Source: Fimbriosthenelais zetlandica
Taxonomy: Eukaryota
Reading direction: 5' to 3'
DNA: 64,000 nucleotides
Assembly: GCA_977030845.1 (NCBI GenBank)
Contig: OZ365113.1
Coordinates: 30,566,001 to 30,630,000, forward strand
This document shows, in pieces, positions 1 through 64,000 of the stretch. The first letter of the stretch is position 1, and each line of letters begins with the position of its first letter. The notes under the pieces were generated by a model that saw only the letters and a list, made by a program, of their open reading frames with translations, had not been told where the DNA came from and did not search any database. Both the position numbers and the translations under genes were made by a program.

Positions 1-1413
1 TCAGGGTGGTGTTTTGGGTCCAGGATTAGAAATGTTGTCTCAAGCACATGGATATCCAGACGTAAATAGTGGGGGAGTGGTTAACCCAGTTTTCCTCTAG
101 GTTGGATGGAATACTTCAGACATGTTGAATGTTATGATATCATTCTTATCCAAAATATACACCTAGTTTCCAAGGATACATCTTTAGGGGCTGCTTCTTA
201 TCCCCATATCTGATGGATATCTATTGATAAACAAAATTGAAATGTCGAGATGTGTCAATGCAATATTTCTGCAGATACCAAGATCATTCTAGATGCGACT
301 GGCCTTGGATACTTCACAATAATGGCCTGAATGTTTATAAAATGAATCAAAATAACAATTCTTCTTCTTGTATTTTGATTCAGAATTCCATATAAATTTG
401 TTCGCAGTCCTTTCATGGATTCAGGCCCAGTCCTCTTGTCATTCATCAGGAAATCTGCAGATTACTATTGAACTGCTGTTACTTTCTTCAATCCAAATCC
501 ACCTTGATAGGACAATTGATATCTGATCTAATGTCAGAATATAACTGATTTCTGTGTTGCTAATAGCAATATCTATCCTAATCATGGCATTCCAATTGGA
601 GAATCCCCATCATCAGTATTATTGTGGACTACCGCAGATTCACTCTGGATTCCAGTATCCCTTCTTCAGTCAGTTGCCACAGAGCCTGCCTTACCCTACC
701 AACCCTAACCAGGGCTATGCCTCTGCTAACAAACTGAGGCTAAAACAAGCCACTCGTAAATACAAGCGTCACAAATCGTGTGACACTAAATGGTCGTGGA
801 GTCACTATGCGTATTGTGAGGAAGCACTTTGTGATGGTATCAATAAAATAGATTGTAGACGTCATAACACTCAAGACAATCTAGCTGGGCTACAATGGAA
901 TGGCAATACTTACTATGGGAATACTACCATTGGCAATATGAGATCTCTCTCTCATCCAAATGGACACCCTTATCAATCTGCTCCTATACTTCAAATAGCC
1001 ATCTCAGGACTGAAGAGGAAACTTTCAAATGATTCTTCAATAGGTTCAAATCATAATCTTTTATTATCAAGATTCAAATGTATATAGAAAACCTTGGTAA
1101 CAGTTCTAATGGAATACAACTTTTGTTTTAGATACTGTAAAACAGTTTGATCCCAGGTGGTTCCAGATTTTTCAGTTAGCTCCCACAACCTGTGGTTTTG
1201 CCCAATCCCTTCCCAAATCGTTGCCTCACACATTGGCAAATTTTGATGTACAATATTATAGTTATTGCAAATGTAGTTTTCCTCTATCAACTCTGAACTC
1301 TGAACTCTCCACTTCTGACTCTTCTGTTACTTCTGAATATTTTCTCAATGAAAATGCTGCAATATTATACATGATCTTGATAGAAATTTAATGTATTTTC
1401 ATTACCTTTTCAG

Positions 1414-4400
1414 GAGAATTAGATGATGCTACAAGGGCAGCTAAGAAATCATCAGATGAGGCGAAACAACTGCAACTACAGCTCAGCGATGCGCAAAAGA
1501 CAGCCAAGGATCGCTCAGATGATGTAACCACACTGAGAGGTAGGTCATTCTTTATATCGGCACTGGATTTTGTACAACAAAAACGTACAGGAACACTCCA
1601 ATGGAATAAGAAATTTAGTTATTACATTAGTATTGATAAAGGCAGAGCATTCAGCCAACAGTTTGTTTCCAATCAACCAACAACTAGTACATTAGTACAT
1701 GCCCACAAACTTAGGCCTCGTTTTTTAATATTTTACACATTTAATTTATTTACTCATTCCTTCGTTTGACCTGATATCCAGTAGAAAACAATATATTGCA
1801 TGATAGAAATTTATTATGAAATGCAAGACTATAGGAGGAGAGATGTATTTTAGGTAGAAATCACGTAGTACACAAAGCCTTTCTCACTTCCACAGAACAA
1901 CTAAACAAAGCCGAATTTACCACCAAAGAAGTGAAGACACACATCTTGTCATTGCGAGGTAAGTGCTAAACATACTCCAAGCCCCCCTATACTGCTTTAT
2001 CTCTTTGTGCCAAGGTCTGCCAAATGAAATGACAATCAAAAATCTGATTTACGAACCACATTTGAGCTCCAATTAAACCAGAACTTGCGTAAAGCTATTT
2101 TTTGACCTGGATATCAAATTTTAAACTGCTTTTAATTTCTGAGGTGAATTCATTTGAGATTCTGGGTGCCAGAAATTCAGTAAACCCAGCACCCGAGGCA
2201 ACCAATATTTGGCCTGTGCGACCACTTTTTAACTGTGTGTGGTCTAACTGCATTGTGTGGGATTTGGCAGACCTTGTACACATATAAATCTATTTGTATC
2301 AGTCATCCTAATTACATGTGCCATTTAGTATTTAATGTTCCCCTTATCTCCATATATTCCCCAACACCCTTTTCCCCCTTTCTCGGTCATTGGTCCCAAG
2401 AGATTCTTTCTTTCTTCTCATGTGCACATCCAATATTATTCTTACTTTATAAATTCTTAGCTTTTCATGGCATCTTGTGCACATTGGTTGAAAGAGACAC
2501 TCTCTATTCTATTGAAAATATTTTACAAACATTCAAGAAAAAATATCCAAAATCTCAACTAAATCTTATCATGCTGCCACTTAGTTGTTATCAGTCAAAG
2601 TAGGAAATGTTGAAAGCATGTTGAGGACATTTATGAAAATAATTATAAAGATTTGTTAGAAATAGAAGAGTTGATTCATGCTTGGAGGTAGATATTCGAA
2701 ATTGCATGGTATTGAGAGTTGGTAGAAATAAATTTAATATTTGGCTTAAACTTAGTTTAAAATATCACAGGCTGTCAAAATTATGAAAATCCTTAGTGAA
2801 AATTCAAGTAGGCCACAGGGGGTACTGGAAGAAATACAAATCAAAACAAAAATATCGATTAATTTAATTTAATGCCTATATTTTGAATTAATTTAGAATT
2901 TAATTCAGAATATTTACTTGATGGTCCGAAACTTGACTCTATCCGGTTTGTCCATAATTATGGTGTGACTCCTTTTTTTCTATTGCGTCTTTCTAGCAAA
3001 ACCATTGCATTTATATATAGGCCTTTCCCCTATTATTAGAGCATATATATATATATTAATATCATACCCAGATATTATTTCTTGTTAAAAATTAGTTATA
3101 TTCACTAATTAAATGATTTGATACAAGAAATAATTTTGGGATAGGTCTCTCAGTAGATATATATACATTTGTCTCATTCATTATCATATTGATTGGGTAT
3201 TTTGTATACTTTTGGTTGGTTAAAGTTGGAATTTTGTTTGTTGAATACCTTTCACTGAAGTTTTTAGTTTAATCACTTTTTTTAGTTTAATCATTTCAAA
3301 ATTTTAAATGTTAGCCAGGAGAAAAGTCTCGCAGGGACTAATGAAGAAATAAAATGATTATGAGATTATATCATCTCTGGATTATGGAGATGATTTCTGG
3401 ATTTTTGGTGGTCTCTGGACGTCGAATGGGTGGATATGGACAGCTGCATGGAATATTTTTGTTTGAAGGGTGATTAGCAGCGATAGCCATTGTTTCTGAA
3501 AGGAAGTTGCAGTTCCCTAAATATCTTCATGGAAATTCATCTGAAATAGCGACCGAAATAGGCAGGTTAAAAGCCTGGATTTCCCACATACAGTCTCAAG
3601 TCCTTTTAAAAAATGTTTTATTTCAATTCAGTTTCATTCTAACTGAAAATATGAAGAAACATACAATCAGGGTTTTGATTTTGGACAGAGACAGTCAGTG
3701 CATCAGTCTTATTTAAAACTACGCCATAAGGATTAATGTGTTATATACTAGAGGTTAAAATAAATATAAAGTTGAGTGCATTTATATTTATAAAGGACAA
3801 CGTTTGTTTACTCAGTGGTCCCGAAACTTGACTCCAAGAGAAATAAATGTAGAAATAAGCAACCTATGCAATCTATTAGCAATATTCATTAAATCATGAT
3901 AAATTTGCTACGAGTGAAAACTTTGGATCCTTCTCAAATTTGTGAGGAATGATGCGAGAGTATCTTTAATGTTTAGGCTGAAATTTGACAAACAAATCAA
4001 ACAAATTAGGTCCCAGGAAGCGTAACCCCAAATGGAATGAATGTATTTTTACGTCCAAATCATTTCACTGTTTATTATGAACGTGTGTTCAAGTAGATCA
4101 TGAAAATACAGTCCCTTGTCCCCTAGTTACCAAAGAAAACCCCCTAAAAAAGAAACCCCTACTGTTGTGTCATGCACGCCCATTAAATCATGCACACTGG
4201 AAATGCACACTTTCACCAGCACAGAAATAATGCTCCAAATGAAAGGTCACCAAATTGGCAAAGTGCTCGGATGTAAATTGCATTAGCTGGCATTTCAACT
4301 TGAAAAGGTCATCACCACACAGCTATGTATTATATATATGTGCTTGAACGGACACCAGAATGGATTGAAAACTGAAGAATTGACAAAGAATCTGAAAAAT

Positions 4401-7400
4401 GGCTTGGCTCCGAAGAGTTGATAGAAATGTTGCACATACATGTATAACATGTATATGAATGGAAGTGTATATATGTAGGAATATTGTATGATGGTCACTC
4501 TACATGCTTGTATCATATAGGGAAGGTTTGACCATGTATATTTGAAGATGGCTACTGACCAAAGGGACACTTGCTTACTTGTTGGTTCACAGAGAAACAT
4601 TTGAGTTGCATGCTGGTGTTTGGATGCTTGGTTTCTCTCGTTCTCTTCTCTGTCTCTCCGTCTGGCTTTTTGCATGTCACTCCTGTGGTATCTCCTGCAT
4701 GTGGTATCCTAACAATCCCTGTATCGTCCTGCAATTTAGTGGCTCCAAATTGTCATGTAAAAGTGAAATAACCTACTGAACAAGTTCAGGGGTAAATAGG
4801 GCTTTTAATCAATATCTCTCCTCTTTGACCCATTGATTGAAAGGTTTCATTCACTTGTGTAATATTGTAAAAGCATTTCTAATATTTTTTGCCCTGTACT
4901 TATTTTCTTAATTCTTTTTTAATATGGGAGCGCTGTAATTTTTCATTTTCACAATGAGTAAGTTTGGCATCATGTAAAATATTTTAGAAGTCAGAATTCT
5001 TCATTATTATTTTTATAAAGCCATGGGCAGATACCTTTAGGCAAGGTTTCAACCCCGATATTTGTACCTTTTAGAGAATATTTCGGATTGTCGAGGTAGT
5101 ATTTGATTGGGTATTCTATATAATTCAGTATCTCAGGTGTTTAGATAGGTATAAGCCTACAACCAGTTTTGGGCCATCAGTACCTCTCTGTGACCTACCT
5201 TTGAGGTTGTTTTTAGTCCATTTGTCCATCCCTTTCTCGATCCCTTTTTTGCTCTTCTTTTCGGAGAATCCTTTTCACCATCTCTGTACCTGCATCTGCC
5301 GTCATGCCTACCAAGTGCTACAAACTGCTACCAAGCTGGCCATACTGTCAAAAAAAATTAGAACTTAAAAAAATCGAATCAACCTACTCCTGCTCTAGAT
5401 TCTAGCTGCCTCTCACTACCATACTTGTGACTTTCTACAATTAAGTTTTAGATGATTAAGTAATTAAAATTGCACAATAATTGACTAAGTATATTATCAT
5501 GTATTTGGAATATATCTGTAACATTGAAGATGAATTTCTTATCACAATGGAAGGATTAACACACACAATTCTGGCACATATTTCTAGCGGTCATGTATAT
5601 TTAGGCATGTTTGCACATTTAATTTTGGACATGGAATTTTGTCTTTATTGCTGTGCTAGCTTTAAATGTATAAGCTCAGGCGACAAAAAAATGGACGTTT
5701 AGTTTGCTTGGTGGCACTGTCTCCGCACGGTCGGCATGGCAAGGGTGTAGTGGTGTTGACACTAAGCAACCCATCGGCATTAAAAAGATTCCTGGGCAAA
5801 ATTACGATATTTTTATCCCAACTTCATACTTTAAGGCTTATAGCTGGGTATTTTTTGCTTTCACTCTTTAGAATTTAATTTTTAACGTCTTAAATTTAAC
5901 CCTTTCCCCAAAAAATACCCTTTAAATATAATGAAATTTAATTTTAATACATATATAAAATGTTTCTATAAATGTCAATGTATATAGGCCTACTTACTGC
6001 CATGAAGATTGCCTAATTTAAGTCGCAGACATGGCACAAAACCACCTTTGATTCATCGTATGACCTTTTTGCTAAGAAGAAAGCCTAATTTGCATACAAT
6101 TCATTAAATGCCCTTATCAACTAAATTGCCAGATAACTGTTCATTCATTATTTGCCTTTACCATCATGAACAGGGCTTAAATTACCAACATAGTGTAAAA
6201 CATACATATGCCCTTCTTGTCTAAATTGCCTGTATGGTACAAAATTGGTTTTCATTCAATATATATGCCCTCGCTATGAATATGGCGTAAATACCCATTT
6301 ATTAATTTTATGCCCTTATTACCATAAACAAGGCCTAAATTGCCAACATAGTGTAAAGTGTATACATGCCCTTATTGCGTAGAGTTCCAACATTGTGTGA
6401 ATGCCCATTTCTTGTCTGCCCTTGGGTTGTGTATTAGTGTGAGCACGGCCCACCAGGCGGTGTGGTGTGGTGAGTGTACTAACCACCAGGTGTCACTCTG
6501 TGTCAGATCGCCTTCTGGAGGAGCAGGAAGTGACGAAGAAGAACAATGAGGATGCCGAACGTCTGCGCAGTGAGTCTCATGTTTGGCGAATTGGTATGAG
6601 TGTGCAGGTCACATGGCATGGATAGCGGGTCATATGACCTGTAGCTGGAAATCTTCACTTAATGCCTGAAACGCTGCAAAAGGGGGCGCCACAAACTACA
6701 GCAACGGCTCTCTTCAGCTTTTTAAAATTAATGTCAAAATATGTACCTGAAAATTATACATTGATTAGTCTCGGCCTTTAATATATGATCCTCTTGGATT
6801 CTTTTTTAAGTTGAATTTAAAAATGTTTTTGTAGGTTTCTAGGTGTGATAGGGTGGTGCATAAGTGTGATGGCAACAATTAGGTGCAGGACACAACATTT
6901 TAAAATTGAGATTTAACTTGCCAGATGAGAGCGAAATTTGTTTCTGTTTGGATTTTGTCTCATTGGATCAGGATTTGGCAGCACATGGTGCATTTTACCA
7001 TATGTTGTAATCTCTCCAAATCTTCCCTTAATCCAAACTTGTGTGCACCGAATGTAACAAAACATTCCCCTTTAATAAGTGGTCTCAGTCATATTGTAGA
7101 TGAATTAAGATAATTCCAAAATTGGACCATAATAACTCGGCAACCTTTTTGTGGTTGTGAGCGATAATTCCTGATTTGACTGACTGACTTCTTCCGTGAA
7201 AAAAGCTATGGCTGCCCTAAGCTAATATCGAATACTACCCCTTTATAGACAGGAACATTATTAGCATCTTGCTATATGTTGCAATGCTATTGAATTATAA
7301 TATGAGATGGAATTTGTTAACTTTTGGGTGGTTTTTACCTGTCAAATACCTCTTTACCCAAAGCTAATCCATGAAGTATCCCTCCATGCTTCCAGTTCCT

Positions 7401-10400
7401 ACCCTAGCTGTTTTAATTTGACTTGTACATCATGCTATGCTGACGCCCTATCAATTCTTACATGAAGTTTTGTAAATCATTGGCTTGAAATTTAGATTTT
7501 ATAGCCTACAGTTTAAACGTACCCTCCAAAGCTCCTTCAATAATGATAATAGTCATGGTCGCATAAGTAATCCCTGTGGTACACCAAGTCTGTAGCCCTA
7601 TTAGTTGACCCTAGGTCTTCGACCATTTGTTGAAATGGTTCATATTATTATCCAGGTTTGAGTAATCTCAAGACCACTTCAAGCATAATACTATATGACT
7701 CCTCCCTCTTTTTTTCTGGAAAAAATAATTGACCTTTTCCAAATTATTCCAATATTTTTCTTCAAACATCACTGCTAGGTTTTTAAGGGAATCTTGCCAT
7801 TGTTGTCGAGGCTTTAAGTGGGGAACTTGATGAAAAAAGTGTAGCAGAGAGAGGGTCCTTTTGTCTCTTTAAGTGATAGCAGAAGTGATGGGGAAATGTT
7901 TAAATAAAGGTTGTTGTCCATGTCCTTGTTGATCTGGGATGCCTGAGATTTTAAATGGTTAAAGCCCCTCGTCCTTCCAAGCACCCAAACTTGACATAAC
8001 ACTCCTCGACTGAGAAATATCCTATATTTACTTGATGCGGGCGTGGGGTGGGGATTTGCAGGTGTTCTCGGTATTTAAATATTAAAGTAATTTGACAATC
8101 AGTTCAAACTGGTCCGCCTTAGCTAAGGTAGATAAACTGATTTTTGAGTCTAAGAGGTTGTTAAAATAATTGATTCTTTTATTATAATATTGGGCCTAGA
8201 GACATTTATTTTTTCCGTCCTGTATCTTAGATTACCCTTAGACTTTAGAGTTAGCAACCGAAAAGGTTCCCAAAAGCTCCCCAGTTGTGATCATTTAACA
8301 AATTTATATTAAAAAAATAGCTGGCCTTAGTTAGTCAGATCTTAGTCTACATTTCCAGATTTTATATTGTAGACTTGCAATCAAAAAGGATCATTTCTAT
8401 TTTCTCTATCTTTATTAACTACCTAGGTACCGGTAGTTAAAGCTAGGGGCCCTATTTTCTTTTGAACAAATTAATTTTAAAAAGCCACTGGTCAGCAGAA
8501 TATTTAAGTATAGAAATTCGTATAAGAAAACAAATGCCAATTAAATGCAGTTTCTTAATTGATTTCAAAACTAACTCCTGATTATTGAATTATAATTATT
8601 GGTTGATTGGATTTATAGATTAACCAATTTATAGATTAATTCATGCTGCAAACCAGGACAAATTTCACCCCCTTGATTTTGATTAAGTGATACAAACCTG
8701 TGAATTTATAATTTAAAATCTGGATATAGAAACTACCCGATATCCAAGATTAAACTTCGTATATAAACAAGTAATTGAGACTAACTTTTTAGGATTATCT
8801 TGTACCTTGTTAGAGAGATAGATTGTTATGTGTTTTTGATTATGAAGTTAATTATGTTTAGGAGGATTATATTGTACAGTATTATTAGCAAATTATTGGT
8901 CTTAAAATCTCAATCTGTGCATCATTGTTCAGATTGTCCGAAATTTTACTGTTCTAAGCAGTAGAGACTATTATAAATTACTGTGCTAAACAGTACAGAC
9001 CATTGGAAGTTACTGTGCTGGATTGTACAGTATTAAATATTACTGTGCTAATTTATAGTACAGAACTTTGATAATCACTACCGTGCTAATACTACAGACT
9101 ATTGAAAATAACTGTACTAAATAGTGCAGGATATTACTGTGCTAATGGCACAGATTATTGAAAAAGACACTTTCTAGCTAGCATAGTATTCTGTGAATTA
9201 CTGTGCTACATAGAGCAGGACATTGAATGAATATCCACAATTACTGTGCGAAATAGTACAAAAAATGTAAAGACTATTGAGTAATTAGTGTGCTAGATAG
9301 TACAGAATTATTGAAAGTTACTGTGCAACATAGTGCAAACGGCTGTGTGAGATAGTACAGTCAAGTAACTGTGCTGGATAGTACAGAAAATTGAAATTAC
9401 TGTGCTACATTGTACAGTAGCCTGAATTCAGTCACTTGTAGTGGAATCGGCACCTTTACCCACCCGTATATCAAGATATGAGGACACTCCATGTAGCATC
9501 GAGTGTTTATTGTGTATACTAGGGCAACTAGGAAACAAACCAATTGTTGTAAATTTCACAATTGCTATCTGGTCTTAGGGGAAATTGATTCTTCTCATTG
9601 AGTATAGTTGTGAAAAGAAAATGGTGGATTTTCTCCCAAATATGTGATCATGTTCAGCACTTATTAGAAAATTCCATTAAGGCTGCTAAAGTTATCTGTT
9701 AGATTATTCTGGAAAAAGAAGGAATTTTTTTTAATGGTAACAATCTATTAGAAGGAAAGAAGACTTTTCATTTTACCATGTCAGTGCCTTTTCATGGACA
9801 TTTTTTGGTGATTCTAGACGAAATGAGAAATAATATTTCTATAATGGGGGTAGATTTTCCTCATTTTCTTTCGTAGAATCTTCCTGTGTACATTGGTAAC
9901 CCCTACCATGAAAAGATTGACTGTTATTCCATGTTCTAAAAATACCAGGGTTGACGGTTAGAAACCAAAGGAGCTTGGTCAACTGAATCTATGTATACCA
10001 CAACCAAAGCTGGAAGAGGAAAAGTGAAAAATAAAATCGAAAATAGAGAGCAAACTTTCAAAAGTATTTTTGTGAATGTCCATCCTTTACGCACACACAT
10101 ACAAGTATACATAACCAAAATTTCGTTTTCGCTTGATTGTATGTCTCTGTGGTGTGCATTGAGAGGGATGGATGGTAAAATTGAATGTCAACCTATGCCC
10201 AGGACTTTTACTTCTAGATTTAAGATTGGGGTATTTTCCATTACCGCGAATAACCTTACCTAAATTAAGTCATTCTATGATTGATTGATTCATTGATTGA
10301 TTGGCTCATTTTTCCTTGGCATAGGTCAATTTGTACTTCTGAAAAATTACTTTTGGCCCCTTTTTATATTTTTAGCAATGTTCTCATTGTTGCTTACATG

Positions 10401-13400
10401 AGATATTTATGTTTCATTTTTTGGACAGCTCCTCTTGTTTCAATTTTTGACCCTGGTCAACCACATGCTTGAGTCTGTGAGTTGCATGTTGTATATTTTC
10501 ATTCTCTTTAAATTGTTGTAAACACTTTCTCTGAGTTTTTGTGTACCCTCTTGCATGTCCCTTTGGAGTACTTGATCCATTTCTTCCTGAATTACTTATC
10601 TGTCAATGATGAAACTTTTAGATTATCCTTTTGAGTCTAAAATTTAACGGGCTGTTTTAAGTTTAATTAATGATTTCCTGAATTTATATTCCGTGAAGCT
10701 GCTCAGAATGAATTTAGAATGCCCACCGAATGATCATCAAGCATTATCAATAATTGATCATATATTATTTTGGGTAAAAAAAAGTGATCCGATTTGATCG
10801 AGAATACACAAAATTATATATTTTCATCCAATTTCTTTTTTGAGCAAGACCTGTCGATAAAAATATTAATCTCAGACAGTTGGCTTAAACAAAACAAAAA
10901 AAACACAAATATTGCAGTCCTTGAAAAAGGAAACATTCTAGCGTTCATTCTCCATGAAAATCATCCAGTCTAAATTGCATTAACATAACCTGAATTATTC
11001 ATACATCAAATTTATAACTTAGTATTGAATGAATATTTTACCATTCCGCTGAAAGTGATCAGGAGTTTACTAAACTTCTTGACAGAGTTTTATTTATTGG
11101 CAGATAACGCCGTCACATATTAATGAGATGTGTACAATTACTTTGGAATAAAAATGTCAGTGTATTCAATGTAAATGTTGTCATTTTATTTTCTGTTTCA
11201 TATTTTCTGTCCTTCGTTAAGCCCATCATTCACTGTACCGATTTTAGAGTTGATCTCCAATCAATGTAACCCAAAATCGGTTGTAGATTTGGGTAGTTCT
11301 GACCATATTAAATTACCATAATATGACCAGACCCCGTCTTCTGCGGCCTATTTTGACAAGATCGACACTAAAATTGGCCGAGTGGATGTAAGCCTTCACT
11401 TTGTTGTGCCCATGGTCAGTAACCACACGGATATTCAGTTAGACCTGCACTTTGATATTGTCTTTCACCTTATTTACGCACTTAGATTTGACCGTCAAGC
11501 ACAAATAATAGTCTACTCCCTTCCCGTGTATCATTGTACCTTCAATATGATGCTACCAGTAGACATCATATATATGCTCCCAATTTTGTGTCTCATTGAG
11601 TATGATTCTTTTGTTTTGAGTGCGTTTTGTGATGTGGTTTTCTCTTGGATATGAATGTTACAAAAACAATTGAAAAAGTACCAGGTACAGGAAGCCAAAT
11701 TTGGATCCAAGACCGTTTTGATTTGTGACACAGTGTCCTAAATATGATGTGAAATGTTGTCAGATGCAATTGTCAGATTTCACATACACATTCCTGGGGA
11801 GGACTGAGTTGGGAAAATAATTATGCCGTGTAAGTGAAAACGGTGTGTCTCAGATTGTGTCAAAATGAGAGAATGTGTGTCTAAAGTTTCTGCATCAGAG
11901 GTCTGCTGAATGTCAAATGTTGGTATTAAATCTACTGTAGCATTACAACATTTACGACTCTCGCAATGTCGCAAACGAATCCAAGTTTCCTCTGTAAGTC
12001 TGCGGCTACTCTCTGAAGTCTGTGCTCCATGAAGTGAGTGTTAATAGTCGCAGGCAGTCATATGCGATCTGCAACTGTCCTTGTAGTTTCCATACAGTTG
12101 TAAGTTGGATTTGCTGACAAAAAACCCTAGTACCATAATAATTTAGCCAGAGACGTTAGAAATATCCATGGGAAAGGTGACATTTTACTCTTATTGTAAC
12201 AAGTTAATCAACATTTTCTGTGTGTCTAATGTTTGTCCTCGTGTGTTAACTTATGCTAAATACTTGTTAATGCCAAGAAAAACTTTAATTATAATCGGAA
12301 AGCCTTAGGAGCAGCTTAAAATTGATATAATAACTAATAACTTCCACATATCTCTAAATGGGGAAACTCGGTGGGGAAACTATAATCATTAAGTTTGAAT
12401 TGTCCAATTTGATCTACTGAATTTCGTACTGGGAGCTTGAATGAACATTTAAAATCTAAAATTTCGTTTGGAAATTCCGTGAATTTTGTGAATTCCGATT
12501 AGTTTCATTGAGTCACCACTGGAGTCAAGTTTCAAATGGATTTAAATTAAATCTTAGCTTCTTTACAGCTGCTATTAAGACTAAAAATTTAATAATTTTA
12601 GTCAGAACTTTTGATACTTGGAGCAACCATACCATAACATTGCAGCAATTTTACAATACAACAAACAAGCTATGCCATAACATTCATTTTTCATTCAACC
12701 AAATACATAATAACTTAGTTTAATTTAGTAGTCTACAGGAGACTCATTAAATATACACTTTCATTGAAGAAATTTCTGCTTGGTTCACTAAATGTTTTCT
12801 ACTTCTGTAACAAGGGCAAAGACGTGGATTTTAAAGGTTTGTTTTTGTTGAAATTCACTAACCAACAAACGATTCCTTTCTAGAACAATTAAATGAGGCC
12901 CAGCAAAGTGCGAAGCAAAGTAAAAATGAAGCTGAACTATTAAGAAGTGAGTTGTACAAGTTTTGTTTATTATATGATTCATGCATTTCTTTATTCGCTT
13001 TTCACCATTTGCTTCTTTCATAGTTGTATTTGTATTACTTTAAAAATATTTATGGGTCCGGCAACAGGTATCGGTGGATAGTTGGAAAGAAATTTCAGAG
13101 AACTTTATATTGGTCAGGAAAATAAGTATATGTTCATTATTTATGAAAATGCTATCCAAATATTTAATTGATGAAAACTTTTAAGCCAGTATTTTTCGGA
13201 ATTTGAGATAAGTATGTAGGTTAAAACAAATTTAATCCATAGTAACATTGAAACTTTCATTAGGCCTATTTTCATACAAATTTTATTAGAAGAAAAGTTC
13301 ATACTTTTGGCCAGTATGTATTATATTAGAACAAATTATACAAAAGTTAAGGAATGTCAAAAATTCTATGGTAAATTTGCAAAGGCGACTGTTTTACAGT

Positions 13401-16400
13401 TCCTGTAAGCAAAGATAAAAAAATAACGGAGAATAAATTTTGGTTAGGCCGACTAGCTGTGGTGCAGGCTGAGTTGGACGCAGCGAGGACGGGCCAAACT
13501 GGAGCAACTCCTGAAAAGCTCGCTGCTCTTCGCTCCAAAGGTATTAAATATATTACAGCCATTCTCTGCTCTCTGGATCTAAGGTTCATATCGTCTGATG
13601 ACTGAAGCTCCATTGAATGCTTTGAAGTTTACTATTCAGAATTATTTGCGATGTTATAAATATTATTTCAAACACACATGAAAACATGGCAATTAGATTT
13701 CAATAGACAGTCCATGAAAAATTTATTACACATGCATATTACCAACATTTGACAAAAAACCATGGATAAGTTGTCAGTCAAATATTGAGTACGCTATTAT
13801 ACTAATCCAACATTTCATTGCATCACAATAATACCACTTTATCATGTTAAAATGTTATTATATATTAAATGTTATTATTTTTCTGTGCTCTGAACTACAA
13901 AGTCTTGTTCAACGTTTTAGTGACTTGTATTAAAGCGGCAATATCACTGATTCCCACTTAGTGTCGATCTATTTCAGTTTCACCAAGCTCCATGGTGTGT
14001 GACCCAAATTCTAGCCTGGGCATTGGCTGAGAGGTATTACAATGTATCCAAAAATAATAACAGTGGTGCAGAGAACCATATTCTGACACTCTACTAGGAA
14101 TTTGATATAGCTGCTTTGGATCCTGATGTGAATTTGGATCTTGTCATATGCCAGCAGCTACTATGTGCACACTGTACAGGAAGAGATCAGTGATAGAGCC
14201 GCTTTAAGGTTTAACATCTCTGGTGAAATTATAGTTATACAGATTTCCACCTTTCAGGGCCGGGCGAAGGAGATGTAAACCTGACAGATGAAGACCGGGT
14301 GGAACTCGCTGCCTACGCCGCACAAGGAGGAAACACAGGTATGTTTTTATTTATTTTTTTACATTCGAAAAAATGACTAACAAACCAAGGTAAGAGGCTC
14401 TTCACTTTTAATGTAATCGACCATGAATAGAAATCTTAAAAAACGATTTACTGACGAAACGATTTATTAACTCAGGCTTGCATTGGTCGGTACTATAAAA
14501 GTACTATATTAGAAGTTTGGTCCAGGAGAACTGCAGTTTTATCCTGGAATACTCCAGGAATTTAAGACTACCAATCAGTTTCCATCTTGACACATACACG
14601 AACAATACTTGGTTTCTGTAATAGTCTCTGGTAATACTTGTGGAGATGTGGCCTGGTCGGGAATACCTTGTAAGAAACTCCAACCAAGTTGAAACGATAC
14701 AGAATGACGCTTAAAGCGATGTCCACAGCAGAAAACTTATCATCAAAGAGCCAGGCTTCAGCCATAGAGGGGTCTAAAAGGGAAAACAGATGAAGGTGTC
14801 AGAAGCCAAAAAGTTCACTTATAGATCTCTAGATCTTAGTTGAAATGGTTATCATGCAGATTTGGGCACCCGAATGAATTAATGAATTAATATTGTTGCA
14901 GAAATAGCATTAATTAATCCATTAATTAATGCTATTTCGCCAAATCATGTCATGTGCCTGCGACATGATACCTCAGTGAGGCAGCACTATAAAAGAGCAT
15001 TGGGCTCACTGTCACAAGTAGGCACCGTCATGATATAACTGAAAAATTGTTCAAAAGTGACGTTAAACCCCATTCAATCAATCAAACTATTTCGCCAAAA
15101 CAATATTCATGGATTGTCGAATTATAACATTTAGTGGAGAGGAGGCATAAATGTTTAGTCATATTTTGAAATCGAATCCTCGAAAAGTACCATGGGATAT
15201 TCCAAAAATTGTGCATTTGCTATGGCCATAATATAAGTATTTAAGAATTTCTCACCTTTTGAATTTCCCTCAAGCTTTTTTTCAATAATGTCAAGTACTT
15301 GATTGGCGTGGTCTAGGGCAGCCAGTACCTCGTCTCTGGACATTTTGCGATTGAAGGGGTAGTTCTCTAACTTTGTCTTGTAGGCAGCATGTAGTTCAGG
15401 ATCGTTCTCAGATTCCTCTGTCATTTTTTTCAACTTCTCGAGACGCTTATTCGTATCTGTTGTGTCGAAATAGAAACTTGTCAATGCAATAGATAACTCA
15501 TTGAAAGTAAAAACTGGCAAAACAAAATGAAAAGTAGACACCTAAAGTGAAAAGTAGATTACCTAACATAGCTTTTGCCTTTTCATCAGAAAACAAGGAA
15601 TCCTTGCTGATATCACGATTTGCAAACGAACCAAAGGTGACCAATCTAATGTCAATGGTGCCCAGTGCTGACAATAAATCTGCAGCCTCAGTCTTGTGGG
15701 CTGCTGGAAAGAGGGGTGGCCCATCTGGAAAAAAAAAACCAATTCAGTGCCATAAAGCAACTCTATCACCAATATTTCAGCCAGATATTTAGTTCAATCT
15801 GTGACCTTTTTACTACAGGCCTGAGCTGATTTCTCACATGTGGTTCAGTCAATGCCCAACTTGGAATCTGGGAAAAGTCCCCAAAGTTGGTAATTTTGCA
15901 TGCTACTTTGTGCAGGCTCCCACATCTCATCTGCATCTCCAGTATAGTGGCTGGCAGTAGAACTAAAATGTAAATCTAACCCGCCCTCAAGGTCATTGCT
16001 AGTTGGTGATAGAGACGCTTTAAGATGTTGATGTAATGCTCACCTAAGTTGTCCTCCAGATATTCAGTGATGACTTTAGAATCCACGATGTATTTCTCCC
16101 CATGCTGTAGTACTGGAACCTCCCCTTTAGGGTTCAGCCTCATGAACCATGGTTCAAGGTTATCAGTCTTTGGCAGACTCACCATATGTATCTGATACGA
16201 CAAACCTTTTTCTTCCAATGCCAAACGAGCCTAAAGCAAACAAGTGAACCTAAGGCAATGACTATCTTCACTTATACATGATCTATTAATGAACTGTCCC
16301 TCTTCCCTTAGTTTATTAGTTAAAAAACGAGTGCTTAACGAACGCATTTAGCGCAAAATGCGTTAAAATGCAGTTTTTAGAACAAAATGCGCCCCAAATT

Positions 16401-17914
16401 TAGTCCAAGCTTTTTGCGTTCTCTAACCGTAAACGGCAGTTTCACTCGTTTGGTATTTGTGCAAATCTTGCTAAAAAGTATTCGTCATACCCTCATTATT
16501 TAACTGAGAAACGGGCCCCGAGCTTTAGGTACATGTATCAAGTGCCTGTGGCACTGGACCGTGCCAAGATGCTCCACACTGTATGGTGTTTCTGTGCTGA
16601 ATTAGGTCATGGTTTTTTCCACATTCTTTACAGATCTTATTGAGAGATTCTAAGACACATATATGGTTAAGACCCAAATATTCATACCCTTACCTTTTCG
16701 AGTTAAGGTTGATAACTTCCTATAAGGAACCCGCCTTTTTGTTTGAAATCAAAACTAAATATTGGGCCGAATTCTGACTGCCATCAGCATGTTATGTGAC
16801 ATGAATCAGAAAGGATTTTTTATTGTAAAATTGAAAATGTATCTGACCTTTTGGGAGCAGAATGATGCTGGGAAACAATAGAGGGTTAGCTCGGGCGATT
16901 CCATGTTCTTCTACTTTGCTAAACTAGTCTGTGTCCCGCAATTTCTACCTTGTATACACTCCCTCCCTCTATGATATATTTTGGAATGTTTCTGGTCTAC
17001 ATATTCAGGACAACTTGGTATGGCAATCAGAATGCAATGAAAACCGAACAATGTTTGAGAACGCTTACTGTCACTGTCATATTAGTTGTAAATGCCATTG
17101 GCACATTCTGAATAAATAAGAAAATGAAACAATATTATCTCACCCTTTGAGGGAAAAAATGAAACAATATATCTCACCCTTTGAGGAAAAAAAGAAACAA
17201 TATATCTCACCCTTTGAGACCAGGATGATAATGGGAAGTAGTAGAGAGTTAGCTTGGATGGATCCATGCTTTCTGTACGTCTAGTTATACAGGCTGAACT
17301 GAATAAGTACGCTGGGTCTCAATTCATCCTACCCTGGACACTCAGTCTTTGTCATATGTTTTGGAATATATCTGGTATCATACATGAAGTTCAAATTTGT
17401 CTGTAAATCAAATGTATGAAAATGTATGAGTTATAAGTATGGAAATCCAAATGCAGTCTAAACAATTTTTATTGCGTAGACACTACCCACCCCCTCTAGC
17501 GTACAATGGAGATTCCTAGTAACAGATAACATAGATTTCCCATAAAAGTTATACCAGTTGTATTCTGGATGAATATCTATAGAGTATTTGTCTGTAATGT
17601 ACATGTATGTACATAATAGATGACTGGCCCCGCATCGCGCTCTGACTGATGATCTACGTTTTGAGTGATCTATAGAGCCCAGTATGAATTACATAGGCAG
17701 CTGTCGCTTCCAGAACAAAAGGATGAATGACTGATTTATACATGTATTATTGTATTATTATGAATGTATTATTTTTACACCGATAAATTGTTTTCTCTTT
17801 TTTCAGTGGAATTTGCTGCTTTGAAAGAAGAGTGCTCTAATCTCAGGAAAAGGATACAAGATGTCGAGCAAGAAATGAAAATGTGAGTTAAGTTCCATTC
17901 CTCCTTCCACCTAA

Positions 17915-17959
<45 letters not shown>

Positions 17960-19154
17960 CATCCATTTTAATGTTTTTAATGTATCTTTCAGGACACGTA
18001 AGGAGAACGCTGCGTTGAAGGCAGACTATGCCCGCCTCCAGGAATCCTATAAGGACCTGGAGGAGCTAAAAGACAAGCTACAGAACAATGAAGAGATCTG
18101 GAGAATGAACCTTACTGATGCTCAGAAAGATGCCGAGAACACCAAGTCTGAGGTGAGATTTAGCTTTATACGAAACTAGAATTAATGTGGCTGATCCATG
18201 CGACGTCAGCAATATAAAGAAAGTCATCAATAGAATGTGGCCGAGGGCATTATGGTTGATAGGCCTACTGTTTTTCATTTTTGGGAAGTCAGAATCTGAC
18301 TGTCAAACCGAATTTCGGTTCATTGCCATGCTTCTGTGAGGATGATATCAACATTTTGCTCCATGAATATTGCACCTTTGCCCGAGAAATATGCTGAAAA
18401 TACATGCAATTTTCGTGTCTACTACGTTTATGAGCCCTGATAACATTGACCATGTGGTGGTATATGATTATTTAACTGTGTATTTCAGTTGAAGGCAGCA
18501 AACAACGAGATCTCGGAGTTACGAGATAAATGTGCGGCTCGTCACGAGGAGCTCATACTGAGCTCAGACCACGTGAGGGACGAGGACTTCGCTCTGCTCG
18601 CCCACAGAAGCAAAACGGTTAGTTACTTACTCGCTTATTATTCACTCATTTATCAAGACTAATCATAGTACATACAAATAACCATTGACATCAGCCGTCA
18701 GTGAACATTTTTCCCGGTCTCAAGCCTGTTGTATACGGCTCCCTCTGATCAGTGTCTGCTACTTCGGGGAGGATTTATGTCCATGAAAACTGAAATCTTC
18801 AGTTTGTGTTAAAATCATGTGTCTTGCCTAAAACCTAATTGATATCGATAAAGAAATTTTCAAACCAAGGTATATATGAAAAGACTTTGGGGGCTTCCTT
18901 GCTTTCAGATCATAGTCTTTAGTTTTGAGGTTGCTTGGATTATCCTCCTGGAGTCCACATGATATGGGAAAGAGAACTTTTCCATGTAGTGCACAATATC
19001 GTGTATGTCTCCAGTCCATGTATTGTCTATGGCTCCCTCAATGTTTCAGTTATCCGTCATGTCCATGGTACCTCTCCTCATGCTTCTCTTCGCCATCCTT
19101 CTGGCTCTCTACCCAACTCTGGCGCAAATCACGGCCACGGCGACCCCGACGTGA
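1414..19154 (+). CDS. SLMAP: SLMAP-like (sarcolemmal membrane-associated protein) coiled-coil, tail-anchored protein; 3' part, 5' end lies outside the window
   Basis: Phase-consistent AG/GT exons 1414-1539, 1896-1958, 6507-6569, 13448-13540, 14258-14338, 17807-17882, 17993-18152, 18489-18617 and 19050-19154 (TGA). They splice into one open heptad-rich frame (..ELDDATRAAKKSSDEAKQLQLQLSDAQK..EFAALKEECSNLRKRIQDVEQEMKMTRKENAALKADYARLQESYKDLEELKDKL..). It ends in a single hydrophobic anchor LSVMSMVPLLMLLFAILLALYPTLAQITATATPT*, which resembles the SLMAP C-terminal TM. The FHA domain is not in the window, so the identity is inferred. Confidence 0.7.
5990..6410. repeat. Degenerate repeat array upstream of SLMAP exon 6507
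   Basis: Recurrent CCTAAATTGCC and ATGCCCTT motifs. AAATT(A/G)CCAACATAGTGTAAA occurs at about 6179 and 6337. Confidence 0.6.
8947..9419. repeat. Degenerate minisatellite, about 12 units of 30-40 bp
   Basis: Recurrent TTACTGTGCTAnnTAGTACAGA core. Confidence 0.8.
13934..14203. mobile_element. Kolobok-like non-autonomous element (TTAA TSD)
   Basis: TTAA|AGCGGCAATATCACTGAT ... ATCAGTGATAGAGCCGCT|TTAA; the TIR matches at 16/18 and the termini are RR..YY. Confidence 0.75.
14568..17267 (-). CDS. GDAP1-like glutathione S-transferase-fold protein (270 aa), nested antisense in a SLMAP intron
   Basis: Exons 17267-17211, 16230-16044, 15724-15563, 15456-15256 and 14773-14568 are phase-consistent. GST-N: LTLYYFPLSSWSQRARLALEEKG..PWFMRLNPKGEVPVLQHG..DSKVITEYLE. 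A long helical insertion of GDAP1 type follows. GST-C: WLFDDKFSAVDIALSVILYRF. An AATAAA lies on the - strand about 100 nt after the stop (TTTATT at 14463-14468). Confidence 0.85.
14949..15086 (+). mobile_element. 3' part of a SINE (MetaSINE-like core plus simple-repeat tail)
   Basis: GGCAGCACTATAAAAG..GCACCGTCATGATATAACTGAAAAATTGTT..GACGTTAAACCCC followed by a (TCAA)n tail. It resembles invertebrate SINE 3' ends by recall; the family call is unverified. Confidence 0.55.
16330..16519. mobile_element. Truncated Harbinger-type element (one end only) in GDAP1-like intron 1
   Basis: Ends in CTGAGAAACGGGCCCC, like the 33941 element. No matching left end was found. Confidence 0.35.
17915..17958. 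repeat. (CTAT)11 microsatellite inside a 110-bp SLMAP intron
   Basis: Read directly from the sequence. Confidence 0.95.
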
Positions 19155-19235
19155 CCCGTTAGTTAGATCACAACATCCCGACGTCTCGTCACCCGACGTT
19201 AGGTCACACAATCCCGACGTCACATGTCACTGAGT

Positions 19236-19480
19236 CAGGGTTCAGGAAAATCCCGGAAAATCTAAAACCCAGCATTGGAGTCTTGGAAAACCAGTTCTGC
19301 ATAATCCTGGAAAGTCTTGGGAAAATGACGATTTCCCGACCTAATTTCAGTTCATTGTCAGGCTTGCATGGGCCGAGAAAGTCACAAGCATTAGGATTTG
19401 GTTCCTGGAAAACTGCAAAATTGTCCTGGATAAGTCCTGGAAATGTCCTGGAATTCTGGTCTCGAAGTCGATGAACCCTG
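19236..19480. mobile_element. MITE with CAGGGTTCA termini in the SLMAP 3' UTR
   Basis: 9-bp TIR CAGGGTTCA/TGAACCCTG and repeated internal TCCTGGAAA motifs. No clean TSD. Confidence 0.6.
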
Positions 19481-21519
19481 GTGATGTGACCCGACGTTCT
19501 GTCACAGTATCCTGACGCCAGGTCACAATAAGCCACGGGTAGAGCTTACCAAGCTTAAACTGGCTACAGTCACACAAAATAATCATCTCACCAATTCAAA
19601 TAAGCATTTTTATATGGGTAAAAAAGTCTCAGCATTGAGATGCTTGGTCACAGTGCGAGTGGAGAGTGAACAAGAGTCAGGGATGAAAGTCACAGGCATT
19701 TTGAAATTTCTGAATTTTTGTAATCTATTCTCAATTGGTTTTATAAAGGTTTTTGTTGGAATATACTGGATATAATTGATATTACTAAAATTTCTAAAAT
19801 GTTTTGGAATATATGAATTGGATATATATATAATGGATTTTCAAAAATGTGGTTGGAAATGTTTTCGAGTAAATATAATTCTATATTAAAAGTGCGTAGG
19901 AGAATGGTATTTAAAAGTTGGATTTTTTAATTGCCTGATATGACTTGAATCCCTGAGAACGAAAAAAAAATGCTAATCAGGATTTTTTGTATGGATTGTT
20001 GGTTGAAGGGTCTGCAAGAGAAGCATAATGATGAGTGAGGGACACACGGTCCCGGGGTTTAATGTCCTACTCCTGTAATATATGGTCTTTATATATACCG
20101 TAAATATCATAATTAAAACTGTATTTTCTATCAGAAAGCTCTGTTGATTTCAAATACCAAGATGGAAATTCAGTTTGCAAATACCATGTTGGATTGTAAT
20201 ATTTTTGTAATCCGTTATGTATAATCTTTTTAATTTTCGATTAGAGTTTCTTGGATTATAATCTGATAAAACTTGTTGAAAACTTGACATAACAAAATGG
20301 AGATAGTAATGCAACTTTAACTGTGATATTTACGGTAAGCGGGAAGGTATTGTAATTATATAATACACAAGTCAGGGATATTGAGTGATAAAATTAATAT
20401 CTATCTGTGGTCTTGCAAGTTCACACTTCTTGGGGCGGGACACACAAGCCGAATATTTTTTCCGATAGCCTTCAAATTCCCCCTTCTGATAACACCTAAC
20501 GATTTAACTTCCCCTAGTATCTTCCCCTAGGTGTAACACGATGTTAAATTTTCAAGCATTTGGTTTGAAACGAAGTGACAGTTCTGAGATTCAATCGGAT
20601 GGACTAACGACTTGGTGTGTTCCCTCCCTTAACTACAGGCCAACTTACAAAAAATAGGTGTAATATATAATACAAAAATATATATACCCTCATGTTGTAT
20701 ATATTATGGTGACATTGGGCCTGTTTCATAGTAATAGAATATCCAATCATTTAATTTTTGAGCACCACAATCTCAAAATCACAAAACGGGGAAATGTAGT
20801 TATGTGTTCATCGATCGTTCTGTATAGAGTTGGGGTTTTTTGATGTAAATAATTCATTCTCAGTCATTGTGCTTATTCCGCTACCGTGCGGCCTTAGATT
20901 GTACCAGGGTGAAGTAATTGCATTTTGAAAATATGTTTAAAATATGTTTCTGATGAATTAAACCACTGAGTCCTTTGCATGGACTACTTTTCCGAGCTAG
21001 TGATAGAACCGGAATGGAGCCTTTGTCAGCTAAATTAGAGCCGGACTTTGTTTGCCATGGTGACCATGCGTTTATGCAGAATTCGATTAATGCAGAACTA
21101 GTTTTGACATGCGCAGGTGACATTTTTTCCCAGAAACTGGAAAGCTTGGTGCAAGGGTTAAGAATGGAATTTTGTTTTTCTCTCTCGAGTTAATGAATAC
21201 TGAGGTATGTCTTCGTCTATGGGTCAGTTGTGTTCAGAGAAATGCTCTAATTCAACGCCCCTCATATGCTTCATGGAATGCAGAACAATAATGGTATGTT
21301 CTCAGACTATAAAGCATTTGCTAATATCAATGAACCCGGAAGGAGTCTTTACCGTGATGGAAAATAATACAACATATTTTGGCCATTTTGAATTTAAATT
21401 TTGAGGATATTTAAATAAATGTTAACCAAAATTTAGCCGCTGCCTCTTGGACAATCTAGTAGGATTATTATGTAATAGAGCCGACGTTGTCTGCCATCCC
21501 TGCAGAGTGACGAGCTGGT

Positions 21520-22112
21520 TATTTTTCGGTTAGAGAAGTCTGGGTTTTAAACGTTGAGAAGGCAACATATACAAAGATATAGAAAGCCGGATCAGCAGTA
21601 GAACCCTTTATGCCCACACTGCCTAAGTCACTGCCTGAAACTATATAAGGCCCACACCAACCAGACCAATCAGACCAACCGACAGATGGAAAATATAAAA
21701 GAAAAATCGGCCCAGTCAACCGACCATTTGGTTTTATTTCGGTTAACTTCCGCCAGAGGGAGTATGGAAACTAAAATGTTATCATCATGAAACTTTCCAT
21801 CTGTCGGTTTGTTTGGTCTCTTCCTAAACCGACAGATGGAACGGTTGAAATCTGACGGTCGGTTGGCGTCTGTCGGCTGGTGTGGAGGCACATTAAGTTG
21901 ATCTGTGTCGCAGTGATTCAGGCTGAAGCCTCCAATGTCTGTCTGTTCGTCCCTAGCCCTGTATTCAATTCATTTATGTTCTGCATGTTGTGCTGATCGG
22001 GAAAAAAGAGCAAGTAACTGAAGAAAAGAAATATAAAAAATATAACCCTTACATTCCTCCTGCATGCCAACCAAACCAACGGCAGGATAAATCTATTTTT
22101 CTTGGCTGGACC
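21520..22112. mobile_element. Probable non-autonomous DNA transposon remnant
   Basis: ACCGACAGATGGAA occurs three times in direct and inverted orientation (about 21679, 21795 and 21829), with CCAACC repeats. The ends are not resolved. Confidence 0.35.
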
Positions 22113-25100
22113 TGACAATGAAATTTGAATGACTTCATTTAAGTAGTGTGCCAACATGTTGCAACTTTTGGCAGTAAATAGCACCTCTAGGTTGAACATT
22201 TTATCACATACAAATCCTGCGAATTTGTGCACCAGTTGGGGGTCATAAATGTGTAAAATTAACCTAACAAATTTACCAGAAATAAGAAATTGAGTGAAAC
22301 CAAATGGGTAGACCTGTAGATTTGAATGTGCTGTGAGGAGGTGGGGGTGTGAGGGGGTTACTACTGACTGCCCGAGTAAAAATTGCTTTTCATTAATTTT
22401 AAAAAAGCAATCTACAATGATTTACCCACGTGCTTATGACTTTTCGTTTAGCCAGTTGGCTTTTGGAATATAAGATACCACTGACAGATCCACTTTTCAT
22501 ATTTTTTTTTCGCTCCGGTGTCGTTATTTTTTTTGTTTTGCCGCACTCAGAAATTTGTCACTGGGAGGGGTATGAGAGAAAGGTCTGTGGTCTCAAAAAC
22601 AGTCAGGTATATATGTCTCTCTAAGAATTTGGAAGCAAGTATCCAGGGTGTCCATGGGGTTTCAAAGTCCCTGATTTCTCCCTACTGTACATTTGTACTA
22701 CTATACGATTTCCGTTGGTGAGCAATTCCCTGTAGAAATATAATTTATATTTTAAAGATTTTTACTAAAAAAAATCTCTGACTTCACATTTCCATGCACT
22801 TTGCCTTTAACCTCGAATTTCCTGATTTCCCCTACAGGGAACTTTGTTGAAAGGAAATTTCCATTCACCAGTGGACACCTTGAATATCACCCTTGTACCA
22901 CAAAGGGTAACAAATAATCAATTTTCTATTGGAGGGATCTATAGTTTCGTCTTGTAGCAGGTGAAAACCAGACAGGTGTTTTCTCACCTGTGGGTGTAAA
23001 TATCATCTATGTAGTCTTATTTATATCATCTGTGGTGTTCTAAAAACCAATGGAAACACATTGGCCATGTGTGCTCGAACATAATTGTGTCTCTCTTTGG
23101 TATGAAAGCGAAGTGGAATTGGATTTATATCTAAACATCGGATATACATCAGTGTTTGCAATCAAGAATTTCTAAACATGATGTTTAAACAGTTGAATGG
23201 TTACCAGAGTATAAAGTGCTTAAAAATTATTATAAATGTCTGTCTCCATTTATAATGATTCCTTCACTCTTTCTTTCACTGCCAGAACATTTCATAAAAT
23301 ATATGGGAAAGATAGTGCTCCATATATTCTCCAGTGATAAGAAACGTTGCCATTGAAGTTTAACTTTGCGACAAATATTAAGATGTTTTCTACTATACAA
23401 GGACCTATTTCATTTATGAAATATGCATCAAGTTTAGTGTGATATTTACAATGTTAATAGTTTAAAATGTTTTTGTTTAGATGTTTATAAGATGCGAAAT
23501 AGAAATGTGAGCATAAAAGCGTGAGAATATAGGTAAATTAATGGACCTAATGTTTCTCGGAAACCTCATTTGAAAAGGTGATAATTTTCCTGGTAACTTC
23601 ACACAAAATTAGCTGTGAGAGGTAATTATTACCTCGATTTTACATCAATTATCGCTCCTCCCCTCCCACTCTATATCATTATCGCTATTATAGCCGGGAC
23701 AATTAAGATGTGTGGGGCTCATTTTCATTTGACAATATCTGACAATTTAACTCATTCCAGTAATATGATTGTTCAAATCTTTATAAATGCCATTTCTTTG
23801 GGCTCCACTCTGTAAGATTGTATCGTAAAATATTTAAATATCACATATATAAAGATGAGTGCTTCAAGATGAACTGTATATGAACTGCACACCCTGGAAA
23901 CAGTCTTGAACATAACTGTATTTTCAACGATGATTACCGGAAAATCTGTGTATGAGTCAGTGGTGGAATTATGAAATACCACAGCTGTAAAAAATAACAT
24001 AGATTCCCATAGGTTTTACGGTGTTCGTCGTAATAATTGTAATGCATTTTTAAGAATGAGTGCATAAATATTAGCTTGTAATGTCAAAGAATAAGTGTAT
24101 GTGTGTGAACTATACAGGCTAAAGTTTTTGTCACTCAATCAAAACTGTATATAATAAGTCGAAACTGGTCGTTGCCTAGAAACATTTTTCCTGGTATGAA
24201 TTTTTTTGAATGTGAGATATTTGCATTAGATTCAGTAGTTCTTGTTCCGTGAAATCTTTTCTCAGTCCCTAAATACTCGATCTGTATGTCATGAAATTGC
24301 CATGTAAATTGTATAGGTGACTGATGTAAATAAAGTTTTGTACGAACGTTGAACATCAATTTTTTGTGCCTCTTAATACGAATATAATTTCCCCTTTAAT
24401 CAATGCGAACTCTACAGGGCGATGCATTTTGTGCGGGCTTTTCTTTGCTGTATAAACACCAAAGACCCAATTGTATTAATATATTATACTTGCCTTTATC
24501 CATAACATCCTAGACTAGGTCTGCCCAAGAGTTGAGGCCAAAATCCATATAGCCTAGGCCAATAATTATTGCTACAATTATTTTTTGATTGATCATGAGC
24601 ACCATTTTCATGATTTTTAAATAGGCTACCAGTGAAGCTTATTGATCTGCGTACTTTTATAATTTATCTATTGACTTTTTCTCATTCCGGTTTGCCCAAG
24701 TGTTGACTATGTTAAGTATTAAAGATTAAAGAGCTTTCCTCCCATCAAAAGACACCAAGCCGAGAAGTTAGCAAGCAAAGGGAGGCTTCTCAGCGGGTTG
24801 CTATACGAGAGCTTGCTGCGGGAAACGCCTACACATAGAGGTCGCCCTTTGTGAAGTCCAAACTGTGGTCGCAGATTGGAGAGGTGCGAAAACACTCAAA
24901 GGGAGGGCAGAGACGTGATTTTAACACATGCGCCTCTTGAAACCTAGCTGGAATTGTGGGGGGAAGCGGAGGTGCGAACGCAGCGACTCGTTGATTACCA
25001 TTACACAATGTGTTAAGGTTAAGTTGAATGTCCTTTACTTACTAGGGGGTGACGTGGTTAACATGATTAACACACCAAATAATAAATATAATTAGCAAAA

Positions 25101-25566
25101 TGATATATTATGCCCCCACTGATGACGTTTTATTATTCATTTTATTGATGCTTTTCCTTATTTTTCTATGCTATGTTCAATAAATAATTTTATTTATCCC
25201 TCAGCAAAGCAGATGGAAGATGTTATATCTTCTGTTGGAAAGATGTAGGCCGTGGTCCATTTTGCTACGAAATACGAGGTGAAAAAAAATATTGATTTGA
25301 CAATTATATATATCGCAGCATCAAATTGCAGGTAAGTCTCGCTTTATTAAATTTACTTTGACACATATATCCAATACTATTTTTACCCATTTAATATATT
25401 TTCTAAAACCCCACTGCCCCCCTTGAAAAACGGACAGCCCCATGTTCAGCTCATTCAATGGACAGGTGTGAAAAGCGCTCGACAAGAAGAAGCGCGAACA
25501 TTGGTCGTGAATGTCGTCTGCCTATAGACGAAGCAATTCACACGAAGGTGTTAACGCGCCAACCTG

Positions 25567-25603
25567 GATAAAAAGCGGGGCTACAGGTAGCTAGACATCA
25601 TTC
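25567..25603 (+). promoter_or_regulatory. Candidate TATA-like box and Initiator of the homeobox gene
   Basis: GATAAAAAG at 25567-25575 lies about 30 bp upstream of an Inr-like TCATTC at 25598-25603, about 290 bp before the ATG. Confidence 0.35.
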
Positions 25604-25890
25604 ACCAGCTCGGCATTCATACAATACACAACTACCATACAGACAGCATTTATAACCACAGCTTCAAGTGTTTCTTACTTGGATTTCTACCAAAAGAAAC
25701 ATACCTGGATTACAATATTTCTAACGATATACTTTGAAACACATTTGATTTCTACAGGTGGTCAAAACTAATTCTATTGGACAACAATATTGATTAACAT
25801 CAAGTGCCAAATTCTACATTATACGCATCCAAATAGGAACTATATTTGAACTTGATTTTGTGCCAACATTTGTTGAGGATTCTTTTCAAA

Positions 25891-27745
25891 ATGACTGAAG
25901 GAAAGAAACAGTGTAGCCCTCGACCAGCAAGAGGAGGTATGGAGGGGACCGGGGTGGGAGGGGCGAGCTCCCCCGAGTCCACCTATACCGAGGTCACGGA
26001 AAGCTCCCTGGTCATTGATGACTCCACTTCCCCCTCATCCTCCCTCTCCTCTTCCCCATTCACTTCCCCAGAAAACAGCAGATCCGCCACGCCCGATCAG
26101 ACCAACAGTGAAGAAGAAATAACTGACGGTAAGTTAAACATATTTTTATATATCATGGAACCAATTAACAATGTTAGGCTAGCCCACGGAAAAACATCAT
26201 GTCCCGAGCTGATTCGGTGAAAATCATATAGACAACATTTTTTATTTGTGTGTACCTTCCCCATTGTATTTTAAGATATAATTTATTTCTAATTAACTTT
26301 TCACTTTATTTGCTTATATTTTATCGATAATTTTTCTGTAATTCATTTTCCCTATCTTGTCATTACAGATGCCAAATCTCTCACCTTAGACACAATGCAT
26401 GCAGCTGCTGTGGACCAGTCCATTTCTAAAACTAAGGGCGGCAGGTTCCTAATTAATCCAGCCCAATTAGCAGCTTTGAATCAGTTACATTCCCAAGTCA
26501 GCCACCCCTCACGCCAGCAATTAGACCAGCTCTCCAAGGAAACTCAACTTTCTGTGAAATCAGTCAAGGTATGCATCCATTAATCTCATCCTCTTTATAA
26601 CAATTATTCTTTTACAATCTATCAGAATAATTATATATAATAGGCCTATATATAATTCTAATAGGCCTTTATACTATAATTAGGCCTAACCTGTAAATAA
26701 TTAGGCCTATAAGTATTTAGGAATACAGAGTGAAACTGACCAAGACTCTCCAATGGCCGATTTTCACTGAAACATATAGCATTTAAGACTCATTTTATTA
26801 AATATTTTCCTTTTCTTATTTCAGCAATGGTTCCAGAACAAACGATCCAAGTGCCGCAAGATGCCCAGAGATGAAAAGCCATGCATCCAGACAGTTAGCA
26901 ACAATTTGATTGGTAAAGCTTGTCACCGACTGGCCACCAAAGACTCTGCAACAGTTACCGTAAAGCAGGAAAAAACCGAGAAAGCTTCTGAGAAGCGACC
27001 TCAACTGGAAGCAGCGCAGGAAGAGGGAACATCCTACCAGCCCATGACTCAGGTCTCTCTGCCCCCAGACCATCCCTTCTGCCAGCTTTTTGGTCAACAA
27101 ATCAACAAGGCAAAATGTGGAACCCGCGCCTGTCGTCGCCAAAATATTCGCGCTTCTATTGAAAATGCCACAAGCACGCCCATAGCACGTCCAGTTGCTG
27201 CACGTCAGCAAGGCAAAGGTGAACGACGTCGGCAACGTCAGCGTCTCATGACGTCACAACCGCAGACGATAACGTCACAGCAGCAGACTATGGCGTCACA
27301 GCAGCAGACGATGGCGTCACAGCAGCAGACAGCATCTCCAATTGTAATCAGGCCCAAACCACAGACTCCAGATCCACAGACGACATCAGCAATTTGGCGA
27401 CCGATGGCCTTGCCAACAAGCACATCTGAGACTGCACCAAAACGCTCCGAATCACCACTCGACCTCTCTGTCACCTTGAAGAGGAAACGCGAAGAGGCCC
27501 ATAAACCGGAAGTAGAACCAATGATCAAAAGGTCACCACTGGAGCCTGTAGGCGGCGCTATGATACATCCTCTTGCTTATCCAGGTGCTGGATATTATGG
27601 ACAAATCGGACAAACCCTCATACCTACAGTGATTCCTCACATACCATACCCCATGGCACCCCTCGCTTTATACGGACAGTCCCATCACCACCTCTGGGCA
27701 TCAGGATTACCTCGGTTTGCTTGTGCCCCTGGCAGCGCCATGTGA
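25891..27745 (+). CDS. Divergent Q50 homeodomain transcription factor (452 aa) with a PLDLS motif
   Basis: Exons 25891-26128, 26369-26568 and 26825-27745 are phase-consistent. Homeodomain: TKGGRFLINPAQLAALNQLHSQVSHPSRQQLDQLSKETQLSVKSVK|QWFQNKRSKCRK, retaining R5, Q12, L13, L16, P26, L34, L40, W48, F49, Q50, N51 and R53. The intron falls between codons 46 and 47. Confidence 0.85.
27251..27334 (+). repeat. Coding 21-bp tandem repeat x4 (TSQPQTI/TSQQQTM/ASQQQTM/ASQQQTA)
   Basis: (A/G)CGTCACAGCAGCAGAC units in frame within homeobox exon 3. Confidence 0.9.
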
Positions 27746-29097
27746 ACAGAAATTCAACATTTGTTACATATTTTTTATCTTGTTTTTGCCTGTTGAACAG
27801 ATCTTGAGCAGTGTTATGGACTGGAGTAGGCACACTGCATCAAAATGGTCGTTCAATTTTTATCAGAATAATTCAATTTTTCGCCGAATTTTCGGGATAA
27901 ATGAATGAACTGTCGCTTACATGAATTAATTTATTGTGATTGAATAGGCCTACAGCATGCGAATATAATTTTGTAATGTAATGCCATCGTTTTTTGGTAC
28001 AAATATTGAAGGAGTCCCTAATTTATAAACTCCCGAATCTTTGGCTTAGAATTATTGTGATGCTATAATTATTTTTCGGTGTAATATGGATATTCGCCTT
28101 GTGTATTATGTAAATAGTTAATTATTAGTAATATATTAGTCACATATATCTAGAACGAATATGTTTATTTGTGGCAAGGTTTTGTTATACCTGTTATGAC
28201 TTTGTTATAATACGGAATGTCTTCATACAACTTTCTAAATAAAATTTTAATTCCAAATTAAATCCTTTGTCATTTATTCTATGGGTTGGCCTCTTTCCCG
28301 CCAAATGTTATCCTAAAATATTATTTCCTTGGCCTTTCTGGTCACACCACCTTTTCTTGAACAACCGATTGTTAAACTCAAACGTTACCTGACCAATCAG
28401 GTGCGAACCTCAAAAGTACCTCAGTGGTCAGTCACTATATATTAGGAGAGTTGTAAGCCTTGTAGGATCACTCTCATCAAGGGCAGCAAAGGAGAACCTC
28501 CTTTCTGCCACCTCACGTCGCTGATCCCAAGATGGGAGTCATTACCATTGGCCCAAGGCAACCTTTATTATTGTAAGTTCGACTTTTATGTCTTCACAAT
28601 CATTGGATAATATTGTTATCATTCAAACATACTGGGTACAATTCATATCAAACAGTCATGTCGGGTTTCTGAAATTGAATCGGAGCCAATAAGGAGTTTG
28701 TCCGTCAGTTACATGTACGTTCCTACCCCTTTCTATAATTATACACCACTTATACAGCCACTTAGAGTGAATACATTTAATTAATAGCATTATTTTGATA
28801 ATTAATTTTCTGGTTTCATGAAGTTGTGCACTAATTGGGTGAATACACTGTATGTAAGTTTAATACATTTACCGCACCACTAAATGTTTCTGAATAAGTT
28901 AACACTGTTACAGCATACAATACAACATTGACCATCGTTATATGACCTGAGTTATTTCCAGTGCTGGTTTCATTATATTAGTAGGCCTACTGTACGTAAA
29001 TCCCGAGATTCTGATCTTACCAATATGAATATAATTCACAACAGCTATAAATGAATCGCAAATGATGATATCAAGTAGAAATGAACAGATCATTTTT

Positions 29098-32000
29098 TTA
29101 TCTGCCACTTGATTCTAATCCCGGCAAGGCAATGTCAAGTACATGCTTGATACTTGGTATAACATGATCTGCCAAAGGATCAAGCTCTTGGACGCGGCCC
29201 ACCCCTGACAGAACCCCAACCGTAGCTCCAAGCTGAGCCGACCTTCCCATTCCCAGATCTGCTGTAGTGTCCCCAATCATAATAGCATGTGCTGGATCGA
29301 CTTTCAACTCAGAACAGATTGTCAAAGCATTTTTTGCTGCTGGTTTAGGAACAGATCCTTTGTCATCACCACAAACGATGGCGTCCACATAGTCAAGGAG
29401 ATCAAGGTGCTGTAGGAAATCTTCAGTCGAAGCTCTGTTATCAGCGGTGCACACGGCCACCTTGATCCCATTGTCCTTCAAAATCCTGAACAAACTCAAT
29501 GGGTTATCCACCTGCTTAAAGCCAAGCTTGTTGTTTTTGCTGGATTTCGTCCAGCTCCGGTGGATGATGTCCTGAGCTTGGTCAGGATGGATGCCATGTT
29601 TCTGTAGGATCTGGGAAACCTTGGTCTGAATTTGCGTATCAGTGCCCTCGGCGAATAAGCCAGACTTCCAGGACTTAGTTTCGTTACAGTATCCCAACTC
29701 TCTGAGGATGTCAGAACGCAAATTCAAACCTGAGACACGCTCAAGACTGAAAAAAATATCCATCGAAAACAGATTAGATCGGTTAAAAACATGAGATAAA
29801 TTGACTTTCGTGCTTTACACAATTAAACGACATGTACTTACTCGCTAATAATACGATCCATCCAAGGTGACCATAGTGTGTTGAAGCATAGCAGCGTCCC
29901 GTCCTTATCAAATATAACAAGTGATGCCTTTTGTCCATTACGTGTTGTTATTTTGTTATCTGGGACAGTAGATGATACAGATTTAGGCTTATCATTCATG
30001 ATCCTTTTGGTAGCTTCTGTGATGTCTTTAACAACGCAATCAGCAGAAGCTGAGAGTTCGAGACGGTTGCCCACCCCAGTCAGCACTCCCACCACAGAGG
30101 CTAACCCTGCCGCTCTCCCCATCTCCATGTCAGCCTGCAAAGACAGAAGTCCGGGAATAAATCCTAGGAATTTGTCTAATATTAATGTGTGGACGATTGT
30201 AGAATTACAGCTAAAATGCCGAATAGTTCTATTAGTACCTGATTTGTAATTATAATTTGCAATGATCTACTCTTTTTCATTGACAGCAATGGTACAAGTC
30301 AGTTTCTCCATGTCTGTCACCACAGTATAGCAGACATAGCAGATCATTAACCCTGCCTTTTACATGTCTCTCACCATGACTTGGCTCTTATACATGTCTG
30401 TCATCAACACCCACACCCTTAATAAAGTAAAAAGGTATTAAACAGATAAAAGTATCAAATATAACAATTACAGGAGTGTCTCCTATGAGGCAAGCTTTGG
30501 CTGGGTTGACACCTAGTGTGTTACAGATATGTAGCACATTATGTCGATCAGGTTTTGGTCGGCTCTCTTTGTCATCTCCACACAAGATGTAGTCTAGTTT
30601 GTCACCAACACCCAGACCATCAAGGACCTTCACTGTCCTCCATCGAGTGTCTGAAGTACATAAAGCGATCTGGATGTTCTCTGACCTCAGTTGATCCAAG
30701 ATGGATGTAATGTTTCCAAGTTGAGTCACATTGAATGTGTTAGCAGGCCGGCTTTTCTAGAGAAAGACAATAAAATGAAATGTCAATATCTACAATATTA
30801 ATATTGGCGCTCCCTGGGAGTTGTGTTCACTGAGAGAACCCCCAGAAATAGCCTCAGGTGACCCAAAATCTGCAGGACTATCCGCTCGCAATGTGGATAT
30901 TGTATTTTAATAGACTGATGAAGAATAATGGCCTACCTGCCAGCAGATATTGCCTAACCATTGGGCTCTGGATTGCTCTACACCTAGAGAGAGTAACAGA
31001 TCCTGTATTTCCTGTCTGATCTGCCAGCTTGCCCCATGCCCAGCCAGTCCTGATCTAACCTTGCCTGTATAAGGACAAATATCTAATCTCTCATAAATCT
31101 GGTCCTTCAAACTCAGTTGTGTCTCTCTTTCCAACCTGCAATGAAATTATTACATTTTACTAATTTACAACAATAATATAATAACACCAGATTTCGTGAT
31201 TTTTGCCTACATGTAGGCTATACCTTTTCACATATTCTTGAATCCATGGTGACCAATGGTGGTGAAAATCAACGAGTGTACCATTCTTATCAAATATCAC
31301 AAGTTCAGGACGACCTGCAGAGTGCAGATATTGTACTCCTGGAAAAAAGATCATTATTGCCTTTATCCGTTATAGACTTATCAACATAATTCTGGTTTAA
31401 AAGCTTGGAAACTCCAAAAGAGATTTTCCATATTACATTACAATCATTCCTGTGGGGCGGGGGGGGGGGGTTGAGTGTGTTGGTGGGTGGGGCGAGGTAA
31501 GTCCCTCAGTACAAATGGGCAAATGCTACCTGTGTAGATGAACCACCTATAAGAACTTAACCCGGGTTCTCCACCAATGTTATGCCCATGTTAGCATGGA
31601 TGAACATGTAAGGAGAAGACCATATTATATTTCCTGAGATGTTTTATTGCTTAAGGTGGTATATATGATCTTTACTATAGGGAAGCCTATACTATAGAGT
31701 ATAAAATCATGACATATACTATATTATAAAATATAATATGATACATACATCATTACATGCTTATGGTGGTATGCTGGTCCAGGTGGACGTATTTTAAATA
31801 GCCAACACATTCTAATAGATTATACTTGTAAAGATGTATCATGTTATTGATGGATTAGTGTGAATTGTATTTCTAATCCTTAAACCTGTCAGTCATGGAT
31901 TAAAACCTTTATATAAGGTAAGAGAAAATTCATACCGCATAAAATATGCAGCAAGTGGATCTATTAGTGATGCCCTTATGTATAATAAATAGTTAGGCCC

Positions 32001-32217
32001 GTATATAGAAAGTATTTCATACTAAAGTTTAATAATTAAAGTGGACCTTGAAGTGGCTCTATCCCAGGTCTTTCCTGGTTCACCTCTGCATCTTTTCTTT
32101 CTCATAACTGAAATGTGATAGTGCCGCTTTTAAAATCAATAAATCAGACAAACCTGTGAAAATCCGCGGTAGAGAAGTCGATGAGATGACCCTATGAATA
32201 CTCCGAAGTGAATGCAT
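29098..32217 (-). CDS. Tandem two-domain HAD-superfamily hydrolase (phosphoglycolate phosphatase/PpaX-like, C1 cap), 534 aa, with a predicted mitochondrial leader
   Basis: Exons 32217-32154, 31338-31224, 31135-30937, 30756-30472, 30134-29842 and 29746-29098 are phase-consistent (1605 nt). HAD motifs I-IV occur twice: [27 protein letters not shown] and [28 protein letters not shown] possible non-coding first exon ends at the GTGAGT donor at 33757. Confidence 0.85.
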
Positions 32218-32843
32218 TTTCTGGAAAATATATTTGTATAATATGTACAATGTACATGCATGTAGAGAGTAAGTTTTATAACATCGGTATCGTATCACAT
32301 TTGTCTGATAATCGACTATATAATTTGATCAAGGGTAGGGGAGCGCACTAATAATATGCATTAAAAGTGTTATAAGCATATAACATGCAGGCCTCTCGCC
32401 ACCGACTGTGGGAGATGTAGCTGGCCTCTTACATGCCTCTTACCAGAGACTGTAGGAAGTCTACTGTAGGATATATAGCTTGTCGCTTACATGCCTCTCA
32501 CCGCAGATAGTAAGATACATGGATGGTCTCTTATTGATAATACAGTTAGATAAGCGGTGATGGAAGGTCTGAATGTGGCTCTTGATCCCCTTTCCCTTCA
32601 AAAATAATTCACGATCTCCATATAAAAAACAAGGCAGCAAAATAATTAGTGGTAAAAATATTACGTAGATTTCCTTGAACTACCTCGCAAGTGATGGGAT
32701 AGGCCAGGTTAAACAGTGTAAGTACGTATCTTTCTCATTTAGTATCTGGTTTACGATCTGGTTTAAGATATCAGAGATAACTGAGATTTATAAGATAAAA
32801 GATGTTTGGCATTGAAACTACCAATGGAGCATAATATTATGGC

Positions 32844-32920
32844 CAGGCGCGGATTTCGGGGAAACGCTTAGCCTGACCCCCGCCCCACCCCCCTTTAGAA
32901 AAATCCTGGATCCGCCCCTG
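32844..32920. mobile_element. Mini-MITE of the CAGGGGCGGATCC type
   Basis: CAGGCGCGGAT ... GGATCCGCCCCTG, flanked by ATGGC and ATGGT (near-perfect 5-bp duplication). Confidence 0.5.
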
Positions 32921-33940
32921 ATGGTATAAAGTATGGACAATAATATTATGCTAATCATTTAACATGAACCTGTACAGTTTCTAGGTATGCATGGATACAA
33001 GTCAGGCTAGCCAATAAGGTATTTTCTAGAGATTCGAATAAATTTAATTAAACAATTATCTTTGATAAGTTTGGATCCAGTCCGAAGAAGTGTGCATACG
33101 AATGTTGAAGGCTATAGAATAATGTTGAGGATTCCAGGTTTACTTAGTTATACTGTACTTTATTGATCCTGTTCAGAGTACAATGCCCCATACACTAATA
33201 ATTATTATATAATCTTAACTTAAGTAACATTAAGTATGTGCTGGACGCAGGCTTCATACCTCTATATCCAGATCTCGACCGTAGAGCTGGTTTTGGCAGA
33301 TATAAAGCTAAGGCAATGCTAAATATTTCTGAATAGACTACATGTAGCTAGGAATTATTGATATGCATCTAGATATCTAGATTGGGAAACGTTACAATTA
33401 TGGAGACATGGATATACAAGCATGAAAGGGATATGATATTGACATTTAAACATGTATACATACATTTGAAGTATACATTGAAATATTACAATAGATAACA
33501 CATGGGAAAATATATGCTGGTAGTGCCTATGCTGACAGTTGACAACTATATCCATGGCAACACTCTAATTCTTATTGAGGGACCGCGCTTTGTCATTATC
33601 ATAATTAAATCATTCACATTAAAGAATATATATATGCAACGGCTCTATGATACTCTGAAATCCACCATAATTTTCGCCATAGATATAGACCTATGCCCTA
33701 GGTTAAGATAAAGTAAAATAAAATAAAATAAAATGCAGGATGTTAGTTTAACTCACCTCCAACCTGAGTGGTTCCGGTCCTCTGTGTGTGCTTGGCCTTG
33801 CTTAACTAAACTATCTGACACATTATTGACGTATGTACTTTACATGTGATGGAAATGTTGGCGGAAAATTCCACGTCATCTGATAGTGGTAGGAACATGT
33901 ATTATTCACATTAGGCTCGAGTTCAGAATATATGATCCAG

Positions 33941-34010
33941 GGGCCTGTTTCAAAAGGAATAATATTCACAATGCTAAGTATATGGCTAATATTCGTTTTG
34001 AAACGGGCCC
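33941..34010. mobile_element. 70-bp Harbinger-type mini-MITE
   Basis: GGGCCTGTTTCAAAA / TTTTGAAACGGGCCC inverted ends with CAG duplicated on both sides. Confidence 0.7.
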
Positions 34011-35057
34011 CAGGAGATTATCCTCTACTAATGAAATAGGTAACAGGAAGGAAGGCAATTGGTTATTTCAGGCAGGGGGCCAAGTCTGGCCTAAGGCGGC
34101 TGAGGAAGGGTGGGGGAGGGGGTGGGAAGAGGGGGGGGGGGGGGGTACAGTAGACGGCAGTGAGTGGTTGCTATAACAAAATAACTATAACAAAACAGAT
34201 TATAACTATACAAAAGTAAAACATTAAATAAAACTATTTAAGCCGCCTTCATAAGCCTTCATAAGCATACTTATTTCCATTATCAAGGAGAAGTCCATGA
34301 AAAAGTACCGCTTTTTCAGATTTCAGATAAGATATATGAGAGTAATAATGAAAGGCACGTTGATGAGGTTCATATAAATAATTTATGAACGCAATAGACG
34401 TTGAGTGCTAAAATATGAGTTCTAAAAATTTAATATACATGATGCCCAGGTGAGTAGGGTAGTGATGCAAGCCCAGTAAATGAGGTGACCCTGTTCATGA
34501 CATCTATGTCAATTTATATTTCAACCAGGGTGTGAAGACATTCCACCATTATTATAGTATAAGAGACATAAGATGTTAATGAGCTCATTAACATTCTTAG
34601 TGACATTCTTGTTTATTGGAAGTTTTACCTTTAATGTTGGATAACATTGACTTTTAAATACCACTATAATCTGGGCTAGCCCAGAGTATAATGATAGATG
34701 CAGATGATAATGACTTAAGTTCATTAAGTTTAACAATTAAGAAGAAACAACTGAATGGAAATGGCCCGCTTTAGAAGTAAGATATATCGTCAGTAGCTAT
34801 GGTGCATATATATTGAATATAATTATGAGGATTCAATTAAAGCTCAGTTAGCCATTGTCCCTCTCCCTTGCCTTCACCCTCTCCCCCTAGTAGGCCTACT
34901 GTACTGCTAAATGGGATAGATGGATGAGATGCATTTAAAAGAACAATCATTTTAGGCAACATTACATGATTAGCCGTTGCTGCAACGCAAATTTAAATTT
35001 ACATACCACTGCAGGAAAACAATGACACAACAGAATTTTTGTTTGATTTTAACTTTA

Positions 35058-36257
35058 TTAAGTAATAGTGCTTAACTTTTTTTCCATTTTCTCTTTTATA
35101 ATAGTTATAACTGTAGGGAGAGTGATTCCAGTGACTGCTATAAATATACCAAGTATTTCTGTTACATCGCCATAGCTGTGCAGGAATATAGTAGGCATCA
35201 AGTACTGTGGTATCATAGAAAAAATAAACTTAGATGTCAAGATTAGAGAACCCATCACTGGCTTCAGATTTCTTTGAGCATGTAAACCAAAGGTATTTGC
35301 AAAGGTTGCAGTCAGAGTATGTGAAAATATTAAAGCCCAAGTTACTGGGTCCTGGTGAAAGTATTGATGTTCAGCAAACACACTGGCAATTATGGACATG
35401 AAGAATGCAGCCACTCCACTCCATAAACAAATCTGGAAGATGCCTTCAGAATAAAGCTCTGGTGTTCTAACTAAAAGGGTTCTGGCTGTAACACTGATGC
35501 CTCCAACCATGGCCACAAAATATCCAGGCAAAGCTTCCTGTGTTAACACTATGTTCTGAGATCCTGTTGTGAGAGTAGTATCCCCATTTAAAGTGGTATT
35601 AAGTCCATTAGTCCCAACAGAAGTTGCAAAATACCTATCCGTCATATTCTTACTATGGTTGTTCACTTCGGTATAGTTTTCCCAGTTCTTAGATGATACA
35701 TTATTACTCTTGAGAAGATTTTCTATTTTCTGGGAACCTGTTGCCATAACAAGTTTTTCACCCAATTTTATGGGCGATTTATGATGAAAAAGTGATTCTG
35801 GTTGCAAAATCATCATTTCTCCGACTACTGTCAACAAAAAGAAAAAGGCATACATCCATGCATTTTCTGGTCTCCTGAAGATCATCGATACAACAAATGT
35901 GCCAATGAAAGTGCTTGCTCCAAAAGTGACCGTCAGGTTTGCAAGAGGAGCAAAGGTTGCTCCATAATACATGCCCAGATTGAATAATATACTGAAGATA
36001 CCAAGTAAGATAATCCAATGTGTCTTCTTAGGATCAATTCGGAACTGATTGCCACTTGTAATCCATACTAATAGGGCAGAAATAATGATATCAACTAGGT
36101 AGCGGTAGGCACTGAGTTGCATTGGTGAGATTCTATGTCCAATCATCTGAACAAAACAACTGCTTAATATAGTCAGAATTACACATCCTAAACAAGTGAA
36201 GTAACCCAGGTTACAAGGAAACCAAGTATTAATCCTTTTGTAGCAATTACTTTCCAT
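35058..36257 (-). CDS. SLC35G/EamA-like drug-metabolite transporter, intronless, paralog 1
   Basis: 399-aa single-exon ORF with about 10 hydrophobic segments in two halves. It has an EamA-like start (ISPMQLSAYRYLV) and YYGATFAPLA, and is paralogous to the next two ORFs. Confidence 0.8.
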   Translation of the reverse strand: MESNCYKRINTWFPCNLGYFTCLGCVILTILSSCFVQMIGHRISPMQLSAYRYLVDIIISALLVWITSGNQFRIDPKKTHWIILLGIFSILFNLGMYYGATFAPLANLTVTFGASTFIGTFVVSMIFRRPENAWMYAFFFLLTVVGEMMILQPESLFHHKSPIKLGEKLVMATGSQKIENLLKSNNVSSKNWENYTEVNNHSKNMTDRYFATSVGTNGLNTTLNGDTTLTTGSQNIVLTQEALPGYFVAMVGGISVTARTLLVRTPELYSEGIFQICLWSGVAAFFMSIIASVFAEHQYFHQDPVTWALIFSHTLTATFANTFGLHAQRNLKPVMGSLILTSKFIFSMIPQYLMPTIFLHSYGDVTEILGIFIAVTGITLPTVITIIKEKMEKKLSTIT

Positions 36258-37397
36258 CCTCCCAATGAAAAGGTCCTTCCACGGTGGTGATTTACTCTGA
36301 AGCTTATGCCTATAGATAGTTTCCCTTGATCAGTTTCTTCAGATTCACTGCTGTTCTATGTTTCCAAACGTATTCAGGTCCATTTTGAACAAATTCATTC
36401 ATCACCCTTCTCTATATTTATCAATGCTAAGCTTCAGTGAAGATCCCCAAATAGGCTACCACCAGTGAAACCTTTATGAGTTGTATACATCTTTCATGCG
36501 TGGATAGATACCCAGGTCCTGACTTAATTGGGCTTGGAAACGTGCAGCATTCTGGCTTATATTAAGGTCAGGAAGGCTAAGGATGTACCTGTATACTAGA
36601 ACTTGCATTAAATGTATAGATACAATATCGATGATAAATTTTGATCTTTTACAGAACAGTAACAGTTACAGATTATTTCTGATTATAAACTTTCCCCTAT
36701 AACTGTAGTGTAAAGTACAGCGTATGAAAAAAAAATTGGTCGTTTCGTTACTGGACCCTCTAGTTACTGCCCCGTCAGATTATACAATTACTGAAATGAT
36801 CCAATGGGTGTATGGAACAATGTGGAGATCTTTAACACTAGTATAGTATTTTGTAATGAGTAGGCCTATGACAGAAAGATTATGGCTGACTGTATGTCTC
36901 CGTAGAGAGAAATCAATTCCTAAACATCCCAATTAAGCCGCCCCAGTCACGGGGCAGCCATCTTTTAGCAAGTATAATGTCACAGGATGTCTCATGGTGT
37001 TGCTTAGCAAATCAGAAGAAGGAAGGGGTTGGTGCCATTTTTCTACTCAAGGGGACGCTATATAACAATCCAGTCTCAGCTCTGGCGTGTCCCTGGCGTT
37101 GTATAAAGACGGAAACCACTTTGGTGTGTCCGCATCATAAATTTAAGTACACCACACGTCCTAAATTAATTTGATACTTATTGCGTGCTCCAGCCCATAG
37201 TTCCCCCTATCTGGATCGCTGCACAACTTAGGTATAATTATAGTTTCATGTGGCCCTGTCGCCAGACCCTTACACTGAAGAGGCATCCCTATAGTGAATC
37301 ATTTCATGTAAACCCATTAACCTGTAGGAGAAGAATGACTCGACATGGAAAACTTCATTCGTAACAGATCATTTATATGAAGAAGCTTCTTGTTAAA

Positions 37398-38579
37398 ATG
37401 GAACACAGTGGATCCAACGGACGTGTTAACAGATATTGTAACTTTAATCTAGGTTACCTCACTTGTATAGGAGCTACCACAATGTCTATATTAAGCAGTT
37501 CGTTTGTTCAGATGGTTGGGAAAAGCGTGCCTCCAATGCAACTCAATGCCTACCGCTACCTAGTTGATATAATTATTTCTGCCATATTCGTATGGGTTAC
37601 TTGCGGTAATCAATTCCAAATTGACCCTAAAAACGCCCATTTTATTATTTTACTTGGGGTGTTCAGTATATTTATCAACGTAGGCCTCTATTATGGGGCA
37701 ACTTTTGCTCCTCTTGCAAACCTTAATATCACCTATGGAGCTAGTACTTTCATCAGTACTTTTATAGCAACGTTCATGTTCAGAAAATCAGAAACTTCTT
37801 GGCTTTATGTCATCTTCTTCGTGGTAACAATAGTCGGGGAGGTCATGATCTTGCAACCAGAACCATTCTTTCATCATGATTTATCTACAAAAAATGGAAA
37901 TAATGCAATGGATTTCCCGAACAGTTCATATGCTTCTCATGATAACATCTGGCTAAATCATACACATCTGTACCGACATGAGAAGAACATGTCTGATAAA
38001 TTTAGGTATGTGTCTTCTGGAATAAATACTGGAAATGAATCGTTTCACAGTGATAATACAAATATTATACTAACCGAAAATATGGCTACAACAGGAATAG
38101 CTCTCCCTGGATATATTCTGGCCATGATTGGAGGTCTAAGCATCACAGTCAGAACATTTTTGGTTAAATCACCAGGTCTCCATTACGAGGGCATCTTTCA
38201 GATTTGTTTGTGGATAGCTGTTGCTGCATTTTTGATGTCGGTGATCGCCAGTGCCTTTGCTGAGCACCAATCGTTCCAACTGGACCCTGTAATTTGGGCT
38301 TTGGTATGTGCACATACCATGACTGCATCTTTAGCCAGTACTTGCATCTTGCATGCACAAAGAAATCTGAAACCAGTGATCTGCTCTTTAATATTGACAT
38401 CTAAGTTTGTTTTATCTATGATACCACAGTATTTGATGCCAACTATGTTTCTGCACAGCTATGGAAATTTATCAGAAATGTTTGGTATATTGTTAGCAGT
38501 TGCCGGAATTACAATTCCTACTATTTTAACCATATTGAAGGAGAAGAAGGAAAACATTGATTCACCAACACTCCGTTAA
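37398..38579 (+). CDS. SLC35G/EamA-like transporter, intronless, paralog 2
   Basis: Aligns end to end with paralogs 1 and 3 (VPPMQLNAYRYLVDIIISA, YYGATFAPLANL, QPEP, ALPGY, EGIFQI, SMIPQYLMPT). The start is placed at MEHSG by comparison with MESN and MEHN in the other two. Confidence 0.8.
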   Translation: MEHSGSNGRVNRYCNFNLGYLTCIGATTMSILSSSFVQMVGKSVPPMQLNAYRYLVDIIISAIFVWVTCGNQFQIDPKNAHFIILLGVFSIFINVGLYYGATFAPLANLNITYGASTFISTFIATFMFRKSETSWLYVIFFVVTIVGEVMILQPEPFFHHDLSTKNGNNAMDFPNSSYASHDNIWLNHTHLYRHEKNMSDKFRYVSSGINTGNESFHSDNTNIILTENMATTGIALPGYILAMIGGLSITVRTFLVKSPGLHYEGIFQICLWIAVAAFLMSVIASAFAEHQSFQLDPVIWALVCAHTMTASLASTCILHAQRNLKPVICSLILTSKFVLSMIPQYLMPTMFLHSYGNLSEMFGILLAVAGITIPTILTILKEKKENIDSPTLR

Positions 38580-39338
38580 ACCATAAACTTTACATGCTTG
38601 CCAACTATATATAGGCAAAATGAGCTGAGGGCGTGGAGAGGCGTGATATATTCCATTGATAGAATTATTCCATGGCCATGACTATTCAAATTACAAGCAT
38701 TAGATGTGAACAAAAATATTAAATCGGACAGCTATCGTATATGATGTGTGCATGGCACTTTAGGGTCGCTCCCGATTCGTCCAAGCTGAACTGAATCTTT
38801 GATACCATACGATAGACGAACCAAGTACTGCACTTGATGAAATGAACAGAAGACCATTTTGGTTGACAAACGTGGTTTAATGTTAAAACTAATGTATCCT
38901 GCTGAAATTAAGCCACAATAAATAAATTGAATCAAAAAAGGATTATATGTAATGTTTTTTTACTAAAAAAATTGTATGTACGTTTATCCCCCACCATCAC
39001 AAACCTTCCCCAAGTCCAATACTGGGAGACTAGACAATTAGGGTTTGCACATACATATTCCATGCCTTCCACACCTAGGGTTCACCATAATTTCATGCTT
39101 GGAGGCAGACTTTTAAGTCTGTAAAGTAATTGTAAAAGTATTTGGTCCATGACCGAATTCCATGACCGACCTAATCTGTTCATGTAGGCTATAATACAGA
39201 CCCTGTTTCGATGACAACTGGAGAAATAGGAGCCCTTGCAAAAGTCTCAATCTCAATATCTAAAACTGTATGTTAATCCTATGGCCATCGCATTTCGTTG
39301 TTGCAGTTCCGGTGAGCACATTATTGTTATGGTTATGG

Positions 39339-40562
39339 TTACGTTTGCCTTTCCATAATATTCCCCGCAAAGTAGTTCTCCATCTTCTCCTTCAGAATGC
39401 TTACAATTGTTGGAACAGTGATTCCAGTGACTGCTATAATTATACCAAGTATTTCTGTTACATTGCCATAGCTGTGCAGGAAGATAGTAGGCATCAAGTA
39501 CTGTGGTATCATAGATAAAACAAACTTAGATGTATAGATGAGAGAGCAGAGTAATGGCATGAGGTGTCTCTGTGAATGGAAACCACACGTACTGGCTGCA
39601 GCTGCAGATAAAGTATGTCCTAATACCAAACCCCAAATTACAGCATCAAGGCTGAAGGACTGATTTTCAACAAATGCACTGGCAATAAATGACATTAGGA
39701 ATGCAGAGATTGAAACCCAAAAGAGTATCTGAAAGATGCCCTCATGATGAAGGCTCTGTGCTTTGACTGAAAATATTCTGGCTGTGCCGCTTATTCCCCC
39801 AATCATGGCCAGAATGTATCCTGGGAGAGCTATTCCTGTCGTAACCATGTTTTGGGATCCTGTTTGTTTTATATTATCCATGTACAATGTTTCATTACCA
39901 GATGATATGTATCCAAATGTAAACAAAGTATCAGACACATTTCTTCTTTCTTGGTACATTTCTGAGGTGTTTCTCAAGAATCTAGAGTGAAGTATAGACC
40001 TATGTGAACTGTAGTTGAGAAGACCTTTTGTATTCTGGGAATCCATTTCCATTGAGTAATTTCCAATTATTTCTGACGGCAAATCATGATGAAAAAGTGG
40101 CTCTGGTTGCAAAACCATGATTTCACCGATTACTGTCAGCAAGAAAGAAAACACCAGGAGCCAGGAAGTTTCTGATCTCCTCAAAATCAGCGTTGCTATA
40201 AAGGCGCTGATGAAATTACTAGCTCCGTAGGTGATATCCAGGTTTGCAAGAGGTGCAAAAGTAGCTCCATAATACATGCCGACATTGATGAATATACTGA
40301 AGATAGCTAGTAAAATGATCCAATGAGTGTTCTTAGGGTCAATTCGGAAGTGATTACCACTAGTAACAAATATTAATGTGGCAGAAAGTATGATGTCAAC
40401 TAGGTAACGGTATGCATTGAGTTGCATAGGAGGCAGATTATCCCCAATTTTCTGAACAAAACAACTGCTCAAGATAGACATTATGACAGCTCCTACACAA
40501 GTGAAGTAACCTAAGTTAAGATGCAAGCAATTCAAAATCCCTTTGAATCCATTATGTTCCAT
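39339..40562 (-). CDS. SLC35G/EamA-like transporter, intronless, paralog 3
   Basis: 407-aa single-exon ORF with the same motifs. It shares exact nucleotide blocks with paralog 1, e.g. GTGATTCCAGTGACTGCTATAA. Confidence 0.8.
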   Translation of the reverse strand: MEHNGFKGILNCLHLNLGYFTCVGAVIMSILSSCFVQKIGDNLPPMQLNAYRYLVDIILSATLIFVTSGNHFRIDPKNTHWIILLAIFSIFINVGMYYGATFAPLANLDITYGASNFISAFIATLILRRSETSWLLVFSFLLTVIGEIMVLQPEPLFHHDLPSEIIGNYSMEMDSQNTKGLLNYSSHRSILHSRFLRNTSEMYQERRNVSDTLFTFGYISSGNETLYMDNIKQTGSQNMVTTGIALPGYILAMIGGISGTARIFSVKAQSLHHEGIFQILFWVSISAFLMSFIASAFVENQSFSLDAVIWGLVLGHTLSAAAASTCGFHSQRHLMPLLCSLIYTSKFVLSMIPQYLMPTIFLHSYGNVTEILGIIIAVTGITVPTIVSILKEKMENYFAGNIMERQT

Positions 40563-41251
40563 TCTTCTTGGAAAGATGTCCCACGGTAACGACCAAATTT
40601 GGGAATTTTTTCGCTATCCTTAGAACAGAAATGAGAACGTGGGTTATGTGCTTCAAAAGTATACATAGTTAATTTATTGTCGGTTGGATGGTCACTGGAA
40701 GACCATCCAGACGTGGCAGCTAACGGTGGGGGCGTTATCAAGATTGTCACATAGGGGCCTATACAATAGATCTGCATCACAGCTATTATTATTATTACAT
40801 CGTCTCTTATATAGCGCAGTATCCTATAGTAGTTCAGTGCGCTTAACATGTAGATATAAATATATAGAATAATTAAGAAAAATGTTGTTTAAAAAGAAGG
40901 GTTTTTAAGACATGAGGCTAGGGCTGTCCCTTAAGCTTTCAGGAAGAGAGTTCCAGGAGTGGGCCGATGAGCTATGGGAGACTAGTTGTCGCAGTTGTTT
41001 TATAATTCTTGAGTTATATTTGCAGCTTGAGTTTATTACAGTCATAATTATTTCATTATGAGAGACTTCTAATTAGACTACAAATAAGTCTCCTGATCAC
41101 TGCCTGACAACATTTTGTATCGAGGTAGGCACATGTTTCACTCGTGCTCTCAAACTTGGACAGGCAACGAAACATTTTAAGCAGGTTATGATATGATATG
41201 TACAGTCTATTAATGGAGGCCCTTCCTTCCCATGTCCATATGTCTTTAGTG

Positions 41252-42079
41252 TCATAATTCTTTTTTCTAGCGCCCTGTGAAATTCCAAAGCATTTTGTTC
41301 AATATGTCCTTTGCTAATGACTGTTTCCCTCCCAACTGTGCAGGCAGCTGAATCCATCCTTCTACTCAGGTGTTGTACTAATTGCTAGGATCCAACTTTT
41401 ACATGTAACCGGGAGCCAGCGCGCTAGTTTCTCTGTAATTTCTTCTCTGCTCCTTCTCCCACGTTCTTAGATCGTGATTTAATGAATTTTTCATTAGTTT
41501 TTCCATCAGAATTCGAAATTTCACGGCTCTGGAGCTAATATTCGCTTTACAAATGATTGTTTGGTGTTGGAGGTCCCTCGGGCTTACATCCCCTCATAGA
41601 CTTATCATTGGGTGTTCACTCTGTAAACAGTGCTGCCGGCTGGTGTTTTCTGTAGAAACTACGGCGCGGCGCTCGGAGTAGGTCGTTCAGCTGTAAACCA
41701 CCAGCCGGCAGCACTAAAATACAGCCAGTACCACTCCAGTCGTTCCAGTTGTAAGGAGGAACGACTGGAGCGCCACTGTGCGGAGTGTGCTAATATACAG
41801 CCATAATTCAGGTCTCAGATCAACAAATAATGTTATTTACGAACGTATTCAATTTGAAAGCTTTTAAAATGCGCTAAAATATTTTCCGTACTGCCATTTC
41901 ATACGAAAAGTATAATTTTTAATCTCACAAACTCGTAAGAAATATTCAAAATTAATTTCTGAATTCTGGCTGTATTTTAGTGCTGGAGAGAAACAGTCAT
42001 TAGTTTGCAAAGGAAATAATGATCAATAATGAACAAAACACTTTGGAATTTCACAGGACGCTAGAAAATTGAATTATGA
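41252..42079. repeat. Composite foldback/inverted-repeat block upstream of Raf
   Basis: Outer imperfect IR of about 80 bp (41252-41332 vs 41984-42079). Inside are a perfect 17-bp IR (41629-41645/41699-41715), a 20-bp IR (41709-41728/41966-41985) and a 13-bp IR (41734-41746/41758-41770). Confidence 0.8.
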
Positions 42080-42360
42080 ATTCGGCCATTTAACACAGTC
42101 TCTAGCGCAGGCATATTTCTCTGCATATTTCCACAGAAGCTACACTTCTATGATCGAAGCGATACGAGCCCGGGATATGAGGGGCCTTCACTTGTCGCAC
42201 GCACATCGGCGGGCAGAAACAGATAATCCCATAAAAAGATGTAATTTTCACTCTCGGAAGTGTCGATCTATTTGTTTCCAGAAAACTAAAACGTGTTAAT
42301 TCGTAGAAACTTTGACACATAACTTTTAAAACTGACACTTCTCATCGTTTTTTGTTTACC

Positions 42361-42460
42361 CCGCCATCTTGAATCACGCAAAATCACGCCTAGGACGAGA
42401 ATCAGCGAGATTAAATCACCTCGTCACGTGACCTGAAATAAGTAGGTAATATGGCGGCGG
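42361..42460 (+). promoter_or_regulatory. CpG-rich Raf proximal promoter with YY1-like and E-box/CLEAR sites
   Basis: CCGCCATCTT at 42361-42370, the palindrome GTCACGTGAC at 42423-42432 and AATATGGCGGC overlapping the start codon. Confidence 0.5.
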
Positions 42461-45400
42461 TTAAACCAGCTACTTCAATGAACGGAGACATTCAATTTTC
42501 CATAGGTACCGAAGTCAACGAAGATGACGCTTTTGAACCTGCTACGCTTCAAGATGAGGTAATATTCTGCCTTTATGCTGTTTTTTACGGGTCGACGATC
42601 CGATTTTCGTACCGATCCGAGACCAAATTGTCATGTTTATCAGGCCCCTGACGTCCCTGGCCTTGGCGAAACCTCGATGCCTTGATAGAAAAAAATCCTT
42701 GTCTACTCCACCCTTAACGATTGGGATTAAGGTGGACGGTTCTTTTCATTTGCACATCCAGTTGGCTTTGTCTCTTTGCGTAGCTAAGAATTTTTCCATG
42801 GATTGCTTAGTGGCATTTGCATTTTAGAAGCAGGGTATTGCTGCACAAACCATCTCAGTGTTAACTCTCCTCCCACGCGGCGGCCATTTTGAATCGAAAA
42901 CGAGGCTAGTGACGCATAGCGGCGGATGACGGAGGCTTCCGGTCTTCCCGCGCGTAGGTCCTCACCGTGCCATCAACCATGTCAACCTGGACGAAAAATT
43001 TAAGTTCTTTACCTTCTGTTACACACTCTTTTATTGAGAAATGGGCGAGCGAGGACGAGGTGGTGCCCAGGCAGGCACTGAAGCGGGGCTACGCCTTTTT
43101 TTCTGGGTCCTATATCCATGATGTTGAAGGTAAGTTCATAATTTATGAGCGATAATATAAGTAGTTGCCACCCACGCCACTGTTTACAACAAGGCAATGT
43201 CAAACAAAAAAGAGGGAAATTATGGGAACATCCTGAATTAGGAATACTTCTCTGATATAACTGATGTTCTAGATATAAAAGTGAGTAGATAGAGCTCCCT
43301 TTTAAAAATATATTATCAAATAGATAGGCAATAGTAGCACATTTCATGAGACGTTTCAGGAGAGGCGAAGTCGGCCCATTATTCCAAGATTCAGCATTTG
43401 ATTTCATTTGGTTGGGTGATGCTAGCATATTATTAGTACACCATAACTAGGCTTGCACATAACAAATAATAAGCTAGCCTATAAAAAGCTAGTATGTAAT
43501 ATGCTTGCCTTAGGCTTAATGGCAACCCTCCTAAGATAGGGTGGGCTCTTAAGCTAGATAAAATATGCGTGTTCGCCCAGGGTAAGGAGCCGATCATACT
43601 GTCTACTTCTAAGCAACACTTAGGCTAACTTCACATAGTCGTAGGCTGACCTATAACTATGAACCCAAATCCTGAAATAGGCTGGAACTGGGATATAATT
43701 ATCCCTGAAACCATGAATAGGTGTGCCTATAAAATGTGAGCCCATTAAATGTTATGGTGTCATTAAGCCTAAGCCCCCTAACCCTAACCCTATAATACAT
43801 GTACATTTAATATATAATATGCTCGCGTGACCCAACCAAATCTTAGGCTGGCCACTAGATTAATCAATGACCCTATTACTAATTAGACCTATAATTATAG
43901 TGGTTGTAAGTTTAAATTTAAAAAGCAAACGATTTTCCAGTCTGAGGTTGTCTTCATATAGTTGTCAGTAATTATTCATTTAGCCCAATAGCTCCAAATA
44001 ATGAGTCATTACCCGGATCTTATATTCACTATTCAGTGAAGACAGGCAGTCCTGTCGCTGTCCGGGCTAAATGCTACCCCTCCATGAAAAAAAATGCAGA
44101 ACCAAAACAACTGGAGGTAAAACCTGTAATAAACCTGTATTCAGATTCAGCATTCAATTGTTATGTTTCTTTAAATAATATGGCTGGAGGGACGCAAACA
44201 TTTGTGTTTATTATCATTTTTGTTACTGCACTGTTCTATATTATAAAGTTATAATTAAAAGGCTCCCGTTGGGCTGATAGGAATTAACCTATTGAATTAC
44301 TTTTTTGGGAATTAATAACTAATGTCTGTTGCTACATAGTAGGCATGATTGATTTATGAAAGAAAATTATCGGATATTTAAATTTATTGGATTTAGAATA
44401 AAGTGAACTATGTTAATCTAAGTTGCCCTATGGAATGCATGGAATTTTTCTTAATAAATAATTTTTATATAATCTTTTTTTCCACATTCAGTTGGAATTC
44501 AGTGGGAACATCACATGCCGATGCTCCTGTACAGCAGGGAAAGGAGTTTGTAACCATGTGGTCGCACTCCTCTACCAACTGGCGCACTACCAGAGCCTGG
44601 GACTAAAGGTGGTTCCTCCCATCGTGTCAAAAACATCCACCCCTCAGCAGTGGCACATCCCTCCTCGGACCCACGGTGTTAAGCCAAGTACCATTTCAGA
44701 CCTGACCGTTGTTAAGGTGAAGCCCCCTTCTACAGATGCCCCAAAAGCTGCGAAGAAAAGGACTGTAACAGGTGAGAATGAGTATTTATAAAGAAATATT
44801 ATATGATACCCCCTGTATAATTCACAATAATTGCTTAAAGCTCATAGACAATCGGGCATGGGACTGGTGTTTGGGGCAAGGGTTCTATCACCAATGGAGG
44901 TCAAATCCTTCATCTTTCACACCTGTCCCAACTGATCTGTCTTATCTAATACCGCAAATCAGAAAATAATAAATAAATGATTACTTTGGTTATTTCAATA
45001 TAGCAACTACAGTACTATGGTAACCTGAACCATGATCAAATATAAACTTTTCCTCAAGATAATGTATATGGAGTCCCTCGTAAAAGTATAATTTGTATGT
45101 CCTTTCCTCCCCTACGCCCTACATATATAAGCCTAATTAGAAATTATTTAAAGATTCAATATATAATTATTGATTACAAAACAATAATTACTTTACTACG
45201 TATTTTTATCTATTACCACAGGAATCACGTCTACCCTCTACAACCCCGTCCGTGTCCCTATTTATAGTGCCACCAGGGACTTTGCTACTAGTCTCTCCCG
45301 TTTTACTTCCCAGTGCCAACAACCACAAATTTTTCAAGTGCTTCCTGACACCTGGCCTGCTGCCGTTCCGAGTCTGGTAGGCCCAGTGCCATCAGGCTCA

Positions 45401-48400
45401 ACCCTTGCCCATCAGCAGCAGCAGACTGGAAGCTCCGAAAAGTGCCCCCTACATGTAGATGCACCAAGTCGACCACCCTGCCCAAGACCAGTCCTGTACA
45501 TGTCCTATGACATCGCTTCCCTCCCTGATGACGTTAAATCAATATATGAAGGACTTGCCTGCACACTCACTGATTCATCCGATTACGAAATTTTGACTCG
45601 CCAACAAAGTGATTGTCCCGAGTGGAAAAAACTGCGGGAATCACGGGTAACATCTTCTAAATTTAAACAAATTTGTAGCCGACGAGCAGACTTTAAAACA
45701 CTGGCACAAAGGCTCATCACTGGAAAGACTCTCCAAACTAGTGCAATGAAACGAGGATTGGAACTGGAACCTCGGGCTGCGGAGGTTTACGCTGACAATA
45801 AGAGGGTTAATGTGTACAAAATTGGGTTTGTTATAAATCCGTCTGCACATCATTTGGGGTGCTCTCCCGATCGTCTGGTCTATGATCCGTCTCTCACTGA
45901 TAACCAAAAGTGGGGACTCCTTGAAATAAAGTGTCCGGTGAACAGCACATACAAAGAGTGCAAATATCTCAAACAAGGGCGAAATGGGGAGTTCTCTTTG
46001 AAACACACGCATGATTATTATTACCAAATTATGGGCCAACTGGGAATCACAGGTTTCAGCTGGTGTGACTTCATGATTTTCTGTGAAGATGATTTTCTTA
46101 TCGAGAAGATTAATTTTGATGAAGTTTTCTTTGCAAATATGAAACAGAATCTAGATAGATTTTATTTTGAACATTTCTTGCCATGTTTGCTATCGATAAA
46201 AAAATGAAATATGCAGTATGTTAACTATGTACAGGGTTGGTACATTTCCAGCAAATACAAATTTCATGAATTTTTAATGATTCTTACGGACGTACGTACC
46301 CTGGATGTATTCCTCATATTAATATCTGTCAGCACTTGGTGGCATGCTTAGCAGCTAGGATTAGGTATAGGCAGGTCATGTACTGCTCATGAATACACAC
46401 TTTTTCTCTAGTATTATGTATGAATAGGCAGTTCTTCTGCTCGAGTTCTTATGGTGGCGTTTATGGAGTAATACAGACTAAAAACAGGTCCTTGACATAA
46501 CTTTTTCTACTTAGAAAATAAACGAGCTGAAAGCACTTCCATAATCTATATGAAATTTGTTTTTATTTAAAATAAAAGCACTCTTTTCAATCAATTAAGA
46601 AGATTTTATGAAGACTGTCAATATATTAATTGTAAATGAAAATACCACCATCTACCCTGAATTGATCCATAGTCTGATTTATGGTATCTATCCTGAAGAA
46701 TAAAGTTATCTTAAAATAACCTCATTTTACCTGTACATTAATATGCAGTAATACAGCACATTAATAAATCTCGAATCAGATATTATTTTATGGAGTCTAT
46801 CACTTACACTTTAAATGTGTCTGTCTGACTAACCAAGTTTATATTATCAGACGCTGATATCTATATATACATACATCTAAACTAATTCCAATGCTGATGA
46901 ATACTGGTGAGGTTGTATATTTATCTGGGAAACACGTCTGTAGGAAGTGTAACTTTTATGAACAGGGTTCCCGCGCGGCATTAAAATGTCTTAAATTGGT
47001 TGTGAAAAATTTAAGGCCTTAAAAAGTATTAAATTTTGGCCTTTTTGGTCTAAAAAGTCTTAAATTTGTTGACGTCACTTCCGACGATATTACTAACGAT
47101 TTTTCAATGATTTAACTGGCAATTTTGTCGACTATCCACTGTCAGAAAGTGTGTAATTTAGGTCTTAAAAACGAAGATCATAGGTCTTAAAAAGTCTTAA
47201 AAAAGTCTTAAATTTCTCCAAACCGCGGGAACCCTGATGAAGCTCTGCCAGTTCAGTTTATTAAGTAAATAGATACTTAGGATAGGAGTTGTTACAAAAG
47301 GGCATAATCTATAATTTGAAAATAAAGGCCTTAAATATAAAGTCATGTTCTAACATTTGCTAAATAAAACCATATAAAGTGCAACAAGGGAAGTTTATTG
47401 TTAACAATCGTACTTGTGGACATTTGAGAAGTTTTGAGAACATGTTTTAGTATATCAAATATGGTTTATTGTACAACTATATGGAATGAAAAGCGCTGAG
47501 GAGATTTGACTATATAGATGACTAAATACAGGTCCTTGACATAACATTTTCTACTTAGAAAATAAACGAGCTGAAAGCACTTCCATAATCTATATAAAAT
47601 TTGTTTTTATTTAAAATGAAAGCACTCTCTTTCAATCAATTAAGAAGATTTTATGAAGACTGCCCAAAATACCATGTTCTATTTCTCAGTCCAAATTTTT
47701 CCATATCAAAAACTATTCCATGATGTTGTTGAGTACCCTCTCTATTATTTCTGGAATATATACATGATTGTGTAATGATTAGGCCAAACAAAAAATACCT
47801 GTGTTTGGGGTTTTCCGACCAACCCTAAAAAAAATCAATGTTTTCTAGATTTTATTCATTTTTTTGACAAAAACAAAATTCTAAAGCATCGACTGTATTC
47901 TGAATAATTGAAATCTCCGCTTTCCTTAAATTTTATCTCAATGAGAATCTGAACCAAAATAAAAAAATGTTGGCCTAAATTGGGAGATTTCCCTCCATCG
48001 GCTGGGTTTTCCCCAAAAGTGACCAACGTCACTGTTGTGGGCTGTTTCATGACAAAAAAGTACATGTTACTTGTATACTAAACTACCGGATTGATCAGTA
48101 AAAAATGACTTTTAAAGATATTTTTTAAAAATTTAATTCAGCCGACCCATGGTTTTTCAGAATAAAATCGTAAAATAATAATAAAAAAAAATAGTGCCGA
48201 CCTACCGGCTGAAAAGTTTTTTCATGTTATCCCAAACAAAGGTATTTTTTATTTGGCCTTATATTATAATAGTTTGTTATCGTAAAGGTTAATATCAATA
48301 GTTAAGTTCACTCGTTGTTCAATATACCATTAGCTTTACTCTTTATTCTACCCTCAATGTTCTACCATATCGCATGATGCTCATACATACATTCACCTGT

Positions 48401-51400
48401 TAATTATACCACAAAACCAACAGAAGGAGGACTTAGCCCTCAGTCTCACTCCAATAACCAAACGCAATAATTCTTTTCTATAATAGGCTATAACTCCAGT
48501 AGTTCCTTAAAAAAACCCTGGTATATATGAGCTAGGTACTAACAATGGTATATGGACCAGACTATATGATTCTAAAGTCGCAAATATGGATTTTGGGTTA
48601 GTTACAATTCTTATAGATAACATTGATATGGCACATTGAAAAATATTTGTATTTTTAATACATTTTATGCCTAAATGATTCCACCAGAGTGATAATTGAC
48701 TGATTGGGTCTGTGCAAATTTAGAAAAGAGGGCCCCTGAAGTTAGTGAGTAAAGCACATACTGTCCATATTTGATTTACAGTCCCCGCCAGGCTTAGTGG
48801 TATTATACTATCGAAAATGTGATACTCCTTTACCCTTCTAATTGCTCTTTCTACATGGATCCTCACCCTGGCAATATTTTGCGTTTGTTGGACCTCTCTT
48901 CGTTCAAACTGAGAACGTTTTCCAGTCAGAAAAGGTGGTATTGTCAGATTGGCACTTTTTTCGGCTAAAAGATCTTGTATGGTGAAGCCTTTGTCTGCCA
49001 TGACACAGTCCATTGGATCCAAAAGTTCTGTGATGCCACTTCGTTTAGTGATCTCGACGTCAGAAATACTTCCCGTGTATAACTGGCTTATGAATGAGAC
49101 AGCTCCGGAGGGTGTGATGCCGATCAAGCCCTTGAATGTTGTATTTCCTTTATAGTGGGAGTAGAGCTGGCTATTTAAATAAAGTGCTGATGGTGTCTGA
49201 CACTTTATTTCCGTACAGTCTATTATCACTCTGGTGGAGGGATAACTGTCTTTGAAGCATTGAGGCATGTGTCTATCGATTTTTTCACGAGATGGCCAAA
49301 TTGGTAAGCCTCCTAACAGGTGGTACAGATAGTTAGCCCATGTGATGATGACCCGACTCACTGTCGACAAGCTTACATTGAACCTTTCAGCCAAGTCTTT
49401 CTCAAAGTGGCCTGCCTTGCAGCGACACATAAATAAGAAGAACTGATCTATGGTCGACAGCTCTTCATGCTTGAAGACGTCTCTCGTGTTCAGTGCAGCA
49501 CCTGACCTTTGTCTTTGTATTTGTGACCAAGTGATGAGCTTATCTGCCGTTGGTTGTAATGCTAGGAACGTTGCGAGGAACATGTCATAGGATCTAAATC
49601 CTGTGTAGAAAGCTATCATGTCATTATCTGTGGTGAAACGGTTGATACCAAACTTTAGAGATTTCAGCTGACTATTTTCCTCCTCTAACAGAGAGATGTG
49701 TTCCAGGGCAGCTTTCAATTGATCCTCAAGTGACAAGTCTATACGTTCTGTGTAGTCATGGTCTTGAGGTCCTTCACAGATGAAGCCTTCATTTGTTTCA
49801 CTGAAAGAATAATAATTTATTTATATTATAAACATTTTACATATGAGGACATTTGGTCAGTCCAGTTTACATTATTGATGGGCGAACATATTGAAATTAA
49901 TGTAGTCCCACAAAATCTTTCCATCATAAATTACATCCCTAACTTATACATGATATTTTCTTCTGACACTCTGAAGATAATCATACGATGTAAATTACTG
50001 TTAAACATGTAGCTCTCAATTATATGACAATTAAGTGGATGGGGATAGAAATGACCTAAAAGTATGATTATAAACAATAATTTATATTTATTTATATTCA
50101 ACTATAATATGAATAGTGATGGATACTATCTCAAGTCACCTTTCTTGTGGGTATTCCACTGGGACGTCGTCATCAGTCGATACACTGGCTGCTGCTCGCT
50201 CCCGTGGCGGTTTCCTGCTTGTTTTTTCTTTTGCCCATGGAAATTTATGAGGGACTGCTCCTTTAATAAGGTGACGCTTGCCACACAAACTTCTCAAAAT
50301 CTCTTTCCCTTCGAAGTGCAGTGAGCACACTTTGGTTGAAGCAGTGATCTAATAAATAGAGAAATCCACACATTTATAAAATTGCTATTGATAACTATTT
50401 CTATTCAATCAATATTAAATATTTACTTATTTCACCTGATATATTTGGAAATTAAAACCGGTCCATATTACTTTCCAGTAATCACCCTTTAATTGCTTGT
50501 AATGGCCTAATATAGTAATGGCCTACATAAATTATTTCAAGGCCAAATAACATCACTGTTCTCTAAGCAAGTTGATGTACTCAAATGGTTAATCATCCAA
50601 TTCTGTACCCCCAGTTGCAGTTCGCTCCCCCAAAGAAAATGATAAATAAACATAGCCATAGGAAAAAAAACACACAGAGAAAAACCCCCTTTCCCTCTGA
50701 TCCTAGCCTATATAATTATGATCAGCCCATGCCTGGATAGAAATGTTTACCCTCATCCCCTGATCCTGTAGGCCTATAATTATCAATCAAAACCACTTAG
50801 GCCTAATATTATTAGCCTGAAATTTAGGCTAAATCATTAAATTTATGCCCTAATGATTACGGCGATTTTCACTTCAGGTTATAACAATTTTAATAAAATA
50901 ATTTCGCATTAAATCTGGAATTTGCCTTGGCATTACATTCATACGACACTATTTATCTATTAGCATTACGATCTATACCACTAATTCAACCCACTTGGTT
51001 TAGCCTAACTTGGACTTGGACAGGGAAATAATGTTACCAAAGTTGTGACAGCAATCTAATACTAATAGGGCCTATCTAGCGTTAGCTCTAGAGACTATGA
51101 TATTAATGATCACTCCTCATTGACAGTGACACTCAGTGGAAGTGACACCAAAGATTCTACTATATAGTAGAATCTTTGGTGACACTGTCAATGTCAGACA
51201 GTCAGTATAGCCAAGCTTACTGCAATGCCAACTTTATATTGCGCCATGGTATGCCCTAATACAACCAAATGCACCAGAATTTTCAAATTTATCGTTTTCA
51301 AGATTAACATTCTGTTTTTTATATTTTTTATCATTGAAGCTTAGCCTTAGGCTTAGAATGATCAATGTGAAACATTTGCTCGATGACACCAACAAATATT

Positions 51401-54400
51401 GCGCAGCTCTCATAGGCTAGTGTGCTGGGGACAACCAAATAAAAGCAAAAACTAACCTGAAAGTTACACCCAGGGTCTCTTCTGACGGCGTGAATCCATT
51501 CTTGCCTCCTCTTCTGATCTTTTGGTATAGCATGGAAACTTACTTCACTGTATTTTTCGTATCGCGAGTCACTTTTGCACAGCGGTACACAACAGTGATC
51601 ATGCCGGCCGTCCATGCTTCCCGCCGCGCGCTGTCACGTCATTGTCAGTGACGACACTGCTGCTATGCGTCACTAGCCTCGTTTTGGATACGTAATGACG
51701 TCAGCGCGAGAAGGGTGTATTGCGATCTGTCTCTTTCTCCCACACTCACTGTCACCTATTTGACAGTTCCAATATTTTCATCTCAGACAGTTTTCATTCG
51801 ATAATTTCCACATCCCTTTACACCCTTTCTTTGATGCAAGGTGTTCTCAGTCCATTCTCGTTGATATAAGTAAAAAGCATCGTTTTGTTTAGTTCCATCT
51901 ATGGTGGATCTTTTGGAGGGTTGACAGTCCTCAGTCAGTGCTGGCCCCCGGGTGCTGCACTGCTGGCCTGTGACAGACTGTGAGATTGTTGTGTATTAGG
52001 AGACTTTGTTATTAGTAGGCCTACTAAATTACTAATAGTAGGCCTACTGTTTTATCTAAGACTCACTGGTACAGCCAATTGTTACATTGTCAATTTTAAT
52101 GCAACCCCTTAAATAAACCGGTATTAAACCTACGCCTTGATTCGTTCAATCTTGGTATTGTGGGACTTACAATTTGTCTATTAAATGACTAATAATTATT
52201 ATAAATGGCCTTAAATTATTAACTATATATTTGGCCTACGCCGCTAAAAGATTTCATATAATTCCTGTCTGTGATCTACAGTATGGTGCATAGCTATATT
52301 AGTATAAGAAAACATAAATGACTCCAAAAATTTCATCAGTTTCATCCAGTTTGACAGACTGAATGCAATCATCAGGTGATTCATGTAGGTAACTTTTGTT
52401 ATGGCATCACCCCACATTCTACTCATGCAGTACCGTAGGCTACCATGCCATGCCGGCCCCGTCCATGCCATGGTTCTAGATCTTTGTTCTTCATCCATGA
52501 GATAGGCCTATCCTGAACAATCAACGATGCTATTTTTCAGACCTAATTTTTTCGAAAAAAAAAAAACATCCAATTCATCGAGGTCGGTGGGAGTAGAATT
52601 TTTAACCATTTGCAGCCAGCATGAGAAGGGAAAGATAAGGATAACTTATCTTGGGGACTTACTCCAATATTGAATAATTATTAGCTTCTGTTATTATATG
52701 TTTTCTAGGATTAGATTAGGACCTCCATCCTATGTCGTGCTGAACTTATCAACAGCCCCCCCCCCCCCCCCCGCAAATAATACTAATTTATAAATTTCGC
52801 TCTGTGGCGAGCTTATAAACCCTCTTCAAAATCCCTTTGCTAAACAGTTTCACGGAGGTTCTAAAATGATCATTTGTATTGTGGACTATAATGCCGAGTT
52901 TTTCAATTGATATCAATTGTAACAACATTGGGAATGGAAATATGATCACTATTAAAACATAGATCTTGAATGTTATGAATGTCATATTTTTAGTTGATTG
53001 TGGCTTGCTCTTTGAGTGCTTTCTGAATATTTCTTTCAAGAATGAACTAAATCCCTAGAGTTAGCTTTGTAGGCACTTTTAACGCCTTTATGAGAATTAA
53101 CCAAAATATTTCCATTTTCAGTACCTATACTTGAAAGCTCAAAAGTGAAACGTACCTTTAATTATTTACTTGCTTCTGGACATAGACTATGATAGAGTAA
53201 AATGGAAAATCCAATCATGGAATAAATTTTATTCAACCACTGTTATTCACTTAGGCCTACGGTCCCTAAAACATCGTAATCTCTATTGTCTACCAGAGAG
53301 TCAACTATTCAGAATAAGTTTGACCTGATGTACTGCTAAACTTTAAATTTAACTTAACTATAAATTTACACCACAAGTTATATTCTCCTGGAAAAATATT
53401 TGAGACAGCTCACATTATATTGCAAAAGAATTTTACTGATGCCCCTCTGTAACAACACCTTCCAGTCAGTCTTCGCGAATCATTTCGGTTATTATTAAGT
53501 AAAAAAAAAAATACGAATGACCGGGAAAGTGATCAGCAGTCGATTATTGTGACTGCCTGCTTTTAGTAAAAGAAAAATAGAAGATTTATTCCAAACATCT
53601 TTGAAGCCATTTAATACTTATTTCATTCATTCACCGAAAAGTATAGATTGTTGTTCGAGTCCTTAAACGGACACCATATTCATGTAGTAGGAATCGAAAA
53701 GAAATCTAGTTGAAATTAAGAAATCCAGTACAAATTGTCAATGACCGGTAAACTTTGCCTTGTATAATATTGGTCGTTATGACCGTTTTAAAATTTTTCT
53801 CAAACTTGAGTCAAAGACTGCCTTCAAGTTATCTTGCCAGGGGAACACTATAAGGAAACTTTTTTGCTGATTGGCAACAGCTCTGTTGTGATAGTGCTTT
53901 TTAAGGTATAAACACGTCTTTGGATTTTAGTGAATATATAATATTTATCAATATTTGTTGCTAATAACTGAATGTCATTAATATGTATTTGGTTCAAAGC
54001 TAATGTGGCTTCATTGAATTAACAATATAACCAATTTATTTTGCGGACATAAAAATTTAAGACCACAATCTCATCAACACACTTGCATCAGAGACGACTA
54101 ATTATAGGAAAACTTTATAAATTGTTGAAATCTATATTTAGACACAAGAATTAAAGTTTTTTTGTTTCTCTTGCTGTTTCCATCCCTATAGGTGGCACTA
54201 GCTCGGTAACCTCCTGCTATTTGGCCAACGTGTTGTGACTCAGCATTAGTTGTAGTGACAGTGGCTGCCGCATGCTAAAACATATATATGTACCCCCCCC
54301 CCCCCCACCTCCTATAAGAGTGTCTACATGTAGCCCCCCCCCCCCCCCCCCCCTCGCCTACCACCCCCTTACACACTCCCCACACAGACATAACTATAGC

Positions 54401-57400
54401 AGCCCATCCATCCCATGTGTATATATATACTACAGTACACACTTATAGTTATACCCCCTCCCCTTTTAAAGCTTCGTTCCTTTAGTCAACTTTAAGCTTC
54501 CCCTCCTCAGTATAGGGACAAACCTATGGTGTCAACCACGGACATTGCCAGACACCATAGATTTACCCATTCAGTACTTAATATCTGATACATATTTAAA
54601 CGTGCCCGTGTGTGAACTGAGGATATGGGCTGATACACATATATGTCAATGGATACCGGATTACGGAGATAGAACTTACTTGTTAGATATCTTCTACTTA
54701 CTCACCATGCACTGCACAACAGGATCATGTACATACATATCCACTCTCGTTTAAAAACTGGAAAGCACAACAAGGACTACTATTTAAAGAGAGCGTTTGT
54801 GTCTTGGCTCTTGTTATATTATAAGTAGGCCTCAATTTAAGACTGAGTCTGGAGACTGTTTCCCCCCATGAGAATAAGAGGCCCATAGATAGTAAATAAA
54901 GATGAAAGTGGATAGGTCAAGGAATCAAGCCAAACGCCACTCAGCTGGCAGTGAGAGAACGAGACGGGGTAGATTGAAGTCCACCCTGTGCATGAAAAGA
55001 ATGGAAGAGTTGCGCTCACAGCGTATTCAGGTCAGTGTGCAATGAGCCAGCCACCAAATTTCTCAATAAAACAACAAAAATATACAAAGAATTGCTTCTC
55101 TAACCACGACCAAAATCACTACCAAAAACGAATCAGTTCATACCAGCTTGTTTGGTATATACACCTGTACTAAATGCTATACTAATGGCTCCATTGCATA
55201 CGCTTCAATAATCGCATCATTTGCCAAAAAAAGCTTTTTGCCTGAATACTGGTACAAGAAATGATGCTGCCATCACTACTTACTAACTGTCAAATTATTG
55301 GGCTTTGGCGCTTAAACGCTGGTGACAGATTAACAACTTAACATAGCTCTGACCTCCTGTCATTTGCAAACCTGTCCCTGCCCTAAAAATGGGAAATCCC
55401 CCCCCCCCCCACCCTTAATTCCCCCTCTCCAAATTCCCTTAATTTCCAAGAAAATTGTTCCCTAAACAATTAGGCTTTTCCCTTGATTGGTAGTTTTTCG
55501 TTACAGCTGGTACAAAAAGGTTGAATAGCAGAACTTTTGAAATTAGATTTTTCCCCCTGAAATTTGGACATTTTTTTTTATATAAATATTTGGCACTATT
55601 TTTGTTTCTTGCGTAATACTTACAGACAATAACTATGTATCTAGAGATTTGTGTCAACTTATTGCACCAAAATTTGTCACCGTCCCAACCAACCAACGCT
55701 CGTAATGACAGGGCTAAGACCTTGCAAATAGGAGATGCATCCAATCTTCTACTAACACTCATCGGGCTCACAAGGGAAGTAATTATTCAATGATTGAAAA
55801 CGAAGATTCTAAATGACGACCGAAATATTAATTAGTGTTACTGTGTAGATCTTTAAGATTTGTCCTGACTTGATTCCCAAGATTTTTTTTTTTTTAAATA
55901 ATTTCAAAAATTTAATTAATATATTTTTGGGAACTGATAAGCATATAATATTATATGTTTATCAGGTCCCATAAAATGTAATCAAAGTTTTAAAACTATC
56001 CTCAAATTATAAAATATATGCATCACTCCAATATTCAGTTATAAATAAGAATGTCAGTGCTTAGTGAAGAATGGTATTTTGGGGATGAGCCCATAAGAGC
56101 TTGCATGCCCATTAGTACTTAAATCTTCATTTCAGTCATGCAGTTCTTGCTGTGGGACATTCTTAATTCCATTGATTGTTTCACGTGTAGCAGATTTTAC
56201 AATTTATTTATATGCCACATCTCACTCTAAAAAATAAATATTTAATTTCAGTTTGAAGTTTGTAAATAAAGTGTTTTATGTTAATTTTGTCAGGACATGA
56301 TTTATACATCTCATTTTCTAAATATAATTTATTTTTTGAGTTCAGATAGGATTCATTGATATTGACTCGCATCATCCGCATTCTTGTTTTCACACATCTG
56401 CTTTAAATACTATGAAAAAAGTTCTCCCCTCCACACTCCTTATTTCCTCACTTCAAAGAAAGATTTTATTTGATGTATATAAAATGGAATACCCTGTATA
56501 TTTGGGTTCGCAGTGTTGAGGTAACTTTTAGTTTTAAATTTATTCTTAATTTGAATTTGATTACAGTGAAGTCTCACTTAAGGACTACCTCACTAAATCG
56601 ACCATATCACAAGTCGACCATTAAATTGTCAGAAGGAAATTAATTAGAGATGGCCAGAACCAAAACTTTTCACATTAGACATACTATCTTTGAGACTATT
56701 AGTTCACTCACTAGGGTGCTTCCATGTAGTGGGACACCACTGTATGTCCTGTTATTAAATTCATATTTATAGTGTGATGCTATGATATAATAGGAACTAG
56801 TGATGATAGACTACCTTATAAATAGAACTAGTGCAATATCTCCCGATGAGTAATCACATGCTCGTTCCATAGTATGCTGTTCAGACTTATGTCATCTCTT
56901 ATGAATCTGATGATCCATGAGTGACAGTTTTCCTTGACCCTGATATAAAATTTGAACTTTTGTAAATTGTTTTTTCTTTCAGATTCGTAATATTCAGAAT
57001 GTGATTCGGCTGACGAAGGAGAATCTGGAGGCATTGAATGCCAAGTTCGGGACCCACCAGCACCCTCCTTCTATGTACCTACAGGTGGGCGAAAATCTTA
57101 AATAATATAAGTTATTTTTATTTGGTTTAGAATTATTATTGAGCCATGTGATTAGTGAAAATACCAGCTCACACTCTTGATGTCACTGACTCTCTTTTTC
57201 ATGTATGATTTACAGCTGGGGGGCTCTTTCTAAGTGCTTTTCTACTGCCTTTTGTGCAATGGATATTTCTCAGGTATAAGTGCTTTATACAAAACACTAC
57301 ATCCTGAGGAGGAAGGCAGTAAAAATGCCTTGGACAGTTCAAATGGGGGATTGAACCGCCAACCCGTCGATCATTGGTCAAACCCCTAAGAAGGAAGGCA

Positions 57401-60400
57401 GTGAAAATGCCTTGGACAGTTTGGGGGATTGAACCGTCAGGGACTTTAAAAAAATCTGTAAACTAACTTCTTTCTCCTGTTATCTTCAAATGTCGGCTTT
57501 GTGGAATAACCGGGAATCCTGACATATTGTATTACAGTATAGCCTTACTAAGCGACCTCTTCACTTAAGTGACCATATCAGTATTATGTGAACACTAAAT
57601 TTTCAGAACCACATGGCCGTTTTAGCCTCACTGGGATAGCAACTATTCTGCTAGCGTCCAAGATTAGGCCAGTCACAAGAGTTGTCGCATTAGTGAGACC
57701 ACTGCATTACATAAGCGGCAGATTTCTTTACATTAAGGATGTTTATAGGAAGATAATTCTGAATTTTAATAGATCTGCTGGTTTAGGTTTTTAGTATGTC
57801 TGACTCATGAACTCTGTTGTTAACGTGCTTGCTAAATTATTCCTGCCTATCTTCCTCCTTCCCACCGTTCTTCTTCCCTACTTCCCAGGTTCCTGAGTTG
57901 CAGAGCTAAGTCCTTTTCTCTGCAAACCTGGATAGCTGATATGTTAGTAACTTAACATGGCATTTTGACATGGATACCATAGACCCAGGAAGGAAAAATG
58001 AATGAATATCTTATATTAAGGATTTTAGTATTTTTGGTGGTGTCCCAGTTGTAGTTGACCAAAGATATTGGGTGACTGTTTTCTGAAGACATTTAGCAGA
58101 TCCTTTGTGTGATATTTGGAGTAGCCTATGCTATCCGACACTTGCCCCCCCCCCCCCCCCCCCCCCAACCCCTCCCACAATCACGAGTTGGGTGTGAACA
58201 GGGTCTGTTTTAACTTAAGTGTTGAAAGTTGAATTGACTTTGTCCTATTATAGCGGCCCCAACTCTTATTACTTTGGAAGTACAGTAAACATTCTAATAG
58301 GAGCCCGTCTTCTATTGCAAAACTCTCTAAATGAGAGTGCTCATTTAATCATTAGAATTGTCATTAAGATCAACTCCCCAACTTAGAGTCGAAATTTATC
58401 ATCATGTCCACGAGGATCTTAATCTCAGTGGAGTTACCTCTTCTGATCTGTTCACATAAGTGAACGTAGTCATTGAACGTTTAACGAAATAAAAACTATA
58501 TGCTTAGACCAGTTATAGGAAAAGACCCATCATGAGATGAGATTATCTTTAATTGAAATGATAAATTAGTAAAATCAACTTTAAAGTTAGAATGATCTCT
58601 GTAGACGTGTCTACAACATCTAGTTCTAGCTCGCTTCCTCATTTATCGAAACTCGCTTTCATTTAATTTCCTCCCTCTTGACCCATATCTTTTCTGCCTA
58701 TTTATTCAGTGGTCCCATTTAGAAACTTTACTATATTCGGAGTAGGCGTTCCACTCCAGAATTCCCCACCGTGACGCAATCCTGCCTGGGGACACCCCCG
58801 GAATTCCCTCTATATGACGTCATTATTGTGATCGTGACTGGAGTGGTAGTGTATGGGTACGCCCACTGAGCAAGGCTCTACTACCAACAGTATAGATACT
58901 CGTTGGCTCGACTAAGGACACCCAACTAGGTACCTTGTAGGCTGTACGGATAAAAGGGTGGGGTCACTCAAGTGTTGCCTAGCAACCAAGCTAGAGTCAT
59001 GACCAGAACCTGATCATACTTTTCATGCTAGTAACATTTTTTCCTGGAAATTTTATGCCATGCAGAAAATGCCGTACTGGTTGAATGTCTAGGCTATATT
59101 TTTTGTTAAATTATGTGGATCAGTACATTCTGGTAGGAGTTATTTATAAGGAAAAGTCACAATTTTTTCTGTTCCATGGGCACTTAACATCGTATGACAT
59201 CTGGGAATTTCCCCAGAAAATGAAACATGTGGAAATGGATTTCATAAAGATTCTTGGAATTCAAATGACATGAGCTTTTCTTTTTGTCCCGTTCTTGAGC
59301 AATGACAAAGTGTATACAGTTCTTATACATACAATGTAACGAGGATGCAAATTCATAACGTTTGAACATATTCATGTATGTCTAATCTGTTTAACTTAGT
59401 AACATATAGTATTTCATGCTGTTGCTAAATAATTTTGTCATTTATTCCATGAATTAACTTTGCCCTAGTTAAGAGAGACATTTCTCCTTAAGATGAGACA
59501 TTTCATGTATAGTTTTTCTCAAAAGTTCGCAAGCTTTTTCTAAATTTAAGTCCTTTAATTTGGAGCCAGACCACGACCCCACTCCTTATCTTAAAAACAG
59601 TAGCTGAAATCTCGCAGTGGCTGAAGACTGATATTCATTCAGTTTTTTTCCACAAATTAAAATGGGCCTCGGACCACCACCTACTGTTTTAAAGATGGCC
59701 CCTATTAAACATATATGTACTTCATTTTAATACAGTAATGTTGCAGCCTCCGAGAGTCAATTTCATTTCAGTCTCGCAGATGGCAGCACATTTTCTGGTG
59801 GTCGCTTTAGTGAAACAGACTATACATCTTCTTTCCCCCTCCCTTCACTTCTCTCCCCTCCACTTCTCCAGTCTTGTAGTTGCTTTAATTAGTGAGGCAG
59901 ACATCTTCTCCCCGCCCCCCCCCCCCTTTCCCTTCTCTCCTTTTCCCCTTCTCTTTCTCCCTTCCCCTTGCTTAGCCTTCTGGTGTTCGTATTAGTGAGA
60001 AAGCTGCACCTCAGCGTTCTCTCTTCCCTTCCTCTCCTTCCCTTCCCCTTCCCCTCTCCTGTCTGGCGGCCGCCTTAGTGATATATACCGTACATCTTCT
60101 TTCGCCCTCGCTTCCCTTCTCCCTTGTCTCCCTTCCCCTTCTCGTCTGCTGGTCGTTTTAGTGAGAGGTTACAGTATATAGGTGACTTACTTGTGAGGCG
60201 TGGCTCGTGGTGTGGTCCTGCCTGATGTGCTGTCGATCAGTAGAACTGCTCGCCCATATTGAACAGGTCACGGTCCCTCCCCTCCTCCAATGTACAGCGC
60301 TCGTGTCATTTGTGCAAATACAAACAGCTGGCCCTTAGCTAATAGCTGAATTGACTTGTGAAACAGCTAGATGGGACAGTTGTTATACATACTCATCCTA

Positions 60401-63400
60401 TTTATGATAACCCTGGGACATTGCCTCCTTACAAAACACCAAGTATGCGGAAAACATCTCCAATTGTTTTATTCCAAAAAGCCAATGCTTGAATTTGCTG
60501 TCTCTAAATCTTTAATCTAGGCTTTCGCTCATGCCATATTTTAATTTCTTTTCTGGCCAATGCCATCTTTTGTGCAATAATCCTGCCAAGTTTCACACCC
60601 CCTGAAGTATTTTCTGTAAATTATCTATTGTTTATTTTCTAAGAAATCTTTTTTAATGAAATAAGGGTTTGAACCCAGAAAGAATAAAGGGGTATTATCT
60701 CCATTTGAATATGCTTGAATTTGGCCCCAGTTCCCATTGCTCCTCGTAAACATTGTACTCCAGATTTATGTTGAAAATAATGAATATTTTACATTGAATA
60801 ATTCATGAAATGTCCCGCCTGTCTCGGACATAAGTTTTACCATTTAGTTTGCCGTAAGATATATCCTAGGTTCATTCAGGTACACGCTATTTATTTATAC
60901 AAAAAACACACTAAATTGACCATCTCAAAATTTGACCACTAAGTCAAATGCTCCCAACCTAAGTAATGTTTTAGTACCACTAAGACATATCTTAGAATAA
61001 AATGAATTTTACTCAAAGGAAATATGCACTAATACGACCCACTATGACAATAATATTGGTAGTTCAATGTGAAGGGTGGTCGCATTTTGAGACTCAGCTA
61101 GTGCTACCTACCCTTTTTCTAGGATTTGGAGCTATTTCTTTAATTGGCCATTCATATGATATGTGGGCCATAAAATCTGTCATACAAAAAAATGATATTC
61201 ATAACTTGTGGCCTTAGTGGACCAGCTGTAAAATTGTAGCAGATATTATGATGTTTAGCAGTGAGGCCAGCAGCTGTGTGCCGATCAATAGGCCTTAAAA
61301 CATCCATGAGCTTTACCTTGGCCTTAACCAATCCTCCAATGTATATGGGAAGAGCTCATAGGGGCCCAGACTGAGTGTGTGAGTCAGTGAGTGACACTGA
61401 GGATTTTTCAGCAGTGAAAATCCCATTTTCGGATTAATTTCCCTCATTGAACCTACCATATAAGCGCTCGGGATTATTATACTATTTCATTTTTGCCCTT
61501 TTCAATTGACCATCTTATGGATTGTAAGCACAGATGTGCACAAAACGGATATGATATCTGTATATGATTTATATTCATTGTATTGGATCATATATACATT
61601 GGGATCTTATTAATGCGACCACCCAGGACTTAATTAGAGGTGTTGGTTGTGTAGAAGGGTTGTCATTTTAGTGAGTATGTCTTAGTGGTCAGGATCTTAC
61701 GTTTATGACCTACTAGTGAATAATTGTCGAAAAATTGCCACGGATATTGCCCGACATTGGGATATATATACACATGTACACGTGGATATATTTTAACAAT
61801 ATATTCCTGGATATTTTCCCCGGAGGAGTCCCTCATATATTTCATGTAATGTATTCAAATTTTGGGGCCCATATGGAAGTAGAGAACTTTTCAGTCTATT
61901 AAAATTTTCAGTCTATTAAAAACTATAAAAGCTGTCAATTGAATATATATACGGAGACCTTAAAAACCATTTTTTGACATGAGGCCATGATAGTATTCTG
62001 GCTGAGGTTTTTTCCCTATAAAACATTGATGTGTTGAGGCCTGATGTGATTGTTGGGATAGAGAGAGAGAGAGATGGTTGTGACATGGTAATTGTGCATG
62101 TGTTCATACCCTGGATCTGAGACATGTGTCAGATGGTCATCACTATACGTACATCTATACATACATGATCCAACCAGGGTCCACCAAACCAAGTGACCAA
62201 CAACTACAACCATTTTGACCCTCTCATTGCATGTTTGGCAAGAACATTTAGAGTATCGGATCATTTGACCCAGCCCCCCCCCCCCCCCCCCCCCCAGAAA
62301 CTAAAACATTAGTCCGGGAAACTCATTTTGAAGTTCAGCTTCTGGTTGCAATTTGGCAAGCACATTTTGGGTGACCGCTAGTTGCAGGACAACTGAAATG
62401 TCAAGCAAGCTTTTGGTTGCAACCAGAATTTGACGGGGCTGAGCAAGGAACCGGGACGAGCCAAATATTGGGCAGGGAAACCAATTTTGAGCTTCTGTTT
62501 TCATGGAAACAATTCTGGATCAAAGCACATTCCTGACATATGTTTGAAGAATTTCAATAAGTGGCGACTCCATAAAGCGCGAGGATTGAGTAGAATGCTG
62601 GAATATTTATGATATATGGGTGTGACATTTTCTATTTAAAAACATTGATCTAGCTGCTCAGTAACCATGTGTACCAGTTTGTGTTGTGGACTCAAAATGA
62701 GCCGACGGAAGAAAAAGGTATTCTTCTCACAATATACATGCACATACATCACTCCAGATTCATTTGTTTCCGTTTTCTATAATATGCTGATCTCTTTCTA
62801 TTTGTGACCCAGATCTCTCCATTTACTCCCTTTATAAAATACATCGTATTTATTGTATAATTGAAAGCCCGCTCTATTTATATTATATTCTCTGTTTTAT
62901 AACGCCCCTATACCAAAATTCTGTTATTATTTTCATTATTGAATCTTTTTCTGTAGTTTTACATTCCCATATTTATTTAAATAATTTTAATGACTAACAT
63001 TTATTTTCTATTTTAATCACTGTTTTCCCAATAATTGATACAATCTATTTTCACGATTTTAATTATTTCATTGCATTTTTTAATGAATATTTTCCCTATT
63101 TTATTGCCGTTTCACGAGCCTATTTTAATGACTATTTTTCCCTATTTTATTGTCGTTTCATTGCCTATTTCATATAATATTTTTCCCGATTTTAATGTCC
63201 TTTCATTGCCTATTTTAATGACTTTCCCCTTTTCCAACAGGAATATGACTGGCTGACTAAGAAAGTCCACGAGCTGCAGTTAAAGGAGCAGGATCTATTG
63301 GAGCAGCTCAGCAATGAGAGGAGCTCGCCCATCAACACGCCGGTGGATACCCCGACACAGGACATCCAGCATGTCTTCCCATCCACCGTCACCCCATCTC

Positions 63401-63552
63401 TCACCCCGGACTCCTCCACGGCTAATTTACCCGGGATGACCACTGCCCCCACCTCCTCCACCTCTACTGGTCAGGGCTCGCCGCACCTCGCTCAGAGATC
63501 GCCACTCCGTACCACGCTCAAGGCCTTTCTACCCAACCACCAAAAGACAGTG
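42451..63552 (+). CDS. Raf: Raf serine/threonine kinase (B-Raf-like), first three coding exons; continues beyond the window
   Basis: Phase-0 exons 42451-42558 (MAAVKPATSMNGD..TLQDE), 56983-57084 (IRNIQNVIRLTKENLEALNAKFGTHQHPPSMYLQ) and 63241-63552 (EYDWLTKKVHELQLKEQDLLEQLSN..LKAFLPNHQKTV). They match the B-Raf BRS/CC-SAM region (recalled human [36 protein letters not shown]) and the start of the Ras-binding domain (VFLPNKQRTV). Confidence 0.9.
42979..46207 (+). CDS. Transposon accessory protein: SWIM zinc finger plus YqaJ/lambda-exonuclease-like PD-(D/E)XK nuclease (498 aa)
   Basis: Exons 42979-43129, 44037-44116, 44492-44771 and 45222-46207 are phase-consistent (1497 nt). SWIM finger: CSCTAGKGVCNH. 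Nuclease motifs: QSDCPEWKKLRESRVTSS, LELEP, LGCSPDRLV, LLEIKCP and YYYQIMGQL..WCDF. Confidence 0.9.
46476..47662. repeat. Direct repeat of about 142 bp (46476-46617 and 47520-47662)
   Basis: Two near-identical copies of GACTAAA(A/T)ACAGGTCCTTGACATAAC...GATTTTATGAAGACTG with only a few differences. Confidence 0.9.
46963..47236. mobile_element. MITE with 13-bp TIRs and a 5-bp TSD (hAT-like termini), nested in the ISL2EU spacer
   Basis: TIR CAGGGTTCCCGCG / CGCGGGAACCCTG, with ATGAA on both flanks. It carries repeated internal AAAAGTCTTAAA-like motifs. Confidence 0.8.
47782..48258. mobile_element. PIF/Harbinger (Tourist-like) MITE nested in the ISL2EU spacer
   Basis: 28-bp TIRs match at 26/28 (GGCCAAACAAAAAATACCTGTGTTTGGG), with a TTA duplication on both sides. 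Confidence 0.8.
48720..51615 (-). CDS. THAP-HTH-DDE transposase (Harbinger/ISL2EU-type, 482 aa)
   Basis: Exons 51615-51457, 50348-50140 and 49800-48720 are phase-consistent (1449 nt). THAP C2CH: CCVPLC..FHAIP..W..VCSLHF..GAVP. It also has DHDY, a coiled coil, and the HTH DLAERFNVSLSTVSRVIITW. The catalytic triad IIDCTE, MADKGF and RIHVERAIRR is intact. Confidence 0.92.
51118..51193. repeat. Perfect 36-bp palindrome inside an outer 11-bp inverted repeat (transposase intron 1)
   Basis: CACCAAAGATTCTACTATATAGTAGAATCTTTGGTG at 51146-51181, flanked by CATTGACAGTG and CACTGTCAATG. Confidence 0.95.
56564..56742. mobile_element. Tc1/mariner (pogo/Tigger-like) MITE
   Basis: TA|CAGTGAAGTCTCAC ... GTGGGACACCACTG|TA; the TIR matches at 11/14 with a TA TSD. 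Confidence 0.55.
57310..57436 (-). repeat. Tandemly duplicated fragment of a tRNA-derived SINE head (82-bp period)
   Basis: AGGAAGGCAGT(A/G)AAAATGCCTTGGACAGTT occurs at 57310 and 57392, each followed by GGGGGATTGAACCG. The latter is a B-box-like GGTTCAATCCC on the - strand. Confidence 0.55.
59800..60170. repeat. Polypyrimidine minisatellite, about 5 units each starting TTAGTGA
   Basis: TTAGTGA..ACATCTTCT followed by C/T tracts, with a period of about 85-100 bp. Confidence 0.7.
62985..63235. repeat. Degenerate AT-rich minisatellite running into the Raf exon 3 acceptor
   Basis: Repeated CCTATTTTAATGACTATTTTTCCC-like units. Confidence 0.7.
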
Positions 63553-64000
63553 GTAAGTTCCCAGTCCAAATACTTTACATTTGCACTTAGAAAAAACAAT
63601 ATGATATTGGACTTCCCCAAGTCTTTTTATTAATAAAGTAATCTTATTCACAAGAAGACTTTACGAAAAAAGTTTTCTTAGATTGCCCTGTGAAAAAAAC
63701 CCGGGACTTTGGAGTTCGGGGGCGGGGGCATTGCAGGGTTTTGGTGTTGCCTTGAATGGGGGCGGCCAAATAATAATATTGGTCTGGGTAACACATTTTT
63801 TCACTGGTTATGCAATCGTCAACCATCATATTTTGGGGAGGGGTAGAGAATTAAGCACTTTTGAGATCAGCTTCTTTGGTACTTGCAAACTACATACATG
63901 ACCTTTCTTTTATCAGAGTAAGGTCCTTTCTTTTATCAGAATGTTTCCATCACTTTACGTATACAGTATTACACCCTGCACTATAATTTCCAACAAAAAC

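Follow-up and report, generated by a model that had tools for sequence, protein, structure and literature searches.

The window examined here, a stretch of 64,000 nucleotides, carries a transposase gene and a nuclease gene within what appears to be the first intron of a Raf gene, which raises the question of whether the two genes belong to one intact, mobile element and what the nuclease may do in it.

A two-gene element in a putative Raf intron

The host is likely to be a B-Raf-like gene, assigned because of its peptide motifs and because a Raf-type RBD, which starts near 63.57 kb of the window, has its remainder (PF02196, E 2.3e-11) on the same strand 4.9 kb beyond it; a Pfam search with those host exons that lie within the window was negative.

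42451-42558, + strand: putative host exon 1, with donor GT at 42559 and an in-frame join to exon 2
56983-57084, + strand: host exon 2, whose peptide resembles the B-Raf-specific region (IRNIQNVIRLTKENLEALNAKFG...)

Intron 1 of this gene is 14,424 bp long. The element (42864-51718; 8,855 bp) begins 305 bp beyond the exon 1 donor and occupies 61% of the intron, in agreement with its earlier placement there. An 8.9-kb insertion with same-strand splice sites at this distance from exon 1 could disturb Raf transcripts. Terminal inverted repeats, both already noted in the first-pass annotation, were delimited at the two ends by an inverted-pair search and by alignment of genomic copies.

42864-42923, + strand: left terminal inverted repeat, first letters ACTCTCC
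51659-51718, - strand: right terminal inverted repeat, final base 51718

The repeats are imperfect (60 nt, 77% complementary), the right one holding a perfect TGACGTCA palindrome at 51696-51703, and positions 42864 and 51718 are the exact limits of similarity with five other copies in the genome. The gene pair is convergent, with the nuclease gene on the + strand (ATG 116 bp inside the left end) and the transposase gene on the - strand (ATG 104 bp inside the right end). Given start codons only ~110 bp inside, the element ends probably double as promoters. No further long ORFs beyond these two genes were found within the element, nor was a gene for a single-strand annealing protein of the Red-beta/RecT/YqaK type. 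The inter-gene spacer of 2.5 kb contains a direct repeat and a nested small repeat element.

46476-47662, + strand: spacer segment between 143-bp direct repeats, from the copy alignment
47778-48262, strand not applicable: nested small inverted-repeat element (MITE-like), unrelated, with 32-nt arms at 91%

The direct repeats (46476-46617 and 47520-47662) share 96.5% identity. The nested MITE-like element is present in all six full copies of the larger element, and a genome-wide search for it gave 40 scored matches among 431 candidates, at 80-100% identity.

The transposase and nuclease genes

Splice models derived from the sequence, with GT-AG introns throughout, predict a fully open transposase gene of three exons and a nuclease gene of four exons, reproducing the lengths of 482 and 498 aa given previously for two open genes.

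51457-51615, - strand: transposase exon 1, first half of the THAP zinc finger
50140-50348, - strand: transposase exon 2, rest of THAP with the AVPHKF motif, and an acidic linker
48720-49800, - strand: transposase exon 3, coiled-coil-like stretch, HTH_Tnp_4 and DDE_Tnp_4 core

Pfam analysis of the transposase returned DDE_Tnp_4 (E 6.6e-42), HTH_Tnp_4 (5.6e-11) and THAP (6.3e-10), the last coded across exons 1 and 2, and the closest database proteins likewise have a THAP plus DDE_Tnp_4 architecture. The catalytic triad of D317, D392 and E440 (D173, D248 and E296 in the numbering of the exon-3 product) is invariant among 30 transposases.

42979-43129, + strand: nuclease exon 1, N-terminal portion of the SWIM domain
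44037-44116, + strand: nuclease exon 2, SWIM-domain beta strands, with AG/GT borders
44492-44771, + strand: nuclease exon 3, SWIM zinc finger (C88, C90, C97, H99) and KTSxPQxWHxP motif
45222-46207, + strand: nuclease exon 4, conserved linker and YqaJ/lambda-exonuclease domain (residues ~270-498)

The nuclease protein matched YqaJ (E 1.8e-22) and SWIM (E 5.7e-4) in Pfam. The C, C, C and H residues of the SWIM finger are invariant among 19 sequences, and the KTSxPQxWHxP motif in exon 3 is also conserved. The fold of the N-terminal domain resembles those of ZSWIM4/5/6/8: a search of AlphaFold Swiss-Prot models matched ZSWIM4 (E 3.9e-4), and no hit at E <= 0.001 was obtained in the PDB fold search, in which ZSWIM8 chains were best (E 0.02). 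Between the N-terminal and nuclease domains lies a linker (residues 172-235; 45224-45415) with the conserved motifs STLYNP (174-179) and GSTLAHQQ (229-236). The PD-(D/E)XK active site is complete (E353, D387, E405 and K407), its E, PD and ExK residues being invariant among 28 sequences, so that the first-pass reading of intact DDE and PD-(D/E)XK motifs holds for both proteins. A PDB sequence search identified LHK-Exo (3syy, E 1.9e-11), and a fold model, made from the homologue P0014 (47% identical) rather than from the window protein itself, matched LHK-Exo and lambda exonuclease, with 3sz4 as the best hit (E 7e-9, TM 0.74 by target).

Copies, flanks and age

The count of copies and of their divergence, proposed as a check in the first-pass annotation, gave six full copies and one degraded copy in the genome. 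The full copies, located on three contigs, diverge by 0.03-0.29% over ~8.8 kb, and their flanks differ, beginning exactly at the repeat ends. The transposase frame is open in 6/6 copies; the nuclease frame is intact in four of the five copies that were fully read, the other carrying R424*. Either terminal 200 bp shows 99-100% identity among copies. Because the six near-identical copies have distinct flanks and open transposase frames, these data suggest that the family transposed recently, and the sequence comparison (99.7-99.97% identity at different sites) supports the view that the Raf-intron copy is potentially active. Coding sequence makes up 33% of the element and contains 12 of the 46 variable sites, with ~6 replacement vs 6 silent differences; the coding and non-coding differences do not clearly indicate that individual copies are under selection.

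The same copy data exclude the scenario of a single, old, fixed and domesticated copy, which had been raised against the first reading. More generally, the idea that both genes are domesticated host genes and not a mobile element is extremely improbable, being refuted by copies that are near-identical, have inverted repeats and lie in unrelated flanks, one of them also carrying a nonsense mutation.

Target duplications are AT/AT in three of the five copies in which they were resolved. The Raf-intron copy has TA on the left and AT on the right, and another copy has CC/TA. When the flanks of the Raf-intron copy are joined they read TTAATT, in which an AATT target is present without duplication. 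One conceivable source of the mismatched flanks, an inversion by recombination with a copy that lies in the opposite orientation on this contig, was rejected: Raf exons 1 and 2 keep their collinearity on either side of the element, and swapping the flanks would make only one of the two pairs match. Each 600-bp flank at Raf is unique in the assembly, with neither an empty site nor a second haplotype detected there, and the genome search revealed no short derivatives with both element ends.

Two further changes are private to the Raf-intron copy, namely V44 in THAP, as against I in the five others, and an insertion of 37 bp in the first intron of the transposase gene. Together with its non-canonical target duplication and the small family size (just six full copies, one degraded), they would fit a family that is now immobile, the six copies being silenced or cryptically defective relics of one recent burst and the Raf-intron copy inert. 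We consider this rather unlikely, given that divergence between copies goes down to 0.03%, that no transposase frame is closed and that the terminal 200 bp are so nearly identical. The element is thus very probably a young, complete and recently mobile cut-and-paste transposon of ISL2EU type, within the PHIS superfamily.

The gene pair across families

The association of the two genes extends beyond these copies. At least 74 of the ~120 scored transposase matches in the genome have a YqaJ match within ~5 kb, the same convergent pair occurs on a contig of a cod-family fish, and the transposase-nuclease pair has been retained by numerous diverged families, in more than one phylum. The retrieved loci with both genes represent just ~6 distinct families, too few for a co-phylogeny. 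Co-divergence of the two proteins, computed from identities to the query, was rejected as evidence of co-evolution, since the Pearson coefficient of 0.69 is driven by the nearest families and the Spearman coefficient is 0.28 (p 0.055).

Predicted docking and the role of the nuclease

Prediction of a transposase-nuclease complex, performed without alignment input and with the SWIM domain and THAP exons left out, gave an ipSAE of 0.86 in three runs, a score that is the model's own confidence and that concerns a probably disordered linker, a class outside the calibration of the tool. Both kinds of control scored 0.00 at best, and the runs have at least 94% of contacts in common, with partner pLDDT of at least 83. 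In the calibration, the mark was reached by 51/78 solved complexes, by 2/108 mismatched pairs and by 7/44 blind neighbouring genes, the false passes scoring 0.34-0.59. A PDB search identified no sequence relative of the transposase, which makes it unlikely that the score merely reproduces a solved complex. On the nuclease side, residues 1-64 of the exon-4 product, all in the linker, are the only ones that take part in the predicted contacts, and these coincide with the sole motifs conserved in a linker that varies elsewhere; the nuclease domain itself makes no contact. The contacting part of the linker is more conserved than the remainder (0.46 vs 0.34, permutation p 0.001); on the transposase, interface residues show no added conservation (0.68, vs 0.67 for its other residues). 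On this modelling, we regard as evenly balanced the question of whether the linker of the SWIM nuclease docks on the transposase core, yielding a tethered nuclease.

Alternatively, the predicted docking may be a false positive, and the nuclease may act independently of any contact with the transposase, its substrates being, for instance, intermediates of host repair or other DNA. The mismatched pairs and blind neighbours that reached the mark, the position of disordered chains outside the calibration and the lack of extra conservation at the transposase interface all leave room for this reading, which we rate as possible but somewhat doubtful: the score lies far over the false-pass range, the controls gave nothing, and the contacts fall on the only conserved motifs of the linker.

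In the transposase, the THAP zinc finger and HTH would recognise DNA and the DDE_Tnp_4 core would excise the element and join it at AT dinucleotides. Should docking hold, a mechanism can be proposed in which the linker, through STLYNP and GSTLAHQQ, would wrap onto this core, and the nuclease, tethered through a flexible stretch of ~50 residues, would act on the 5' strands of DNA ends that transposition creates, those of the donor break or those of the element. Such coupling of 5'-strand processing to transposition is put forward tentatively, at a confidence clearly short of even, and may take two forms: resection of the donor break, favouring homologous repair, or a processing of the ends without which the element would not be excised.

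In Tn7, the DDE protein TnsB is accompanied by the PD-(D/E)XK nuclease TnsA, which handles the 5' strands. By analogy, the nuclease could be a true subunit of a heteromeric transposase, with 3'-strand cutting assigned to the DDE protein and cutting or removal of the 5' strands to the PD-(D/E)XK protein, so that excision would fail without the nuclease. A nuclease protein predicted to dock tightly onto the DDE core, and a gene pair retained by many diverged families in more than one phylum, would suit this arrangement, as would the fusion of both activities in KolobokE (PMC9587614). However, the fold and motifs are those of a lambda-type 5'-3' exonuclease, unlike TnsA-type endonucleases; the predicted contact is through the linker only, with none from the nuclease domain; and related Spy elements transpose with one protein, according to PMC11304231. 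That the SWIM-YqaJ protein is a docked subunit, its conserved linker clamped to the DDE core, performing an essential 5'-strand step in excision or integration, as a eukaryotic counterpart of TnsA/TnsB, is judged to be quite unlikely. On that reading, the absence of a target duplication at some young copies could also be explained, the nuclease now and then trimming the overhang at the target.

The predicted docking turns the question of the role of the second protein into a defined test on two short motifs or three catalytic residues, and the two open frames together with natural copies 0.03-0.3% apart provide material for direct tests of that protein. If a transposase-tethered exonuclease steers break processing, it would also be relevant to those who build transposon-based gene-transfer tools.

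Comparison with known systems

ISL2EU elements belong to the PHIS/Harbinger-like superfamily, insert at A|AT|T with a 2-bp AT duplication (PMC4482050) and encode a THAP-HTH-DDE transposase and a second ORF with a YqaJ domain (PMC4482050; PMC4122938). Their repeats are 6-259 bp long and usually start with GG, and the mean element length is ~4.8 kb (PMC4482050; PMC4122938). The present element shares with them the DDE_Tnp_4 core with intact D, D and E, the THAP and HTH domains, the YqaJ second ORF, inverted repeats within the reported size range, an AT duplication at three of the five resolved copies and an animal host, so the assignment to ISL2EU in the first-pass annotation, gene pair included, matches the published description (PMC4482050). 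Unlike typical members it measures 8.9 kb, because of its introns and the nested small element; its repeats start with AC, GG being usual and not required; and two of the five resolved young copies, that in the Raf intron included, lack AT/AT. The function of additional ISL2EU ORFs is stated as unknown in PMC4482050, and no ISL2EU transposition assay was found in later literature, in line with the earlier remark that the role of the nuclease is without experimental demonstration. The element is a further ISL2EU member and not a new system: its novelty as an uncharacterised system was overstated, the gene pair having been described years ago, and with 12 potentially active families listed by 2015 it is one test substrate among several.

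PIF/Harbinger elements have a related DDE_Tnp_4 transposase, and the transposase-binding partner predicted here by modelling would be a further likeness. Work on Harbinger3_DR reportedly found that a second element protein is required together with the transposase. In bioRxiv 10.64898/2026.05.26.728016, a second element-encoded protein is likewise described as required beside the PIF/Harbinger transposase. That partner is a non-enzymatic Myb/SANT or MADF DNA-binding protein, whereas the partner in the element is a nuclease; the transposase of the element, moreover, has its own THAP, and the duplication is AT, not TWA, so that neither strict PIF/Harbinger trait, the Myb/SANT or MADF second ORF or the TWA duplication, is found.

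The nuclease resembles lambda exonuclease, LHK-Exo and YqaJ in sequence and fold match, with E, PD and ExK conserved. Unlike the phage exonucleases, it has gained a SWIM domain at its N terminus and a linker that is both long and conserved, and the adjacent annealing gene that characterises phage two-component recombinases is absent from the element.

In KolobokE, a single protein comprises the transposase and, fused downstream of it, a lambda-exonuclease-like nuclease (PMC9587614). Both systems associate a DDD/E transposase with a lambda-exonuclease-like PD-(D/E)XK nuclease, but the element has two separate genes, and the KolobokE superfamily is unrelated. Tn7 is bacterial, and its TnsA is a restriction-endonuclease-like endonuclease, in contrast to the lambda-type exonuclease encoded by the element.

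Anatomy of the element and its two genes

The element (42864-51718) is bordered by 60-nt inverted repeats that are 77% complementary with an identical inner 24 nt, and the right repeat includes a perfect TGACGTCA palindrome. Three open segments on its - strand match THAP, HTH_Tnp_4 and DDE_Tnp_4, and segments on its + strand match SWIM and YqaJ. Splicing of the open segments at GT-AG sites, read from the sequence alone, gave two convergent genes with uninterrupted frames:

51615-51457, 50348-50140 and 49800-48720, - strand: transposase gene, three exons, 482 aa
42979-43129, 44037-44116, 44492-44771 and 45222-46207, + strand: nuclease gene, four exons, 498 aa

Both lengths are exactly those proposed in the first-pass annotation, whose reading of two terminal inverted repeats and complete DDE and PD-(D/E)XK motifs was likewise borne out (D317, D392 and E440 in the transposase; E353, P386-D387, E405 and K407 in the nuclease protein). 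The start codons lie 104-116 bp inside the respective element ends, so these ends probably also carry the promoters of both genes. No annealing-protein gene was found beside the nuclease gene among the open frames of the element.

The spacer between the genes contains a nested small element of ~485 bp with 32-nt inverted ends (47778-48262). It is kept in all six full copies. Because it belongs to a separate family that is abundant across the genome (431 candidates at first look, of which 40 were scored, at 80-100% identity), it has been carried along by the ISL2EU family as a hitch-hiker. The spacer also has a direct repeat of 143 bp (96.5%; 46476-46617 and 47520-47662). Two other full copies carry additional sequence, L032 730 bp at about 46565 and L034 268 bp at about 49944. 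Only the window copy has a 37-bp insertion (51134-51193), which creates a palindrome of 34 nt in the first intron of the transposase gene, and V44 in the THAP domain (I in the other five).

Copy number, age and target sites

Six full copies were located on three contigs of the 447 Mb genome, together with a degraded seventh on contig C39; no short derivatives sharing both element ends were found in the genome. When the other five were compared with the window copy as reference, similarity in each of them ran from 42864 to 51718 and the flanks were unrelated, demonstrating that the copies are transpositions and ruling out segmental duplication as their source. Any two copies differ by 0.03-0.29% over about 8.8 kb, and the whole set has 46 variable sites. 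The transposase frame is open in 6/6 copies; the nuclease frame is open in four and interrupted by R424* in one (contig C27), the remaining copy being incompletely fetched. The earlier suggestion of a potentially active copy, for which copy number and divergence had been proposed as a check, is thus supported.

An AT/AT target duplication flanks three of the five resolved copies, the exceptions being the window copy (TA/AT; 42858-42863 and 51719-51724) and another full copy, L033 (CC/TA). Point mutation is an unlikely cause, because the copies are only 0.03-0.3% diverged. Joined, the window copy flanks read TTAATT, an AATT target without duplication, as though this copy had gone in with none, like the related Spy elements. 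Speculatively, such young copies would be compatible with overhang trimming.

A new member of the ISL2EU group

ISL2EU elements, reported only from animals, encode a THAP-HTH-DDE transposase and, in a second ORF, a YqaJ exonuclease-domain protein, duplicate AT at A|AT|T and have repeats of 6-259 bp; a list from 2015 includes 12 potentially active families, and the function of the additional ORF was stated to be unknown (PMC4482050; PMC4122938; PMC9179366). The element has exactly this architecture, in line with the gene pair named in the first-pass annotation. It is a new, very young member of an already described kind. No ISL2EU transposition assay or study of the nuclease published since then turned up in our literature search. 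The family is absent from the protein collection, since the best named transposase match is only 67% identical. Overall, anatomy, open frames, six young copies and the ISL2EU match confirm the original observation and support its interpretation.

Of about 120 scored transposase matches in this genome, at least 74 lie no more than about 5 kb from a YqaJ match, the two genes being arranged convergently, divergently or in tandem. Dozens of diverged ISL2EU-like families carry the pair (30-66% protein identity to this family), several being represented by multiple copies of identical score whose frames are open. The spacer between the convergent genes of a 58%-identical sister family is taken up by a long array of short tandem repeats (L013 2532-3125). 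Ten identical-scoring DDE_Tnp_4 matches (C19:7967074, C1:39586508, C11:33100817 and seven more) have 289-aa open frames with 40% identity to this transposase, and no YqaJ match lay near them among the genome-wide YqaJ matches; they may represent a one-protein or Myb-partner relative of Spy or Harbinger type.

Database searches recovered relatives from corals, molluscs, fishes, amphioxus and a tick, and a fish contig has the same convergent pair. The transposase core is 57-62% identical to fish, bivalve, gastropod, coral and amphioxus proteins, an unusually even level across phyla that may reflect strong constraint or horizontal transfer.

Position in the host gene

The element lies in intron 1 of a B-Raf-like gene, for which the following + strand exons were recognised:

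42451-42558, + strand: exon 1, assigned from sequence alone, ending 305 bp before the element
56983-57084, + strand: exon of 34 codons, peptide resembling the B-Raf-specific region
near 63.2-63.6 kb, + strand: exon ending with the first residues of the Raf-type Ras-binding domain

The remainder of the Ras-binding domain (PF02196, E 2.3e-11) follows on that strand, 4.9 kb past the window. With this exon-1 assignment and splicing, intron 1 measures 14,424 bp and the element makes up 61% of it, matching the 305 bp and roughly 60% initially noted. The nuclease gene has the orientation of Raf and places three acceptors and three donors 0.4-2.7 kb past Raf exon 1, so that Raf transcripts could conceivably be chimeric or end prematurely.

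Predicted docking of the nuclease protein on the transposase

D317, D392 and E440 of the transposase are invariant in 30 homologues, as are the nuclease catalytic residues in 28 sequences. By sequence, the C-terminal domain of the nuclease protein matches LHK-Exo (3syy, E 1.9e-11). LHK-Exo and lambda exonuclease were also the matches (E 7e-9 to 2e-6; TM by target reaching 0.74) of the AlphaFold model of a 47%-identical homologue of the same architecture, a model with a mean pLDDT of 77.7 and values above 90 for most of the nuclease domain. Residues 20-125 are modelled as a SWIM domain with invariant Cys, Cys, Cys, His ligands, resembling ZSWIM4/5/6/8 and bacterial helicase-associated SWIM proteins. 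The connecting linker has low model confidence and contains two short motifs of striking conservation, STLYNP and G-S-x-L-S/A-Y/H-Q-Q.

Controlled complex prediction of a single pair, the nuclease exon-4 product (linker and nuclease, 327 aa) and the transposase exon-3 product (338 aa), leaving out the SWIM and THAP parts, passed, scoring 0.86, 0.86 and 0.87 in three runs (best control 0.00), with at least 94% of contacts in common and partner pLDDT of at least 83. In the calibration of the tool, 51 of the 78 solved complexes reached the passing mark, as did 2 of the 108 mismatched pairs; disordered chains are outside the tested classes. All nuclease-side contacts fall within residues 1-64 of the linker (full-protein numbering 172-235), the region of both motifs, and the nuclease domain has none; transposase-side contacts involve exon-3 product residues 48-73, 131-156, 208-218, 233-238 and 318-337. 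Within the linker, the residues in contact have higher conservation than the others (0.46 vs 0.34, p 0.001); the predicted transposase interface shows no extra conservation over the remainder of that protein, which is already well conserved. No PDB entry is related to the transposase in sequence, which makes it unlikely that the prediction echoes a solved complex. The nuclease protein is therefore predicted to bind the transposase core through its conserved linker, the score being the model's own confidence.

Proposed mechanism

Cut-and-paste at AT by the THAP-HTH-DDE protein, which recognises the element ends, is established for the family. The second protein is predicted to ride on this transposase via the linker, and its 5'-3' nuclease would act on ends made during transposition. 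It may resect the donor break, favouring homologous repair that restores the donor copy, or may process 5' strands of the element or target. An essential, TnsA-like role would be the bolder version and is rather unlikely. The new member supplies natural substrates that can be put to use, along with one specific prediction, open to test, on nuclease-transposase coupling. The literature provides a parallel in KolobokE transposons, where a lambda-exonuclease-like nuclease is fused to the transposase (PMC9587614).
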